Positions 1 to 64,000 of a DNA stretch of 64,000 bases are shown here, in pieces (positions within the stretch are counted from its first letter, which is position 1; every line of letters begins with the position of its first letter). The position numbers and the translations under genes were made by a program. Location of the stretch: positions 960,001 through 1,024,000 of the forward strand of contig OZ244922.1 in NCBI GenBank assembly GCA_965221905.1, given 5' to 3'. Origin of the DNA: Chloroflexota bacterium. GTDB lineage: Bacteria; Chloroflexota; UBA11872; VXOZ01. The notes beneath the pieces are model-generated. The model made no database searches. It was not told the DNA's origin and saw nothing but the letters and a program-made list of their open reading frames with translations.

Positions 1-75
1 GAGCATGCCAAGATCAGCGCTGACGAACGCCGGATGATCGTGCAGGGCAATGCCGCGCGCCTGTTCGGCCTTTGA
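1..75 (+). CDS. 3' end of probable amidohydrolase family protein (partial)
   Basis: Frame 1 reads EHAKISADERRMIVQGNAARLFGL*, a typical amidohydrolase_2 C-terminal GNAxRL motif. Confidence 0.6.
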   Translation, partial: EHAKISADERRMIVQGNAARLFGL

Positions 76-298
76 TGTAGGCGACCCTAACGACACGAGC
101 AGGGCCTTCGCTTCTCCTACTTAGAAGGTGCTGCCGCGCACTGGTATGTGTTCGCCCCCAACCGCCAATCCCGTTCGGATTGAACCTATTCTGGCTTCTC
201 TCCGCAAATGCTAGGGCAAAGAGGAGGCAGGTTACAAACCTGCGCTACTGGAGTGAGTCGACGATGTAGGCGTGCATACTGTCTTTAGGCGAGGCGAT

Positions 299-1138
299 CT
301 AAGACTGTCGTGCCTGGGCGTGGAATTGGGTGCCGACTTGGTCGTCGGTAAGTAGCTGGCGCAGGACGGCGTGCGGCTCGCGGCCGTCAACGATGTGGGC
401 GGACGGCACCCCTTCCAAGGCATCCAAACAGGCAGTGACTTTTGGGATCATACCCCCGGAGATCGTGCCGTCGCGGATGAGTTGCCGTGCTTTAGCGGCC
501 GTAAGGGAAGGCAGTATGTCGCCGTCCTTGTCCTGCACGCCCGGCACGTCGGTGAGCAAGAGGAAGTGACGAGCCGAAAGCGCCTTGGCAATATCGCCTG
601 CCACAGTGTCGGCGTTGATGTTGAGAAGCTGTCCTTCTTCCGTGATGCCGAGCGGGGCAATAACCGGCACGGCTCCGGCTTCCCCCAGGGCCACAAACAT
701 CGAGACATTCACCTTCTCCACTTCACCCACAAATCCAAGTCCGGCAGGATTCTTGCGCGGCCTCGCCAAGAGCAATGTGCCGTCCGCGCCGGTCAGGCCG
801 ATCGCGTTGATCCCGCGCGCGTTGAACATTGCCACCAAATCGCTATTCACCTTACCGGCGAGGACCATTTGCACCAGTTCCAGGGCATCGGCGTCCGTGA
901 CCCGCAAGCCCTGCACGAACTTTGCTTCTCGGCCTAAGGTCTTTTCCCATTCCGTCACTGCCTTGCCGCCGCCGTGCACGATAACGGGGAACACGCCGGC
1001 TTCCCACAACGCATTGACGTCTTCGCAGAATGCCTCGTGATGAGGCAGTACGTTGCCCCCAATTTTGATTACCACAGCCTCTTCGCTAAGTGTGCGGAGT
1101 CTCGACAGTGTTCCGATGAAGTGTTCATATGCTGCCAC
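299..1138 (-). CDS. argB: Acetylglutamate kinase
   Basis: VIKIGGN, VHGGG, GLRVTD, NINADTVA and GGMIPKV motifs. Confidence 0.95.
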   Translation of the reverse strand: MAAYEHFIGTLSRLRTLSEEAVVIKIGGNVLPHHEAFCEDVNALWEAGVFPVIVHGGGKAVTEWEKTLGREAKFVQGLRVTDADALELVQMVLAGKVNSDLVAMFNARGINAIGLTGADGTLLLARPRKNPAGLGFVGEVEKVNVSMFVALGEAGAVPVIAPLGITEEGQLLNINADTVAGDIAKALSARHFLLLTDVPGVQDKDGDILPSLTAAKARQLIRDGTISGGMIPKVTACLDALEGVPSAHIVDGREPHAVLRQLLTDDQVGTQFHAQARQS

Positions 1139-1168
1139 TATCGTCTGCTCCTTTGCGATTGTGTCCCA

Positions 1169-2134
1169 TCATTTTGATAGCACTTCGGGGTTGACGCAGA
1201 AGTGGGGACGTTCTCCCTGCAATACGCGGGTGATGTCCAGGGCGAGAGTCGTCGCCATCCGTATCATCGCCTCTTCGGTATGGGCGGCCATGTGCGGGCT
1301 GACGATGACGTTCTCCAAGGCAAAGAGTGGGTGGTCCGCAGGCGGTGGTTCTTGCTGCCAGACGTCAACCGCCGCTCCGGCAATCTGGCCCTCCAGCAGC
1401 GCCGTGGCCAGCGCCTGTTCATCCAGGATGCCGCCGCGCGCGCAGTTGATGAGGATGGCCGTGGGCTTCATCAGGCTGAGCTCGCGCGTCCCGATGAGAT
1501 CGCGAGTCTCAGGTGTCAGCGGCGAATGCAGAGAGATGTAGTCGGCCTCTTGCAGCAAGGTCGAAAGGTCTGAAACGAGTTCGACCCCCCGCAGGCGGGC
1601 ATCATCCGGCGAAAGGTACGGATCGTAGGCGATCACGTGCATGTCAAGCGCGGCACGGCACATGCGGGCGACCCGGCTGCCAACCCGGCCCGCACCCACG
1701 ATCCCAAGCGTCTTCCCATAGAGTTCGAAGCCAATGAGGCGCGTGCGCGATTGGAAATCGCCGTTGCGCTGGGCGCGGTCGCCGAGCAGCACCATCTTGC
1801 TCACGGCGAGCATCATCCCCAGCGTGTGCTCCGCCACCGATTCCGCGTTTGCGGCGGGAGTATACAGCACCGGAATGCCGCGCGACGTAGCATACGCCAC
1901 GTCCACGCTATCAACGCCGACGCCGTGCCGGGAAATGGCGCGCAAAGAGGGCGCGGCGTCGATAAGTTCCGGTGTTACTTTAGTGAGGCGAGCGACCAGG
2001 GCGTGGGCGTCACGAATCTGGTCTGTCAAGGGGATACCGCCGGCTTGGCTTGCTTGGCGCACCGTTGCGATCTGCTCCAGAATCGCGATCCCTTGCTCAT
2101 GAATAGGATCGGCTAGGACGATGGTATAGGCCAT
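1169..2134 (-). CDS. D-isomer-specific 2-hydroxyacid dehydrogenase (SerA-like, no ACT domain)
   Basis: RHGVGVD, GIVGAGRVG, INCARG, DVWQQEP and SPHMAA motifs; ATG at 2134 preferred. Confidence 0.9.
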   Translation of the reverse strand: MAYTIVLADPIHEQGIAILEQIATVRQASQAGGIPLTDQIRDAHALVARLTKVTPELIDAAPSLRAISRHGVGVDSVDVAYATSRGIPVLYTPAANAESVAEHTLGMMLAVSKMVLLGDRAQRNGDFQSRTRLIGFELYGKTLGIVGAGRVGSRVARMCRAALDMHVIAYDPYLSPDDARLRGVELVSDLSTLLQEADYISLHSPLTPETRDLIGTRELSLMKPTAILINCARGGILDEQALATALLEGQIAGAAVDVWQQEPPPADHPLFALENVIVSPHMAAHTEEAMIRMATTLALDITRVLQGERPHFCVNPEVLSK

Positions 2135-2195
2135 TGGCTCTTTCCCCACAGAGGCGACGCAGTCCAGATTTCACGCGCGATCGGCGCCAAATGCA

Positions 2196-2315
2196 TGCTA
2201 TAATGTAGCAGAAGTTCCAACTCTCTGCCAGGCATAGCGCCATTGCTCCGTCAGTGGTCGCTAGCCGCCTGGACGTGTGGATCACACACGCAGGTCTCTG
2301 CGTGCTTTGTTATTT
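2196..2315 (+). promoter_or_regulatory. Extended -10 promoter with structured leader and terminator-like hairpin upstream of lysC
   Basis: TGCTATAAT at 2196-2204; stem CCAGGC..TAGCG.CCATTG / CAGTGG.CGCTA..GCCTGG; hairpin CACGCAG-gtct-CTGCGTG followed by a T-rich tract. Confidence 0.45.
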
Positions 2316-2417
2316 GTAGGCAATATTGCGCGCCTGCAAGTATATGAATGTGTAGCCTGCGGGGGCCGGATTCAGCAGGAATGAGAGAGTATTGACGGCT
2401 AAGGAGAAGACGAGCGC

Positions 2418-3644
2418 ATGGCGCGAGTCGTTCAGAAATACGGCGGCAGTTCGGTAGCATCGGCGGAGCGCATCAGGGCCGTGGCTGCGCGCCTCGCCGC
2501 TGTCCACGATGCCGGCAACAACGTGATCGTCGTGGTCTCCGCCATGGGAGACACCACCGACGACCTCATAGCCCTCGCGCATGAAGTGTCCCGCACGCCG
2601 GGGGGCCGCGACCTGGACCTGCTTCTCTCGACCGGTGAGATCGTTTCCTCTACGTTGCTCTCCATGTGCCTCCGCGATATGGGCTACGATGCTGTCGCGC
2701 TCACCGGCCAGCAAGCGGGGATTCGCACCGACTCATTCTATTCGCGCGCGCGCATCGTTGACATCGACCCTTCACGGATGGAACAAGAACTCGACCAGGG
2801 CCGCATCGTCATTGTGGCCGGATTCCAAGGTGTAACCCACGACCTGGATGTAACCACACTCGGGAGGGGCGGTTCGGACACCACCGCAGTCGCCATCGCA
2901 ATTGCGGTGAAAGCCGCCACCTGCGAGATATATACCGACGTAGACGGCATCTACACCGCCGACCCGCGCGTAATTCCCACCGCACGGAAGCTCAGCCGGA
3001 TTGCCCATGAGGAGATGCTGGAGATGGCAATGCTCGGCGCGCGCGTGATGCACGCCAGGGCGGTAGAGCTGGCAGAACTCTTTGACATGCCCATCGTGGT
3101 GCGTTCATCGTTCAATGACGATTCAGGTACAGTGATCACGCGAGGAGAGGATATGGAGAAAGACGCTAAACGCATTCGCGGTATCGCAGTAGATACCGAC
3201 GTCGCCAAGATTTCTGTGCTCGGCATTCCAGACCGCCCCGGCATTGCCCACGGGCTTTTTCAACCTCTCGCCGACGAAAGCATCAACGTGGACGTAATCG
3301 TGCAGAACATCAGCCACGACGGGATAGCCGATATCTCTTTCACCGTTTCGCGCGACGATTTGGCTAAGACGCTGGAGTTAATCGAAGTTGCCTGCCAGGC
3401 TTTGGGCGCGTCTGACGTGTTGCACTTTGCCAATCTGGCAAAGGTGTCGATCGTGGGCACCGGCATACAGAGCACTCCCGGTGTGGCCGCACGCATGTTC
3501 GGCGCACTGGCAGAACCGGGCATCAACATCGAGAGCATTACGACGAGCGAGATCAGACTTACGTGCCTCGTGCATGAAGACGACGCTGAGCGGGCAGCCA
3601 TATCCCTGCACCACGCGTTTGAGCTAGACCAACCGGAAGAGTAA
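2418..3644 (+). CDS. lysC: Aspartate kinase with two ACT domains
   Basis: VQKYGGSSV, VVSAMGDTTD, TTLGRGGSDTTA and IYTDVDGIYTADPR; RBS AAGGAG. Confidence 0.97.
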   Translation: MARVVQKYGGSSVASAERIRAVAARLAAVHDAGNNVIVVVSAMGDTTDDLIALAHEVSRTPGGRDLDLLLSTGEIVSSTLLSMCLRDMGYDAVALTGQQAGIRTDSFYSRARIVDIDPSRMEQELDQGRIVIVAGFQGVTHDLDVTTLGRGGSDTTAVAIAIAVKAATCEIYTDVDGIYTADPRVIPTARKLSRIAHEEMLEMAMLGARVMHARAVELAELFDMPIVVRSSFNDDSGTVITRGEDMEKDAKRIRGIAVDTDVAKISVLGIPDRPGIAHGLFQPLADESINVDVIVQNISHDGIADISFTVSRDDLAKTLELIEVACQALGASDVLHFANLAKVSIVGTGIQSTPGVAARMFGALAEPGINIESITTSEIRLTCLVHEDDAERAAISLHHAFELDQPEE

Positions 3645-3749
3645 ACTGAAAGTACTGAGGGTACGCGTGCTGTTGCCCTGGGACGCTCGGCGGCGCCGGG
3701 CGACCGTGACCGGAAGACACTGTAGAGAAGCTACGCAGGCGGTATTTCG

Positions 3750-4283
3750 ATGATCGAGATGGTGATAGAGAAGGTGGGCAGGAACCCGGCCAATCCGACC
3801 CGGCTGGTTGTCCTGCGCGAGAAGGACCAACAGCGTTATCTCGTGATCGTAATCGGCATTGCCGAGGCCGATTCGATTGCGATCAAGCTCCACAAGCACA
3901 GTTTCTCCCGGCCGCTAACCCACGACCTCCTCAGCAGCGTCATAGAGATGCTCGGCGCTACAGTGGTTAGTATCCTCATCAACGATTTGGCGGATCGCAC
4001 CTACTACGCGCGGATCGTGCTCGACCACAATGGACGGCACATCGAAATCGACGCGCGACCTAGCGACGCGATCGCCCTGGCAGTGCGTGTCGATGCGCCA
4101 ATTCTCGTCGCGGAGAGCGTGCTGGATGCTGCGAGTTTTACTCCAGCGAAGGAAGAAGGAGGCGATGGCGAGTCCGGAGAGGAAAGCGCGCACGATCCCG
4201 AGCTTGAGGAACAGCTCGGCGTCTTTCGCGAGTTTATAAACTCCCTCGACGTCGATGACTTGGAGAAACCGAAGCAGGAGTGA
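3750..4283 (+). CDS. Bifunctional nuclease family protein (DUF151)
   Basis: IGIAEADSIA, RPLTHDLL and IDARPSDAIALAVR motifs. Confidence 0.92.
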   Translation: MIEMVIEKVGRNPANPTRLVVLREKDQQRYLVIVIGIAEADSIAIKLHKHSFSRPLTHDLLSSVIEMLGATVVSILINDLADRTYYARIVLDHNGRHIEIDARPSDAIALAVRVDAPILVAESVLDAASFTPAKEEGGDGESGEESAHDPELEEQLGVFREFINSLDVDDLEKPKQE

Positions 4284-4451
4284 GCACTGCGCGGACAAGA
4301 AAATAAATCTGAGCGAGTTCGCGTCCCGTAACTTGGAGTGGTGGGGCGTCTTTGCTTTAAAGACTTGGCGATATGCTTATCATGTCCAGAGCAAATTCGT
4401 GGTGAGGTCTTTGGGCAATTGCAGCATGAAATCCTCTAGGGTACACGGGAA

Positions 4452-5180
4452 TCAAGCTTTACGTTCCGCCAATTTGCTGCCCGGCAGTGGAGGAGTTCCA
4501 GGGTTGACTTCCCGGAATTTTCTATATAGTCGAGGATCAAATGGCTTGGCAGAAACTATCTCGGCTGAAGATATGATCACTCGCGTGTCACTAGCAACGA
4601 TGTCGCTATCAGCTAGTATTACTCCGGTATAGTCAATCTCTATCACCAGCTTTTGCGTTGATTCGTCACGGTATCCACTTTGCAGTGGAGAGAGCTCAAT
4701 GTCAGCATTGCGACCGTTCTTCATGCTTAGCGGATAGCCAATATAGGACTTCCTGTTCTTAAGTGTAATCTCAACGAACATGTCCGATCCGAGAGCTTCG
4801 GCGATAAGTGCTCCAAGTTGGTCGCCTCTCTCTCTCGCAGACTTAATGAAGCCTGCTGCTTCGTTGTAGAACGCCAGCGCAAGGAGCAACCAGATCAATC
4901 CTAGGGCGATGCCTGCAATATAAGCGCCGACGTAGAATCCGAATGGTGAAAGCGATCCCCATGTTTCAGAGATTCGTAGAACCCAATCTGCAGAAGCAAA
5001 AGTGTGCCCAATAATCGAACCAAGTACATAGGGCACACCCACGAGACCATAGCCGACAAGTGCAGACTTGAAGAAGAGATGGTAGCCGGATTCGTGGGGT
5101 ATCGTCAAACGGGTGCGTTTTGAGGCCTTAAGGAAGAAATATCCAATTAGAGCGGGAAAGAGTGTCGATACTAGATCCAT
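4452..5180 (-). CDS. Membrane protein with N-terminal TM helices and a C-terminal Sm-like beta domain
   Basis: About 3 hydrophobic segments, then VEITLKNRKSYIG...LSPLQSGYRD; visibly AT-richer than flanks. Confidence 0.7.
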   Translation of the reverse strand: MDLVSTLFPALIGYFFLKASKRTRLTIPHESGYHLFFKSALVGYGLVGVPYVLGSIIGHTFASADWVLRISETWGSLSPFGFYVGAYIAGIALGLIWLLLALAFYNEAAGFIKSARERGDQLGALIAEALGSDMFVEITLKNRKSYIGYPLSMKNGRNADIELSPLQSGYRDESTQKLVIEIDYTGVILADSDIVASDTRVIISSAEIVSAKPFDPRLYRKFREVNPGTPPLPGSKLAERKA

Positions 5181-5423
5181 CTAGGACTCGGCTACAGTTG
5201 GACTATCCTTTGGTGAGGACTCTGCCATTGGCCCAAGTTCATTGAGTTCTCTGATTTTTTCGCGAATTGTTGGGTTCTTGAACACGTCTTCCGGCTTGAC
5301 ATACAGTCCCCCATTTCCATCCGCATAAACCCTAATCTTCTTCTCTTTTTCGCCACTAGATTCAAGCATCTTGCACATTCCAATCTGCTTCTTTCCAGGA
5401 CACCCCCTTAATCCTATTCTCAT
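5181..5423 (-). CDS. Small hypothetical protein abutting the membrane protein gene (start uncertain)
   Basis: Stop codon directly adjacent to the ATG at 5180; charged sequence RVYADGNGGLYVKPEDVF. Confidence 0.5.
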   Translation of the reverse strand: MRIGLRGCPGKKQIGMCKMLESSGEKEKKIRVYADGNGGLYVKPEDVFKNPTIREKIRELNELGPMAESSPKDSPTVAES

Positions 5424-5585
5424 TCGTAGTATTGTAGCAAGTCATCGACGACCAACTGCGCACAGACCCCAGGTTGCTTCAGGAATTTACCAACTTTCCG
5501 TCTACTCTCTCTGCTGAGCACACAACACTGTAGTGGATTGATCACCGATTGATCGTTGGCCATAAATTTCTTGGAGACATTTACG

Positions 5586-6587
5586 TCAAGCCGTCACGTG
5601 CTCGAGGAGTTTCCCTAGAGAGACGGTATCTTGCGCGAGAAGCCGACGTAATGCGCGGCCGGAGACCGAATCTGAAGCAGCCAACGCAACTGCGGCTTGG
5701 AATTCGGCTGCTGAGAAGTCGCCTTCCGGTTCTGCCAAGAGTGCGTCTCGAATCCGCAGCCTCAGCGCGTAGCAGTCAATCTTTTCTCCACTTGGCAGCA
5801 CGACCGGAGCTGTGTAGACGCCCGTTGCAGCGATGAAGTCTTGCACGAATTCAGGCACCGCAGTCGCACCGGCGGCGCTGCCACTGCCTTGAGCATATGC
5901 CGTACGAACGCTCGTTGATGAGAGCGCGGGGTCATGGTAGGCGGGCAGCGTGGTCAGTGCCGCAATATGCTCGCGATACATGCGATTTTCCTTCTGATCA
6001 AGCAGGTTGTCCAGTGCCTGTGTACCGTGCGTACCGCGTTCTGCGACCAGGAATCGCGCGAGCGAAAAGAGCCGGTCAAGGCTGGCTTTGCGATCGGTAT
6101 AGTAGCGGGGATCGAGTATCTGCTGAATCTTGTCGTAGCCCACAACGAAAACCAGCTCCCGCCCGGGCGCGACCATGGCTCTGTGCAGCGCCTCGGCTTG
6201 GTCAACGTAGAGGCCGCGATTGCAGAGCACAACACCCACATTCGGCCGCGATTGTGTGAGCGATTCGAGCATGCAGAGACGGTCTTCCAGGCACACGCCG
6301 GTGACCTCCTCCTTATCTACGGTGTGAATCGCCAGCAAGAACCAGACCGCGTCTATGTTCGGTTGCTGCAGCGCGCCGTCGCAAAGGCTGAGGTGCGCGT
6401 ACGTTACCGGGTTAAACGACCCCGCCACCACCGCTACGTTGCGGTCTGACTCTTTCTGGGGCGGCCGAATGGCTGGTGCCCCAGGGGGTACAACTACGCG
6501 GGCTTCAGGGGGTGAAACGTGTGCAAGTGCGGCGACGTGCCTGTGCCAGGCACGCAATCGCTGCACGTCATACATATGATTTTTCAC
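5586..6587 (-). CDS. Nucleotidyltransferase (NMNAT/cytidylyltransferase-like)
   Basis: AGSFNPVTYAH (T/HxxH), VVGYDK and LSSTSVR motifs. Confidence 0.85.
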   Translation of the reverse strand: MKNHMYDVQRLRAWHRHVAALAHVSPPEARVVVPPGAPAIRPPQKESDRNVAVVAGSFNPVTYAHLSLCDGALQQPNIDAVWFLLAIHTVDKEEVTGVCLEDRLCMLESLTQSRPNVGVVLCNRGLYVDQAEALHRAMVAPGRELVFVVGYDKIQQILDPRYYTDRKASLDRLFSLARFLVAERGTHGTQALDNLLDQKENRMYREHIAALTTLPAYHDPALSSTSVRTAYAQGSGSAAGATAVPEFVQDFIAATGVYTAPVVLPSGEKIDCYALRLRIRDALLAEPEGDFSAAEFQAAVALAASDSVSGRALRRLLAQDTVSLGKLLEHVTA

Positions 6588-7083
6588 CGCCTCACTCTTT
6601 CATGCCCCCAGCAATGACGGCTCTTGCGTAGCGCGAGCGGTTGTCCTTCGCTTCTTGCGCTAAGGATCGGACACCGCATGGGGCCTGCTGCTTCGCCAAT
6701 CAAATCTCAATGCTCCTCGGAATCGTTGCTTTGGTGCGTGCTCTCCCAGGCATCCGGCTGCTTGGTGCAAGCCTCAACACCATGAGAGAAATCGCGGTTG
6801 AGGACGGTAGTAGGCAGAATAGCGGGATAGCGGCTCCGGGGCAAGAGGCGGAACGCGGTTCATTGCGGGGCATCTGCCGTTGCATCCGGTGCTGTATACC
6901 CGGCAAAGGCAGCACCGCTATAATGAGAGTCCATGGTGACAACGCTAATCAAATGCCGCGCAGACCGGCCGCAGAGTCCACCGCTTTAGCAACGGCGGAC
7001 TAATAGTTGCGAAAGAAGAGAGCGGCCCAAGAGTCCGCAATGGCAAAGTACGCGGATTTTCATCCCTAAGAAGGCGGACACAT

Positions 7084-7935
7084 ATGGCTGACGAAAGCAA
7101 TTTTACCAACCAAACTCCTTCGATCACACTCTCCGCCGGCTCGCTTTATACGTATGGTTTGGCGCGAACCTTTGAATTGATGAAGGGCTCCGCGTTTGAC
7201 GGTGTGGAAGTCATCGTTGACGATCGCTGGGATACCCGCCAAGCGGAATACATCAATGCACTCACTGCGCAGTGGGGCATTCCTGTTTGCAGTGTACACG
7301 CGCCGTTTAGAACCATACCGGAAATGGGGGCGGACTATCCCGGCACGCTCAGGGCGACGATACGCTTGGCCGAAGAAGTCGGCGCGCGCACGGTTGTCAT
7401 TCACCCTATTTCGCGAGGCACGCCTGACCTTGCTGAATGGCTGCTGCAGAACCTCGCCGACCTGCAAGCACAGACCCCATTGCTGCTCACTGTCGAGAAT
7501 ATGCCCCGCATATTGGTGAAACGCTTGGGAATCTTGCAGCGGGACGTTCACGAATTTTGGTACCCGGAGGCCATGCGCTCCTTTCCGGCGCTGACGATGG
7601 ATACGACGCACTTTGGCGTCTCGAAAATCGACATCTTGGAAGCGTGGCAACAGCTACACACTACGGTGCGGCATATCCACCTTTCGGACGAATACAATGG
7701 CCGGGAACACCTCTTTCCCGGCGAGGGCACGCTGCCGCTTGCGGACTTTCTTAACGAATTGAGCCGCAGCCGCTTTGGGGGCAACCTCGTGGTGGAGCTT
7801 CACCCCTATGCACTGCATGCGGGGCGCTCTGATGAGAAGGTGCGCGACCGCATCCACCGGGCGTCTGCCTTTTGCCGTGAGCACTTGCACTTGGAAGCAG
7901 CTCAAGCAGAGCCTGCAGGACAGACGAGCAGATAG
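7084..7935 (+). CDS. Sugar phosphate isomerase/epimerase (AP endonuclease 2 TIM barrel)
   Basis: SVHAP, VENMP, MDTTH, HIHLSD, HLFPGEG and VVEL motifs. Confidence 0.88.
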   Translation: MADESNFTNQTPSITLSAGSLYTYGLARTFELMKGSAFDGVEVIVDDRWDTRQAEYINALTAQWGIPVCSVHAPFRTIPEMGADYPGTLRATIRLAEEVGARTVVIHPISRGTPDLAEWLLQNLADLQAQTPLLLTVENMPRILVKRLGILQRDVHEFWYPEAMRSFPALTMDTTHFGVSKIDILEAWQQLHTTVRHIHLSDEYNGREHLFPGEGTLPLADFLNELSRSRFGGNLVVELHPYALHAGRSDEKVRDRIHRASAFCREHLHLEAAQAEPAGQTSR

Positions 7936-8017
7936 TCGCGGCCCGGAGGGTTGGCGGTGAATCTGCGGGTCACGCCAGTGCGATACGGCAGCACGGGGCC
8001 GGATTGCCGGGGAAAAA

Positions 8018-8052
8018 CCCTCATCCTAGCCTTCTCCCTCGGGGAGAAGGGA
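8018..8052. repeat. REP-like palindrome of the CCCTCATCCTAGCCTTCTCCC..GGGAGAAGGG type
   Basis: Hairpin between convergent genes; related copy at about 61713-61750. Confidence 0.6.
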
Positions 8053-8120
8053 CTTTCTTCTGCTGCCGCAGTCTTACGCAGGACGCCGGTCGCGCCACGC
8101 TCCGACGCAAAGAAGAGACT

Positions 8121-9356
8121 CTACACGGCAACTCGTTGCAGTTGGTCCACGTGGCGGCGCACCTTGGCGATGCCCTCCGCAATATCGTCCATGTCCGACT
8201 CTTCCGCCAGCAGGGTCACGTGGCCCATGGCGATGCCCTCTTCCCTAGTGACAAGCTCGGACTCCGGACAATCCATCACGCGGAATTTTCCCGCGCCGCC
8301 GACAATGTCGCCGGATTCAAGGTCGAGCATAGGATTCTCATAGATCGGCCGCGGGTGGCCGCCGGAGACCGGCACGCCCTCCGCGTGGGCAGCGCGTAGG
8401 AAGGTCTCTTTGTCCGTGCCGAATTGCTCCGGCTTTAGGCGGAACGTATAGATATGCATCCCGTGCTGGGTGACCTCGGGCGGAATCGGCGGCGGCTCGA
8501 TGCCGTCTATTTGCGCCAAGAGGTTGGAGAGGTATTTTGCGTTGCGGTTGCGCTTCTTCGTTTGTTCGTCGAAGCGTGACAGTTGCCCCAGCAGAATTGC
8601 CGCCAGGAACTCGTTCATGGGGTAGTGGCCGCCCAACTCGTAGTGCACGTAGCCCGGTTCACCCTTGGCTCGGCCAAAGCTGGAGAGCGTATAGAGCCAG
8701 CGCTCGGCAAGCTCCTCGTGGTTGGTGGTGAGCATGCCGCCCTCGCCGGTGCTCATGTTCTTGCCGCCGCCTAAGCTATAGGAACTGGCGTCGCCCATGC
8801 CGCCAAGTTTCTTGCCCTTCCACTCCGCGCCGTGGGCATGGGCGGCATCGACGATGATCGCCAGGTCGTGCTTGCGGGCGATTTCCTCAAACCGTTCCAT
8901 GTCCGCTGGGTAGCCGCCATAATGCACCGGGCTGATGGCGCGCGTGCGCGGCGTAATGGCCTCTTCGGTGCGGTCGGGATCAAGGCATAGCGAACCCGGA
9001 TGAATATCCGCCATTACCGCAGTCGCGCCAAGGTACATGGGCGCAAATGCGGTGGCGATGAACGTGAAGGCCGGTACGATCACCTCATCTCCTGCGCCGA
9101 CGCCAAACGCCTTTAGTCCAATCTCCAGGCCGGCGGTGCAACTGATAAGCCCAATGCCGAATCGGGCGTCGTGATAGGCGGCGAACTGCTCCTGCGCCGC
9201 GGTCTTCATGGGCCCGTGCGCTGTGCCGCCCCACGTTCTACTCTCGAAGACCTCTTGCACGTTGCGCAGTTCGCGTTCATCGTATTGCGGCCACTTCGGC
9301 CAACGCTTCGAGCCGTCCCGAACCGGTGTCCCGCCATGCAGGGCAAGTCGCTCCAT
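8121..9356 (-). CDS. DegT/DnrJ/EryC1/StrS PLP aminotransferase
   Basis: GDEVIVPAFTFIATA, PVHYGG, DAAHAHGA and SLGGGKNMSTGEGG. Confidence 0.93.
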   Translation of the reverse strand: MERLALHGGTPVRDGSKRWPKWPQYDERELRNVQEVFESRTWGGTAHGPMKTAAQEQFAAYHDARFGIGLISCTAGLEIGLKAFGVGAGDEVIVPAFTFIATAFAPMYLGATAVMADIHPGSLCLDPDRTEEAITPRTRAISPVHYGGYPADMERFEEIARKHDLAIIVDAAHAHGAEWKGKKLGGMGDASSYSLGGGKNMSTGEGGMLTTNHEELAERWLYTLSSFGRAKGEPGYVHYELGGHYPMNEFLAAILLGQLSRFDEQTKKRNRNAKYLSNLLAQIDGIEPPPIPPEVTQHGMHIYTFRLKPEQFGTDKETFLRAAHAEGVPVSGGHPRPIYENPMLDLESGDIVGGAGKFRVMDCPESELVTREEGIAMGHVTLLAEESDMDDIAEGIAKVRRHVDQLQRVAV

Positions 9357-9569
9357 AACACCCACTCCTGTTTGTCCAAGTATTCAGAGAATCTCGACAC
9401 ACGTCAGTGCACAATTCACGCCGGTAATTCTTGACGCAATTATATACCCTTTGGCCGGAACTGTGCTCCTGTCAAACGAACGAGGGAATAGCCTTGTAAG
9501 CTACTCCCTCGTGTCGGACCGACGAGGCGATTGGCAACCTTAACCGGTTACTACGCCTCAGACGACCTA

Positions 9570-10958
9570 CTATTCCCGATGCTCGTCGGGCCGGCGGTCG
9601 ATAATCTCTTGGAGAATTCTCGCCGATTCGCGCAGGCCTTCAGGCACGGTAAGTTCGCCTCTGAGCGCGCTGTACCATGGCTGCTGCAGCGGCCCCCAGG
9701 CCTCGTTGAACTCAGGCAGGCGCAGGAAGTTGTGGCCTTCCTCGGCCCACGCCTGGATGGCGTCCTGGACGTTTGTGCCTTCGAAGCGCGACGCCCACCC
9801 GGGGTGGGAGGCGTGCTCGATGATGGAGGGCCAGGACGTCCAGCCAAAGTACTCGGAACCGGTAGCGCCCTCATCCGAGCCGAGCCACTTCAGGAAGTCC
9901 CACACGGAATCCTGCACTTTGGAAAGACCCATGACGGAGTGGGCGTTGCCGACCACGGTTGCCGTGCCGCGCTCACCACGGGGTGGCCTGGTCACACTTA
10001 GGTTTTCACCCAAGTGCTGCTGGGAGGCGTTGTAGCGAAAGACGCCGTTGAACTCCATGGCGATGTGCCCAAGCTCCAGAATGCCGATACCGGACCGGCC
10101 TGCCAGAAGCTCTCTGACTATCTCGCTCGGCGGTGTGAACTCATGTTTCAGGTGCAGGTCCACGTTGAACTGGGCGCCGGCGTGCGACTTTGGATCTTCG
10201 CCGTAGAGTACCCTGTTGCCGTCTTCGGTCAACTCCTCTCCGCCAAAATTGAGCATGAACGTACTGGCCATGTAGAAGAGGCTGTTTTGACCGACCCGCA
10301 CGGCCCAGCGGTTGTCCTCAGGCTTGTGCAGCTTCTGACACATGTCGATCATGTCGTCATAGGTCCACTGCCCGTCCGGATAATTCAGACCGGCTTCATC
10401 GAAGAACTGCTTGTTAAAGAGCACCAACTCGCCGCCGGATTGGGTGGGGATGGCGTACAACTTGCCGGCCCAGCTCCAGGCTTTGATGTCAGCGGGATAG
10501 TAGCGGCTGATGTCGATATTGTCACGCTGCATCAACGGTATGTGGTCGACGAACATGCCGTTGAACCCGCCAAAGAAGACCCAGTTGACCTGATTCATTG
10601 AAATGTCCACGTCGGCCGTGCCGGCGGCAAAGGCTGTCTTCCGCCGGTCCCAGATGCCGCTATACTCACCGGGAATTACGTTGAACTCGACGTTCAACTC
10701 CTCTTCGGCCAGATCGAGCGTGGCCAGGTACGGCGCGTGGCGCCCGTCGGACTCGGTGAAGTACTCATCGATGTTGATGACGGGTATCACGGCCTCGGGC
10801 ATGGCCTCTTTGGCCTTGGGCTCCTCAGCCATTTCTTCTGCGGGCGCAGTTGTGGCAGCCGGCATTGCGCCGCAGGCAGCGAGCGCCAGCACACTAGCCA
10901 TGCCACCGGCGCCAATGAACAGGCGCCTACGCGTAAGCAAATTCGATCGTGTCTTCAT
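9570..10958 (-). CDS. ABC extracellular solute-binding lipoprotein (family 1) with Tat signal
   Basis: TRRRLF twin-arginine motif, LAAC lipobox, GKLYAIP and FNKQFFDEAGL..PDGQWT. Confidence 0.9.
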   Translation of the reverse strand: MKTRSNLLTRRRLFIGAGGMASVLALAACGAMPAATTAPAEEMAEEPKAKEAMPEAVIPVINIDEYFTESDGRHAPYLATLDLAEEELNVEFNVIPGEYSGIWDRRKTAFAAGTADVDISMNQVNWVFFGGFNGMFVDHIPLMQRDNIDISRYYPADIKAWSWAGKLYAIPTQSGGELVLFNKQFFDEAGLNYPDGQWTYDDMIDMCQKLHKPEDNRWAVRVGQNSLFYMASTFMLNFGGEELTEDGNRVLYGEDPKSHAGAQFNVDLHLKHEFTPPSEIVRELLAGRSGIGILELGHIAMEFNGVFRYNASQQHLGENLSVTRPPRGERGTATVVGNAHSVMGLSKVQDSVWDFLKWLGSDEGATGSEYFGWTSWPSIIEHASHPGWASRFEGTNVQDAIQAWAEEGHNFLRLPEFNEAWGPLQQPWYSALRGELTVPEGLRESARILQEIIDRRPDEHRE

Positions 10959-11394
10959 CGCAAATGACCTCCTCCGGTCAATGGCGTACGTACACTGTAG
11001 CTGTGCGTTGCTAAGCCAACTGAAAACGAGAACGAGGACCGGCTTAGAGCGTCACAGCCCTTGGGAAGCGCTGATTGTGTGGCCTCCTTTCGTCAAAATG
11101 CTCCAAACACACATCTTATCAATGCTGTATTGTAGCACAGTACCGCAAGAATAACTGTGTCAATAATTCTTTTTCGGAATCTTACGTGCCATCCTCGTCC
11201 GTGAAAGTGCCCGTGCGCGGACATTCGCGTTGGCCGAATGCAATTCTGCCTGCAGATTTGCTTTCGCAAGAGCTTGGATGAAGGATTGTTGGCGGCCATT
11301 GGTTGACAAGGCGTTCGCCAGCGCCTATGTTCATTGCTAGTACTTCGGATGAGCCATATCGTGTTAAACGTCCCACCAAGAGAAAGTCTGTTCT

Positions 11395-12612
11395 ATGGCA
11401 CGTATGCAGTTCACAGTCCGCGCCGGTAATCACGAGCGGCGGCATTGTCCGGTTTGGGTCGACGGCGAAGGGCTCGATCCGGCCCGCGACTACGTCGTGG
11501 TATCAGACGAGAGCAAGGAAACGCTCCCCGCACAGGCGGTGCAAACCGCAGACGGTGTCCGTCTGGCCTGGATTCTGCCCGCGCTTGCCGCTAATGCCAG
11601 CCGGTCGTTCACGCTGGAGGAAGGCGCGAAGGGTGGTCTGGATTCCCGCCCCGTATCGAGTACGGGGCAAGCTTTTCGCGGGAATGACGACGCCGTGACC
11701 GTGGCTGACGGCAAGTACGGCCTGGACATTCACCTCAATGGCGAGCTCTTTACTACGTACCACCACGCCCAAACGCACAACAAGCTCTTTCTCTACCCCG
11801 TGATCGGTCCTACGGGCAAAGGTATGACGCGCGGGTATCCTATGGTTTCCGACATACCTGGCGAGAAGCACGACCACCCGCACCATAAGTCAATCCACGT
11901 CGCGCACGGCGATGTGAACGGCGTGGATTTCTGGAGCGAACTCGACGCCCACGGCTACCAGCGCCACGACTCTTTTCTCCCTGCCTTTGGTGCGGGTACC
12001 GCCTTTGTAAACGGCCCGGTCTGCGGCGCGTTTCGCTCGCGCAGCTACTGGGTAAGCCGCGACGAGCAGCCGGTGGTGGCGGAAGAAAAGCGCGTGGTCG
12101 TGTACGCCCCTGCGCCGGACGCGCGCATACTGGACATCGCCGTGACCTTCCATGCTACGGAAGGCCCCGTGCGCTTTGGCGATACGAAGGAAGGCGCCAT
12201 GCTCTCCGTGCGGGTTGCCAGCAGCATGGACGCGGATGCGGATGGAACCATCGAAAACGCGTACGGCGGCAGAGGCGAAACCGAATGCTTCGGCAATCGC
12301 GCCCAGTGGATGGACTATGCAGGGCCCGTGGACGGCAAGACCGTGGGCGTTGCGGTGTTCGACCACCCCTCCAGCTTCCGCTATCCCACCTACTGGCACA
12401 TGCGCAATTACGGCCTGATGCATGCAAACTCATTCGCCTGGCGCGAGTTTCTGGGACACCCCGGCGTGGACGGCAGCTACGTGCTCCCCGAAGGCGCGCG
12501 CCTCGATTGCAACTTCCGCGTCTACCTCCACACCGGCGATACCCAGCACGCTCACGTCGCTGACCGCTACCACGATTTCATCACCCCACCGGTGGTGGAA
12601 GTCGCCAAATAG
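11395..12612 (+). CDS. PmoA-family (DUF6807) protein with N-terminal extension
   Basis: LYPVIGPTG, DHPHHKSI, GVDFW, FDHPSS and WHMRNYGL. Confidence 0.8.
   Translation: MARMQFTVRAGNHERRHCPVWVDGEGLDPARDYVVVSDESKETLPAQAVQTADGVRLAWILPALAANASRSFTLEEGAKGGLDSRPVSSTGQAFRGNDDAVTVADGKYGLDIHLNGELFTTYHHAQTHNKLFLYPVIGPTGKGMTRGYPMVSDIPGEKHDHPHHKSIHVAHGDVNGVDFWSELDAHGYQRHDSFLPAFGAGTAFVNGPVCGAFRSRSYWVSRDEQPVVAEEKRVVVYAPAPDARILDIAVTFHATEGPVRFGDTKEGAMLSVRVASSMDADADGTIENAYGGRGETECFGNRAQWMDYAGPVDGKTVGVAVFDHPSSFRYPTYWHMRNYGLMHANSFAWREFLGHPGVDGSYVLPEGARLDCNFRVYLHTGDTQHAHVADRYHDFITPPVVEVAK
11639..11689. repeat. Composite REP-like palindrome embedded in frame in a CDS
   Basis: TGGATTCCCGC-[CCCGTATCGAGTACGGGGCAAGCT]-TTTCGCGGGAATGACG matches intergenic copies at 18296-18322 and 50434-50460. 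Confidence 0.75.
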
Positions 12613-12833
12613 GGTTACATTCAGAATGTGTCAATTCCCCATAGCGGTCACTCGCCCCATTGGGCAGCAGACCTAATGGAAAAGTCATTTAACGTCTCGT
12701 CTTTTTGACCCCTACTTTGTGACTGACTAATATGAAGCCAGTAGTGCACAGCTATCAGTCTATGTTCGTGCATAGAAGCTTCTGTGCCATGAGGGTCAAA
12801 CGGGAGAACTCTTAAATGCAGGATGTGGGCAAA

Positions 12834-13994
12834 ATGGGCTTTTTGGGTGAAGTGCGCAAACTCTCCGACAATTTCGCCAGGAGACTTGACCACCTCGATA
12901 CTGAAGAGGCTACCAAGCATGCGCTCGTTCTACCGTTCATTCAAATGTTGGGCTACGCAACTGACGATCCGACCGAAGTAGTGCCGGAGTTTACCGCAGA
13001 TGTAGGAACGAAGAAGGATGAAAAGGTTGACTATGCCCTCATGAGGGAGGGTAAACCTGCAATCCTCGTCGAGTGTAAGACCTACGGCACAAACTTAAAC
13101 CAGAGAATGCAGGCCCAACTACATCGCTATTTTCTCACAACTGACGCCCGCTTTGGCATTCTTACAGACGGTATCATCTATCAGTTTTTCTCGGACCTCG
13201 ATGAAGACAACAAGATGGACCAAGAGCCATTCTTTGTTTTTGACATGCTTGACTTTGGTGAAGGTCAGGTGGTTTGGCTAGAGCGATTCAAGAAAGCTAA
13301 CTTTGGCCTAGATGAGCTTGTCAACACTGCAAGAGAATTGAAGTACACGGCCAGAATCAAGCGATTGATTGCTGAAGAACTTGCAAGTCCTTCTGACGAG
13401 TTTGTCCGGTTTATTATCGGATGTGTATATGAGGGGAGGGCAACTCAAGCGATACGAGAGCAGTTTCGCGCATACATGCTGAGGGCGTTCGCCCAAATTG
13501 TGCATGAGCAGGCGTCCCCGTCACCGGATGTTTCGACTCGGTTTTCTTCCCAGCCACCGGATACTCCGCCACAGGTGGAACCTGATGTTCCTAGTGTGGA
13601 GCCTCCTGCTCCGCAATTGAGTGGTTGGCAATCGCTTGCAACCCTGAAACCGGCAGCCGTGAACGGAGTTTCTCCCAGGCCTATGGAGATACGGTTTCCA
13701 GACAATTCCCATCGTCTTATCAAGAGATGGAGTCATGTTGTGGTCGAAGTCACAGGCTGGCTCATGCGGAATAACCTTCTCCAGGTAGACTCACTTCCCA
13801 TTCGACGAAACAGCCGTTATCTCGTTGCCAAGGATCCCACACATCCATCTGGCAAGCCGTTCAAAAACCCCCAACTAGCAGGACATGTCTTTGCTGAAGG
13901 AAATTACAGCGCGCACGATCATACGGAGAATGCTCGCATTGTTATCAAGCACGTCGGACAGGACCCGGCGAAGTTCGCCGTGCGCTTTGATTGA
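12834..13994 (+). CDS. Type I restriction HsdR N-terminal-like (PD-(D/E)xK) nuclease with Pro-rich linker and extra C-terminal domain
   Basis: TEEATKHALVLPFIQMLGY, EVVPEF, KVDYAL..ILVECK, QLHRYF and GILTDG. Confidence 0.88.
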   Translation: MGFLGEVRKLSDNFARRLDHLDTEEATKHALVLPFIQMLGYATDDPTEVVPEFTADVGTKKDEKVDYALMREGKPAILVECKTYGTNLNQRMQAQLHRYFLTTDARFGILTDGIIYQFFSDLDEDNKMDQEPFFVFDMLDFGEGQVVWLERFKKANFGLDELVNTARELKYTARIKRLIAEELASPSDEFVRFIIGCVYEGRATQAIREQFRAYMLRAFAQIVHEQASPSPDVSTRFSSQPPDTPPQVEPDVPSVEPPAPQLSGWQSLATLKPAAVNGVSPRPMEIRFPDNSHRLIKRWSHVVVEVTGWLMRNNLLQVDSLPIRRNSRYLVAKDPTHPSGKPFKNPQLAGHVFAEGNYSAHDHTENARIVIKHVGQDPAKFAVRFD

Positions 13995-14052
13995 TTGGTT
14001 TGGGCATCGGACCGGTGGCACAGCGTGCGTGGGAATGACTTGGAGAATTGGC

Positions 14053-14328
14053 ATGTTTCGATCAACCGTAGTTGAACCCCGGGAGGGTTACCGGATTTGC
14101 CTACGGTTTTCGGATGGCGCGGCCGGGGTAGTCGACCTAGCGCATTTAGCAGAACGCGGCGTGTTCGAGGTGTGGAATGACCGCGCTAACTTTGAGACGG
14201 ATTATATTGCCCCGCTCGGATCAGTTGCTTGGGGGCAGGACATCGAGCTTTGCCCCGATGCGCTCTACATGCAGCTAACCGGTAAGCCTATCTCAGATTT
14301 TGTGCCGGGTGCTGACCGGCTCGTTTGA
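14053..14328 (+). CDS. DUF2442 family protein (antitoxin-like)
   Basis: YRICLRFSDG..VDL, SVAW..IELCPDALY; RBS GGAG before ATG 14053. Confidence 0.8.
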   Translation: MFRSTVVEPREGYRICLRFSDGAAGVVDLAHLAERGVFEVWNDRANFETDYIAPLGSVAWGQDIELCPDALYMQLTGKPISDFVPGADRLV

Positions 14329-14521
14329 GAGTCCTGTACTGCGTCGAGTCTGTAGTGCATAGCTGACCTGCATAGCGTCGCAATGTCCTAAATCCTAGCT
14401 TTCGCCGGAATGACGGAAAGGGCCGCAGGTTGCAAACCTGCGCTGCCGGAGCTAGAGGGATGGATGCCCGTTCCGTATTGGCATAGTGACACGTTGTTTA
14501 CCAGAGTCACGAGGAAATCCT

Positions 14522-16234
14522 ATGGCACAAACTGACAACACGTATGCCGTAACGCGAGAAGAAAACGTTCCCGTGCCAATGCGCGATGGCACCATTCTCC
14601 GCGCTGACGTGTATCGGCCTGACGCGCCCGGTGAATTTCCCGTGCTGTTGTGCCGGACGCCCTACAACAAGAGCCCGCATGATCTCAGCGAGGGTCATGC
14701 CGCGCGGGGGTATATCGCCGTAGTGCAGGATGTGCGGGGGCGGTTTGCGTCGGATGGCGAGTTTCGTCCCGGCTTCTACCGCGGCGACACCTATGATGCT
14801 ACGGATGGCTATGACACGGTGGAGTGGGCGGCGCGCCTGCCCGGTTCCACCCGCAAGGTCGGCACCTTTGGCAACTCCTACAACGGCTGGACACAGTGGG
14901 AACTTGCGCCCACCCGACCGCCGAGTCTCGCGACCATGTACGCCAGCGGCATTACCGCGAACCTGCTCGACCGCGAGCTTGGCGGGGTGCTGCGGCTCGG
15001 CCGCGTGCTGTGGTGGACCATAAACTCGCTGGCGCCGGACCTGCGTATCCACATTGGCGATACCAAAGGGCCGACCACCAATGCGGACGCGGAACGCATT
15101 TGGCTGGAGCAGGACCGCAGCAAGTGGCTCTGGTATTTGCCGCTGCTGGACATTCCCGATGACGTGCTCTCCGGTATGAAGCCGCACTTCCACCACTGGC
15201 TGACCGACCATGCTCAGGACCACTTCGGCTTTCTGCAAAAGCACCGCAACGTGAATGTGCCGGCGTTGAGCATGACCGGCTGGTACGATCAGCAGATTGG
15301 CACCATCAAGCAGTTCACCGGTATGAAGGCCAACGGCATGACGGCCCACGCCCGCGAAAACCAATACCTCATCATCGGCCCATATACGCATACTACCGCC
15401 GACTTGAACCGCACGGTGGGTTCGGTAGACTTCGGCCCGGCGGCGGTGCGCGACTACTACGAAATTGCCGATGCCTGGTTCCGCGCCTGGCTCAAGGACG
15501 ACCCCAGCGGCATCGCCGATTGGCCGCCGATCCAGCTATTCGTGATGGGCGCGAATACGTGGCGCGGCGAGAACGAGTGGCCGCTGGCGCGCACGCAGTA
15601 CACCGATTTCTATTTCCACAGCGGCGGCGAGGCGAACACGCCCTTTGGCGACGGCGTACTCTCGCGGGAAGCGCCTACGGACGAGCCGTCGGACGCATAT
15701 ACCTACGATCCACGCGATCCCGTGATGACCCTCTACACCGGTCCCGGTCAGCAAGAGCCCCACGACCAGCGCGCGCTGCAGCACCGGCGCGATATCCTGT
15801 CGTATGCTACGCCGCCGCTGGAGACACCGCTGGAGGTCACCGGGCCAATCACGGTGAAGCTATGGGCGGCGTCATCCGCCCGCGATACGGACTTTGTGGT
15901 CAAGCTCATCGACGTGTGGCCGGATGGCTTCGCGCAGGAGCTGTGCCACGGCATTGTGCGCGCCCGCTACCGGGATTCCTATACGGAACCCACGCTCATC
16001 GAGCCGGATGCAGTTTATCAATACACGATCCAGGTGAATCCGACGAGCAACCTCTTCAGGGCCGGTCACCGCATCCGCATCGACATTTCCAGCAGCGACT
16101 TCCCCAACTTCGACCGCAACCACAACACGGGCCTGGACGAGTATGCCGACGGCACACTGCTCTCGGCTCAGCAGACGATCTTCCACGACCACGGCAGGCC
16201 GTCTCACGTGACGCTGCCGGTGATACCGCTATGA
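14522..16234 (+). CDS. CocE/NonD family hydrolase
   Basis: VPMRDG..LRADVYRP, RTPYNK, QDVRGRFASDG, GNSYNG nucleophile and ISSSDFPNFDRN. Confidence 0.95.
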   Translation: MAQTDNTYAVTREENVPVPMRDGTILRADVYRPDAPGEFPVLLCRTPYNKSPHDLSEGHAARGYIAVVQDVRGRFASDGEFRPGFYRGDTYDATDGYDTVEWAARLPGSTRKVGTFGNSYNGWTQWELAPTRPPSLATMYASGITANLLDRELGGVLRLGRVLWWTINSLAPDLRIHIGDTKGPTTNADAERIWLEQDRSKWLWYLPLLDIPDDVLSGMKPHFHHWLTDHAQDHFGFLQKHRNVNVPALSMTGWYDQQIGTIKQFTGMKANGMTAHARENQYLIIGPYTHTTADLNRTVGSVDFGPAAVRDYYEIADAWFRAWLKDDPSGIADWPPIQLFVMGANTWRGENEWPLARTQYTDFYFHSGGEANTPFGDGVLSREAPTDEPSDAYTYDPRDPVMTLYTGPGQQEPHDQRALQHRRDILSYATPPLETPLEVTGPITVKLWAASSARDTDFVVKLIDVWPDGFAQELCHGIVRARYRDSYTEPTLIEPDAVYQYTIQVNPTSNLFRAGHRIRIDISSSDFPNFDRNHNTGLDEYADGTLLSAQQTIFHDHGRPSHVTLPVIPL

Positions 16235-16374
16235 ATAGTAAGATGATGGCTGCAACAACTGTTGACAGCTTGTGTCTAAAGCGGCTGGTGGCGGGTGCTT
16301 TTAGACATACTTAGCGGTCTCGCCTGTTCGGTTCGTGCTAGACGTGTCATACTTTTGGCGTTAGGCGAGACGAA

Positions 16375-16630
16375 CCGTCCATACTTCGACAAGCTCAGCA
16401 CGAACGGTTCTAGTCAAATTGGGAACGATCCCGTTCGCCCTGAGCTTGTCGAAGGGTGAACGAAACTCTAGCACGTTTCCAGCATGGCGAGCAGCCAGTC
16501 TCGTAGGCAAACACAACTGGAGGAATTGTACATAATGCGCGCCCTCTATTCGAACAATCGCGGTGAAGTCTACTCGTGATAGTGAAAGTCTCTAACCGTT
16601 CGTGCTGAGCTTGTCGAAGCATGAATGGCA
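16375..16630. repeat. Cluster of REP-like TTCGACAAGCTCAG..GAACGG elements in both orientations
   Basis: Copies at about 16384-16407 (+), 16430-16456 (-) and 16596-16620 (-). Confidence 0.8.
16519..16579 (+). pseudogene. Truncated duplicate of the 5' end of the downstream dehydrogenase gene
   Basis: GGAGG RBS plus ATG 16535 encoding MRALYSNNRGEVYS*, nearly identical to 16994-17032 (MRALYSNNRGEIY). Confidence 0.75.
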
Positions 16631-16681
16631 ATTTGCCAACTTGAAGGAGATACCGTTTACCCTTCGATCCTTCGGCAAGCT

Positions 16682-16919
16682 CAGGACAGGCACGCTCAGG
16701 GCGAACGGTTTATGACTAGGGGTATTCGTTCGGCTCAGTCATCGGCATACACAGGACAGGCATGCTCAGGGCGAATGGTTTATGACTAGGGGTATTCCGT
16801 TCGGCTCAGTCATCGGCATACAAAGGACAGACAAGCTCAGGGCGAACGGTTTATGACTAGGGGTATTCGTTCGGCTCAGTCTTCGAAATACACAGAGCAG
16901 GCATGCCATGGGCGAACGG
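16682..16919 (+). repeat. About 70-bp tandem repeat (about 3.4 copies) built on the REP unit
   Basis: Units start near 16682, 16752, 16823 and 16893; core GCTCAGGGCGAACGGTTTATGACTAGGGGTATTCGTTCGGCTCAGTC. Confidence 0.9.
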
Positions 16920-16993
16920 CCTATTGTGCAAGTTGAATGTTAAAACGACCATTCGATTGAGACAGCAGAAAAGGATTGGAGAAGCTTCACATA

Positions 16994-18049
16994 ATGCGTG
17001 CCCTCTATTCGAACAATCGCGGCGAAATCTACATCAAAGAGGTGCCGGAGCCCGCGCTGCAAGGGTCCGGCGTGGTGATTCGGACGCTGGCTTCGGTCTT
17101 TGGGGCCGGTTCCGAGATGGCGGGCGTCGGGCGGCGGCGCAAGGCGCTGCAGGAAGGGCAAGACCCCGGCGCGTTCTCAGAGAAGGCCCACAGCTACCAG
17201 TCCGCCGGAGAGATTCTGCAGGTGTCGCCTGACTTGCAAGACCGCTTCCAGCCGGGCGATCTGGTCGCGGCGGCAGGCGGCGGCTTCGGCTTCCACGCCG
17301 AGCAAGGGTACGTGCCCAAGCACTCGTTTGCCAAGATTCCGCCGGGCCTCGCGCCCATCGAGGCCGCGACCACGAACGTCGGTCTCACGGCGTTCCACGC
17401 CATCCGCCGCGCGGTGCTGCTGCCGGGCGAGACGGCGGTGGTGCTCGGCCTCGGCATGGTGGGGCAGATCGCGGCGCAGCTTGTCCAAGTTACGGGTGGG
17501 CAGGCGCTCGGCGTTGACCTCCATGAGTTCCGCCTGGATAAAGCCCGTGAACTCGGCGCGGCGGCGACGGCCGGAGGCAGCGACGACGAGATAGCCGCCG
17601 CGGTGGCTGACTTCACGGACGGCAGGGGCGCGGACGCGGTTTTCATCGCGACCTCGGCGCGGGTGCGCGGTCCGGCCTCCCTGGCGGTGCGGCTGGTGCG
17701 GGAGAGCGGGCGCGTGCTGCTGATCGGGCGCGTGATCTGGGACTTCACGCCCACGCACCCGGACGCCGACCCCCACACCAAGGAAATCAACATCCATTGG
17801 GTGAACGGCCGCGGCCCCGGCAGCCGCGAGCGCGACTACCTGCGCGGCGAGGCAGACTACCCGTCTCGCTTCGTGCCCTGGGACCAAGAGCGCAACCTGC
17901 AATCCCTGCTGGATCTCCAAGCCGCCGGTAAAGTGCGCGTCGCGCCGCTAATCACCCACCGTTTTCCATTCGACCAAGCCCCCCAAGCCGCCGAAGTCGC
18001 CATCAACCTCCCCGCCGAAGCCCTCGGCGTGGCGCTGGAGTATGCCTAA
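16994..18049 (+). CDS. Zinc-binding alcohol dehydrogenase (MDR) family protein
   Basis: VVLGLGMVGQ Rossmann motif, TDGRGADAV and PLITHRFPF. Confidence 0.88.
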   Translation: MRALYSNNRGEIYIKEVPEPALQGSGVVIRTLASVFGAGSEMAGVGRRRKALQEGQDPGAFSEKAHSYQSAGEILQVSPDLQDRFQPGDLVAAAGGGFGFHAEQGYVPKHSFAKIPPGLAPIEAATTNVGLTAFHAIRRAVLLPGETAVVLGLGMVGQIAAQLVQVTGGQALGVDLHEFRLDKARELGAAATAGGSDDEIAAAVADFTDGRGADAVFIATSARVRGPASLAVRLVRESGRVLLIGRVIWDFTPTHPDADPHTKEINIHWVNGRGPGSRERDYLRGEADYPSRFVPWDQERNLQSLLDLQAAGKVRVAPLITHRFPFDQAPQAAEVAINLPAEALGVALEYA

Positions 18050-18252
18050 CGGCAGGGCGGTCTCCCAAAGGACTTGGTTGGACTTACAGGTATTGCCATG
18101 CCTGAAAGTGTCAGGTGAATCGCTGACAATAGGGAAACGTGAAACGGCAAGAAGTGCTGGCTACCTATCGGCCGCCTTACCCATTTCGTATTTCTGTCAC
18201 GAGCAGTGACAGCTCATGCATCAAAGACGAACGCGATAGACGACACGAGAAT

Positions 18253-18322
18253 CGTCTCTCCGGCGAAAGCCGGAGTCCAGGGGGTGCAGCGAAGATGGAT
18301 TCCGGCTTGCGCCGGAATGACG
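18253..18322. repeat. Paired REP-like palindromes (CGTC..TCCGGCGAAAGCCGGA.TCCA family)
   Basis: Inverted pair; related copies at 21078-21103, 50392-50460, 58392-58418 and 60050-60076. Confidence 0.85.
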
Positions 18323-18413
18323 GACTGAGGCGTTTCGTCTAATTCTTTGTGAAACGTGAATAGTAGAGTCCGTCAACGGAAGTGTCAGCACATTCAAGAG
18401 TGACAGCCAGAGC

Positions 18414-18442
18414 GTAGCGCGGGGGCTTGTCCCCCGCGCTAC
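18414..18442. repeat. GTAG-type REP palindrome
   Basis: GTAGCGCGGGGG-CTTGT-CCCCCGCGCTAC; related copies near 49147-49171 and 61852-61875. Confidence 0.8.
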
Positions 18443-18496
18443 TACTGTGGCGAAGGCTGAGCTAGTGTCGGCAAGATATCAGCAGAGACACACCGC

Positions 18497-19822
18497 TTAC
18501 TCGCGATCCGAGCCCCCCGTCTGCTGGTACTCGCGTACGAAGGAACAGGCTTGGTTGACGACAGTAGCAACGTCGTCGCCGCGCACGAGGTCGCCAACTG
18601 CATTGTCCATGGCATGCCAAGCCGGCACATTCCGTGGCAGCCCCCGTCCAGCTTCTAGCGACCGCTGGATCGCCTCAACCTCTTCCGGTTGGAGGTCTGG
18701 CCGCAATTCCCCTAGTCGCGCCACCGCCTCCCTTTCCGCAGGCACTACGACAAACTGCTGCATTACATGCACCAAACCCTTGAGCGCGGTGTAGGCCGCC
18801 TCCGGTTTGGCTGTCCGCGCAGCAATTGCGATCCCCATTTGCGCGTACACTGGCACGCTGCGCACTGTGCCTCGCGGTATCTCCGCCAGATGATAGTGTC
18901 CGCGCGGAGGACGAAACGGTGGAATCTCATACACCATCGCCGGCGGAAACCCCGCTGACTCGAAGATTAGTTTCCATAAGTCTCTATTTACAGCCGGAGA
19001 GACGCGATGGGTATGGATCAGCCCACGGAAGAACTTCAGCGCTTCGATCGCTGCCGGCTCCTGCAACTGGCACTGCAGCGTCGCCGGCTCCACCGCCGCC
19101 GCTTCGTTCTGCCACAGCGCCCACCAGATCCCATACCTATGCGTTGCCAGCCCCCAGCGCAGCACTGAGCCATCCTCCCTACGCCTCGTCAGTTTCACCG
19201 CATTGTCTACAAGGTCACTCCAGTCCCAGCTACCGTCCACTAGTGGCACCTGCTCCAATTCGAAGTAGTCGGGATCGTAGTACAGCATTAGCGGGCCGGC
19301 ATTTAACGGCAAGGCGTAGAGTGCACTCTGTGTTCGAAACTGATCGAGCACACTTGGGAAGAATATGCGGTCAGGTGCAGGGCCATCAAAGCTGCTAAAC
19401 TGCTCTAAGGGCAGCAACACACCCATCTCTCCCAATGCCCTCGCCCGCCCAGGTGACACGGTCACGAGGTCCGCGTCGAGTTCGTGCAGCCACGCCGCAG
19501 CTTCGTCCAATGCCGGTGCCTGCTCCACATGCCGCAAAGTTAGACTATACCTGCCTTGCTTAGGACCGTGCAGGTTCTCCTTGTCCTCCTCAAGTGCTGA
19601 CAGCGCTCGCTGCAGTTGCTCCTCGCCACCGACTCCTCTTGGACTAGCTAGGCCAGTATACTGACTTGAGGCCGCCCAAGTGAGTGCAGCTTCTTGGGGA
19701 AGGCCTGGTACTGAGAAATGTAACCGCGGCACACTGCATCCGGCAGCGAGGACTGCTAAACTTGCCACAAACAATCGGCGTGAAATCACTGCAAACATCC
19801 TTAGTGTTCGACTCTTGGTCAT
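18497..19822 (-). CDS. ABC solute-binding lipoprotein (family 1, divergent)
   Basis: SRRLF, LAAGC lipobox, LYALP..LYYDPDYF and WDWSDL..AVKLT. Confidence 0.8.
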   Translation of the reverse strand: MTKSRTLRMFAVISRRLFVASLAVLAAGCSVPRLHFSVPGLPQEAALTWAASSQYTGLASPRGVGGEEQLQRALSALEEDKENLHGPKQGRYSLTLRHVEQAPALDEAAAWLHELDADLVTVSPGRARALGEMGVLLPLEQFSSFDGPAPDRIFFPSVLDQFRTQSALYALPLNAGPLMLYYDPDYFELEQVPLVDGSWDWSDLVDNAVKLTRRREDGSVLRWGLATHRYGIWWALWQNEAAAVEPATLQCQLQEPAAIEALKFFRGLIHTHRVSPAVNRDLWKLIFESAGFPPAMVYEIPPFRPPRGHYHLAEIPRGTVRSVPVYAQMGIAIAARTAKPEAAYTALKGLVHVMQQFVVVPAEREAVARLGELRPDLQPEEVEAIQRSLEAGRGLPRNVPAWHAMDNAVGDLVRGDDVATVVNQACSFVREYQQTGGSDRE

Positions 19823-19958
19823 ATTCCCCCAGCACGCTCAAACCATAAGACGGGCGACAGAGCACCCATGGAGGGCAATAGTTCCCCCCATGCAGGGGCT
19901 CTGCGCTTGTTCTCCTGCCTAGGCTTCCTGTAAAGCGAAGGCTGAGGTATTCATGAAT

Positions 19959-20279
19959 TCAACACTCAGCTTCGCAGTCGCGAAAGCTATAGAGAGCAGG
20001 GCAATTTGCTCCCGTGTAGCAGTCATTCCCTTCTTGCCTCCAGTACCTCGCTTTCTTGGGGAAAACGCAATGGGAGTCGCCGCAGAATCCATCTTCATTT
20101 GACCGGGCAGTTTCACAAAAGTGGCTCCCTCCACAATGATCGGCACGTGCTACAGTGGCAAAACCAGCAGTTAGAACGGCAGCACCGCCCGCTGCTCGGG
20201 CAAGTCTTCCCAGAAATCCACGTCGGTTCATGCTGGCTTTCGCCAGGCTAATACTCGCGTTCGCAATAAGCTTGTCCAT
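19959..20279 (-). CDS. Tat-exported small cysteine-rich protein (8 Cys in predicted 60-aa mature part)
   Basis: NRRGFLG twin-arginine motif, ARA cleavage site, RBS GGGAGG; lies downstream of mauE/mauD-like genes. Confidence 0.85.
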   Translation of the reverse strand: MDKLIANASISLAKASMNRRGFLGRLARAAGGAAVLTAGFATVARADHCGGSHFCETARSNEDGFCGDSHCVFPKKARYWRQEGNDCYTGANCPALYSFRDCEAEC

Positions 20280-20362
20280 GGGTTTTACCTCCCATGCTTT
20301 GCATGCATTGCGTCTCTGATGCGACTCTCGCGTGGGGCGTCGTTACACTTCGCGTGCAGACG

Positions 20363-20935
20363 TCACGCGCTCACATTCTTTGGCAAGCTGCCGGTCGTCA
20401 CATCAGTAGCGAGCAGCTCGCCTAGCACATCCACATTGTTCACCACCCCCTTTCCAGCGACTTTGCCATCGGCATCGACCACGAAACCGTACGGCGTCCA
20501 ACTACTGCCGTACAAGTCGGCTATCTCGTGCTCCTGCTGGATCACCAGCGGACACGAGAGCTTGAATTCTGCAATCATCTCCCGGTTCTGCTCGTGGCTG
20601 CCGCCGCTTACGAGCACTAAGCGCGCGCCACGTTCCTGGATGCGGTCCATCTCCCCATTGAGGCTTCCAAACAGTTCCTTGCAGGGCGGGCAGGTGGGAT
20701 GGACGAACAGCACCAGCAGCCGTTCGCCAACCATGGTCTCCAGGTCAACCGCCCCATTGAGACCCTCTCCCTGGAAGAGCGGCGCTTTGTCACCGACCGC
20801 GATACCGTTCTCGCGCTCTTCCCCGACGCGTAGGCGCAAATCGCCAATCTGCCGCATGAGGCCGATGACGACGAAGGCGAGCAGGCCGATGAGGACCCAT
20901 TGCAACAGGTACGATGCCAGCCAGATGCCTTCCAT
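20363..20935 (-). CDS. MauD-like membrane-anchored thioredoxin/TlpA protein
   Basis: ASYLLQWVLI...LMRQIGDL as in the MauD N-terminus; PTCPPC CxxC; TPYGFVVD..G; RBS AGGAGG before ATG 20935. Confidence 0.88.
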   Translation of the reverse strand: MEGIWLASYLLQWVLIGLLAFVVIGLMRQIGDLRLRVGEERENGIAVGDKAPLFQGEGLNGAVDLETMVGERLLVLFVHPTCPPCKELFGSLNGEMDRIQERGARLVLVSGGSHEQNREMIAEFKLSCPLVIQQEHEIADLYGSSWTPYGFVVDADGKVAGKGVVNNVDVLGELLATDVTTGSLPKNVSA

Positions 20936-20980
20936 GACTTCTGCCTCCTGGTCCACTTTGGCGACCGGTTGCCGTTGATG

Positions 20981-21027
20981 CTTCGACCCTTCGACAAGCT
21001 CAGGACAGGCAAGCTCAGCACGAACGG
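20981..21027. repeat. Nested REP-in-REP element
   Basis: CTTCGAC-[CCTTCGACAAGCTCAGGACAGGC]-AAGCTCAGCACGAACGG. Confidence 0.75.
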
Positions 21028-21120
21028 ATACGCGAATGCTCACCATAGTGTGTTAGAGCCTAGCCCCTCCGCCCCGCCTGGATTCCGGCTTGCGCCGGAA
21101 CGACGGATAGTTGCTTTCCT

Positions 21121-21663
21121 TCAATATGATTGGGAAATAGTGCGCAGCCGCAGCAGTTCGGCGGCGACGAAAGCCACCGCCCACGCCCCGACCACGAACA
21201 AGGTAGCTCCTGCCACGCTGCTGGCGTCCCCAGTGAGGCCGGCCTCCACTAGCCAAGTTGCACCGGCAGTGGGCGCCAGGAGTACAAGCAATGTCAGGAT
21301 GACGACCTGCTTGATGATGGTGGCTTTGCCCAGCGGCTGACGGCCCGCGCCGAAGCAGTAGCAATCGATCCCGCCCCGGCCCTGTGCTAACGCCACGGAC
21401 GAGGCTACGATGAAAGCTGCCACTAGGCTTACGCCCAACCACACACCCCATGCCACGGCAAGGCCCGTGACGAGCAAAGTGCCGCAGATGAGTTCCAATA
21501 CGGGGATCGCGCCACTCACCGGCTGGAGCGCGCGCGCCGGCACAAGACCAAATCCCTGCGCGGCTGCTTTTTACTCGGACAGGTGCAGCAACTTGGCGGG
21601 GGCAGCAAGGAGAAAAACGCCACCCACCAGGAATTGGAGCACGAGCACGCCAGTTGCAAGCAT
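21121..21663 (-). pseudogene. MauE/DoxX family membrane protein interrupted by an in-frame TAA
   Basis: ATG 21663 with GAAGGA RBS: MLATGVLVLQFLVGGVFLLAAPAKLLHLSE*KAAAQGFGLVP...IDCYCFG; stop at 21571-21573. Confidence 0.8.
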
Positions 21664-22159
21664 TAGCCCGTTCCTTCCAGATCGTGAAGGCTCATTCAGA
21701 TGAACCTTCACGATCCCCTACCCCTCTCACGTACATTTGTAGTAGTTCAAATGTAGCATACAATTGACCAAAGTCAAGCAATAAGACATCGAAAATAGTA
21801 ACAACATGTCACATACGCAAAAAACCTCCGATTACTTTTACAGAGCACGTAGCGGGCAAACACGTCAGGCGTCCGCCATGCTAATTTTCCACTTCCGTTG
21901 CCGGCTAGCGCAGATTAGTCCCAGTGCCCTGTGTGCGATCGCCAATAAAGAGACGCCTACAGCGAATGCGTAGTATCCTAAGGGAAGAAATCTGTTATCC
22001 GTCCGAAGGCAAGAGTCACGCACGGCTATGACTGTGGAACAAGACGGTATACGCGCGTGACTCTTGTGTCTACGAAAGCGAGTTAGCGGTTAATGGTTAG
22101 TCACAGAGCTAACCAAACTGTCATACTTCGGTTCAGATTGGTAAAAAGCGTAAGACTGC

Positions 22160-22918
22160 ATGCGTGCACAGGGTTCGGCAAATCGCGACCGTTTCGATGA
22201 ACTCTATCTGGCGACATACGCCGACTTGACCGGCGACCGTTACACGGTGCCGGAGGTGGAGGCTATCGAGCGGTTGCTGGAGCTGCGGCCGGGGTCGACC
22301 TTGCTTGATCTGGCGTGCGGACAGGGCCGCCATCTCATTCACCTGGCGATCCAGGGCTATTCCGTGATCGGGTTGGACCGCTCAGACGTGCTCATGCGCC
22401 AGGCATACAAGGACGGGCAGATACGCGGTTTGGACGTCAACCTTGTGCAGGGCGACATGCGCGCGCTGCCGTTCGACTGCGCGTTCGACGGTGTCGTCAA
22501 TTGGTTTACGGCGCTTGGATACTTGGAGAGCGATGAAGAAGACCAGAAGGTGCTGAACGACGTGGCGGCGGTGTTGCGTCCCGGCGGCCGTTTCGTGATG
22601 GAGATGGCTAATCCGATTCAGACCTACCAGAAGCAGGCCTGGGAGGACTCGGAGATGGCATCCACCGGCTACGCCATGGTGAATAGGAATCGCATGGACT
22701 ACGAGACGGGATGCCAACACACGAGCCGCGTCATAATTACGCCTGATGGCGAGCGCATCGAGCGCGAACTCAAGGTGCGCGTCTACCTGCCGCATGAGCT
22801 CGAGCGCATGCTGAATATTGCCGGCATGGAACGGCTCGGCTTCTTCGGCAGCCTGGATGGTGAGCCGCTGGCGCCGGAAAGCAGCCGTCTTATCCTTACC
22901 GCCAGGCGGATGGCATAA
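22160..22918 (+). CDS. Class I SAM-dependent methyltransferase
   Basis: LLDLACGQGRH, GLDRS, QGDMR, FTALGY and LRPGGRF. Confidence 0.93.
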   Translation: MRAQGSANRDRFDELYLATYADLTGDRYTVPEVEAIERLLELRPGSTLLDLACGQGRHLIHLAIQGYSVIGLDRSDVLMRQAYKDGQIRGLDVNLVQGDMRALPFDCAFDGVVNWFTALGYLESDEEDQKVLNDVAAVLRPGGRFVMEMANPIQTYQKQAWEDSEMASTGYAMVNRNRMDYETGCQHTSRVIITPDGERIERELKVRVYLPHELERMLNIAGMERLGFFGSLDGEPLAPESSRLILTARRMA

Positions 22919-23005
22919 CCGGACGAAGTAGATGAGACCGGCGCATCGGAAGAAAAATGCGGCGGCTTGCGAGCAAAATTTGATGCGGTGACTGGCGAGG
23001 AATAG

Positions 23006-23485
23006 ATGCTACAGCGTCCTATGGTGTGGAAATCGCTCTTATACGGTGGCGGGATGGGGCTGGCGGTGCTGCTGCTGGTTGGCATTCCCAGCGGCGTAAT
23101 CCCGAACCAATTCTTCGTCCGCCCGCTCGATGCGCGGCCCACGGACTACCTCTTCCTTGGCATCATTACTGCCTTGGCGGTTGTGCTGGGCGCGACGTAC
23201 GGCGTGCCGACGGTCTGCCCGCCTCAGGATACGAAAGCGCTCGGCAGTGGGCTGCTGCTTTTCATCGGTGTCGGCTGTCCGGTCTGCAACAAAGTGGTGC
23301 TTGCCTTGGCAGGCGCCAGCGGCGCGTTGACCTATTTTGAGCCGATCCAGCCGCTCTTTTCGCTTGGTTCTATCGTCTTGATGAGCGTCGCGCTCGTGCT
23401 ACGCGTGCGTGACATTAGACGCTCGACAGGAATTGGACAACCTGCGGCTGCAGCGATACAGCCGTCACCGCCTCCCCGCCAGTGA
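23006..23485 (+). CDS. Membrane protein with GCPVCNK motif
   Basis: About 4 hydrophobic segments; IPNQFFVR and GCPVCNKVVLAL.GASGALTYFEPIQP. Confidence 0.8.
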   Translation: MLQRPMVWKSLLYGGGMGLAVLLLVGIPSGVIPNQFFVRPLDARPTDYLFLGIITALAVVLGATYGVPTVCPPQDTKALGSGLLLFIGVGCPVCNKVVLALAGASGALTYFEPIQPLFSLGSIVLMSVALVLRVRDIRRSTGIGQPAAAAIQPSPPPRQ

Positions 23486-23561
23486 CGCTTTTTCCACCTC
23501 TGAGCTAATGCCGTAGCACGACAGGTGCGACTACGTCGCTATTTCCATCACGAGGGACCAT

Positions 23562-25421
23562 ATGACGATGGGACGATCCAGACACGCTCTAGCCTATTTG
23601 CTTCTCTTTGCGCTTGCGACCATTCTCGCGTTGACCGCGTGTGCAACTGCCGAGCCGGCAACCACGCCGAGCCCAACTCCGCAACCGACCACCGAAACCG
23701 CTCAGCCTGCAACGCCTGTCCCCAATCCGACGCCCCAGGTGTTTCGTCTCACAATTTTACATAACAACGATGGTGAATCGCAGTTGATCAATGCCGGAAG
23801 GGGTCTTGAGGACTTCGGCGGCGCGGCTCGCTTTGCCGCGCTGGTGGCGAAACTGCGACAGGAAGCGCAAGAGAGCGGCAGTGGCGTGTTGGTGCTCTCG
23901 GCCGGTGATAATTTTCGGGCGGGCCCGGAGTTCAGCGCTAGCCTGGCGCGCAGGTCCGCGCCCTTCTACGACATTATTGCCCTCGATCTGATTGGCTACG
24001 ACGCAATCGTGCTGGGAAACCATGAGTTCGATTTCGGCCCGGACGTCTTGGCAGATGCAATTCGCGGTTCCTCATCCCAGGCCCCATTTCTCAGCGCTAA
24101 CCTGGACTTCAGCGGCGAACCGCGCCTGGCCGAACTGGTAGCTACAGGGCGCATTGCCAGCAGCACTATCCTTGCAGTTGGTGGTGAGCGCGTCGGCGTG
24201 ATCGGCGCCACCACGCCGGGGCTGCCCTATCTATCTAGTCCGCGCAACGTGCGGGTGGCGCAAGACGTGGCGGCGGTCGTCCAGCGCGAAATCGACGCGC
24301 TGCAAGCGGCGGGCGTGAACAAGATCATCGTCGTGAGTCACTTGCAGGGCGTTGCGGGCGATCTTGCGCTTGCTGCCGCGCTGCGTGGAGTGGACGTAAT
24401 GATCGCCGGAGGCGGCGATGAGCTGCTGGCGAACGCAGGCAATCTGTTGCTTCCAGGTGATAGGGAAGAAATATTCGGCCCGTATCCGCTGCTGGTCCCG
24501 GATGCTGACGGTAGGAACGTACCGGTGGGGGTTGCGCCCGGACGGTACACCTACGTGGGTCGTTTGATTGTTGAATTCGATACAAGTGGAGTCGTCACGG
24601 CGATTGATCCCGCCAGCGGGCCGATGCGCGTGGTAGGGGGTGATTACCCCGATGCCGTGGAACCTCATGCGGCAGTGCAGGAGCAGGTAGTGGCGCCGGT
24701 GGCGGACTTCATCGGGGCGCTGGCACGAACTCCGGTCGGTATCGCGGAAGTGCCCTTGGACGGTCAGCGCCGTTCAGTGCGCTCGCGCGAGACCAATCAG
24801 GGCAATCTCATTGCCGACGCGCTGCTCTGGCAAGCCAACGTATTGGCTGACCGCTACAACGTCCCGGCGGCGCACGTGGCGCTGCAAAACGGCGGAGGCA
24901 TTCGCAACGACACCGTGATTCCACCAGGCACGCTGTACGAACTCGATGTCTTTAGCATGGCCCCGTTCTCGAATTTCCTTGCAATCGTCCCGGACGTGCC
25001 GGTGGAGCAGTTCAAGGAGATTCTTGAGAATGCCGTTTCGCGGGTCGAGCGCGGCGATGGCCGCTTTCCGCAGATTGCCGGTTTCACTATGACCTGGGAT
25101 CCGAACGGTACCGCACAGGCGCTCGATGACGACGGGCAGGTGGTCACGCCCGGCACGCGTATACGCAGCGTGCAACTTGCCGACGGCACGTGGCTGGTGC
25201 AGGATGGCGACCTTGTGGCCGATGCCGGACCGGTGCACGTGGCGACGCTCGACTTCCTCGCGCGCGGCGGCGACGAGTACCCGTTCCGCGGCGCGGCGTT
25301 CGTCACACTTGGGGTCACGTATCAGCAGGTCGTTGCTAACTACATCGTCCAGGGGCTCGGCGGCGTCGTGTCGGCGGAGCGCTATCCCGCAGGCGGCGAG
25401 GGCCGCATCCGTTCGCCTTGA
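23562..25421 (+). CDS. Bifunctional metallophosphatase/5'-nucleotidase lipoprotein
   Basis: LTAC lipobox, TILHNND, SAGDN, LGNHEFD, NGGGIR and FLARGGDEY. Confidence 0.93.
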   Translation: MTMGRSRHALAYLLLFALATILALTACATAEPATTPSPTPQPTTETAQPATPVPNPTPQVFRLTILHNNDGESQLINAGRGLEDFGGAARFAALVAKLRQEAQESGSGVLVLSAGDNFRAGPEFSASLARRSAPFYDIIALDLIGYDAIVLGNHEFDFGPDVLADAIRGSSSQAPFLSANLDFSGEPRLAELVATGRIASSTILAVGGERVGVIGATTPGLPYLSSPRNVRVAQDVAAVVQREIDALQAAGVNKIIVVSHLQGVAGDLALAAALRGVDVMIAGGGDELLANAGNLLLPGDREEIFGPYPLLVPDADGRNVPVGVAPGRYTYVGRLIVEFDTSGVVTAIDPASGPMRVVGGDYPDAVEPHAAVQEQVVAPVADFIGALARTPVGIAEVPLDGQRRSVRSRETNQGNLIADALLWQANVLADRYNVPAAHVALQNGGGIRNDTVIPPGTLYELDVFSMAPFSNFLAIVPDVPVEQFKEILENAVSRVERGDGRFPQIAGFTMTWDPNGTAQALDDDGQVVTPGTRIRSVQLADGTWLVQDGDLVADAGPVHVATLDFLARGGDEYPFRGAAFVTLGVTYQQVVANYIVQGLGGVVSAERYPAGGEGRIRSP

Positions 25422-25538
25422 TCCAGGCCACGGGCGGGCTTACTCTCCCCATGAAGTAGCAGATGGGATGGTTCCCTCTAGATGGGAACCATCCCATTGT
25501 GCATTTTCTCTCATTCGCTTTCGAGGAGCGGGAGAAAC

Positions 25539-26705
25539 TTACTCGGTAGAGCAATTGGGGTAGTTGTCTCGCTCGGGCTCAGTAGTTGCCGGATAGGGCG
25601 GCCCGATGGTAATGCGTTCGAAGAAGCCCTCATCGGCAGCGGTCACGTTGCACCAGTAGAAGCCGAGGGCCTGGAAGGTGGGCCAATTCGGTATGTGCCA
25701 CCACTGCTGGAGGGAGGCATCGTAAGCGAAGATGCGGTCATCGCCGCCGTCGAAGCGACGCGCGAGCATGTTCGGCTCAGGCAAGCGGTCATCCAAGGGT
25801 ACAGCGGCGAGCACTGCTGTTGGCACCGTGTACTGGGTGTTGACGACATTCCAGTCGATGGCATGGATCAGCGGGCTGGTGGGCGAGACCCAGCGGCGGA
25901 CGACGCGGTTGTCGCCCTCATGGCGGACGATGATATAGGTCTGGCCGAGGGGAGTGTCGCGGATGACGCCGACGAGGATGACTCGAGAGCCGTCCATAGA
26001 GACCCAGCCGATCCCAAGTTCGAGAGTACCGTCGGGCTGGCCGTGAAGGTCTATGCGGAGTTTGTCGCCGGGCAGAACGGTGGCGGTAGCAGCGCTGGTG
26101 CTGCCAATGACGGGATTTGGTGTGGGTGCACCCCGTGATGTAGCCCGTGGCGCAGGCGAATTCCCATCAGGCTGCCGGCTATCACGCCGCTCAAGTACCC
26201 GGACACTTGCTTCGGAAGGACCTCCGACATTGTAGCCGTCGCCAGGTAAGACGGTAACTGTTAATGTCCGGCCCGCTAAGACCTGTGTTCCCGTGTCCGG
26301 GCCAGTGACCACACTTATACGTGCAATCTCTGCGGGGGTAGCATTGTCAATGAGTCGTAGCTCTGTATCATGTGAATTAAAGTATGACGGTCCTTGAACT
26401 GTGAATCGAACGTTGATTGTGACTCCATCGGCAGGTACACTGCTGGCTGAGAAAACAAAGGGGATCTCTTGCCCTTCCGTCACAGTGCTAACCGAGGAGC
26501 GAACCGTTACGGAGGGTAGTTCATCTGTCTGGGCCCGCGCAGGCATCGCCACGACAATGTAGAGAATGACTGCGAAGAGGAAGGGGATTACCAACCAGGT
26601 TGACAAAAGCCCTACCCGGGCACTAATCCCATTCTGCAGTTTTGCAGTTGGATCAACGTGCAATAGCTTCATCATAGAGATCGAAACCATTAATGAGTAC
26701 GACAC
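25539..26705 (-). CDS. Secreted protein with Calx-beta/Ig-like domain and uncharacterised C-terminal domain (start uncertain)
   Basis: Signal-like ..AMPARAQ; TVTEG...PGDGYNVGGPSEASVRV; Pro/Thr linker; Trp-rich C-terminus. Confidence 0.7.
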   Translation of the reverse strand: MSYSLMVSISMMKLLHVDPTAKLQNGISARVGLLSTWLVIPFLFAVILYIVVAMPARAQTDELPSVTVRSSVSTVTEGQEIPFVFSASSVPADGVTINVRFTVQGPSYFNSHDTELRLIDNATPAEIARISVVTGPDTGTQVLAGRTLTVTVLPGDGYNVGGPSEASVRVLERRDSRQPDGNSPAPRATSRGAPTPNPVIGSTSAATATVLPGDKLRIDLHGQPDGTLELGIGWVSMDGSRVILVGVIRDTPLGQTYIIVRHEGDNRVVRRWVSPTSPLIHAIDWNVVNTQYTVPTAVLAAVPLDDRLPEPNMLARRFDGGDDRIFAYDASLQQWWHIPNWPTFQALGFYWCNVTAADEGFFERITIGPPYPATTEPERDNYPNCSTE

Positions 26706-26720
26706 AAAACAATGCTAGCA

Positions 26721-26751
26721 TGTATCAAATATTGACACAATATTTGATACA
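26721..26751. promoter_or_regulatory. Perfect 14-bp inverted repeat, probable operator
   Basis: TGTATCAAATATTG-ACA-CAATATTTGATACA immediately upstream of the 25539-26705 ORF. Confidence 0.7.
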
Positions 26752-26878
26752 AACCCACTAGAGATTGTTTGACAAGAATGTGTTCAATTGGGCCTTGCGG
26801 CTCCAAGCCAATCTTGGCGACTCAGGCTAGCCTGAGTGGGACACATTGATTGCCATTGACCGCTTTCCAGAATAGAAC

Positions 26879-26905
26879 GCAGGCCTCCATATCTGGAGAC
26901 CTGCG
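26879..26905 (-). terminator. Hairpin downstream of the small ORF
   Basis: CGCAGG.CTCCA-TATC-TGGAG.CCTGCG; minus-strand tail TTCTATTC. Confidence 0.5.
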
Positions 26906-26985
26906 TGCCGCAAGCGTAAACATCAAGTGCCAGTCGTTAAGTCGGAATGACGAGTCTAGTTTCGGCCCTGAAAGCTCGTAGATGG

Positions 26986-27225
26986 CTATTCGATAGTTAT
27001 CCGCTCGGCCTTGGTTTTATCGTCTTTGGCGCGGGTCTCGACCCGGATTTCCACGCCGCGGCGGATGAAGTCGAGGATAGCGTTCGCCTTTTGGCTAAGC
27101 GTCTCCTGCAAGTTCTCAAACGCATCGCCGGGCGAGTTGCGCAGCTCGATGGTGACGCGGAAGAATGGCTGCTCCGCCGGGCCCTTGTGGGCATCCCCGT
27201 TGCCGTTATTGGGTGTATTCTCCAT
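26986..27225 (-). CDS. Small hypothetical protein (79 aa)
   Basis: ATG 27225 with GAAAGGGG RBS, AT-rich upstream region and downstream hairpin. Confidence 0.65.
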   Translation of the reverse strand: MENTPNNGNGDAHKGPAEQPFFRVTIELRNSPGDAFENLQETLSQKANAILDFIRRGVEIRVETRAKDDKTKAERITIE

Positions 27226-27449
27226 GACAATGAACCCCTTTCTTGTCGGTGCTGCCAGGTGGTATGTGCCGCTCAAACGCACTCTACCTGCGAGATCTTC
27301 AGGGCGTCACTCGATTAACCATCCGGTAGCAACTGGTTATCAAATTTCTTAATTCAATTATAACCATATCAAGATATATGATGCAAGAGATTTCAAAGAT
27401 ATTCTTTAAAGAAATGTATGTATAGGTGTAGCATCCACCAAGAAGACGC

Positions 27450-28190
27450 TTATTCTGCGAATAGATCGATCCTTACGGCTTCGACTCTGGCGAGGACTGC
27501 CGCCGCTTCTTGCTCCAGGGAAAGTTGGCTGGTGTCGAGCACGATGGCATCGGGCGGTTGTGCAAGCGGCGCCGTCTCTCGACTGCTGTCAATCTGGTCG
27601 CGGCCAGCGAGGTTCCGGGCGATGTCGTTGGAGGAGATTTCCGTCCCCCGTCCTGCGAGCTCCTGTTGGCGGCGCTGCGCGCGGGTGGCGAGATCGGCCT
27701 GGAGAAATACTTTCACCTCGGCTTCCGGACAGACCACGGTGCCGATATCGCGTCCCACCATCACCACGCTCTTCTGTCGGGCCAGGCGCTGTTGCAGGGG
27801 AAGCAGCGCGGCACGCGCTTCAGGCTGCGCTGCGACCTGCGACACATTCGCATCAACTGCGGGCGAACGGATCGCCCAGGTGACGTCTTCAGTGCCGAGC
27901 AAGAGCGTGAACTGGCGGTCATCGGCGGGTCGTGTTCTGGCGCGTCGCCTACCGGGGACAGTAGGCGGCTCTATGCGGACATCCAGCGTGCCTGCGAGCG
28001 CAGCCAGCGCGGGACCATCCTCCACGGAAACCTGCCCGCGCAAAGCAGCCAAGGTCAGGACGCGGTAGAAAACGCCGGTGTCTACGAAGAGGTAGCCGAG
28101 CCGGGCAGCGAGGAGGCTGCCCAAGGCGCTTTTGCCCGAACCGGCGGTACCGTCGATGGCGATCGTGAGGCGAGGTTCATTATTGGTCAC
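27450..28190 (-). CDS. cmk: Cytidylate kinase
   Basis: IAIDGTAGSGKS, DTGVFYR, MVGRDIGTVVCP and RDQIDSSRETAPL. Confidence 0.95.
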   Translation of the reverse strand: MTNNEPRLTIAIDGTAGSGKSALGSLLAARLGYLFVDTGVFYRVLTLAALRGQVSVEDGPALAALAGTLDVRIEPPTVPGRRRARTRPADDRQFTLLLGTEDVTWAIRSPAVDANVSQVAAQPEARAALLPLQQRLARQKSVVMVGRDIGTVVCPEAEVKVFLQADLATRAQRRQQELAGRGTEISSNDIARNLAGRDQIDSSRETAPLAQPPDAIVLDTSQLSLEQEAAAVLARVEAVRIDLFAE

Positions 28191-29034
28191 GATTGCGATT
28201 TCCTACTGCGCCGCTGACGTGCGATGGGTCATCGCTCCCTCGTGCATTCGAGGTGGCGGGAGTCTCACCCCTGCTGTGCGGTGCGGGTGCAAAGGCTTTG
28301 CGTTCCGAGTCTGGGGATTGCGGCGATTCGCGCCAGTGCTCGATCTCGGCTTCAGTCAGCGGTCGCAATTGACCTGGGCCCAGGTTTCCCAGACTTACCG
28401 GCCCAATGCGGATGCGGATCAGGCGCCCGGCGTGTTTGCCGATCGCCGCGAGCATCTGGCGAATCTGCCGCTTGCGCCCCTCGGTTAGGGTCAGCGAGAC
28501 CCACGTGTCTTCGCCTTCGCGATCCATCATCCGAACGGCGACCGGCTTGAGCCGATAGCCGTCAATGGTCATCGGCGCTCGCAGCGCGGTCCGCTGTTGA
28601 GCGGTCAGCGTACCGTACACGAGGACATTGTACTGTTTCTCGCCGCCGTAACGCGGATGCGCGACTCGATTCGCCCACTCGCCGTCGTCCGTAAAGAGGA
28701 GTAGCCCTTCGCTCCGATAGTCCAAACGACCCACGGGCGCCAAGTGCGCGCAGTTGGCGGGCAGCAGGTCGTATACGGTGCGCCGGCCATGGGGGTCGCC
28801 GCGCGTGGTCAGGAACCCGGTCGGTTTGTGCAGAGCCAGGTAGGTGGACGCGGCCGGCGGAGCGACTTTCCTGCCGTCCACCATTACTGTGTCGAGCTCG
28901 GGACTCACCTTTGAGCCAAGCTCCGTAATTGTCTTTCCGTTTACGGTTACCTGACCCTGGGTAATCAAACGCTCTGCGCGGCGGCGGGATGCTACGCCAC
29001 AGCGAGCAAGGTATTTTTGTAAGCGTTCCTGCAT
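28180..29034 (-). CDS. rluB: rRNA pseudouridine synthase (RluB/RsuA family)
   Basis: MQERLQKYLA..GVASRR S4 domain, VGRLDY.SEGLLL.TDDG and EGRKRQIR; ATG 29034. Confidence 0.9.
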   Translation of the reverse strand: MQERLQKYLARCGVASRRRAERLITQGQVTVNGKTITELGSKVSPELDTVMVDGRKVAPPAASTYLALHKPTGFLTTRGDPHGRRTVYDLLPANCAHLAPVGRLDYRSEGLLLFTDDGEWANRVAHPRYGGEKQYNVLVYGTLTAQQRTALRAPMTIDGYRLKPVAVRMMDREGEDTWVSLTLTEGRKRQIRQMLAAIGKHAGRLIRIRIGPVSLGNLGPGQLRPLTEAEIEHWRESPQSPDSERKAFAPAPHSRGETPATSNARGSDDPSHVSGAVGNRNRDQ

Positions 29035-29272
29035 GTGCTTAAGTATACAGGGTCTTAATTGCTTGACGGCGGCCGACCAAAACCGCCCTGCGCCACTTGC
29101 CCGAAGATGTCTGGAGTTTGCCCGCAGGAGCGTTGACATCACAAAATGCCAATGACCTCCTATGCTTGCGGCCATCTCCTCGCGTTGACAGCGTCCGCAG
29201 CCGCGTGCTACGTTCTGCCCGTTAGCTTTAATAGAAACCTGAACGAAGCACAATGGCAAGAGAGGAAAATTC

Positions 29273-30073
29273 ATGAAGATACACTTTGGGTGTTTCAGCC
29301 GACCTTGGACCAAATATGCCTTGGAAGTTTCCATGGAGGGCACGGCGCAGGCGGGTTTCAAGCACTTTGGATTTATGACAGCGGGGGATGGCGCGCCTTT
29401 GCCGCCCAACGCGTCCGAAGACCAGGTGGCAAACCTCGCCAGCTTGTTGGAAAAGTACAATTTGAAGAACCTGGAGAACTATACGAGCATTCCCTGGGGG
29501 GATGAAGCCGTCGCGCGCTCGGCGTTGCACAGCTACGTGGACAACAGCCATACACTCGGTGCGCGGTTCATGCACAATAGCGGCACGAATGACGAGGCGC
29601 TCTACGATCAGTTCTTGCACCTCATGGAAGAGGCCGCCGAGTATGCCAAGAACAAAGGCATCGTGGTGATGATGAAGCCCCACGGTGGCGTGACGGCAAC
29701 AGCGCGGGGTTTGGTGGCGCTGATGAAGCGCATTCAATCCGATAATTTGAAGGTCTTCTACGACCCGGGCAACGTGCTCTTCTATACCGGTGAGCGGCCG
29801 GAAGACGATTTTGAGGAACTCGCACCATACGTGGCAGGGATGTCCATCAAAGATGAGACCGGTGGCGTTAAGGGTTCGGTGGACGTGACGCCAGGCGATG
29901 GCGATGTTGATTTCAAGGCGCTCTTTACGATCCTGCGCGACCACGACTTCGACGGTCCCTGCATGATCGAGCAACTCGGCGAAGGAACCATTGAAGAAGT
30001 GCACCACGAGGCCACGCGCGCTCGTGACTATCTGCTCGGGCTGTTGGATGAACTTGGGGCAGACGTAGACTAG
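29273..30073 (+). CDS. Sugar phosphate isomerase/epimerase family protein
   Basis: KPHGG, YDPGN, SIKD, PGDGDVDF and MIEQ. Confidence 0.85.
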   Translation: MKIHFGCFSRPWTKYALEVSMEGTAQAGFKHFGFMTAGDGAPLPPNASEDQVANLASLLEKYNLKNLENYTSIPWGDEAVARSALHSYVDNSHTLGARFMHNSGTNDEALYDQFLHLMEEAAEYAKNKGIVVMMKPHGGVTATARGLVALMKRIQSDNLKVFYDPGNVLFYTGERPEDDFEELAPYVAGMSIKDETGGVKGSVDVTPGDGDVDFKALFTILRDHDFDGPCMIEQLGEGTIEEVHHEATRARDYLLGLLDELGADVD

Positions 30074-30125
30074 CGATGACTGAAGATCCAGTTGAGAGTC
30101 GGCACGAATGCAGTAGCAACGTGCC

Positions 30126-30875
30126 GTGAAGGGAGTTTGGGGACGCGTGGGAAAACTAAATGACATGGTAGCGATTGTTGGCGGCGCGAGCACCGGCATG
30201 GGCGCGGCGACGGCGCGGCTCTTTGCCCGGGAGGGAGCGGCGGTGGTCGTAGCGGCGCGCAGCGCCGATAAGCTGGCGTCGCTTGTAGAGGACATCACCG
30301 AGAGTGGCGGCACTGCGCTGGCAGTGCCAACAGACGCGAACGACCGTGCTGCCGTGGCCGCCATGGCTGAGCGGACGCGTGAGCAGTTTGGCAAGATTGA
30401 CGTGCTGGTCAACAGCGTGGGCACCAATATCAAGAACCGCGCGTTTGCTGAAATGCGGCCCGCGGACTGGGATATGATGATCGCGCATAATCTTACGGTT
30501 GCGTACAACCTCGTGGATGCGGTTTTGCCAACTATGCGCGAGCAGGGCGCCGGCACGATCATTCACTATTCCTCAGACGCGGTGCAGAAGCCCAACGTGG
30601 TTTCAGGCATTGCTTACCAGGCGACAAAGCACGGCGTACGCGGACTGGCGCATGGCACCATGATGGAAGAACGCGAGCGTGGCATTCGCGTTTCGGTGGT
30701 ATTCCCCGGCCCGTGCGAAACCCCGCTAATGGAAAAGCGGCCGGAGCCGCCGCCGCCGGAAGCGTTCGCCAAGATGCTACAACCGGAAGACGTGGCGGAG
30801 GCGGCGCTCTTTATCGCCTCGCTCCCGCCGCGGGCCTTCGTGCCGGAGCTAGTGCTCGGAGCAAGCCAGATGTAG
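30126..30875 (+). CDS. SDR family oxidoreductase (start may be GTG 30147)
   Basis: GGASTGMG, YQATK catalytic motif and MLQPEDVA. Confidence 0.92.
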   Translation: MKGVWGRVGKLNDMVAIVGGASTGMGAATARLFAREGAAVVVAARSADKLASLVEDITESGGTALAVPTDANDRAAVAAMAERTREQFGKIDVLVNSVGTNIKNRAFAEMRPADWDMMIAHNLTVAYNLVDAVLPTMREQGAGTIIHYSSDAVQKPNVVSGIAYQATKHGVRGLAHGTMMEERERGIRVSVVFPGPCETPLMEKRPEPPPPEAFAKMLQPEDVAEAALFIASLPPRAFVPELVLGASQM

Positions 30876-31027
30876 TGGCTGCGGTGTATGCCTGCTGCCA
30901 AAATCAGTTGCTTGAGCGGCTTATCAATTCCTCGTCTCCGCGAGAGATTTAGGGTGAGCGCCTCCGGTCGTCGATGAAACGCCGCGCGGCAGTGAATAGT
31001 CCCGCATCTCTCCACATCGAGCCTCCA

Positions 31028-32029
31028 ATGACTGCACGTGATGCACCAGCCGCCCTCGTCGCCATTGTCGGGGCGACGGCTGTGGGCAAGACCGGGCTTG
31101 CTAAGGCTCTGGCCGCGGAATTTGACGCCGAAATCATCAGCGCCGACTCGCGACAGGTCTATTGCGGTCTAGACATCGGTACGGCAAAGCCCACTAAGAC
31201 GGAGCGTCTGCAGGTGCCCCATCACGGTATAGACGTGGCGCCTGCGGACAACACCGCTTTCTCTTTGGCAGTATGGCGCGAGCATGTGGACAGTGCGCTG
31301 CTGGATATCGCTGCACGACAGAAACGGCCATGGCTCGTGGGAGGGACCGGACTATATATTCAGTCAATAGTGGACGGTCTTGAACTCCCTGCCGTGCCGC
31401 CTCAGCCCAAGCTGCGCGCCGAGCTCGAACACACATTGGAGCAGGAAGGAATTGATGCTCTGGGCGCGCGCCTGCATAGTCTCGATCCGGTGGCTGCCGC
31501 GCGGATTGATCGGCGCAATCCCCGGCGGCTGATTCGCGCTTTAGAGGTTTGCATTGTATCCGGCAAACCGTTCTCTGCCCAGCGAACCCGGCGTCCGCCG
31601 CCGTATCCTGTCTTGCAGATCGGTCTGCGCACCGACCGCGACAGGCTCTATCAGCGCATTGACTTCCGTGTAGACCGCATGATCGCAGATGGCTTTGTGG
31701 ATGAGGTTGAGAGACTGCTTGCTGCAGGCATCACAAGCGACCTACCGAGCATGCAGAGTGCAGGGTACCGGCAGCTTGCCGACTACCTGCACGGCGAGTG
31801 TTCACTGACGGAGGCTATACAACAGACCAAGTACGCGACTCACCAACTCGCCAAGCGCCAGGAGACTTGGTTCCGCAAGCAAAAGGGCATAGAATGGATA
31901 GAGATCGGCACAGACGCCGTGGCGTCCGCGCGGGAACGGATCGAAGGCTTCTATGGAGCATGCGAGCGGCGGCGCAGGTGCCAGGCGAGCGAAGGAGCAA
32001 CGAACTATGGCGGTAAAGGATACCCATAA
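31028..32029 (+). CDS. miaA: tRNA dimethylallyltransferase
   Basis: GATAVGKT, ISADSRQVY.GLDIGTAKP, VGGTGLY, NPRRLIRALE and AKRQETWF. Confidence 0.96.
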   Translation: MTARDAPAALVAIVGATAVGKTGLAKALAAEFDAEIISADSRQVYCGLDIGTAKPTKTERLQVPHHGIDVAPADNTAFSLAVWREHVDSALLDIAARQKRPWLVGGTGLYIQSIVDGLELPAVPPQPKLRAELEHTLEQEGIDALGARLHSLDPVAAARIDRRNPRRLIRALEVCIVSGKPFSAQRTRRPPPYPVLQIGLRTDRDRLYQRIDFRVDRMIADGFVDEVERLLAAGITSDLPSMQSAGYRQLADYLHGECSLTEAIQQTKYATHQLAKRQETWFRKQKGIEWIEIGTDAVASARERIEGFYGACERRRRCQASEGATNYGGKGYP

Positions 32030-32497
32030 AGCGTTTGAGCGACTCAGGGGAGCGGGATACAGCAAGGAAATGGCGGAGGCCCTCCTGGAGACCCTCGGCG
32101 ATTCGTGGGATACCCTCGCGACCAAGGCAGAGATAGATGGGGTCAGAGGCGACACCAAGGCCTTGGGAGCAACAACCAAGGCAGAGATAGATGGGGTCAG
32201 AGGCGACATCAAGGCTTTGGAACAACGACCAAGGCAGAGATAGATGGGGTCAGAGGCGACATCAAGGCTTTGGAAACAGCGACCAAGGCAGAGATAGATG
32301 GGGTCAGAGGCGACATCAAGGCTTTGGAAGCAACGACCAAGGCAGAAATAGATGGGGTCAGAGGCGACATCAAGGCTTTGGAAACAGCGACCAAAGCCGA
32401 CATGCGCGAACAGGAACTGCGCATGCGGCTGCACCTCTATGCCGTGGCGATTGTGGTTATTGGCGTCCTGGCCGCGCTGGAACTGATACCGCGTTAG
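32007..32497 (+). pseudogene. DUF1640-like coiled-coil, C-terminally anchored protein, frameshifted inside a 54-bp repeat
   Basis: MAVKDTHKAFERLRGAGYSKEMAEAL...LATKAEI; continues in another frame to ..TKADMREQELRMRLHLYAVAIVVIGVLAAL. Confidence 0.82.
32121..32395 (+). repeat. 54-bp coding tandem repeat x5 (one 53-bp unit)
   Basis: ACCAAGGCAGAGATAGATGGGGTCAGAGGCGAC.. units start at 32121, 32175, 32228, 32282 and 32336, with a partial unit at 32390. Confidence 0.95.
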
Positions 32498-32756
32498 GTC
32501 GGCTGGCGAGCACAAAGCGTGCCTCTGCTCATGGCCCAGCAAATGAAATGATGCCACTGCTTGAAAGTTGTCTATTCCAGTCACGAAAGAGACTAGGGCT
32601 AGTTTAAGTCAAACGGTGTATCGGATGGCTCTCAATGGATTCGCGCAGATGGGTTCACGCGGCTGCTCCACAACGGTCAAGACCCATGCAAGTGGATTTC
32701 CGCTTTTGCGAGATTGACGGGGATAGCAAAATACTGTCAGAGAGTAGGGGCACACC

Positions 32757-33605
32757 ATGGCAAAAGACTTGAAATTCATCAAGATGCACGGTACGGGCAA
32801 TGACTTCGTCGTTGTAGATACCCGTGCCAACGGTGCAAGAGATTGGGCAGACCTTGCGTCAAAGCTCTGTGACCGGAATTTCGGGGTTGGCAGCGACGGC
32901 CTCCTGTTGATCGATGCCGATGAAAAGCAAGGATATCGCTTCCGCATGTTCAATCCCGACGGCAGTGAGGCCGAGATGTGCGGTAACGGCATTCGCTGCT
33001 TTGCCAAGTACCTCTACGACACGGGAGAAATTGGCGAGGGTTGGCTGGGAGTCGATACGCTCGCGGGAATGCTCAAAGTCAACGTGCATCCGGGTGACAA
33101 CGAGCACTTCTCTGTCTCAGTGGACATGGGCCCGCCTTTTCTCGCCCCGGCGGAGATCCCGGTGCAGGCCACCGCTACCCCAGTTAAGGACATGCCGCTG
33201 CGTGTGAACGGCACGGACCTTTCCATAACGGCGGTCTCGATGGGCAACCCGCATGCGATCACGTTTCTTGACGACATCGAGTCATTTCCGCTCACCACCA
33301 TTGGACCGGAAGTAGAGCACCATCCGGCGTTTCCGAAGCGCACGAATTTCGAGATTGCCCGGGTAATCGGGCGCGACCGGATCGAGGTCCGGGTGTGGGA
33401 ACGGGGCGCCGGCCCCACGCTGGCGTGCGGCACCGGCGCCTGTGCCACGGCCGTGGCTGCTCGTTTGCATGGCTTGACGGACGAGACCGTCACCGTCGGT
33501 CTGCCCGGAGGCGACCTGACGATTTCGTGGGACGGCGAGGGTCGCGTCTTGATGCGGGGCGCGGCACAGACGGTATTCGCCGGCACCTGGTTGCAGGGGG
33601 ACTAG
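32757..33605 (+). CDS. dapF: Diaminopimelate epimerase
   Basis: KMHGTGNDF, NPDGSEAEMCGNGIRC, SMGNPH and WERGAGPTLACGTG. Confidence 0.97.
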   Translation: MAKDLKFIKMHGTGNDFVVVDTRANGARDWADLASKLCDRNFGVGSDGLLLIDADEKQGYRFRMFNPDGSEAEMCGNGIRCFAKYLYDTGEIGEGWLGVDTLAGMLKVNVHPGDNEHFSVSVDMGPPFLAPAEIPVQATATPVKDMPLRVNGTDLSITAVSMGNPHAITFLDDIESFPLTTIGPEVEHHPAFPKRTNFEIARVIGRDRIEVRVWERGAGPTLACGTGACATAVAARLHGLTDETVTVGLPGGDLTISWDGEGRVLMRGAAQTVFAGTWLQGD

Positions 33606-33607
33606 GG

Positions 33608-33943
33608 ATGTCCGATAGTACGAAACGCGTACTTCTCATTGTTCTTGCTCTTCTACTCGGCATCGTGTCAATTGCTCCATTCGGCCGGATTAACCGCAGC
33701 GAACGCGCTGGTGTGCTCGCGGCAATTGCCACGGCTATTGTCGGCCTTATTGCATTCACGCGTCGCGAGACGGAAGGCGAATTTCTGGGTATTCCGTATA
33801 GCTTTAGCCCGCCTACGCTGGAGCGGCTCAAAGGCAGACTATGGAATGCGGAGGACCCGCGCGTCTTCACGCCGCACATATTCGGCTGGGGTTGGAGCGT
33901 GAATTTCTACCAAATTGGCAAGCGCCTAGGCCTGATTTCCTAA
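33608..33943 (+). CDS. Small membrane protein, DUF5808-like
   Basis: Two TM segments, then WNAEDPRVFTPHIFGWGWSVNF. Confidence 0.75.
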   Translation: MSDSTKRVLLIVLALLLGIVSIAPFGRINRSERAGVLAAIATAIVGLIAFTRRETEGEFLGIPYSFSPPTLERLKGRLWNAEDPRVFTPHIFGWGWSVNFYQIGKRLGLIS

Positions 33944-33995
33944 CTATTTTCTCTACGATACAGTACAAATCTCATTGCTTTGAAGGTCATAGCGC

Positions 33996-36062
33996 ATGGG
34001 CACGCTCGTTGGTGTTGACATTGGCGGCACGTTTACCGACGTGGTCGTGCTCGATGAGGCCCGCCGCGAACTGCAGATAGGCAAAGTTGCCACCACGCCC
34101 GACGATCAATCGAACGGCTTCATTACCGCCCTGGATGGTCTTAGAGTCCCATACGCCGATATCGATCTCGTCACCCACGGCACAACCGTAGCCACCAATG
34201 CCGTCTTGGAACGCGACGGCGGACGCTGCGGCCTGATCGCTACGCGTGGTTTCCGGGATATTTTGGAGCTCCGCCGCCGCGACCGACCCCACATGTACGG
34301 CCTGACCGGGACGTATGAACCGCTCATCCCACGCGACCGCCGCTTCGAGGTAACCGAACGCATCGCCGCCGAAGGTACCGTGCTGACTCCGTTATGCGAG
34401 GAGGAAGTCTTAGAGGCGGGAAGATTGCTGGTGGCGCAGTGGGTGGAGGCCATCGTCGTCAGTTTCATGAACTCCTACGCCAACCAAGAGCACGAGATGC
34501 GGGCGAAGGAAATCTTGCAGGCCGAGTGGCCGCACCTCTACGTGGTGACGTCCAGCGAGACGCTGCCGGTGTTCCGCGAGTTCGAGCGCACGAGCACGGC
34601 AGTCGTCAACGCCTACGTCCAGCCGAACGTGGGCCAGTACTTGGAACGGTTGGAAGAACGGCTCAGCGAGCGAGGATACGCCAGCGACCTCTTCATCATG
34701 CAGTCGAATGGCGGCATGATGTCCGCTGCCAGCGTGCGCAATTTACCCCTCAACACCGTGCTTTCCGGTCCCGCGGCAGGTGTGATTGCCGCCACCAGAA
34801 TCGCCGCCGAGGATGGATTCTCGAATCTCATTACCTATGACATGGGAGGAACGAGCCTCGACGTGTCGCTGGTACAGGAGGGCAAGCCCCTTCCGTCAAG
34901 CGGGATGGATCTGGAATTCGGCATTCCCCTCATGGTCTCGATGATCGATATTCATACGATTGGCGCCGGGGGCGGCAGCATAGCGCGGTTGGATCAGGGG
35001 GGCTTGCTGCAAGTGGGGCCGCAAAGCGCGGGCGCCGAGCCGGGCCCGGTCTGCTACGGCAAGAACGGCACCGCGCCGACTCTCACCGACGCCAATCTGA
35101 TTCTTGGCAGGATCAACCCCCACTACCCGATTGCTGGCGTAGCGGGAGCTTCATTCGACGTCGCCAGTGCCCGGTCCGTAGTCACGGAGACCATCGGCAA
35201 GCCGCTGGGACTCTCCACCGAGCAGGCGGCACAGGCGATTGCAACGGTCGCGAACAACCGGATTGCCGGCAGCCTCCGACGGGTGTCGATTGACAAAGGC
35301 CACGACCCGCGTGACTTTGCGCTCTTCTCCTTTGGCGGCAGCGGGCCGTTGCACGCCGGTTTTCTCCTGCGTGAATTGAGCATTGGGCAGGGCATCGTGC
35401 CGTACTTTCCCGGAATCGCTTCAGCGTGGGGATGTGTAATTGCCGATCGCCGGCATGATTTCGTGACGATGCAAAACTGCCTTCTCAGCGAGCTTAACCT
35501 AGCTTCCTTGGAAAGGACGTTTGCCGACCATCTTGCGGCAGGCGAGGCAATGCTCGCCGGTGAAAACGTGCCTCTGCAGCGCGTCAACGTAGTCCGCGAA
35601 GCCGACATTTCCTATGAGGGACAGACCCACGTCATCCGCACCAACTTGCCGGCGGGTGAACTCAGCCACGACACCATCGCCGCCAGTTTTCGCAGCGCCT
35701 ACCTGCAACACTACGGCCGCGTAGAAGAGGGCTTTAGCGGCTTGGAGGAATTGCTGGCGCAAATCCCGATTCGCCTGCTAAACCTTAGGACGGCCGTCAT
35801 CGGCGTCCGCACCGACGTGGCGTTGAAAGACTTCATAAGAGCCCCGGAGACAACGCAAGCGGAGGCGCGCAAAGAGGAACGGCAGGTGTACGTGGACGAT
35901 GGTTTTGTCACTTGTCCGGTATACGATCGTGCCAAACTGCCGTGGGGAGCTGTGTTGTCCGGCCCGGCCCTCATCGAGCAGCCGGATACCACGGTTTGGC
36001 TGGAGCCGTGGTGCCGCACCACAGTGACCGAGGGCGGCAGTTTGCTGATGGAGGTAACGTGA
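33996..36062 (+). CDS. Hydantoinase A/oxoprolinase family protein
   Basis: GVDIGGTFTD, HGTTVATNA, SGPAAG, DMGGTS and GAGGGSIA. Confidence 0.95.
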   Translation: MGTLVGVDIGGTFTDVVVLDEARRELQIGKVATTPDDQSNGFITALDGLRVPYADIDLVTHGTTVATNAVLERDGGRCGLIATRGFRDILELRRRDRPHMYGLTGTYEPLIPRDRRFEVTERIAAEGTVLTPLCEEEVLEAGRLLVAQWVEAIVVSFMNSYANQEHEMRAKEILQAEWPHLYVVTSSETLPVFREFERTSTAVVNAYVQPNVGQYLERLEERLSERGYASDLFIMQSNGGMMSAASVRNLPLNTVLSGPAAGVIAATRIAAEDGFSNLITYDMGGTSLDVSLVQEGKPLPSSGMDLEFGIPLMVSMIDIHTIGAGGGSIARLDQGGLLQVGPQSAGAEPGPVCYGKNGTAPTLTDANLILGRINPHYPIAGVAGASFDVASARSVVTETIGKPLGLSTEQAAQAIATVANNRIAGSLRRVSIDKGHDPRDFALFSFGGSGPLHAGFLLRELSIGQGIVPYFPGIASAWGCVIADRRHDFVTMQNCLLSELNLASLERTFADHLAAGEAMLAGENVPLQRVNVVREADISYEGQTHVIRTNLPAGELSHDTIAASFRSAYLQHYGRVEEGFSGLEELLAQIPIRLLNLRTAVIGVRTDVALKDFIRAPETTQAEARKEERQVYVDDGFVTCPVYDRAKLPWGAVLSGPALIEQPDTTVWLEPWCRTTVTEGGSLLMEVT

Positions 36063-36063
36063 C

Positions 36064-37794
36064 ATGCCTTTAGACCCCATCACCTTAGCGGTCATTCGCG
36101 GCGGCTTGGAGCAAATCGCTGACGAGATGGACGCCACCCTGGAGCGTATGGCATTTTCTCCCGTCATATCGGACGGTTTCGACCGCGCCAGCGGCATTTA
36201 CCACGTGCGCGACGGTGAAGTCATCATGCAGGGGCCGCGCGGCTTGCCGAACTTTATTTGCGTGATGGAGTTCACTGTCCGCTCCGTAATCGAGCGGGTC
36301 ACGAATATCGCGGATGGCGATGTCTACATCGTCAACGATCCCTACATGGGCGGCACCCATCTGATGGACGTGAAGATGGTGAAGCCGTTCTTCTACAAAG
36401 GAAAGCTCACGGCCTTCTTGGCAAACAGCGGCCACTGGCCGGACATCGGCGGTCGGGTCCCCGGCGGTTTTTCGACGAAAGCAACGGAGATCTATCAGGA
36501 AGGTTTGCGCCTGCCGCCCGTGCGCATAATGGATAAGGGCAAGCTAAATCAGGACGTGCTCGACATCATCCTCTACAACGTGCGTGTTTCAGCCGAGCGC
36601 CAGGGCGACATCATTGCCAAGATCACCGCGCTCAACCTCGGCGCAGACCGCCTGACAAAGCTCCTTGACCGCTACGGAGAAGCCACCGTCTTCGCAGCCG
36701 TCGACGAGATGAAGGAGCGCTCTGAGCGACTGATGCGCAGCCACATCGAGACAATCCCCGACGGCACCTACGAATTCACGGACTACATCGACAGTGACGG
36801 CGTGGACTGGCAGCCGCTCAAGCTCCACCTGAAAATGACGGTGAGCGGCAGCGACGTTCACGTTGACTTTTCTCAGAGCAGTCCTCCGTGCCGCGGGCCG
36901 CTCAATAGCGTCTTCAGCACGACGCTCGCCGGAGTGTTTATCACCTTCAAGCATATCTTTCCCGATGTGCCCATCAACGCGGGCTGCTTTGCGCCGATCA
37001 CGGTCGACATTCCGACCACGACGTTTCTCCACGCGCAGCCGCCGCGCCCGGTTGCCGGCTGCGCTGCCGAAGTTTGCCAACGCGTGATCGACGTCATGCT
37101 GGGCGCGCTGGGACAGGCAATTCCCGATAACGCCTACGCTGCGCCGATGGGTACGGTGACGAACCTCTCGGTCGGCGGTGAGAATCCGGGAAGAGGCTAC
37201 TATGTCTTGTATTCGTTCATTGGCGGCGGCTACGGGGGTAACTTCCTCACTGACGGCCTGACGAACGGCAATCCCACCATCGCGGTCGCGCGTACGCAGG
37301 CACTGGAGATCTTCGAGTTCCGCTATCCGGTGCTCTTCACGCGCTACGCCATTCGCGAGGGTTCGGGAGGCGCGGGCAAGCGGCGCGGCGGTTACGGCGT
37401 CATCTTCGAATTTCAATTGCGGCACGGCGATGCCAGCGCTTCGCTGCTCGGGGAACGGGGGCGGTTCGCGCCATTTGGCATCCTGGGCGGCCAATCCGCG
37501 CAGTCGGCGGAGCACGTGTTTACGCTGCGGGGCGAAGAGTACCGCCCGGAACACATTACAAAAGACGAGGGTGTGCACATGCAGGCAGGCGACGTGCTTT
37601 GCCTGATGACGCCGGGCGGCGGCGGCTACGGCGATCCGTTCGAACGGCCTCCGGCGCTCGTTCTTCAAGACGTGCGGCGTGGCTACTACGATCGCGCGAC
37701 AGCCATGCGGGAATACGGGGTTCGGATTCTACCCGATGCTTGGGTTGTGGACGAAGAGTCGACACGGGTGCTACGCGACCGTGGTCTTAGCTAA
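36064..37794 (+). CDS. Hydantoinase B/oxoprolinase family protein
   Basis: NDPYMGGTHL.D, HWPDIGG..PG, EIYQEGL and TPGGGGYGDP. Confidence 0.95.
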   Translation: MPLDPITLAVIRGGLEQIADEMDATLERMAFSPVISDGFDRASGIYHVRDGEVIMQGPRGLPNFICVMEFTVRSVIERVTNIADGDVYIVNDPYMGGTHLMDVKMVKPFFYKGKLTAFLANSGHWPDIGGRVPGGFSTKATEIYQEGLRLPPVRIMDKGKLNQDVLDIILYNVRVSAERQGDIIAKITALNLGADRLTKLLDRYGEATVFAAVDEMKERSERLMRSHIETIPDGTYEFTDYIDSDGVDWQPLKLHLKMTVSGSDVHVDFSQSSPPCRGPLNSVFSTTLAGVFITFKHIFPDVPINAGCFAPITVDIPTTTFLHAQPPRPVAGCAAEVCQRVIDVMLGALGQAIPDNAYAAPMGTVTNLSVGGENPGRGYYVLYSFIGGGYGGNFLTDGLTNGNPTIAVARTQALEIFEFRYPVLFTRYAIREGSGGAGKRRGGYGVIFEFQLRHGDASASLLGERGRFAPFGILGGQSAQSAEHVFTLRGEEYRPEHITKDEGVHMQAGDVLCLMTPGGGGYGDPFERPPALVLQDVRRGYYDRATAMREYGVRILPDAWVVDEESTRVLRDRGLS

Positions 37795-38052
37795 GTGCCG
37801 TCAGACTCTGCAAAGTGACGAGCTTGCCCTGTACTTGATACGGGCGGGAATCCATCTGCTGGCACCGAGCGCCCACCGTCCTCAACTGAGAAGAGTTTCC
37901 CCGAGTTACGCTTGACTGTCGTTCTAAGTGCGACGAGGAATCTAGGGCCGGCGTGGGTATGTCTGTTACGCGTACACACCTCATTGCCGGCAAATTCGGT
38001 ATTCCGGTAGAGTTCAGCCACAGCGGCTTACCCGATGCTTGCCGTTTCTCTG

Positions 38053-38940
38053 TCATGGACCCTTATGGGCGTCATGCGCCTTTCGGACAAGTTCGCTCAG
38101 CACATCTCGATGCCGATCAATGTCAGTCGCGTAAACGTATACGCGGTAGTTTCCATGCCGGGAATTGTATGAATTGGTTTCCAGTCCAGAATCCTCAAGC
38201 CAAACGGTCAGTTGCTCATCTTGGGGGATATTGAACTCTGTGAAGACGTTTTTCTTTCGCGGGCGGAATACCACGAAATTGCGCACTGTGCCGCTGCTGG
38301 CGGCAAGGCCAATGTAGTTCTTGTTGTATTTTGGATCCACCCCCGGCTCAATCTCCTTTACCAACTCCATCAAACTGTCCAGGACTTCTAAAGATTCTCT
38401 CGAGGACTGTTCTACCCACCATTTCCGATCCACTTCTGATCCCCCTGAATCTTCTTCATCTGTGCCCCACGTGGTCAGGTCAACCACACGGGTTGCCATC
38501 AAAGTGAGCGCTCCATTAACTTTGGCGCACGTTACTCTAATGGCAATCAGTGGAATTGCCCCATTGAGGAGGGAAATCACGTTGAGGAAACGGCTTGTCA
38601 CGTCCTCCGCCACAATAACGGCGATATGCTCGTATTGAGGATAGCGGCGGCGTTCAATGTCCCAATACTCGATTGTGCGGATAATGTGAGACTCATCCAT
38701 CGCGCCAAGTTGAATCTCAACCTCGTATCGGGTTTCGGTATCCACATTTTGTAGAAGCAAGTCAAGTCTTCCGCCACTGGGCTGGCGGCGCTCGCTGGCA
38801 CGAACTTCCAGTTTCCCCAACCCGAGCAGTGACGGGTTGTCAGTTAGTAGTTCATGGAGCCACCGTTCGTTGAGCGTCGGGTCGTTCTTCAAGCTGATGT
38901 ATTTTGGAACAACGAAATCGGGGACTGTTACGTCGTTCAC
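38053..38940 (-). CDS. NucS-like PD-(D/E)xK endonuclease domain protein with C-terminal DUF5655-like domain
   Basis: ERWLHELL..NPSLLG, GGRLDLL..YEVEIQLG, HIIRTIEYW and KYNKNYIGL. Confidence 0.75.
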   Translation of the reverse strand: MNDVTVPDFVVPKYISLKNDPTLNERWLHELLTDNPSLLGLGKLEVRASERRQPSGGRLDLLLQNVDTETRYEVEIQLGAMDESHIIRTIEYWDIERRRYPQYEHIAVIVAEDVTSRFLNVISLLNGAIPLIAIRVTCAKVNGALTLMATRVVDLTTWGTDEEDSGGSEVDRKWWVEQSSRESLEVLDSLMELVKEIEPGVDPKYNKNYIGLAASSGTVRNFVVFRPRKKNVFTEFNIPQDEQLTVWLEDSGLETNSYNSRHGNYRVYVYATDIDRHRDVLSELVRKAHDAHKGP

Positions 38941-39085
38941 CTCTAGCTTCTCCGTTGTAGTAGGGTCTGAACTGATCTCATTTGATCACACCCCACGAGT
39001 ATAACACTCGCTGAGACAGAGACTTAGCCCTATCTGGATAGACTGTCGCTGTTCCATGAGATGTATATGCTTAAACCCTGAGTAC

Positions 39086-39095
39086 TGTGTATAAT
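39086..39095 (+). promoter_or_regulatory. Extended -10 promoter element for the lipoprotein cluster
   Basis: TGTGTATAAT upstream of 39254. Confidence 0.45.
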
Positions 39096-39253
39096 CGCGG
39101 CAGGATGGGCGCTGATCATCGTGTCCGCGATGTCGCACTCGGTTGCCGGTAACGCGCCCGTCTCGCGAAGGATGCACGTTAGTGCAGGCAAGGCCGTGGC
39201 GGCACATATGGCCGCTTTCAGTAAGGAAAACTGTCTAAGAGGAGTGCGTTCAC

Positions 39254-39724
39254 GTGAATGTGTGGAGCAGGGCTCTCGTTGTCTGTGTGCTGGCGGCTGT
39301 CTTGACCGCCTGCGGCGAGTCGGCAGAGGATGAGGCGGCGCTTACGCCAACGGCTGCAACGTCTGCACCGACTGCAGTGACAGAGACTCAACCCTCGCCA
39401 ATTACCGAGGCTGTAGCTGAAGCAGAGACAACGGCAACTCCGACACCGGGGCCTGACGCCACTTCGACGACTGTGGAAGAGACAGTGCCGGAGGAGGCCA
39501 CACCGGTGCCTCCTACGCGGACGCAAAGCATAATCTTCTATGACCTTACGGAAATAGAGAAGACCTGCCCGGGGTATCAGGAGTTCACGGGATTCCGTCA
39601 AACCGTCTCCCAGGTCAAGATAACGTGCACGGCTCCTGGTGTGGAGACCGTGTACTTCGTTGACTTAGATAACTTGGTGGTGACGGGCATACGCGTGCCG
39701 CTGCTCGAACAGGAAATACCGTAG
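39254..39724 (+). CDS. Uncharacterised lipoprotein, paralog 1
   Basis: LTAC lipobox, Pro/Thr linker and C-terminal two-Cys domain shared with the next two genes. Confidence 0.85.
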   Translation: MNVWSRALVVCVLAAVLTACGESAEDEAALTPTAATSAPTAVTETQPSPITEAVAEAETTATPTPGPDATSTTVEETVPEEATPVPPTRTQSIIFYDLTEIEKTCPGYQEFTGFRQTVSQVKITCTAPGVETVYFVDLDNLVVTGIRVPLLEQEIP

Positions 39725-39728
39725 TTGG

Positions 39729-40169
39729 ATGCAACCCCTGGCTGGGGATTGGTTGTGCAATCGTTACTTGGGGCGTGTCGTGAAGCTGCTGTGCGGTGTC
39801 TTTTTTGTGCTGCTTGCTGTGCTGCTAAGCGGCTGCGGCCGCCAGCCGGTAGCTGAAGCTACGCCTCTGCCCACTCCCACCCTAGCTCCGCAGCTCACGC
39901 CGTCACCCGCTCTCGCACTCGGCTTGCGAAAGCAGGGAATCGTCTTTCACGATCTCACCCAAGGCGAGCAGGTGTGCCCCAGCTTCGCGGAGATTCTCGC
40001 GCCGTTAGAACTTTCCACGGAGAATTTCTCGGACCAACCCATGGAAGTCGTGCGGCAAGTGCGGTTGGTGTGCACCAATGAGGAGAAGGGGACGGTCTAC
40101 TTTATAGACCTACAGAATAAGACGATTACCGTCACACGTAAGCTGCCGCCAATCCCGGGAATGCCGTAA
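39729..40169 (+). CDS. Uncharacterised lipoprotein, paralog 2
   Basis: LSGC lipobox; IVFHDL..EQVC...QVRLVCT...TVYFID. Confidence 0.85.
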   Translation: MQPLAGDWLCNRYLGRVVKLLCGVFFVLLAVLLSGCGRQPVAEATPLPTPTLAPQLTPSPALALGLRKQGIVFHDLTQGEQVCPSFAEILAPLELSTENFSDQPMEVVRQVRLVCTNEEKGTVYFIDLQNKTITVTRKLPPIPGMP

Positions 40170-40173
40170 CGCA

Positions 40174-40536
40174 ATGGTCACGCTCTGCCGCCAAGGCACA
40201 CTGGTGCTCTGTCTTCTTATTCTGCTCGCCGGCTGTCGAGGGTCGCCGCCAGAGTCTACACCCCGGTCTACCCCGACAGAGGTTGTTTCCGAGTTGCCGC
40301 AGCCGACGCCACCACCCCAGTCCTGGCCGGCGGGTGTGCTCTTCTACGAGCTTGAGGAACCGGAACAGACGTGCCTCGGCTACCAGGAGAATCTGTCCTT
40401 CAGCGACACCATCTTGCAAATCAAAATCGTCTGCACGCAACAAGGTGTGGAGACTGTATATTTCATAGATACAGAGACGCAGATAGTGACTGTATTGCGC
40501 ATACCCATACCTCTGACCGTGAAACCGCAAGAGTAG
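40174..40536 (+). CDS. Uncharacterised lipoprotein, paralog 3
   Basis: LAGC lipobox; VLFYEL..EQTC...QIKIVCT...ETVYFID. Confidence 0.85.
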   Translation: MVTLCRQGTLVLCLLILLAGCRGSPPESTPRSTPTEVVSELPQPTPPPQSWPAGVLFYELEEPEQTCLGYQENLSFSDTILQIKIVCTQQGVETVYFIDTETQIVTVLRIPIPLTVKPQE

Positions 40537-40634
40537 CCCGGCTATTGCGCAAAGCAACGACCGACGGTAAGCAGCAACATGACGGATGAGGTGCCCAAAA
40601 TGCGACAAAGCGTGTCCCAGGGCCCACAAACGTC

Positions 40635-41261
40635 ATGACGCAGGACGCGTTGGCTCTTTACACAAAATACTACGTGGCTACAAGCTATGAACGGCTGGGG
40701 TTGTTCACGCTTGTGGCCGCTAGCTTTGCCAGCCGACGCGCGCTCTACCCGGGCAGTTTCACTCACCTTACACCCGCCTTCGTCTATCCGCACACGTGTT
40801 TTGTAGATACGGAAAGGCGCGCCGAGCGATTCTTTGCAGATAAGGCTGTGCGTGACTATGTGAACGAGCGGAAGGTATATTCCCAGGAGCCGTGCATCCG
40901 CTTCCACAGGGCTGACTACGTGCGGGAGTTGCCGGAACCCAAGGAGAGCTACGATCTCCTCATTTCGCAGTACGCGGGATTCGTCTCGCAGCACTGCAAG
41001 CAGTACCTCAAGGTCGGCGGCATGCTCTTGGCCAATAACAGCCACGGCGACGCAAGTATGGCGTGGTTGGATCAGGATTTCGCGCCAATAGCGGCCATCA
41101 AGCGCCGCGGCGAGCGGTTTAGCTTGGTTGAGACGAATCTCGATTCCTACTTTGTGCCAAAGCGGGATCACCCAATCACCCGGGAGTATCTGGAACGGAC
41201 CAAGCGCGGCGTGGCGTATACGCGCAGCGCCTTTGGATACGTCTTTCGGCGAGTGCGTTAG
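40635..41261 (+). CDS. Hypothetical protein with methyltransferase-like fold
   Basis: RALYPGS, YDLLISQYAG and YLKVGGMLL motifs. Confidence 0.7.
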   Translation: MTQDALALYTKYYVATSYERLGLFTLVAASFASRRALYPGSFTHLTPAFVYPHTCFVDTERRAERFFADKAVRDYVNERKVYSQEPCIRFHRADYVRELPEPKESYDLLISQYAGFVSQHCKQYLKVGGMLLANNSHGDASMAWLDQDFAPIAAIKRRGERFSLVETNLDSYFVPKRDHPITREYLERTKRGVAYTRSAFGYVFRRVR

Positions 41262-41525
41262 CGCCACGCCCCATCAAACCGGGCCTAGGCGTGCGGTGAA
41301 AGTGCTCAAGCCATGCGTGGGGACAGAGAGAGCCGGGTGATCGCGTGAGCGTAGCACATTGGTTCGCAACAGTTCTTGTTTTTGAAAGATTCAAGAGAGA
41401 AGCGTGTTATGCGCCTGTCTATAGAGGTAGAAGCACGTACTTGAACCCCCGGGCTTACTAGCGAGTGGTCTCTCTACTGGAGTGACAGAGTGCGACCGGG
41501 CTAGGCAGGGCAGGATGAGCAGTAG

Positions 41526-41909
41526 CTACTCTGCGATTACGAGCGCCGCTAGTTTGTGAACCAGCAACTTGACACGCTGGATACCACGCCGCACGGAATC
41601 GTCTGTTTGCCAACCTTCATAGAAGTTTTGATGCAGAGAATTAGCTACGTGAAAGAGATCATGGAGCTCAGGGTCTCCGGTTTCCCGTGAAACTCTTTTC
41701 AAGTTATCGAAAAGACGTGCGTGAGTGTTATGCTCCCAGCCTCTTTGCTCGGCAGTGGCTTTCACAGCCTGCGCCGCTGCACCCCACGCCTTTTCCGATG
41801 CTTGAAGCATATCGCCTCTATTGAACTCTTCTTCCGCTTGCTCGATGAATTGGCGGCTTGTTCTCATGTACTTCTCTACGACCTTGTCTCTCCCATTGAC
41901 CGCCATCAT
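41526..41909 (-). CDS. PaREP1/HEPN-like protein
   Basis: AEEEF.RGD.LQASEKAWGAAAQAVKA and ANSLHQNFYE. Confidence 0.88.
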   Translation of the reverse strand: MMAVNGRDKVVEKYMRTSRQFIEQAEEEFNRGDMLQASEKAWGAAAQAVKATAEQRGWEHNTHARLFDNLKRVSRETGDPELHDLFHVANSLHQNFYEGWQTDDSVRRGIQRVKLLVHKLAALVIAE

Positions 41910-42068
41910 AACCTCAAAGATAATCTACTCGCTCTCTCATTGTACCAAGCACCGCAACACTGTAACACTCCTGGTGAAGCAATGAGGCAAGGGTGACCTG
42001 CTTAGGTAGGGGGTTTCTGAACCGGAGGACAGTTCACGTGAGCGGAGGTCGCCTAAAGAAACTGCTGT

Positions 42069-43304
42069 TCAAAGGAAGAGATTTGGTGTAGGTTCGGTAT
42101 CCGCGCTGGCCCAGACCTGGCGAATGCGATGGTTGAAGCTATCGGCGATGTAGAGGTTACCCGCAATGTCCACCGCCACGCCGAGCGGGTAGTGGAGTGT
42201 AGCGGCCGGCCAACCGTCTCCGCTAAAGCCAAAGAGCGCGCCTCCCGCGACTGTGTCGATGCTGCCTTCCGGCGTAACTTTGCGAACGCGATGATTGAAC
42301 GTGTCAGCAATGTAGAGATTGCCTTGGCTATCCACGGCAATGCCGTACGGAGCACGCAACGTTGCTTGCGTGGCATTGCCGCGATCGCCGTTGAAACCGG
42401 AACTGCCGGTGCCGGCAACCGTTGTGATTAGGCCGTCGGTATCCACCATGCGTATGCGGCGATTCTCCCGATCTACGATGTAGAGCTTGCCTTCGCTGGA
42501 GACGGCCACGCCACGAGGGCTGTTTAAGCGGGCAAGCGCGGCCGGCCCGCCGTCGCCGCTGTACCCAGCCGCGCCCCCGCCGGCCACGGTGGTGATAGTG
42601 CCGTCCGCCGCCAGTTTTCGCACCCGGTGGTTGCGGGTGTCGGCAATATAGAGGGTGCCGTCAGTCGCCACGGCAACGCCGGTCGGAAAGGAAAGCTCTG
42701 CCGCAGTGCCGGGGCCGCCGTCGCCGGCGAAACCTGACTCTCCAGTGCCCGCTATCGTACTGATAGTACCGTCGATAGTCACCTTTCGGATACGGTGATT
42801 GTAGGTGTCGGCGATGTAAAGCGTGCCGTCGGAGTCGAGCGCGACGCCCAGCGGTGTGCGCAAACGGGCGTCGCGGGCCTGCCCGCCGTCCCCGTCAGCG
42901 CCGGCCTCTCCGGTACCCGCGAGCGTTGTGATTACGCCATCGGGTGCGATTTGTCGAATCTTATGGTTGAAAGCATCTGCGATGTACACGTTGCCCGCAG
43001 TGTCTATGGCTAGGCCCGCCGGAGTATTCAGCGTAGCCTCCACGGCCTGGCTGCCGTCGCCGCTGCTGCTCGCAATGCCGTTGCCCGCTATAGTGGTGAT
43101 GAGGCTGAAGCGGGTGACCACGGACTCGTGCTGGGAAAGCAGGTGGCTGCTTGCCTGGAGCGCGGGGAGACCGAAGATGAACAGCCCGAGAGCGGCGCAG
43201 ATGAAAGTAAGGAGCGCACGAGCAGTGTACGCGGGGTTGACAAAAGAGCGTTGCGTTTGACGAAACATAAGCGTTTGGCAAATACTGTTGACAGATACTC
43301 TCAC
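42069..43304 (-). CDS. Secreted NHL-repeat beta-propeller protein
   Basis: Six P.G.A.D..G.LYIAD..NHRIRKV repeats with GDGG.A..A.L linkers. Confidence 0.93.
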   Translation of the reverse strand: MRVSVNSICQTLMFRQTQRSFVNPAYTARALLTFICAALGLFIFGLPALQASSHLLSQHESVVTRFSLITTIAGNGIASSSGDGSQAVEATLNTPAGLAIDTAGNVYIADAFNHKIRQIAPDGVITTLAGTGEAGADGDGGQARDARLRTPLGVALDSDGTLYIADTYNHRIRKVTIDGTISTIAGTGESGFAGDGGPGTAAELSFPTGVAVATDGTLYIADTRNHRVRKLAADGTITTVAGGGAAGYSGDGGPAALARLNSPRGVAVSSEGKLYIVDRENRRIRMVDTDGLITTVAGTGSSGFNGDRGNATQATLRAPYGIAVDSQGNLYIADTFNHRVRKVTPEGSIDTVAGGALFGFSGDGWPAATLHYPLGVAVDIAGNLYIADSFNHRIRQVWASADTEPTPNLFL

Positions 43305-43382
43305 TTTATCCGGGTTTGCGTTGACTCATTATACGCCAAGCATCTGTGGCGGCCTACATGATTGGCTCTCGTAGGGTGGTGA

Positions 43383-45905
43383 ATGCTGATGTATAAGCGC
43401 CTTCTCGTCGTTGTGCTGGCCGCTTGCATTTGCCTATTGTTAGCGGCATGCGGAGAGGACGAGCCGGACGCTGCCGCTCCGGCTGAAGAAGCGCGGCCGC
43501 TGCCTTCCCCGCAGATTACCCAAACGGCCGTTCCCACAGCAACGGCACTCCCACCAACGCCTTCGGCGATCCCGCCGTCGCCGACGCCGACGGTTGAGCC
43601 AACGTCACTTCCCGCTACCCCAGACGTTTCGCCCACGCTGACCGCAACGCCTGTTCCTAGCCCAACGCCGGATCCCACACCTACGACGGCGCCTTCTCCC
43701 ACGCCGTTCGCTACATCCGCGCCGACTCCATCGCCATCACCGGAGCTCTCGCCCACGCCGGAGGTAACGCCCATGCCGAAGGCAACGCCCTCGCCGGCTG
43801 ACATGGCAGCGCTCAACTTTACCGGCGTTCGTGTCGTGCTGCGCGAGCCAAGCCAGGTGCAGGCGATCTTCTCGCTCCGCGATCAAGAAGGCAACCCCGC
43901 CATCCTGCCTGCGGCAGAGCTGCAGCAGGCGACGCGCATTTTCGAGCGCGGTGCAGGTGCGGACGTGTGGGAAGAGGTCGACTACACGGAAACCAACCTA
44001 TTTGTGCACTCCGCAGAGCGTTTTGCGCTAGAGGTGGTGTTTGTCCTCGACTTCACGCGCAGCATGACCACGTGGCAATTGCCGGACGGCACGGCGGGCA
44101 GTACCCTCATGCGTCAAGCGCTGGAAAGCGCCCTCGACCGTTTGCCGGAAGCGCACCGCGTCGGCGTTGTTGCCTTTCACGACCGCTCTGCAGAGCCGGT
44201 GATCATCGCTTTTCCCACGACCGATAGAGACCTCATCCGGACGGAGGTCGCCCGATTTGCCGAATCCGGTTTCGACTCCGGTTCCAGCCGCCTTTGGGAT
44301 GCAGTCGAACGTGGCCTTGACCTGTTCTCGGCCCAGGCAGACACGGCTGCCGATGTAACCCGCGCCCTGGTTTTTCTCTCGGACGGCAGAGACACCAGCA
44401 GCCTGCGCCAACGCCACGAAGTTGGGCTACTCGCGCAGGATAGAGGCGTGCAACTCTACCCGCTTGGGCTTGGTGATGTCTACCAGGAGTCGGACCTGCG
44501 CGCCCTGGCAACAACGACGAACGGCGCTTACTACGCCGTAGCCGAGCTCGCGCAGCTTGAGACGCAGTTCATTGCGTTGGTGAATGATTTTGCCGGTCAA
44601 TACAAGCTCAGCTACACCACGCTGCGTCGCGACGGGGAATATGCGATTCGTATCGAGACGACTCTAGACGGCGTTACCGGTGTCTTCACCAGTGAGGCAT
44701 TGCCTTTCGGCGAGATCTATAGTCCCGATACGCAAGGACGCATCGCGGTCGATCCGCTTACGATTGATGTCGAAGAGCAGAGCGCAACTACATTCGTGCG
44801 TGCGCTCCACGTGCCGCGCAACATTCAGCACTTTCGCTTTACGCTCGACATCGACCGGCCTGTCACAGTCTCACTCGTGTCGGCGAGTGCAGGCGGTTTG
44901 CTGGAAGGATGGGAACTCTCGCCACCGGATGACGTGGGCTACTGGATGGCAACCGGGCCGACGCCGCTGCCGTTCGGTAATTTCGGCCTGCTCTTTAAAG
45001 TGGTCGTGACGGACGTAGCCGCTGAAGAGATTGCCATACGCATTGTGTTCGATAACAGCGCGTATGCCGGCAATAAGCAATTCGTCGTGGTTTCCGGTGG
45101 CGCCGAGGAGCGACTACCGCAAATCGCTTTTGCCAGTTTACGTGACGAAAATTGGGAAATCTACGCTATGAATGCCGATGGCAGCGGCGTGACGCGCCTG
45201 ACGGAGGATCCCGGTAACGACGTGGCTCCTAATTGGTCGCCCGACGCGCGGCGTGTAGCCTTTGCCAGCAATCGCGCCGGGAACTTCGATATCTATGTGA
45301 TGAACGCCGACGGCAGCGAGGTGACGCAATTGACAGACGACCCCGGCGATGACTTTGCACCCCGCTGGTCGCCGGACGGCCGCAAGCTGGCCTTCTACAG
45401 CGAACGGGCGAGCAACGTCGATATCTACGTGATGAATGCCGACGGCAGCGGGCAGACGAGACTCACCGCGGACCGCGGGCGTGATCTAACGCCGTCCTGG
45501 TCGCCCGATGGGGTGAAGATTGCGTTCACTAGCGACCGCGAACGGAATTTCGACATTTTTGTCATGAATGCCGACGGCAGTCGGCAGACCCGGCTCACGA
45601 GCGACCGGGCAGCGGATACGGCTCCGGCGTGGTCGCCGGATGGGCGTAAGCTGGCCTTCACGAGCAAGCGCTCCGGCAATTGGGAAATCCACACGATAAA
45701 CGCCGACGGTAGCGAGTTGAACCGACTTACATCCCACCCGGCCGACGATTTCGGCGCAGCCTGGTCGGCAGACGGCAACAGCCTGGCTTTCTATAGCATC
45801 AGAAACCTGAACTACGAAATCTACGTGATGAACGTCGCCAACGGCAACGTCACACGCCTCACCAACCACCCAGCCCTCGACGCCGACCCGGCATGGTCGC
45901 CGTAG
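43383..45905 (+). CDS. Lipoprotein with Pro/Thr stalk, VWA domain and TolB-like PD40 repeats
   Basis: LAAC lipobox; [13 protein letters not shown] motif and FLSDG; repeated [22 protein letters not shown]. Confidence 0.92.
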
Positions 45906-45969
45906 CGGAATCTCGACAAAGGGATCACCGTGCATTTCAATTGTGGCACTAGAGTTGCCTACTTGCGCT

Positions 45970-47040
45970 CTAATCCCTGCTTTTTGCATCCACTATCAGA
46001 GGTGTAAGGACTAGGCCAAGTAGCATTTTGCTCAACTCTTCTGGGTGAATCGAAAGCATTTCGGCGATTTGAAACACCGTAGTTCCTTCCTCTCGAAGAG
46101 ATCGAAGGACCTTTCCAAGGATTTGCGAAGTTTCTCTTTGAGCGCTCTTTGGTTCATTCAAGCGGAAGCCCTTCTGCCCCATTTCAATGAACAACATCCG
46201 ATATTGGTGATCACTAAGGAGTCCGAGTTTATGCATACGATAGGTCAGGTTAGTCACGGACACGATCCAATACTCCTTTGCCTCAATGATCTGGCCAAGG
46301 GAGCCTCTTCGCGGCGCATGAGCCAAAATACTTCCCGGTGGCATCAGGAATGCTGAACCAAACTGTTGGGCTTCAAACTCAGCCTGGCGATTCCTCAGTG
46401 ACCCACCTTCTGAATGGAGGATTAGATGCCCAAGTTCGTGAGCTGCGTCCATTCGGCTTCGTTCTGTGTTTTTCGTTGTATTGAGAAGAATGTATGGGGT
46501 GCTTCCTCTCCAAAATGAGTATGCATCGATAGCCGCAGCGTCTTCTGCAAGTGAAAAAATGCGTACGCCATGCAACTCAAGCAAATGGATCATATTCATT
46601 ATTGGGCGCTCACCCAAGCGCCATCTGCTGCGTATCTCCATCGCAGTCAATTCAGGGTCCACACTTTGGTATCGAGGAATATCTGTTTCGGGCAAGTCGA
46701 ACCTCGCCTCAATCCAATCAGAGAGGTTTAGTGCTAGCGTACCTGCGGCTATGGCCTGATCACGCAGTCTTGCGGTTACGGTGCTAAGCGCGCGGAAACT
46801 TGCGCCTTCCAATGGTGGATCTTCAAGAGTATCTGCGAAGAAGAAATCTAGAGGGAACCGTAGAATCTCAGAGAATCTAGCAACTGTCTCTTTGCTGGGG
46901 ATTCGACTTCCAGCAAAATAGTTCGCCAATGCCCTTGTCGATAATCCTGACCGCTTAACTAAGTCGCGTTTTGACATTCCCCTCCGTCGCCGTGCCAGTT
47001 CCAACCTGGATGGGTTTATCTTTGAGTGAGCTGTTTTCAT
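45970..47040 (-). CDS. XRE-HTH plus ImmA/IrrE (M78) metallopeptidase, RmrA-like antitoxin
   Basis: RLELARRRRGMS HTH; RSRMDAAHELGH (HExxH); EAQQFGSAFLMP. Confidence 0.9.
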   Translation of the reverse strand: MKTAHSKINPSRLELARRRRGMSKRDLVKRSGLSTRALANYFAGSRIPSKETVARFSEILRFPLDFFFADTLEDPPLEGASFRALSTVTARLRDQAIAAGTLALNLSDWIEARFDLPETDIPRYQSVDPELTAMEIRSRWRLGERPIMNMIHLLELHGVRIFSLAEDAAAIDAYSFWRGSTPYILLNTTKNTERSRMDAAHELGHLILHSEGGSLRNRQAEFEAQQFGSAFLMPPGSILAHAPRRGSLGQIIEAKEYWIVSVTNLTYRMHKLGLLSDHQYRMLFIEMGQKGFRLNEPKSAQRETSQILGKVLRSLREEGTTVFQIAEMLSIHPEELSKMLLGLVLTPLIVDAKSRD

Positions 47041-47705
47041 CCTGTGCGCCTTTTCCTCCTAACTGGCACATCAATGAGATCGTCAACACTGGGATCGAAT
47101 TCCGTATGGCTTGTATCGATTTGGAACTTATCTTCTGGATCCGAAAGGATGATGCGCTCTTCCCAAACACTCACACGACCATCCAAATTGGTGGCCACGG
47201 GAAGTGAGAATTCTGCCCTAACTTTATCTGAATTCCTACCGTAGATATAAAACAATAGAATCCAAGTCTTCCTCTTTTCCGTGGGCTTGCGCCACTTAGG
47301 ATCGAAACTCACGTCTGAAAAGCTAGGCTGGTTGTCATTTATTATCCTCTTGGTCATCACCCCCTTTTGAACACGAGTCATGGGTGTCCGGTCTTGAATT
47401 CCGGTATTACAGTCTCCTGCTGCTGCAACAATACCTAGTCTCCTATCGGGGTGGACCGTCATCTCATAGTTGTTCGGATTCTCTTTGAGCCAGCCCTTTG
47501 GCACTAGAAAGTCACGCAACCTACGAGTCACCTTCGTCCAAGCAATTACGCTCTTTCCCACAGATGGATCATGTAGCGTGCATTCGGCAGCGAAAGCTTG
47601 TCCGTACTTTACAGACTCCCAAAGGAAAGTCTGCGTAAGATCAAGTTGGTAGAGTCGGTCCTCAACCTCTGCAAGACCCCGGAAACTACTAGCTGTAAGT
47701 TGCAT
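47037..47705 (-). CDS. Putative toxin partner (RosmerTA RmrT-like)
   Basis: ATGA overlap with the peptidase gene; TWILLFY..VRAEFSLP..WEERIIL; AT-richer islet. Confidence 0.65.
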   Translation of the reverse strand: MQLTASSFRGLAEVEDRLYQLDLTQTFLWESVKYGQAFAAECTLHDPSVGKSVIAWTKVTRRLRDFLVPKGWLKENPNNYEMTVHPDRRLGIVAAAGDCNTGIQDRTPMTRVQKGVMTKRIINDNQPSFSDVSFDPKWRKPTEKRKTWILLFYIYGRNSDKVRAEFSLPVATNLDGRVSVWEERIILSDPEDKFQIDTSHTEFDPSVDDLIDVPVRRKRRTG

Positions 47706-47942
47706 TTATCAATCCTTTAACTCTCAAGATGATGAGTTGATGTGCGTGTTATTCTACCACATATGAGGTGGAAAAACACGCACATCATTGAAAGGTTCCG
47801 GTCTATTTGCAGTATCGCAGCCAAATGCCCTCTCGTTCTGATTCGTGATACCGTATACTGCGACTGTTTTGCTTACTGGAGAAATCCCAATTCTCCCTTT
47901 AGGATAAGCTGAGGACGCGCGTACACGAAAGAGGATGAACCC

Positions 47943-49106
47943 ATGCGTTTTGCGAATCGGATAGCCAAATTGCCGCCGTATTTGTTTGCCGAGGTTGATC
48001 GGCGGATTGCGGCCAAGCGGAAAGAGGGCGTGGACGTTATTTCGCTGGGTATCGGCGATCCCGACCTGCCCACGCCGCAGCACGTGGTCGATGCACTGTC
48101 TGCCGCCGCGGCCAAGCCCTACACCCACCAATACCCGGAGTATGAGGGCTTGCCGGCGTTTCGGGAAGCCGTGGCAACATGGTACGGAAACCGGTTTGGC
48201 GTGAAGCTCGACCCTGAGACACAGGTGGTCTCGCTGATTGGCTCTAAAGAGGGCATTGCCCACTTTCCCGTGGCGGTGGTGGATCCCGGCGACGTGGTAT
48301 TGGCTACCGATCCCGGCTATCCGGTCTATAACACCGGCACGCTCTTTTCCGACGGCGAGACCTACTACGTGCCGCTGCGGGCGGAGAACGACTTCTTGCC
48401 GGATCTCGCCGCCATTCCCAATGACGTGATCAAGCGCGCTAAGCTGCTCTGGATTTGCTACCCGAACAATCCCACCGCGGCGGTGGCGCCCCGCTCGTTC
48501 TTCGAGGAGTGCGTGGCATTCGGCAAGGAGCATGACCTCATAATCGCCCACGACGCGGCCTACACCGAGGTATGTTTCGACGGCTACAAGCCGCTGAGCT
48601 TCTTGGAGGTGGATGGCGCCATGGACGTGGGCATCGAGTTTCACTCGCTCTCCAAGACCTACAACATGACCGGCTGGCGCATTGGCATGGCCGTGGGCAA
48701 TACTGACATCATCGAAGCGCTCGGCCGCGTGAAGACGAATATCGATTCCGGCATCTTTCGGGCCGTGCAGGAAGCCGGCGTAGTGGCCCTTAATGAGACG
48801 CCCCAGTCATGGATCGACGAGCGTAACGCCATCTATCAGGAGCGCCGCGACCTAATCCTTGACACTCTGGAATCCATGGGCCTGCAAGCGCAGCGGCCCA
48901 AAGCCAGCCTCTACGTGTGGTCGCCCACACCGGCGGGTATCTCCGCCATAGACTTCTCCGTGCGGCTGCTCGACGAGGCGGGTATAGTCATCACCCCGGG
49001 CGTCGGCTTTGGCGATGCCGGTGAAGGCTACTTCCGTATCTCCCTGGCCTGCCCCACCGACCGCCTGAAAGAGGCGTTGGAACGGCTCACAGCGGTTAGA
49101 ATCTAA
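47943..49106 (+). CDS. dapL: LL-diaminopimelate aminotransferase
   Basis: LPPYLFAE, GIGDPD, IGSKEGIAH, YPNNPT and EFHSLSKTYNMTGWRIG. Confidence 0.92.
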   Translation: MRFANRIAKLPPYLFAEVDRRIAAKRKEGVDVISLGIGDPDLPTPQHVVDALSAAAAKPYTHQYPEYEGLPAFREAVATWYGNRFGVKLDPETQVVSLIGSKEGIAHFPVAVVDPGDVVLATDPGYPVYNTGTLFSDGETYYVPLRAENDFLPDLAAIPNDVIKRAKLLWICYPNNPTAAVAPRSFFEECVAFGKEHDLIIAHDAAYTEVCFDGYKPLSFLEVDGAMDVGIEFHSLSKTYNMTGWRIGMAVGNTDIIEALGRVKTNIDSGIFRAVQEAGVVALNETPQSWIDERNAIYQERRDLILDTLESMGLQAQRPKASLYVWSPTPAGISAIDFSVRLLDEAGIVITPGVGFGDAGEGYFRISLACPTDRLKEALERLTAVRI

Positions 49107-49236
49107 GTGTAATCTGCCTTGCAGGTCTCGGCTCTATACGCAAAGGAGCGGGGGACAAGCCCCCGCGCTACATTGTAACTCTAGTGGTCATCTTAGGGAG
49201 TGAAGTGACAAGGAATCTAGGCGCGAGTTGCTAGGA

Positions 49237-49264
49237 GTAGGGGCACGGCATGCCGTGCCTCTAC
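49237..49264. repeat. GTAG-type REP palindrome
   Basis: GTAGGGGCACGGCATGCCGTGCCTCTAC; same family at 54912, 56840, 58498 and about 60139. Confidence 0.85.
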
Positions 49265-49392
49265 GTGTCGTGCAAGGACAACTGATCACGAGGCATGGAG
49301 GGGTGGGCGGCGCTTGAAACGAGGTGAGATTTCGCTCGGGCTAGTATCGCGCTGGGCACAAGGGATTAAGTACAAGTATATAGGAGCGAGTC

Positions 49393-50373
49393 ATGAACAC
49401 GCCGCCTGAAACCTTTATCCGGGTACAATCTGCGCTGCTGGAAGCGTTTGTGAAGGACTGCTTTGTGGCGGTTGGCATGGCGGACGGGCACGCGCAGCAG
49501 ATGGCTGGGTGGCTGACAGGGAACGACCTGCGCGGCGTCTTCAGCCACGGCACGCGCCAGACGGTTGCCTACGTCGGTCACTACCAAAAGAAGGACCTCA
49601 ACGTTGCGCCTAACGTGCAAGTGGTACGCGAGACCGCGGTGACGGCTACCGTAGACGGCGACGGGGGTTTGGGGTACTTTCCCTCGTTTGCGGCGGCGAA
49701 TCTCGCGGTGCAAAAGGCGAAAGAGCACGGCGTGGCCAACGTGATTACGCGAAACCACGGGCACTTTGGCGCGGCGGGATTATGGTCACGCGTGATCGTG
49801 GGCGCCGACCTTGTGGCCTACGTGACCTCCGGCGCGCAACTCCAAATGAAGCCCGGTGCGCCCCATCGCCATGCCGCCGGTGGTTCCCCCATGAGCTTTG
49901 CCGCTCCAGGCGGCGAGGAGCCGCCGATTGTAATCGACTTTGGCGCCGTCCATGATCTCTACGATGGTGAACCGCACGTCAATGCCATAGAGATGCTGGC
50001 GCCCAGTGCCACCTATCGCAGCATCGGACTCGGCTCGTTCTGCCAGATTCTGGGTGGGTTTTTGTGCGGCGTGCCCTCCGCGCCGGAGCGCGCGCAGCGG
50101 GAATGGCCCGGCGCGAACCAAGGTTCGTTTATGACCGCCCACGATGTTTCCCACTACATGCCGCTCGATCGGTTCAAGAGCGAGGTGGACGATTATATCC
50201 GCCAGGTGCGTCAACTTGCACCGATTGCCAACCAGTCGGAGGTGGAAGTCGGCGGCGGCATGGAGGCGAAACGCGAACGCCAGTGGCGTAAAGAGGGCGT
50301 GCCCGTTGGCCCGGAGCACGCGAAGGCGCTGCAGGAATTGGGGCAAGAACTAGGAGTGCACGTTCCGTACTAG
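49393..50373 (+). CDS. Ldh_2 (malate/L-lactate dehydrogenase-like) oxidoreductase
   Basis: DLRGVFSHG, VDGDGGLG, AKEHGV and NHGHFGAAG. Confidence 0.9.
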   Translation: MNTPPETFIRVQSALLEAFVKDCFVAVGMADGHAQQMAGWLTGNDLRGVFSHGTRQTVAYVGHYQKKDLNVAPNVQVVRETAVTATVDGDGGLGYFPSFAAANLAVQKAKEHGVANVITRNHGHFGAAGLWSRVIVGADLVAYVTSGAQLQMKPGAPHRHAAGGSPMSFAAPGGEEPPIVIDFGAVHDLYDGEPHVNAIEMLAPSATYRSIGLGSFCQILGGFLCGVPSAPERAQREWPGANQGSFMTAHDVSHYMPLDRFKSEVDDYIRQVRQLAPIANQSEVEVGGGMEAKRERQWRKEGVPVGPEHAKALQELGQELGVHVPY

Positions 50374-50391
50374 GAGGTTAGCTAGCCTCTC

Positions 50392-50460
50392 CGTCACTCC
50401 GGCGTAGGCCGGAGTCCAGGGATCGGGGGAAGATGGATTCCCGCTTGCGCGAGAATGACG
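50392..50460. repeat. Paired REP-like palindromes
   Basis: CGTCACTCCGGCGTAGGCCGGAGTCCA ... TGGATTCCCGCTTGCGCGAGAATGACG. Confidence 0.85.
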
Positions 50461-50587
50461 GGCCCGGTTCTCTGGCTGTGAGAGGCAAGCCCCCGAACTA
50501 CGTTTCCGAGCCAGAGGTCTTCAAAGAAACAACAGTCACTGTGACACCCCCTTTTGGGACTAGCAGGCGACCGGAAAGAGGTCACTG

Positions 50588-51373
50588 ATGCCAATACAGC
50601 TATCTGTGCGCCATGTGCTCCACGAACCGAATCCGCCGCACCTGCCGTATCGGGAAGAGCACTTCGGCTACGTGCACCTTCCGGTAAGTATTCCGCCGGA
50701 GCAGGCGGCGCTGGTGCTGGTGGACTGCTGGGACCAAATCATCGTCGAGAGCTTTCAGGAGCGCGCCGAACGGATTTGCGAGACGACGATCCGCCCGGTA
50801 TTGGAGGCGTCGCGGTCGGTTGGCATGACGGTAGTTCACGCACCGTCGCCGCCGGTGGCTGAGAAGTTTCGCCAGTTCCGGCCGCCGGGTGCGGCGGACG
50901 GGGAAGCGCCGGTAATATCAGACAGGCAGGATTGGCCTCCCCCCGAATTCGCTCAACGCCAAGGGGAATGGGCGCACCTACAGGCCCGGCGCAGCGGCCT
51001 GCACCAGGAGCAACTCGACCGCATCGACCGTGACCGCTCCATCCATCCGGCGGTGTTGCCGCAGTCAGGCGACTACGTCATAGCCACCGGCGATCAACTC
51101 CACCGTCTCTGCCGCGAGCGCGGCATTCTCTACCTCATCTACGTGGGTTTTGCCACCAATATCTGCGTGCCGGACCGCGATTACGGCATGCGCGCCATGC
51201 GCGATCGCGGCTATGCGCTGGTGCTGCTGCGTGACGCCACCACCGGCGTCGAGGCTGGCGACACATACCCGATACTTGCAGCCACTAGTGTGATGATCCA
51301 TCAATTTGAGTTGCGGGACATCGCGGGGACGATAACGTCCGATGCGTTCTTGGCTGCCATCGAGGATTTGTGA
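50588..51373 (+). CDS. Isochorismatase-like cysteine hydrolase
   Basis: ALVLVDCW, YVGFATNICV and LLRDATT. Confidence 0.85.
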   Translation: MPIQLSVRHVLHEPNPPHLPYREEHFGYVHLPVSIPPEQAALVLVDCWDQIIVESFQERAERICETTIRPVLEASRSVGMTVVHAPSPPVAEKFRQFRPPGAADGEAPVISDRQDWPPPEFAQRQGEWAHLQARRSGLHQEQLDRIDRDRSIHPAVLPQSGDYVIATGDQLHRLCRERGILYLIYVGFATNICVPDRDYGMRAMRDRGYALVLLRDATTGVEAGDTYPILAATSVMIHQFELRDIAGTITSDAFLAAIEDL

Positions 51374-51387
51374 AAAGGATATCCATT

Positions 51388-51443
51388 CATCCTTCGACAG
51401 GCTCAGGACGAACGGATAAAGACTGTTTTGACGGAGTATTCGT
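51388..51443. repeat. Intact REP-containing unit equal to the empty IS110 target site
   Basis: CATCCTTCGACAGGCTCAGGACGAACGGATAAAGACTGTTTTGACGGAGTATTCGT; the second copy is split between 51482-51500 and 52653-52689. Confidence 0.92.
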
Positions 51444-51515
51444 ACTTGGTTTCCCTAAGGGGGTGTAGGTCAGTATCCTTACATCCTTCGACAGGCTCAG
51501 AAACTGTCTTGGGTG

Positions 51516-52469
<954 letters not shown>

Positions 52470-52480
52470 CTATGGCTGGC

Positions 52481-52636
52481 GCTCCCATGCAGTCCCTGCC
52501 TTACGGATACGGACTTCGTGTCCCGGTAACTGTTCGGGCTCTGGGGGAGCTCGGCAGGTGTGGCGACCACTCTGAGCCACGGTCTGCCAGACCTAGGACG
52601 AACCGGTCTGCCACGCCTGCTCCCATTCTATCTCCC
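52481..52636 (-). ncRNA. Predicted IS110 bridge RNA (5' end approximate)
   Basis: Two stem/internal-loop modules; guides GTTCGTCCT (52603-52595) and GGCTCAG (52578-52572) match the target; ACAGTT (52533-52528) and GTAAG (52504-52500) match the donor junction. Confidence 0.88.
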
Positions 52637-52778
52637 TTTTCCAAGATATAAGGACGAACGGATAAAGACTGTTTCGACGGAGTATTCGTTCTTCCGTTTG
52701 TGATGAGCACTTCGACAAGCTCAGCGCAGGCTTGACGAACCATGAACGGCGATTGCCCTAGAGCTTCCCACATGCGTT

Positions 52779-53702
52779 CTAAGATGCAGCACTTTCCAGC
52801 CAGCGCACGAATCCCTCCGAGCACCAGTACGCCGGGTCACTCTCCGCCAGCGCGATCCATTCGTCTACAACCGGTCTAATGCGCATGTAGCGCAAGCGGG
52901 CGGAACCGATCGTGCCGTAGCGCAGCAAGCCCTTTTCCGCGAAGAGTTCTTCCGCGATCAGGCGCTTGTCGGTGCCGATGCCGGCCCAGATGCCTGGGCG
53001 CGTCCAGCCGCGCACCTGCGCGAGCAGGGCCTCACGCCGGTCGGGCGCGGCGCGCGCCAGCGCCCGGTGGGCGAGGTGCGTTTCGACAAAGTGCACCATG
53101 GTCAGGCGCTGGCAGTTGACGCCGATAAGACAGTAGAAGACGTTCCAGTCGTAGAGCCGCTGCCAAGGGCTTTCTGCGGCGAACGCGCCAGGGCCCCAAG
53201 GACTCTCACGCAGTCCCGCTCTAGCGTGATGCGCGGTGAGTGCTGCGGCCCGCGCTCCGATGGCGGCCACCGAGTGGGTGTAGTGGTTGCTGCGCTGCGC
53301 TTCCGGTCGTTGGCGGAAGGTTTCCGGTATCAAGCCGCAGTACGTGGGTGTAGTTGCGATGTCCCAGAAGTCCCACACGCGGCGTTTCTCGCGCTCCTTG
53401 CGCCACTGGCTCAGCGTCGGCACGGCAACGGTCCCGGCAGGACCCACCGCGTCTAGAAAGCCGTCGATCACGGCCTCCGCGCCGCCTTCCACAGTTCCCA
53501 TGCTGCTCAATGAGCTATGGAACATCGCGGTATCGCCTTGGCGAAGGCCAACTTCGCGCAGCGCGGCGGCAATCGCTGCCCGCGTGACCCGAACTGACGG
53601 ATCGCCCGGCTCGTGGTCCATGTAGCCCCCGGCGGTTGCCTGCACCTCTACGACAGCCTTTAGCCGTTGGGCGGCGCGCTCTGCGCTATCCCTTGACCCC
53701 AC
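52779..53702 (-). CDS. AAC(3)-family N-acetyltransferase
   Basis: FHSSLSSMG.VEGGA, GTVAVPT, GLIPETFR, RSNHYTHSVAAIG and TMVHFVE. Confidence 0.88.
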   Translation of the reverse strand: MGSRDSAERAAQRLKAVVEVQATAGGYMDHEPGDPSVRVTRAAIAAALREVGLRQGDTAMFHSSLSSMGTVEGGAEAVIDGFLDAVGPAGTVAVPTLSQWRKEREKRRVWDFWDIATTPTYCGLIPETFRQRPEAQRSNHYTHSVAAIGARAAALTAHHARAGLRESPWGPGAFAAESPWQRLYDWNVFYCLIGVNCQRLTMVHFVETHLAHRALARAAPDRREALLAQVRGWTRPGIWAGIGTDKRLIAEELFAEKGLLRYGTIGSARLRYMRIRPVVDEWIALAESDPAYWCSEGFVRWLESAAS

Positions 53703-53770
53703 AGGTAGCGTCCTTTCCTGCTCGGCCTAGCAACAACCTTTATCGAGCGGTGAAGTCTCGATCGGTGTCG

Positions 53771-54733
53771 TCAGCCTACGAGCTCGCTTGCCGGTGGGAC
53801 GATTTCGTCAATGGCGGCGCATTCGTCGGCGGTTATCTCAACCTCAAGGGCCCCGAGATTATCCTGGAGTTGCTCTAGTGTGCGCGGGCCGATGATGGGA
53901 GCGGTGATGCCGGGTTGCGCCAGCAGCCAGGCGAGTCCAAACTGGCTCAAGGTGACGCCTCTGGCGGCGGCCATCTTTTCTAAGGCTTCGAGCGCGTCGA
54001 AAGTCGGCGCATACGTTGCGGTGCCAAAATCCATGCTGCGGTCCGCGAAGCGCGAGTCGGCAGGAGCGGCTTCGTCGCGGCGGTACTTGCCTGTGAGCCA
54101 GCCGCCGGCCAAGGGGCTGAATGGCACGACACCAATGCCGTACTTGCGGGTGAACGGCAGCACCTCCGCCTCGATGGCGCGGTTGAAGATACTGTACGGG
54201 GGTTGCTCAGAGACAACGGGCGCGAAACCGAGGCGGTCACTCGTCCACATGGCCTCGCAGAGCTGCCAACCGGCAAACTTCGAGGTGCCGAAATAGAGGA
54301 TCTTGCCCTGACGCCGCAGGTCTTCAAGTGTGCGGAGGGTCTCTTCGATGGGCACTGTGGGATCGGGCCGGTGGAGCTGGTAGAGGTCGATGCGGTCGGT
54401 GTTTAACCGCCGCAGGCTGGCATGTACCTGCTCCATGATGTGATAGCGGCTGGTGCCCCGGTCGTTTGGGCCGTCGCCCATGGGGTGGAAGACCTTGGTT
54501 GCCAGCACCACCTTGTCGCGGCAGTCTTTGATAGCGCGACCGACGATTGTTTCGGAGTATCCCCTGGGTTCAGAGTAGGCGTTTGCCGTGTCTATCACGT
54601 TAATACCGGCTTCGAGCGCGGCATTAATCAGCGCCGTCCCGTCCTCCTCAGAAATACGCGTGTTGAAGTAGGCGGTGCCCAGCCACAACGGCGAGACTTT
54701 GACACCGGCACGTCCCAGATTGCGATACTCCAT
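53771..54733 (-). CDS. Aldo/keto reductase
   Basis: LGRAGVKVSPLWLGT, IDTANAY, SLRRLNTDRIDLYQLH and PFSPLAGG. Confidence 0.96.
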   Translation of the reverse strand: MEYRNLGRAGVKVSPLWLGTAYFNTRISEEDGTALINAALEAGINVIDTANAYSEPRGYSETIVGRAIKDCRDKVVLATKVFHPMGDGPNDRGTSRYHIMEQVHASLRRLNTDRIDLYQLHRPDPTVPIEETLRTLEDLRRQGKILYFGTSKFAGWQLCEAMWTSDRLGFAPVVSEQPPYSIFNRAIEAEVLPFTRKYGIGVVPFSPLAGGWLTGKYRRDEAAPADSRFADRSMDFGTATYAPTFDALEALEKMAAARGVTLSQFGLAWLLAQPGITAPIIGPRTLEQLQDNLGALEVEITADECAAIDEIVPPASELVG

Positions 54734-54911
54734 GATTCAGTCTCCTTTTGAATTCGCTTCTTGCTTTCCTATTAAGGATAGCGTCTTGGAGTGCTTTTCG
54801 CTAAGCGGCGAGTGCCGGGAGTGGGACATAGGGGAAGTGCAAAAAGCTTGTGGCCCTTCTGGGCCGCACCCCGTATTAGACTCATGGCAGTGGGGCATTC
54901 GCCCTAGATGG

Positions 54912-54939
54912 GTAGGGGCACGGCATGCCGTGCCCCTAC
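54912..54939. repeat. Perfect 28-bp GTAG-type REP palindrome
   Basis: GTAGGGGCACGGCATGCCGTGCCCCTAC. Confidence 0.9.
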
Positions 54940-55122
54940 GCTCTCGTAGCTGCGGTGCGCTCTGGCAACTAAGCCCGCGTCTCAATTCAGAAATGACACT
55001 AGCGTGTCTGCGGGTTTCTATCCCCACAGACACGCTAGTTGTTGCCTAAGATCTTGCGCGTGACGAGAGCAAGTGCGCCGCTTATGCTAAGAGCGCGCTT
55101 GGCTCATGTCACTGTCGGTGCT

Positions 55123-56499
55123 CTAAGCAAATTCCGCGATGAAGTCGTCCATCGCCGTCTGGGCTTGCTCCTCGAAATTGCGCATACCTTCAGCAACTGT
55201 GACCTCATTGCGCATGATCGCCTGCAGGTTCTTGCTCGTGATCGGGAGAATGTCGCCCGCGCCGGGCACACTCACGACAAAGCGGGCGCCAATCATCTCG
55301 TCGATGGCAAGCCTGCGCAGCTTGTCGTCGCCGATATACGCTTCACTCTGGGCGACGACCTGACGCACCGGGATGCGGTCCATGGCCAGCGACCAGCGCA
55401 GGTTCACGTCGGCGCCGTACATAAAGTCGGCCCAGGCAAAGCCGCCATCGGGATTGCTGCTGCCGTTGGGCAGGCAGAAGGCCCAGTCGCCGCAGTATGT
55501 AGCCGGCAGGCCGCCGAGTTCCCGCTGCGGATATGTCGCAAAGTCGTAGTTGAGACCCTCGGCGTAGGGCTGGAGAGAGACGCGGGTAGCATTGGTCAGG
55601 TACATGTACGTATTGCCGCCGCTACCGTACTCCTGCAAGCGGTTCTCAAACGTGCCGTGGAACTCACGGACCTTTTCGTAACCGCCTTGGCCGTCAAGGA
55701 CTTTCTTGAGCCAGGTAACGGTGTTGATGGCCAGCTCATTATTCACCTGGATCTTCGTCCTGTCAGGGCTGAGCATCTCGCCGCCCTGTTGCCAGTAGCC
55801 AACCATCCAGGTGTGGATGCCGCCGGAGCCGCGGAACGGGTCCCAGCCGAGACGCTCGATGTTGTCGCCACTCACCTTGTGCACTTTGAGCAGTGCATCG
55901 TCCATTTCATCCCAGGTAGCCGGCGGAGATTCGGGATCGAGACCGGCTTCCAGCGAGTGGTCTGCGTTCAGATAGATGACGCGGGCGTCGATGCTATAGC
56001 TGATGCCGTAGGTCTGGCCCGCCCACTGCATGGCCTCGTACTTCCCCGGCCAGAGGTCGTCCACCTGCACGTTGGCGGCGGTGGCAATGTAGGCATCGAG
56101 CGGACGCACGAGTTCCAGCAGACCCCACTGGGGCTGGATGTACGACTGCGTCTTGGAGTTGTCCGGCGCGACACCCGCCGCTACCACGGTGGGAATATCG
56201 CCAAATCCGCCGTTGCCGCGAATGAGCGGCACGAGCGTGTAGTTGGTGGTCTCGTCGAATTCCTCACGGATCTGCATGGGAATTTCTTCGTTATCGAAAT
56301 TCCACGGCGCAAAGCCGGTATACCAGAAGACGACAGGCGACTTCTCCATCATCGCCTCGCCGGCGTCGCCATCGCCTTCAGGCGCGGCTGCTTCCTCCAT
56401 GGCTCCGGTGCCTGCTTGCGCGCCGCACGCCGCGAGCAATGCGCCCGCGCCGGTCAGGGCGGCAGTGCCGAGGAAATGTCGTCTGGACAGTGATGCCAT
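55123..56499 (-). CDS. ABC solute-binding lipoprotein with Tat signal
   Basis: SRRHFL, LAAC lipobox and GQTYGI..YLN....EAGLDP..PPATWDE. Confidence 0.92.
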   Translation of the reverse strand: MASLSRRHFLGTAALTGAGALLAACGAQAGTGAMEEAAAPEGDGDAGEAMMEKSPVVFWYTGFAPWNFDNEEIPMQIREEFDETTNYTLVPLIRGNGGFGDIPTVVAAGVAPDNSKTQSYIQPQWGLLELVRPLDAYIATAANVQVDDLWPGKYEAMQWAGQTYGISYSIDARVIYLNADHSLEAGLDPESPPATWDEMDDALLKVHKVSGDNIERLGWDPFRGSGGIHTWMVGYWQQGGEMLSPDRTKIQVNNELAINTVTWLKKVLDGQGGYEKVREFHGTFENRLQEYGSGGNTYMYLTNATRVSLQPYAEGLNYDFATYPQRELGGLPATYCGDWAFCLPNGSSNPDGGFAWADFMYGADVNLRWSLAMDRIPVRQVVAQSEAYIGDDKLRRLAIDEMIGARFVVSVPGAGDILPITSKNLQAIMRNEVTVAEGMRNFEEQAQTAMDDFIAEFA

Positions 56500-56839
56500 T
56501 AAGTCTACCCTCCTGGGTAAGAACTACAACAAATCAACCTGCGCACCCGTACGGAGCACTGCGCATAATTTTCCGCAAATAAACATACCACTCTACGCAG
56601 AACTCTTTGCAGAATGCTTGTCCTACATCTTAGCATAGAATGCACGTTAATTTGCAATATACAGTTGCAGTGGTTTCGTTTTGCGAAAGTCTGATAGAGA
56701 CGGGGTTGCACTGATGCCGGTTAGAGCGGAGGATAGGGTTCTCGCGAAATTTCGAGTTAACCAAGTAATTCAAGGCATGCTCTGAACACCGGAGCGACCT
56801 AGGTGCTAGCCATCCTTCAGCTGCATGTTGAGGAATGAG

Positions 56840-56867
56840 GTAGGGGCACGACATGTCGTGCCCCTAC
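56840..56867. repeat. Perfect 28-bp GTAG-type REP palindrome, duplicated at 58498-58525
   Basis: GTAGGGGCACGACATGTCGTGCCCCTAC in both copies of the tandem duplication. Confidence 0.9.
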
Positions 56868-56917
56868 CAGCGTATTCGGTCTGATGCAGCGGTGAGCTAC
56901 CGATGCATTTTACGCTC

Positions 56918-58273
56918 TTACCGCAGGCAGCCGCCTTTGTTGATCCAGCCCTGCACCTGCTCATCGGTCTTCGCCATACCCTCGGCGACGGTCAGCGATC
57001 CCTCCACCATGGCGTCCCAGGTGGCGCGCCACTCAGTATTGAAGTCGCCTTGCTTCAGAAGCTGCGGCACCGGCCGGCCTTCGCTTGCCATCTGCTTGTA
57101 GACTGCGGGGTTTTCGTAGGGATACAGCGTCAGGGGTTCCAGATTCTTGTTGGCCGTGAAGCGGCCGTGACCGGTGGCCGCGACTTCCGGCAAAGCGTCG
57201 GCGCTCACCGTGTACTTCAAGAAGGCCCAACCACCATCCGGGTTCTTGGCGCCTTCGCCGATGAAGATACCGATGGGCGTCATGACCGTTGCGCTATCGC
57301 CGTTCGGCCCCTTTGGTCGCCCTGCCATGCCGATCTCAAAGAGATCGTTGGCGGTGATTCTCTCCTCGAATTGGCGGACGCCGCCGGTGGCGCGCTCGAA
57401 CATGCCGAGGGTGCCTTCCAGGAAGTTGCCGCCAATCACCTTGTGCTTGGCAAAGAGGTCAACGCAAAACTGCACCGCATCAGTAAACGCAGGGGTGTTG
57501 AACGTAGCCTGCGTGCAACCTTCATTCCACAAGTCTGCGCCCCAGGCCCAGGCATAGTACGGCAGGTATGACGTGTACATGGGGTAGATCTGCATGCCGC
57601 CAAACGCAATGTCATCCCCTTCGCGCTTGGTGAGTCTGACTGCGGCATCCAGCGCAGCTTCCCATGTCCAGTTGCCTTCGGCTTCGAGCTCGGCGGGAGT
57701 TTTCAAGCCGGCCTCGACGAACTTGTCATTGTTGGACCAGATGGGGTGCGCGGTGAGCAACCAGGCGAGTCCATACGCCACGCCTTTGTACTTGAGAATG
57801 CCGGATTCGTAGAAGTCGTCCGGAGTTACCTCAGTGTCTTTGGCTAAGAAGGAATTGATCGACTGGATGATTCCAGCATCGGAAAACAGTCCCATCCAGC
57901 CAAAGTAGCCGTAAATGGCATCAAACGTGAAACCGGCAGCCATGGTAGTAGTCGCTCTTGCGGAAACCTGGTCGAATGCGGAATCGGTTATTCCCAGCTT
58001 ATATTCAGGGTGCTTTGCTTCGAAGTTAGCGAAGATGGTAAGCCAGGAATTGATCCACGTCTGGTTCTGGCCCCGCAGCACCATGAGCGCGCTTACGGTG
58101 GTCGGCGCCATTGTCTTGGGTGATTTCTCAGTCTTGGTCTCTTCTTGCGGTGCTTCACCGGATTTCGTCGCCGTGGTCGCCGCACCGCACGCCGCCAAGG
58201 TCGCCAAGCCCGCACCGCTTGCCGCTCCGCTGAGCAGGATCCGGCGTGTCATTCGCCTGCGGTCGCTTACAAT
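56918..58273 (-). CDS. ABC solute-binding lipoprotein, tandem paralog A (ATT 58273 or ATG 58252 start)
   Basis: TRRILL motif and LAAC lipobox; collinear with 58576-59931 and the same 1356-nt length when counted from the ATT. Confidence 0.9.
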   Translation of the reverse strand: MVSDRRRMTRRILLSGAASGAGLATLAACGAATTATKSGEAPQEETKTEKSPKTMAPTTVSALMVLRGQNQTWINSWLTIFANFEAKHPEYKLGITDSAFDQVSARATTTMAAGFTFDAIYGYFGWMGLFSDAGIIQSINSFLAKDTEVTPDDFYESGILKYKGVAYGLAWLLTAHPIWSNNDKFVEAGLKTPAELEAEGNWTWEAALDAAVRLTKREGDDIAFGGMQIYPMYTSYLPYYAWAWGADLWNEGCTQATFNTPAFTDAVQFCVDLFAKHKVIGGNFLEGTLGMFERATGGVRQFEERITANDLFEIGMAGRPKGPNGDSATVMTPIGIFIGEGAKNPDGGWAFLKYTVSADALPEVAATGHGRFTANKNLEPLTLYPYENPAVYKQMASEGRPVPQLLKQGDFNTEWRATWDAMVEGSLTVAEGMAKTDEQVQGWINKGGCLR

Positions 58274-58317
58274 TGCTCTGCCTCCTACGTGCTTGACTGA
58301 GCTACTTCCCACAAAAA

Positions 58318-58347
58318 AGTATGGAGTTATAAAAGCGAGACTGTCAA
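58318..58347 (-). promoter_or_regulatory. Sigma70-like promoter of paralog A
   Basis: TTGACA-18 nt-CATACT, conserved upstream of paralog B. Confidence 0.7.
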
Positions 58348-58575
58348 GTGATAAAGACAACAGTACTCTTAGATATCGTCCGTTTCGACCCCGTCATTCC
58401 CGCGAAAGCGGGAAACCATCTTCTCTTCGATACGAGCCCTGCAGGTTAGAGTGACGGAGGTTGTTTCGAGTACTTCAACAGGAACCTCAGGAATGAGGTA
58501 GGGGCACGACATGTCGTGCCCCTACCAGCGTACTCGGTCTGATGCAGCGGTGAGTTACCGATGCACTTTACGCTC

Positions 58576-59931
58576 TTACCGCAGGCAGCCGCCTTCGTTG
58601 ATCCAGCCCTGCACCTGCTCCTGGGTCTTCGCCATACCCTCGGCGACGGTGAGCGAACCCTCCGCCATGGCGTCCCAGGTGGCGCGCCACTCGGTATTGA
58701 AGTCGCCCTGCTTCAGCAGTTGCGGCACGGGGCGGCCTTCGCTCGCCATCTGCTTGTAGTATTCGGCGTTTTCATACGGGAAGAGCGTCAGCGGTTCCAG
58801 ATGCCTATTGGCCGTGAACCGGCCCTGGCCGGTGGCAGCGACTTCCGGCAGCGCGTCGGCGCTCACCGTGTACTTGAGGAAGGCCCAACCGCCCTCGGGG
58901 TTCTTGGCGCCTTCGCCGATGAAGATGCCGATAGGCGTCATGACCGTAGCGCGATCGCCGTTCGGCCCTTTCGGCCGCGGCGCCATGCCGATCTCGAAGA
59001 GGTCGCGCGCCGTGATCTTCTCCTCGAACTGGCGCACGCCGCCGGTGGCGCGCTCGAACATGCCCAGGGTGCCCTCGAGAAAGTTGCCGCCGATTACCCT
59101 GTGCTTGGCAAAGAGGTCTACGCAGAATTGCACCGCGTCGGCAAACTCCGGGGTGTTGAACGTGGCTTGCGTGCACCCTTCATTCCATAGGTCCGCGCCC
59201 CACGCCCAAGCATAGTAGGGCAGGTAGGACGTGTGCGTGGGGTGGATTCGCAAGCCGCCAAACGCGATTTCATCACCCTCGCGCTTAGTGAGTCGCACGG
59301 CGGCTTCCAGCACGGCATCCCATGTCCAGTTGCCCTCATCTTCAAGCTCGGCCGGGGTCTTCAGGCCAGCCTCAACGAACTTGTCCTTGTTGAACCAAAT
59401 GGGATGCGCGGTGAGCAGCCAGGCGAGGCCGTACGCCACGCCTTTGTACTTGAGAATGCCGGATTCGTAGAAGTCGTCCGGGGAAACCTCAGTGTCTTTC
59501 GCCAGCAGCGGCGTGACCGGCTGGATGATCCCTCCGTCCACAAACGGCCCCAACCAACCGAAATACCCGTAGATGTCGTCGAAGGAAATACCGGCCGCCA
59601 GGGCTGCGCCCGCTTTGGTCGTGACTTCCCTAAACCCGGAATCGGCGATTTCCAGCTTGTATTCGGGGTGCTTGGCTTCAAAGTTGGCAAAGATGGTATT
59701 CCAGGAGTTGATCCACGTCTCGTTCTGGCCCTGCAGCACCATGAGGGCGTTGACGATGGTTGGCTCCATCGCCTTGGGTGCTTCTTCCGCCTTGGCCTCT
59801 GTTTCAGGAGCCTCACCGGCTTCCGTCATCATGGTCGCGGTACCGCAAGCCGCCAGCGCTAGCATGCCCGCACTGCCCGCTACTCCTTTGAGCAGGTATC
59901 GCCGTGTCATTCGACTGCGTTCGCCTTGCAT
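58576..59931 (-). CDS. ABC solute-binding lipoprotein, tandem paralog B
   Basis: TRRYLL motif, LAAC lipobox and FNKDKFVEAGL; RBS AGGAGG. Confidence 0.93.
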   Translation of the reverse strand: MQGERSRMTRRYLLKGVAGSAGMLALAACGTATMMTEAGEAPETEAKAEEAPKAMEPTIVNALMVLQGQNETWINSWNTIFANFEAKHPEYKLEIADSGFREVTTKAGAALAAGISFDDIYGYFGWLGPFVDGGIIQPVTPLLAKDTEVSPDDFYESGILKYKGVAYGLAWLLTAHPIWFNKDKFVEAGLKTPAELEDEGNWTWDAVLEAAVRLTKREGDEIAFGGLRIHPTHTSYLPYYAWAWGADLWNEGCTQATFNTPEFADAVQFCVDLFAKHRVIGGNFLEGTLGMFERATGGVRQFEEKITARDLFEIGMAPRPKGPNGDRATVMTPIGIFIGEGAKNPEGGWAFLKYTVSADALPEVAATGQGRFTANRHLEPLTLFPYENAEYYKQMASEGRPVPQLLKQGDFNTEWRATWDAMAEGSLTVAEGMAKTQEQVQGWINEGGCLR

Positions 59932-59974
59932 CGCGTTGCCTCCTAGGTGCTTGATTAGCCTATTACTGGTATCA

Positions 59975-60004
59975 AGTATGGTGCTGGAAGTGCGAGACTG
60001 TCAA
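59975..60004 (-). promoter_or_regulatory. Sigma70-like promoter of paralog B
   Basis: TTGACA-18 nt-CATACT. Confidence 0.7.
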
Positions 60005-60379
60005 GCGAGGAAGGCAAGTTTAGGGTCAGAGATGGCAAGTCAAGAATCCGTCATTCCGGCGAAAGCCGGAATCCATCTTCGGTTAAGCATGTCCGATTGC
60101 CGATGAAAGAGAAGCTCTTTTCCGCACCGACGGGCCGATAGGGGCAAGCATGCCTTGCCTCTACCCCGAGCCCCCGCATGTTGCAAACCTGCGCTACCAG
60201 ATATGATGGCTCGCTGATGGGTGTGGCTAGAGGAGAGCGTGCTTCTTTGTGGACATGGCGGTGCTATGGTAGACTGCCGCTGCGCGAGAAGTAGCTTACT
60301 CGCGTGAAGAAATTTCGTCTCAACTGACGATTTGTACGATTCTCGGTATACAGTCATGAAAAATTGAGGTGAGTGCCTG

Positions 60380-61588
60380 ATGGCGTGGGATGGAAGAGTA
60401 CCAATACTCCTCATTGGCGGCGGCATGATCAGCCAGGACGTGATCATCCCGACGATATTTCAAGAGCAAGATCGCGGCGTGGTGGGTGACGTCAGTATCG
60501 CGTCGCGGCGTGCGAGCACGCTTCGCAAAGTACGCGATCTCTTTCCTGACTATGCGTTTCGCGGCTATCCCGATCCCGATGCGGGCGATCCTGAGGCTTC
60601 CGTCCCCGATTCCTACAAAGCGGCTTTGGACGACCTCGACCCCCACGGCGTGGTGATGGTGGCGACCCCCGACCATCTCCACACCGAGATGATCCTAGCA
60701 GCCATCGAGCGCGGCCATCACGTGGTGGTGCAAAAGCCGCTCTGCTTGAAGGTCTCCGATGTTTACACTATTCTGACCGCCGCTGAGAACAAGGGCATTT
60801 ACGTTTACACCGATTACCACAAGCGCCACGACCGCGCCATTCGCGCCGCCCAGCGCTACTACCGGCAGGGACACCTGGGCGAAATGCTCCACGGGCACGC
60901 GTGGATAGAGGAGCGGCGCGAGATGCCGCTGGACATCTTTTCCCGTTGGGCGGAAGAGAGCTCGCCGTTCGAGTATATTGGCGTGCACTATGCCGACGCC
61001 TACTACTTCATCACCGGCCTTAAGCCCGCCCGCGTGTGGGGTTTCGGTCAGAAGAAATTTCTGCCGACGCAGGGCCAGGATGCTTTCGACGCGGTACAGG
61101 GCGTGATCGAGTGGACTGACGGGTCGGTGCTCTGGGTGCAAACTTCATGGGTCTGCGCGGAGGCGAATAGCGCGCTCACCAACCAGGGGATGCAGCTTTC
61201 CGGCACGCAAGGCGAGTACTGGGCCGACCACAAGGACCGTAAGCTGCACTTCGTCACCCAGGACAAGGGCTTCGAGCACTTCAATCCCAACTTCTTCAAG
61301 CAGTACGAGCCCTGGGACGGCGAGGGCACCGAATACGTGGGCTACGGCTACGATAGCGTGATGCAGGGCGTGCACGACGCGCGGCGCATCCTGCACGAAA
61401 CCGAGGGTCTGGATGCGGCGCAGGCGCTGCAGGCCCGGCGTGGTTTGCTCGCTGAATTTGCCAAGACCCGGCCCCTGCCGCAGCAGGCCGTGGTCGGCAC
61501 CGCCATCGCCGAGGCCGTGCGCCTCAGCATCGACCACAACAACCGCGCGGTGACCTTCGATGAGTTGCTCTATCCGGTGTTAGCGTAA
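60380..61588 (+). CDS. Gfo/Idh/MocA family oxidoreductase
   Basis: LIGGGMI, VATPDHLH, HVVVQKPL and YHKRHD. Confidence 0.92.
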   Translation: MAWDGRVPILLIGGGMISQDVIIPTIFQEQDRGVVGDVSIASRRASTLRKVRDLFPDYAFRGYPDPDAGDPEASVPDSYKAALDDLDPHGVVMVATPDHLHTEMILAAIERGHHVVVQKPLCLKVSDVYTILTAAENKGIYVYTDYHKRHDRAIRAAQRYYRQGHLGEMLHGHAWIEERREMPLDIFSRWAEESSPFEYIGVHYADAYYFITGLKPARVWGFGQKKFLPTQGQDAFDAVQGVIEWTDGSVLWVQTSWVCAEANSALTNQGMQLSGTQGEYWADHKDRKLHFVTQDKGFEHFNPNFFKQYEPWDGEGTEYVGYGYDSVMQGVHDARRILHETEGLDAAQALQARRGLLAEFAKTRPLPQQAVVGTAIAEAVRLSIDHNNRAVTFDELLYPVLA

Positions 61589-61967
61589 CACTCCTGTTTC
61601 TCGTGGTTGGTTTCCCTTTCCCGCTGGAGCCCATTGAATAAACCGGGGCCTAAAGTTTGGTATCCCCTCTCCATTGAGGAGACCTTTGCGTAACCTTTGC
61701 TGAGGCGAGAAAGTCCCCTCTCCCGCCAAGAGAGGTTTAGGGTGAGGGTCAGCCCAGCTAATCCAGTCTGACTACATCGGCACTCGTAGGTTACTGAACC
61801 CTCGGACTGTCAGAGTTGCGCCGTGTAAGAGCAACACAGTTCCCTTTCCTGGCGGGGCACAAGGCCCCGCGCTACAAGACTAAAGACCCTACCAACGGCC
61901 CAAAACGCGAATCGGATCTCCCAATCCCTCTTAAGTTATTCGCCTACGGATTCTAAGGACAATAACC

Positions 61968-62723
61968 ATGTTTTCGTACCGCAATAGCACGAAACAGCTC
62001 ACCGACTGCGGAGTCGATACCGCCGTAATAAGCGTTGGGTCCACCGAACAGTGCGGCCCGAGTTTGCCTTTGCACATCGACACACTTGTTGCGGAGTACT
62101 TTGCACGGGCGTTTGGCGAACGGCTCGATGCCTATGTGTTGCCGGCCCTGCCGTTCAATACCGCTGAAGAGCACGCGTCGTTCACAGGCACCGTCACGCT
62201 GCGCCCCAGCACGGTGATGCTCGTGTTGGAAGAGATTGTGGCCGGGCTGCGGGCGCAAGGCTTTCGCAAGCAGGTGCTCACGTGTGGGCACGGCGGCTCG
62301 TACTGGCTGTCGGCCTTCATCAAGCACATTAACCGGCAGTTACCGGACATTGTGGTCTTGAACGCGCATCAGGGAGGCGAGCGTGTCTGGAAAGAGGCGC
62401 GCGAACATGCCGGCCTTGCCGGCCGCGGCGAGGTGCACGGCGGCGCCGAATCCCGTGCGCTGGCGCTTTACCTCGCACCGGACTGCGTGCTGCCTGGCTC
62501 ATTTGGCAGCACGATACCGGAAGACGAACAGGACTACATGGACTACATGACGTGGGAAAAGATCGCCCCGGATGGTAGTTGGGGTGAATATAGCGAAGAC
62601 GATGCTGCCTTGGCCACGGCTGATGCTGGTCGCGCCCTCTTGGAATACTTCGTAACGCGCCAGGGCAGGTGGCTGGTAGAGCATCTGGCAGGTGTGTGCG
62701 CGCGCAAAGGAATACCGGCGTAG
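61968..62723 (+). CDS. Creatininase family protein
   Basis: VGSTEQCGPSLPLHID, EEHASFTGTV, GHGG and HGGAES. Confidence 0.88.
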   Translation: MFSYRNSTKQLTDCGVDTAVISVGSTEQCGPSLPLHIDTLVAEYFARAFGERLDAYVLPALPFNTAEEHASFTGTVTLRPSTVMLVLEEIVAGLRAQGFRKQVLTCGHGGSYWLSAFIKHINRQLPDIVVLNAHQGGERVWKEAREHAGLAGRGEVHGGAESRALALYLAPDCVLPGSFGSTIPEDEQDYMDYMTWEKIAPDGSWGEYSEDDAALATADAGRALLEYFVTRQGRWLVEHLAGVCARKGIPA

Positions 62724-62814
62724 TTGCACTTAACTTGAACCTTCCAGCAATCTGTGATGCAGAACGAAAAGCGGTAATCCGTCCAATAATGGACCTTGCC
62801 CAAAGTTGCGTCGC

Positions 62815-63012
62815 GTAGGGGCAACCCTTGTGGTTGTCCTTGCATTGGGTAGGCCTATTGCACAGAGATGAATTCGCGCAGGAAACGGCGGGAGAAAGGA
62901 CTAGTGTTCCTGCCGAGATCGTGCGATGGGCTTAGAAAGAGGGAATCAGTCCACCTACATTTCTAGTCCACGATTGCGCCGCAGAAGGGCAACCACAAGG
63001 GTTGCCCCTACA
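62815..63012. repeat. Inverted pair of GTAG REPs bracketing about 150 bp (REPIN-like)
   Basis: GTAGGGGCAACCCTTGTGGTTGTCCT at 62815 and AGGGCAACCACAAGGGTTGCCCCTAC ending at 63012. Confidence 0.75.
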
Positions 63013-63142
63013 CCGGGTAGGCGACAAGCTCGGAGTAGAGTCCACGCGGGAGTGGAGAGAGAGGACAATTACTCTTACCAAGATTGTCGAATGAGCTTTG
63101 AAAGCGGGGATCTATCCATCAAGATGTCCTGTCCATGATTGC

Positions 63143-63335
63143 GCCGCAGCGGGCAACCACAAGGGATGCCCCAACGCCAGGTAGGCGATAGGCCGCAGCG
63201 GGCAACCACAAGGGTTTGCCCCTACGCCAGGTATGTGATAGGCCGCAGCGGGCAACTACAAGGGATGCCCCAACGCCAGATTGGCGATAGGCCGCAGCGG
63301 GGAACGACAAGGGATGCCCCAACGCCAGATTGGCG
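63143..63335 (+). repeat. About 49-bp tandem repeat x4 built on a REP
   Basis: GCCGCAGCGGGCAACCACAAGGGATGCCCCAACGCCAG units at 63143, 63192, 63242 and 63291. Confidence 0.9.
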
Positions 63336-63336
63336 C

Positions 63337-63915
63337 TTAGGGCGAATGCGTTGATGCCGGCTGATTTTTCGTGCCCGCGCCTTGTATGCGCGCGGCGAGG
63401 ATGCCGGCCAGCAGGCCGAAGAGGTGGCCTTCCCACGAAATGTAGGCGTCGGTTGGCAGCACCCCCCACACGAGACCGCCGTAGAAGAAGAGCGTGACCA
63501 GGGCGATGAGGATCGACCGGAGGCTGCGGTCGTACCAGCCGCGCGCCACCAGGTAGCCGAAGTACCCGAAGATGAGACCGCTTGCGCCGATGTGGTAGGC
63601 CGTCCGTCCGAAGAGCCACACCGCCGTCCCGCCACACAGGATGATGAGGAGCGACGCGCCGAGAAACGCTCGCCTGCCCCGCAAGACAACGAGCCCCCCA
63701 AGTACGAGAAACGGGAGGGTGTTCACCAGCAAATGGCCGAGGTTGGCGTGCAGAAACGGACTCAACGGGATGCCGCGCAGACCTATGAGGCTACGCGGCA
63801 ATATTCCCCAGGTGTTGAGCTGATGCCCCGTTAGCAGGTTGGCCGCTTCCACCGCCCAGAGCATGGCAACGGATCCTAGGACGAGGAATAGGCTGGTTTT
63901 GAGCTGTGTTGCCAT
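63337..63915 (-). CDS. Rhomboid family intramembrane serine protease
   Basis: PFLHANLGHLLVN, HIGASGLIFG and SWEGHLFG. Confidence 0.95.
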   Translation of the reverse strand: MATQLKTSLFLVLGSVAMLWAVEAANLLTGHQLNTWGILPRSLIGLRGIPLSPFLHANLGHLLVNTLPFLVLGGLVVLRGRRAFLGASLLIILCGGTAVWLFGRTAYHIGASGLIFGYFGYLVARGWYDRSLRSILIALVTLFFYGGLVWGVLPTDAYISWEGHLFGLLAGILAARIQGAGTKNQPASTHSP

Positions 63916-64000
63916 TACGCATCACACTGTTGGCGCTGGTTATTTGGGGCTAATCACTGCTGGAGAAGTAACTGCTTGCAGCGCTGCGGCAGTATTGTGA

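What the first reader, a model, noticed from the sequence alone, without database searches (positions are those of the whole stretch)
52481..52652. IS110 non-coding end encodes a readable bispecific bridge RNA programmed for this genome's REP repeat
Seen: on the element (minus) strand the target is GTTCGTC-CT-GAGCC and the rejoined ends (donor) are ACAGTTT-CT-TATAT. The ~200-nt region upstream of the recombinase folds into two modules. Module 1 has stem GCAGGCGTGGC(A)GACC/GGTCGCCACACCTGC, enclosing GTTCGTCCT (exact 9-nt match to left target plus core), hairpin GGTCT-ggc-AGACC and GGCTCAG (exact reverse complement of core plus right target). Module 2 has stem GCTCCC/GGGAGC, enclosing ACAGTT (left donor), hairpin GGAC-acgaa-GTCC and GTAAG (complementary to the right donor CTTAT with one wobble). 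Established: this is the architecture of IS621-type bridge RNA-guided recombinases. Inference: this is a compact (311 aa) member with a target specificity different from IS621. The mechanism class is published, but this ortholog and its guides may be undescribed.
Basis: partly seen in the sequence, partly recalled or inferred. Interest (0 to 1): 0.92.

Follow-up and report, generated by a model that had tools for sequence, protein, structure and literature searches.

The report
IS110 element with readable bridge RNA
This is an intact, recently active IS110-family insertion sequence whose upstream non-coding RNA carries guides matching both its repeat target and its own ends, so it is a clear but ordinary new example of the bridge-RNA recombinases described since 2024.

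Summary
Window 51499-52652 (minus strand) is a 1154-bp IS110-family element. It has a 311-aa DEDD/Ser recombinase gene and, upstream of it, a two-loop RNA gene. The genome holds six copies, five identical and one with a single difference, all inserted at CT inside one REP-like hairpin repeat.

The first loop carries GTTCGTCCT, which equals the left target plus core. It also carries GGCTCAG, the reverse complement of core plus right target. The second loop carries ACAGTTAC and GTAAG, which match the element's rejoined ends.

A covariance model found this RNA upstream of the recombinase genes of relatives in nearly all loci searched. Stems show compensatory changes. The five non-core right-target-guide bases are exactly complementary to the flank in 52 of 77 non-redundant elements, against 0.4% of mismatched pairs. 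Handshake bases pair with the opposite substrate in 73 of 75 elements for each loop. A TTGACA-17-TATCTT promoter exists only across the circle junction.

The protein matches IS621 and ISCro4 structures and NCBIfam "IS110 family RNA-guided transposase". It is a new member of a well-mapped kind, not a new mechanism. No call shows the RNA itself or any recombination.

The parts
51499..52652 (-). Whole IS110-family element, counted with the CT core at both junctions (1154 bp). There are no terminal inverted repeats.
   Evidence: Six copies in the own genome, five identical and one with a single C>T difference, all with the same boundaries.
52653..52659 (-). Left target half GTTCGTC (host REP, 5' arm of the hairpin).
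   Evidence: Four of six copies have GTTCGTC and two have GTTCGCC.
52651..52652 (-). CT core at the left junction.
52643..52648 (-). TATCTT, putative -10 box in the left end. It overlaps the right donor half TATAT (52646-52650).
   Evidence: The same hexamer sits at the same place in 53 of 75 non-redundant homologues.
52490..52621 (-). Bridge RNA core as matched by covariance model R1 (both loops).
   Evidence: 117.2 bits, E 5e-23, the only match in the window.
52554..52620 (-). Target-binding loop module: outer stem, internal loop and inner hairpin.
   Evidence: Helix 1 has 15 pairs, 9 of them with compensatory changes.
52595..52603 (-). Left target guide GTTCGTCCT.
   Evidence: Identical to the left target plus core in 9 of 9 positions.
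52572..52578 (-). Right target guide GGCTCAG. The AG that follows (52571-52570) is at the handshake position.
   Evidence: Reverse complement of CT+GAGCC in 7 of 7 positions.
52481..52550 (-). Donor-binding loop module: outer stem GCTCCC/GGGAGC, closing stem CCC/GGG, internal loop and inner hairpin.
52525..52533 (-). Left donor guide ACAGTTACC.
   Evidence: Matches ACAGTTTCT at 7 of 9 positions. Position 9 matches in only 16% of 77 homologues. IS621's left donor guide is 8 nt.
52500..52504 (-). Right donor guide GTAAG. The GC that follows (52499-52498) is at the handshake position.
   Evidence: Pairs with CTTAT through four Watson-Crick pairs and one G.T. IS621 has an analogous G.T pair.
51516..52451 (-). 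Recombinase gene, 311 aa (RuvC-like DEDD domain plus Tnp domain with conserved Ser).
   Evidence: PF01548 and PF02371. NF033542 at 224.8 bits. IS621 and ISCro4 structures at E 1e-42 to 1e-44. D8, E52, D94, D97 and S232 are invariant in 17 sequences.
51514..51519 (-). TTGACA, putative -35 box in the right end, overlapping the stop codon.
   Evidence: Forms TTGACA-17-TATCTT only when the ends are joined. TTGAC sits at that distance in 36 of 49 homologues.
51501..51507 (-). Left donor half ACAGTTT, followed by the CT core at 51500-51499.
51494..51498 (-). Right target half GAGCC (loop of the host REP hairpin).
51378..51422 (-). Unoccupied copy of the REP target (contains GTTCGTCCTGAGCC), about 85 nt beyond the right end.
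   Evidence: Exact match. Folds as a 14-pair DNA hairpin with z = -4.19.

Best explanation
Window 51499-52652 (minus strand) is an intact IS110-group insertion sequence that moves by bridge-RNA-guided recombination, as IS621 does.

Inferred cycle:
1. The element excises as a circle. Joining the right and left ends at a single CT creates a sigma-70-type promoter, with TTGACA in the right end and TATCTT in the left end.
2. This promoter drives a roughly 150-170-nt RNA that runs into the recombinase gene region.
3. The first internal loop of the RNA holds the target. [quoted passage not shown]
4. The second loop holds the joined ends. [quoted passage not shown]
5. Recombinase dimers on each loop form a tetramer and cut after CT with the conserved serine. 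They exchange top strands, helped by the handshake bases: A after the right target guide pairs with donor T7, and G after the right donor guide pairs with target C7. They then resolve the junction.

The target lies at the stem-loop boundary of a REP-like hairpin. The genome has 214 units of this repeat core, 10 free exact sites and 51 free sites that differ by a U:G-compatible T>C.

Shown here: the anatomy, the copies and their sites, homology, and covariation.
Inferred: transcription, circle formation and catalysis.
For: 1. Copies and sites. The genome holds six copies, five identical and one with a single difference. All lie in CCGTTCG(T/C)C-CT-GAGCCTGTCGAAGG.
- 4 of 14 exact sites are occupied, against 2 of 53 GTTCGCC sites (Fisher p = 0.015).
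- 0 of 52 GTTCGTG sites are occupied.

2. Protein.
- PF01548 and PF02371 both match.
- NF033542 'IS110 family RNA-guided transposase' scores 224.8 bits against a cut-off of 140.
- There are full-length matches to ISCro4 (E 1.6e-44) and IS621 (E 2.4e-42) chains.
- D8, E52, D94, D97 and S232 are invariant in 17 relatives. They correspond to the DEDD and Ser residues named in PMC11208158.

3. RNA structure.
- On 22 sequences with 26 pairs, 94.2% of cells are paired, against 36-46% when partners are slid.
- 13 pairs have changes on both sides, and 0 of 500 shuffles reach the observed score.
- Model R1 found 103 matches in 100 sources. Almost all are full length and lie just upstream of the recombinase gene on its strand.

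4. Guides.
- Among 80 non-redundant guide pairs, the 5 non-core right-target-guide bases are the exact complement of the right flank in 52 of 77, and at least 4 of 5 match in 63 of 77. Among 5,798 cross pairs the exact fraction is 0.36%.
- The left target guide matches on average 4.5 of 7 positions, against 2.4 for cross pairs.
- Permutation gave 0 of 2000 for both guides. The set holds 53 distinct right targets.
- With the right end located through the right target guide alone, the left donor guide (positions 1-7) equals the 7 nt before the core in 39 of 49. This includes the variants ACGGTTG, ACAGGTG, ACAGCTG, ACAGTCG and ACGGATA.

5. Handshake positions. The base after the right target guide pairs with donor position 7 in 73 of 75. 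The base after the right donor guide pairs with target position 7 in 73 of 75.

6. Promoter. TTGACA-17-TATCTT (10 of 12) is present only across the joined ends. No promoter-like site was found at any of the six integrated left junctions, and none in window 51350-52800.

7. Natural retargeting. Sister elements in the same genus (72-78% protein identity) sit in a different repeat...GGCC-CT-CTCCC, and carry GGCCCT and GGGAGAG in the corresponding loops.
Against: - No call shows the RNA, a circle junction or a recombination product. All support is comparative.
- The minimum-free-energy fold is not significantly more stable than shuffles (z = -1.38).
- The left donor guide mismatches its own donor at positions 7 and 9, and the outer target-loop stem has a C.A mismatch.
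- Across the family, the two outermost left-target-guide positions match the flank in only 34-38% of elements. The 9-of-9 match here is therefore better than the family norm and is partly a feature of this copy.
- In 25 of 77 elements the right target guide is not an exact complement. Some of these are probably my boundary or register errors, but that was not checked one by one.
- Relatives share ancestry, so the permutation figures overstate independence.
- The right end was located through the left donor guide. That is circular for the donor test. It was repaired only for the 49 loci.
Confidence: 0.93

Rival explanations
1. The element belongs to the bridge-RNA class but is now silent in this genome. 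The copies are fixed relics and the RNA is not made from integrated copies.
For: No sigma-70-like promoter was found at any of the six integrated left junctions or in window 51350-52800. The abstract of PMC13626964 reports weak bridge RNA expression from integrated IS621 and excision less efficient than insertion.
Against: The six copies differ at only one base in 1154 and all reading frames are intact. That points to recent movement. Ten exact free targets remain. The promoter scan covers only one promoter type.
Confidence: 0.12
2. The upstream region is mainly a leader that controls recombinase expression, for example through an antisense RNA of the sX15 type. On this view the matches to target and ends are incidental.
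For: Rfam sX15 matches the opposite strand at 52474-52629 (43.9 bits, below the gathering score of 55). In Xanthomonas both strands of a homologous region give Northern-confirmed RNAs (PMC3300014, passages).
Against: Incidental matches would not covary with 53 different right targets or with donor variants. No promoter-like site was found on either strand in this window region. A regulatory antisense RNA would not exclude guide function.
Confidence: 0.03
3. The guide-like strings are a captured fragment of the REP repeat inside the element, or a chance match.
For: The genome is rich in this repeat: 214 cores.
Against: The two strings lie on opposite strands relative to the REP. They are separated by a conserved hairpin and sit in conserved positions of a structured RNA. 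In homologues from other genomes the same positions carry the sequences of quite different flanks.
Confidence: 0.01

Closest known systems
IS621 (Escherichia coli) bridge recombinase and bridge RNA (PMC11208160, PMC11208158)
   Same: - Same domains and catalytic residues.
- RNA gene in the left end, upstream of the recombinase gene.
- Two internal loops with the same strand rule.
- A 9-nt left target guide and a left donor guide that in effect covers 8 nt.
- A G.T pair in the right donor guide.
- Handshake bases, a CT core, a promoter split across the joined ends, and a REP-type target.
- The donor ends begin with the same ACAGT.
   Different: - Only distantly related in protein sequence (phmmer E 2.4e-42 over residues 4-305).
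- 311 aa against 326 aa.
- A 7-nt right target guide here. For IS621, PMC11208158 gives G77-G80, which is 4 nt.
- Target GTTCGTC-CT-GAGCC against ATCAGGCCTAC.
- A mismatch at left donor guide position 7, conserved in this clade.
- I did not align the two RNAs directly.
ISCro4 transposase (PDB 9t56)
   Same: Best match among solved structures (E 1.6e-44, residues 4-305).
   Different: 341-residue chain. I saw only the entry name and the alignment. Its RNA was not compared.
ISPpu10 / ISPpu9 of Pseudomonas putida (bioRxiv 10.64898/2026.03.19.712850, abstract only; PMC12288879, search listing only)
   Same: IS110-family elements whose insertions all fall in one repeated intergenic palindrome. For ISPpu10 the target's stem-loop is reported as a second specificity layer. 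Here the target also straddles a hairpin.
   Different: Different host phylum and different target. Whether the hairpin matters here is untested.
IS1111-group seekRNA elements (PMC11187229, abstract in the search listing only)
   Same: Related DEDD transposase with RNA-guided site choice.
   Different: I recall, from no call, that IS1111-group elements carry the RNA gene downstream of the transposase gene and have subterminal inverted repeats. Here the RNA gene is upstream.
Rfam RF02234 sX15 and asX7 of Xanthomonas plasmid pXCV183 (PMC3300014)
   Same: Homologous sequence and structure. Model R1 hits pXCV183 at 116394-116525 on the minus strand with 79.6 bits.
   Different: sX15 is on the strand opposite to the bridge RNA sense. 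asX7 (116528-116459, minus strand) covers only the first loop module. No intact IS110 recombinase gene was evident next to it (not tested with Pfam).

Membership tests
IS110 family, IS110 group (bridge-RNA recombinases, IS621 type) | Recombinase with an N-terminal RuvC-like DEDD domain and a C-terminal Tnp domain. | tested here: met
   PF01548 (E 2.7e-21) and PF02371 (E 1.7e-19). NF033542 at 224.8 bits against a cut-off of 140.
IS110 family, IS110 group (bridge-RNA recombinases, IS621 type) | Catalytic D, E, D, D and Ser conserved. | tested here: met
   D8, E52, D94, D97 and S232 are invariant in the 17-sequence alignment A2. The alignment to ISCro4 places GIDVS, LEATG, KTDAIDA and SG in register. 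The IS621 residues are named.
IS110 family, IS110 group (bridge-RNA recombinases, IS621 type) | No terminal inverted repeats, and a shared 2-nt core (usually CT) at both junctions instead of a longer duplication. | tested here: met
   CT is at both junctions of all six copies. Among homologues CT is at the left junction in 69 of 73 and at the right junction in 76 of 77. Inverted repeats were judged by eye only.
IS110 family, IS110 group (bridge-RNA recombinases, IS621 type) | Structured RNA gene in the left end, upstream of and co-oriented with the recombinase gene. | tested here: met
IS110 family, IS110 group (bridge-RNA recombinases, IS621 type) | First loop: the 5' side equals the left target plus core, and the 3' side is the reverse complement of core plus right target. 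These covary across orthologues. | tested here: met
   9 of 9 and 7 of 7 positions match here. Exact right-target-guide complement in 52 of 77 homologues, with 0 of 2000 permutations reaching the observed sum.
IS110 family, IS110 group (bridge-RNA recombinases, IS621 type) | Second loop matches the joined element ends. | tested here: met
   Left donor guide 7 of 9 and right donor guide 4 plus one G.T here. Exact left donor guide (positions 1-7) in 39 of 49 homologues with an independently located right end.
IS110 family, IS110 group (bridge-RNA recombinases, IS621 type) | Handshake bases pair with the non-cognate substrate at position 7. | tested here: met
   73 of 75 for each loop. Watson-Crick pairing with the cognate substrate occurs in only 4 of 71 and 5 of 79.
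IS110 family, IS110 group (bridge-RNA recombinases, IS621 type) | Promoter assembled across the right-end/left-end junction of the circle. | tested here: met
   TTGACA-17-TATCTT is found only in the joined form. This is a pattern match only.
IS110 family, IS110 group (bridge-RNA recombinases, IS621 type) | The RNA is expressed and binds the recombinase. | tested here: inconclusive
   Public RNA-library contigs were laid. See Tried and rejected.
IS110 family, IS110 group (bridge-RNA recombinases, IS621 type) | Recombination requires the RNA, and specificity follows the guides. | not testable with these tools
   This needs a recombination assay.
IS1111 group (seekRNA) | RNA gene downstream of the transposase gene, and subterminal inverted repeats (recalled, from no call). 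| tested here: not met
   The only R1 match is upstream. Only 15 nt lie between the stop codon and the right core.
Rfam RF02234 (sX15) | Score at or above the gathering threshold of 55 bits on the modelled strand. | tested here: not met
   43.9 bits, on the strand opposite to the recombinase gene.

The most novel reading that the evidence does not exclude
This Chloroflexota clade may be a naturally 'handshake-tuned' and repeatedly retargeted bridge system. Two observations suggest it. First, its left donor guide keeps a conserved mismatch at donor position 7, while the handshake A of the target loop reads that same T after strand exchange. That could favour strand exchange, much as the engineered post-handshake RNAs do for IS621. 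Second, within one genus the same element lineage has switched between two unrelated host repeat families by coordinated changes in both target guides. If this is true, the clade would be a compact (1.15 kb, 311 aa) orthologue set in which evolution has already shown the route of reprogramming.
Probability: 0.25. Interest if true: 0.45.

Novelty: new member of a known kind. Interest (0 to 1): 0.3.

Why it matters
It adds a clean, apparently active bridge-RNA element from a poorly studied phylum. The closest named relatives are Chloroflexota and Dehalococcoidia genomes assembled from metagenomes. All four guides, both handshake bases and the junction promoter can be read directly from the sequence.

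The comparison within the genus shows natural reprogramming between two repeat families. This illustrates how these elements change targets, and it gives matched guide-target pairs for testing.

It does not change the understanding of the mechanism. Automated annotation already assigns the protein to the RNA-guided transposase family.

Tried and rejected
1. RNA evidence. One search for public runs listed 24 runs, 2 of them on record as RNA (X18 and X19, labelled sponge metagenome, holding 0.46 and 0.39 of the sampled words). I laid X18, X19, X5 and X6 on window 51200-52950.
- The RNA-library contigs (4 and 5 laid, all at least 99% alike) cover parts of the recombinase reading frame (51515-51853 and 52016-52411) and the REP flanks.
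- No contig of these two runs lies on 52412-52705, which holds the RNA gene.
- Contigs cannot show absence, strand or ends, and DNA may be present in such libraries. So this says nothing either way about the RNA.
- No contig bridged an empty site cleanly. The two 'joints' that skip about 1200 nt carry 14 and 36 foreign letters between the sides, with sides of 22 nt or less. I read these as other REP copies.

2. Thermodynamic folding of the 201-nt left end gave the expected two modules, but z was only -1.38. I rejected this as evidence on its own.

3. The RNAalifold consensus did not recover the outer donor-loop stem. A duplex-energy comparison gave only a weak signal: own pairs averaged -10.5 kcal/mol, and 988 cross pairs averaged -8.0.

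4. Rfam (E-value mode, 1601 nt) returned only sX15, below threshold and on the opposite strand, plus a chance ilvB-OMG match. No match to a bridge RNA family came up.

5. Literature.
- (asX7, sX15, bridge RNA, IS110; at least 2 terms): I saw 12 of 52 papers, and none of them holds sX15 or asX7 together with the other terms. The remaining 40 were not seen.
- One search was badly framed and returned only Chloroflexota papers.
- ('bridge RNA' with 'Chloroflex') found one preprint. Its single Chloroflexota mention concerns another RNA cluster.
- Supplementary tables of PMC11208160 and later mining papers may list this orthologue.

6. I did not align this RNA with the IS621 RNA itself, because no IS621 locus was fetched.

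7. I did not predict structures or complexes. Homology to solved structures made that unnecessary.

Full report
THE ELEMENT

On the minus strand of the window, a 311-aa reading frame (51516-52451) carries the two Pfam domains of IS110-family transposases: PF01548 (E 2.7e-21) and PF02371 (E 1.7e-19). NCBIfam places it in NF033542, 'IS110 family RNA-guided transposase', at 224.8 bits against a cut-off of 140. Among solved structures it matches ISCro4 (9t56, E 1.6e-44) and IS621 (8wt6, E 2.4e-42) over residues 4-305. In an alignment with 16 relatives, D8, E52, D94, D97 and S232 are invariant. The passages I read of PMC11208158 name D11, E60, D102, D105 and S241 as the IS621 active site.

BOUNDARIES, COPIES AND TARGET

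A search of the window's own 3.52-Mb genome with 51499-52652 found six copies. Five are identical and one has a single C>T difference. All six have ...CCGTTCG(T/C)C-CT-TATATC... on the left and ...ACAGTTT-CT-GAGCCTGTCGAAGG... on the right. So the element sits at a CT inside one repeat. Four copies have GTTCGTC and two have GTTCGCC.

The genome holds 214 units with the core CTGAGCYTGTCGAAG. It has 10 free exact 14-mers GTTCGTCCTGAGCC and 51 free GTTCGCCCTGAGCC.
- Occupancy is 4 of 14 for exact sites against 2 of 53 for GTTCGCC sites (Fisher p = 0.015).
- None of 52 GTTCGTG sites is occupied.
- A T>C change in the top strand leaves a U:G pair with the guide, which fits the two tolerated sites.

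A free repeat copy about 85 nt beyond the right end folds as a 14-pair DNA hairpin (z = -4.19). The left target half lies in its 5' arm and the right half in its loop.

THE RNA

Exact coordinates are in the parts list.

The single-sequence fold gives the two modules but is not significantly stable (z = -1.38). The evidence is comparative. I collected relatives in two ways.
- From 41 genomes of the same genus and class, 22 had a match.
- From the genome collection, 80 loci were kept out of 555 confirmed. Most are Dehalococcoidia and Chloroflexota genomes assembled from metagenomes. Some are Nitrospirota, Gemmatimonadales, Methylomirabilota, Actinoplanes and Oxalobacteraceae.

On 22 hand-picked distinct upstream regions, a 26-pair structure has 94.2% of cells paired, against 36-46% when the partners are slid. 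Thirteen pairs have changes on both sides, and 0 of 500 shuffles reach the observed covariation score. A covariance model built from this alignment found 103 matches in the 100 sources I gave it. That was 100 of the 117 I held; duplicates and two others were left out. Almost all matches are full length and lie directly upstream of the recombinase gene on its strand. Only one lies in the window (52490-52621, minus strand, 117 bits).

GUIDES AGAINST FLANKS

I located left ends by a conserved left-end motif and right ends by the left donor guide. I then compared target guides with flanks.
- Six matches with incomplete loops were dropped and identical guide sets were collapsed, leaving 80.
- The five non-core bases of the right target guide are the exact complement of the flank in 52 of 77, and at least 4 of 5 match in 63 of 77. 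Among 5,798 cross pairs the exact fraction is 0.36%.
- The seven non-core bases of the left target guide match on average 4.5, against 2.4 for cross pairs.
- None of 2000 permutations reached either observed sum.
- There are 53 different right targets in the set.
- The match is weakest at the two outermost left-target-guide positions (34-38%).

Because the right end had been found through the donor guide, I repeated the donor test with right ends located only through the right target guide. That was possible for 49 loci with one exact hit. The left donor guide (positions 1-7) equals the seven bases before the core in 39 of the 49, including minority donor variants.

Position 9 of the left donor guide matches in only 16% of elements. 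This agrees with the 8-nt left donor guide of IS621. The G of GTAAG opposite T corresponds to the non-canonical G161:dT12 pair reported for IS621.

HANDSHAKE BASES AND PROMOTER

PMC11208158 describes two bases after each 3' guide that pair with position 6-7 of the other substrate after strand exchange.
- Here the base after the right target guide is A and donor position 7 is T.
- The base after the right donor guide is G and target position 7 is C.
- Across homologues each of these pairs forms in 73 of 75 elements. Pairing with the cognate substrate is rare: 4 of 71 and 5 of 79.

Joining the ends in a script gives TTGACA-17-TATCTT (10 of 12). None of the six integrated left junctions gives a promoter-like site, and neither does the window region. 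TTGAC stands 19 nt before the core in 36 of 49 homologues, and TATCTT after the core in 53 of 75. PMC11208160 mentions that truncating the IS621 joined ends removed the -35 box of its natural promoter.

NATURAL RETARGETING

In the same genus, elements with 72-78% protein identity (L010, L011, L013, L032) lie in ...GGCC-CT-CTCCC... and carry GGCCCT and GGGAGAG in the two target-guide positions. L009 and L030 lie in the same repeat as here, and their guides track its T/C variants. The second target is itself a repeat: CCTCACCNNNGCCCTCTCCC occurs 17 to 51 times in each of five genomes of the genus, 27 times in the own genome, and never when the pattern is read backwards.

WHAT IS NOT SHOWN

No call shows the RNA, the circle or recombination. 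The public RNA-library contigs cover only parts of the recombinase gene (see Tried and rejected). Relatives are not independent, so the permutation figures are generous. Boundary finding was automatic and its misses were not inspected individually.

COMPARISON AND VERDICT

The element meets every testable defining feature of the IS110-group bridge-RNA systems, with IS621 as the type. It differs from IS621 in target, in a longer right target guide (7 nt against 4), in a conserved mismatch at left donor guide position 7, and in being 15 residues shorter.

The class is well mapped.
- PMC11208160 analysed 5,511 ncRNA-target pairs.
- A 2026 preprint clusters bridge RNA loci genome-wide.
- REP targeting is described for ISPpu9 and ISPpu10.

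I therefore rate it a new member of a known kind.

Noticed in passing
window 52474-52629 (+); L117 1895-2026 (-), which is pXCV183 116394-116525: Rfam family RF02234 (sX15, a Xanthomonas sRNA) is the reverse complement of an IS110 bridge RNA. My model R1 hits pXCV183 on the minus strand with 79.6 bits. That is the strand of asX7 (116528-116459), which covers the first loop module. sX15 (116378-116536, plus strand) is its antisense. Both were Northern-confirmed in 2011, and 10 homologues were noted in Stenotrophomonas maltophilia K279a (PMC3300014). I found no paper linking them to bridge RNAs among the 12 of 52 listed.
   Followed up: partly
L010, L011, L013, L032 flanks; own genome, 27 sites: A second repeat family, CCTCACCNNNGCCCTCTCCC, occurs 17-51 times per genome in the genus. 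It is the target of sister elements with matching guides. The own genome has the repeat but no element of that specificity was found.
   Followed up: partly
window 52779-53702 (-): The gene just upstream of the element's left end encodes a 307-aa protein of the aminoglycoside 3-N-acetyltransferase family (PF02522, E 2.5e-43). The insertion lies in the REP about 125 nt past its stop codon. The other neighbours are an isochorismatase-domain protein, an aldo/keto reductase and an Ldh_2 family protein.
   Followed up: no
window 16383-16620: A cluster of three diverged units of the same REP family on both strands (2-3 mismatches to the 25-nt probe).
   Followed up: no
own clade: window, L009, L010, L011, L013, L030, L032: The left donor guide has A where the donor has T at position 7 (ACAGTTA against ACAGTTT). 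This mismatch is conserved in the clade, while most relatives match there.
   Followed up: partly
L026, L027 (G016, G013): Distant relatives (42-44% identity) show TT at the left junction but CT at the right junction, and their left target guide ends in TT. The core at the left junction is TT in 3 of 73 non-redundant elements.
   Followed up: no
L039, L064, L085, L110: These loci have two model matches each, on opposite strands or at unexpected distances. L110's protein match spans 1266 nt instead of about 920. This may reflect nested or adjacent elements, or an insertion in the gene.
   Followed up: no
L025 (G019), L028 (G033): These are decayed copies. The G019 matches have 1 TGA and 2 TAG inside the frame. 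L028 lacks the stretch between the first loop and the end of the second loop.
   Followed up: no
window 52664-52677 (-), left flank: The host repeat unit contains AAACAGTCTTTATCC about 20 nt before the insertion site. This faintly resembles the element's joined ends (ACAGTTT-CT-TATATC). It is probably chance. No site within one mismatch of the joined 14-mer exists in the genome.
   Followed up: no
runs X18, X19: Contigs of two RNA libraries that the tool labels sponge metagenome carry pieces of the recombinase gene that are at least 99% identical.
   Followed up: partly
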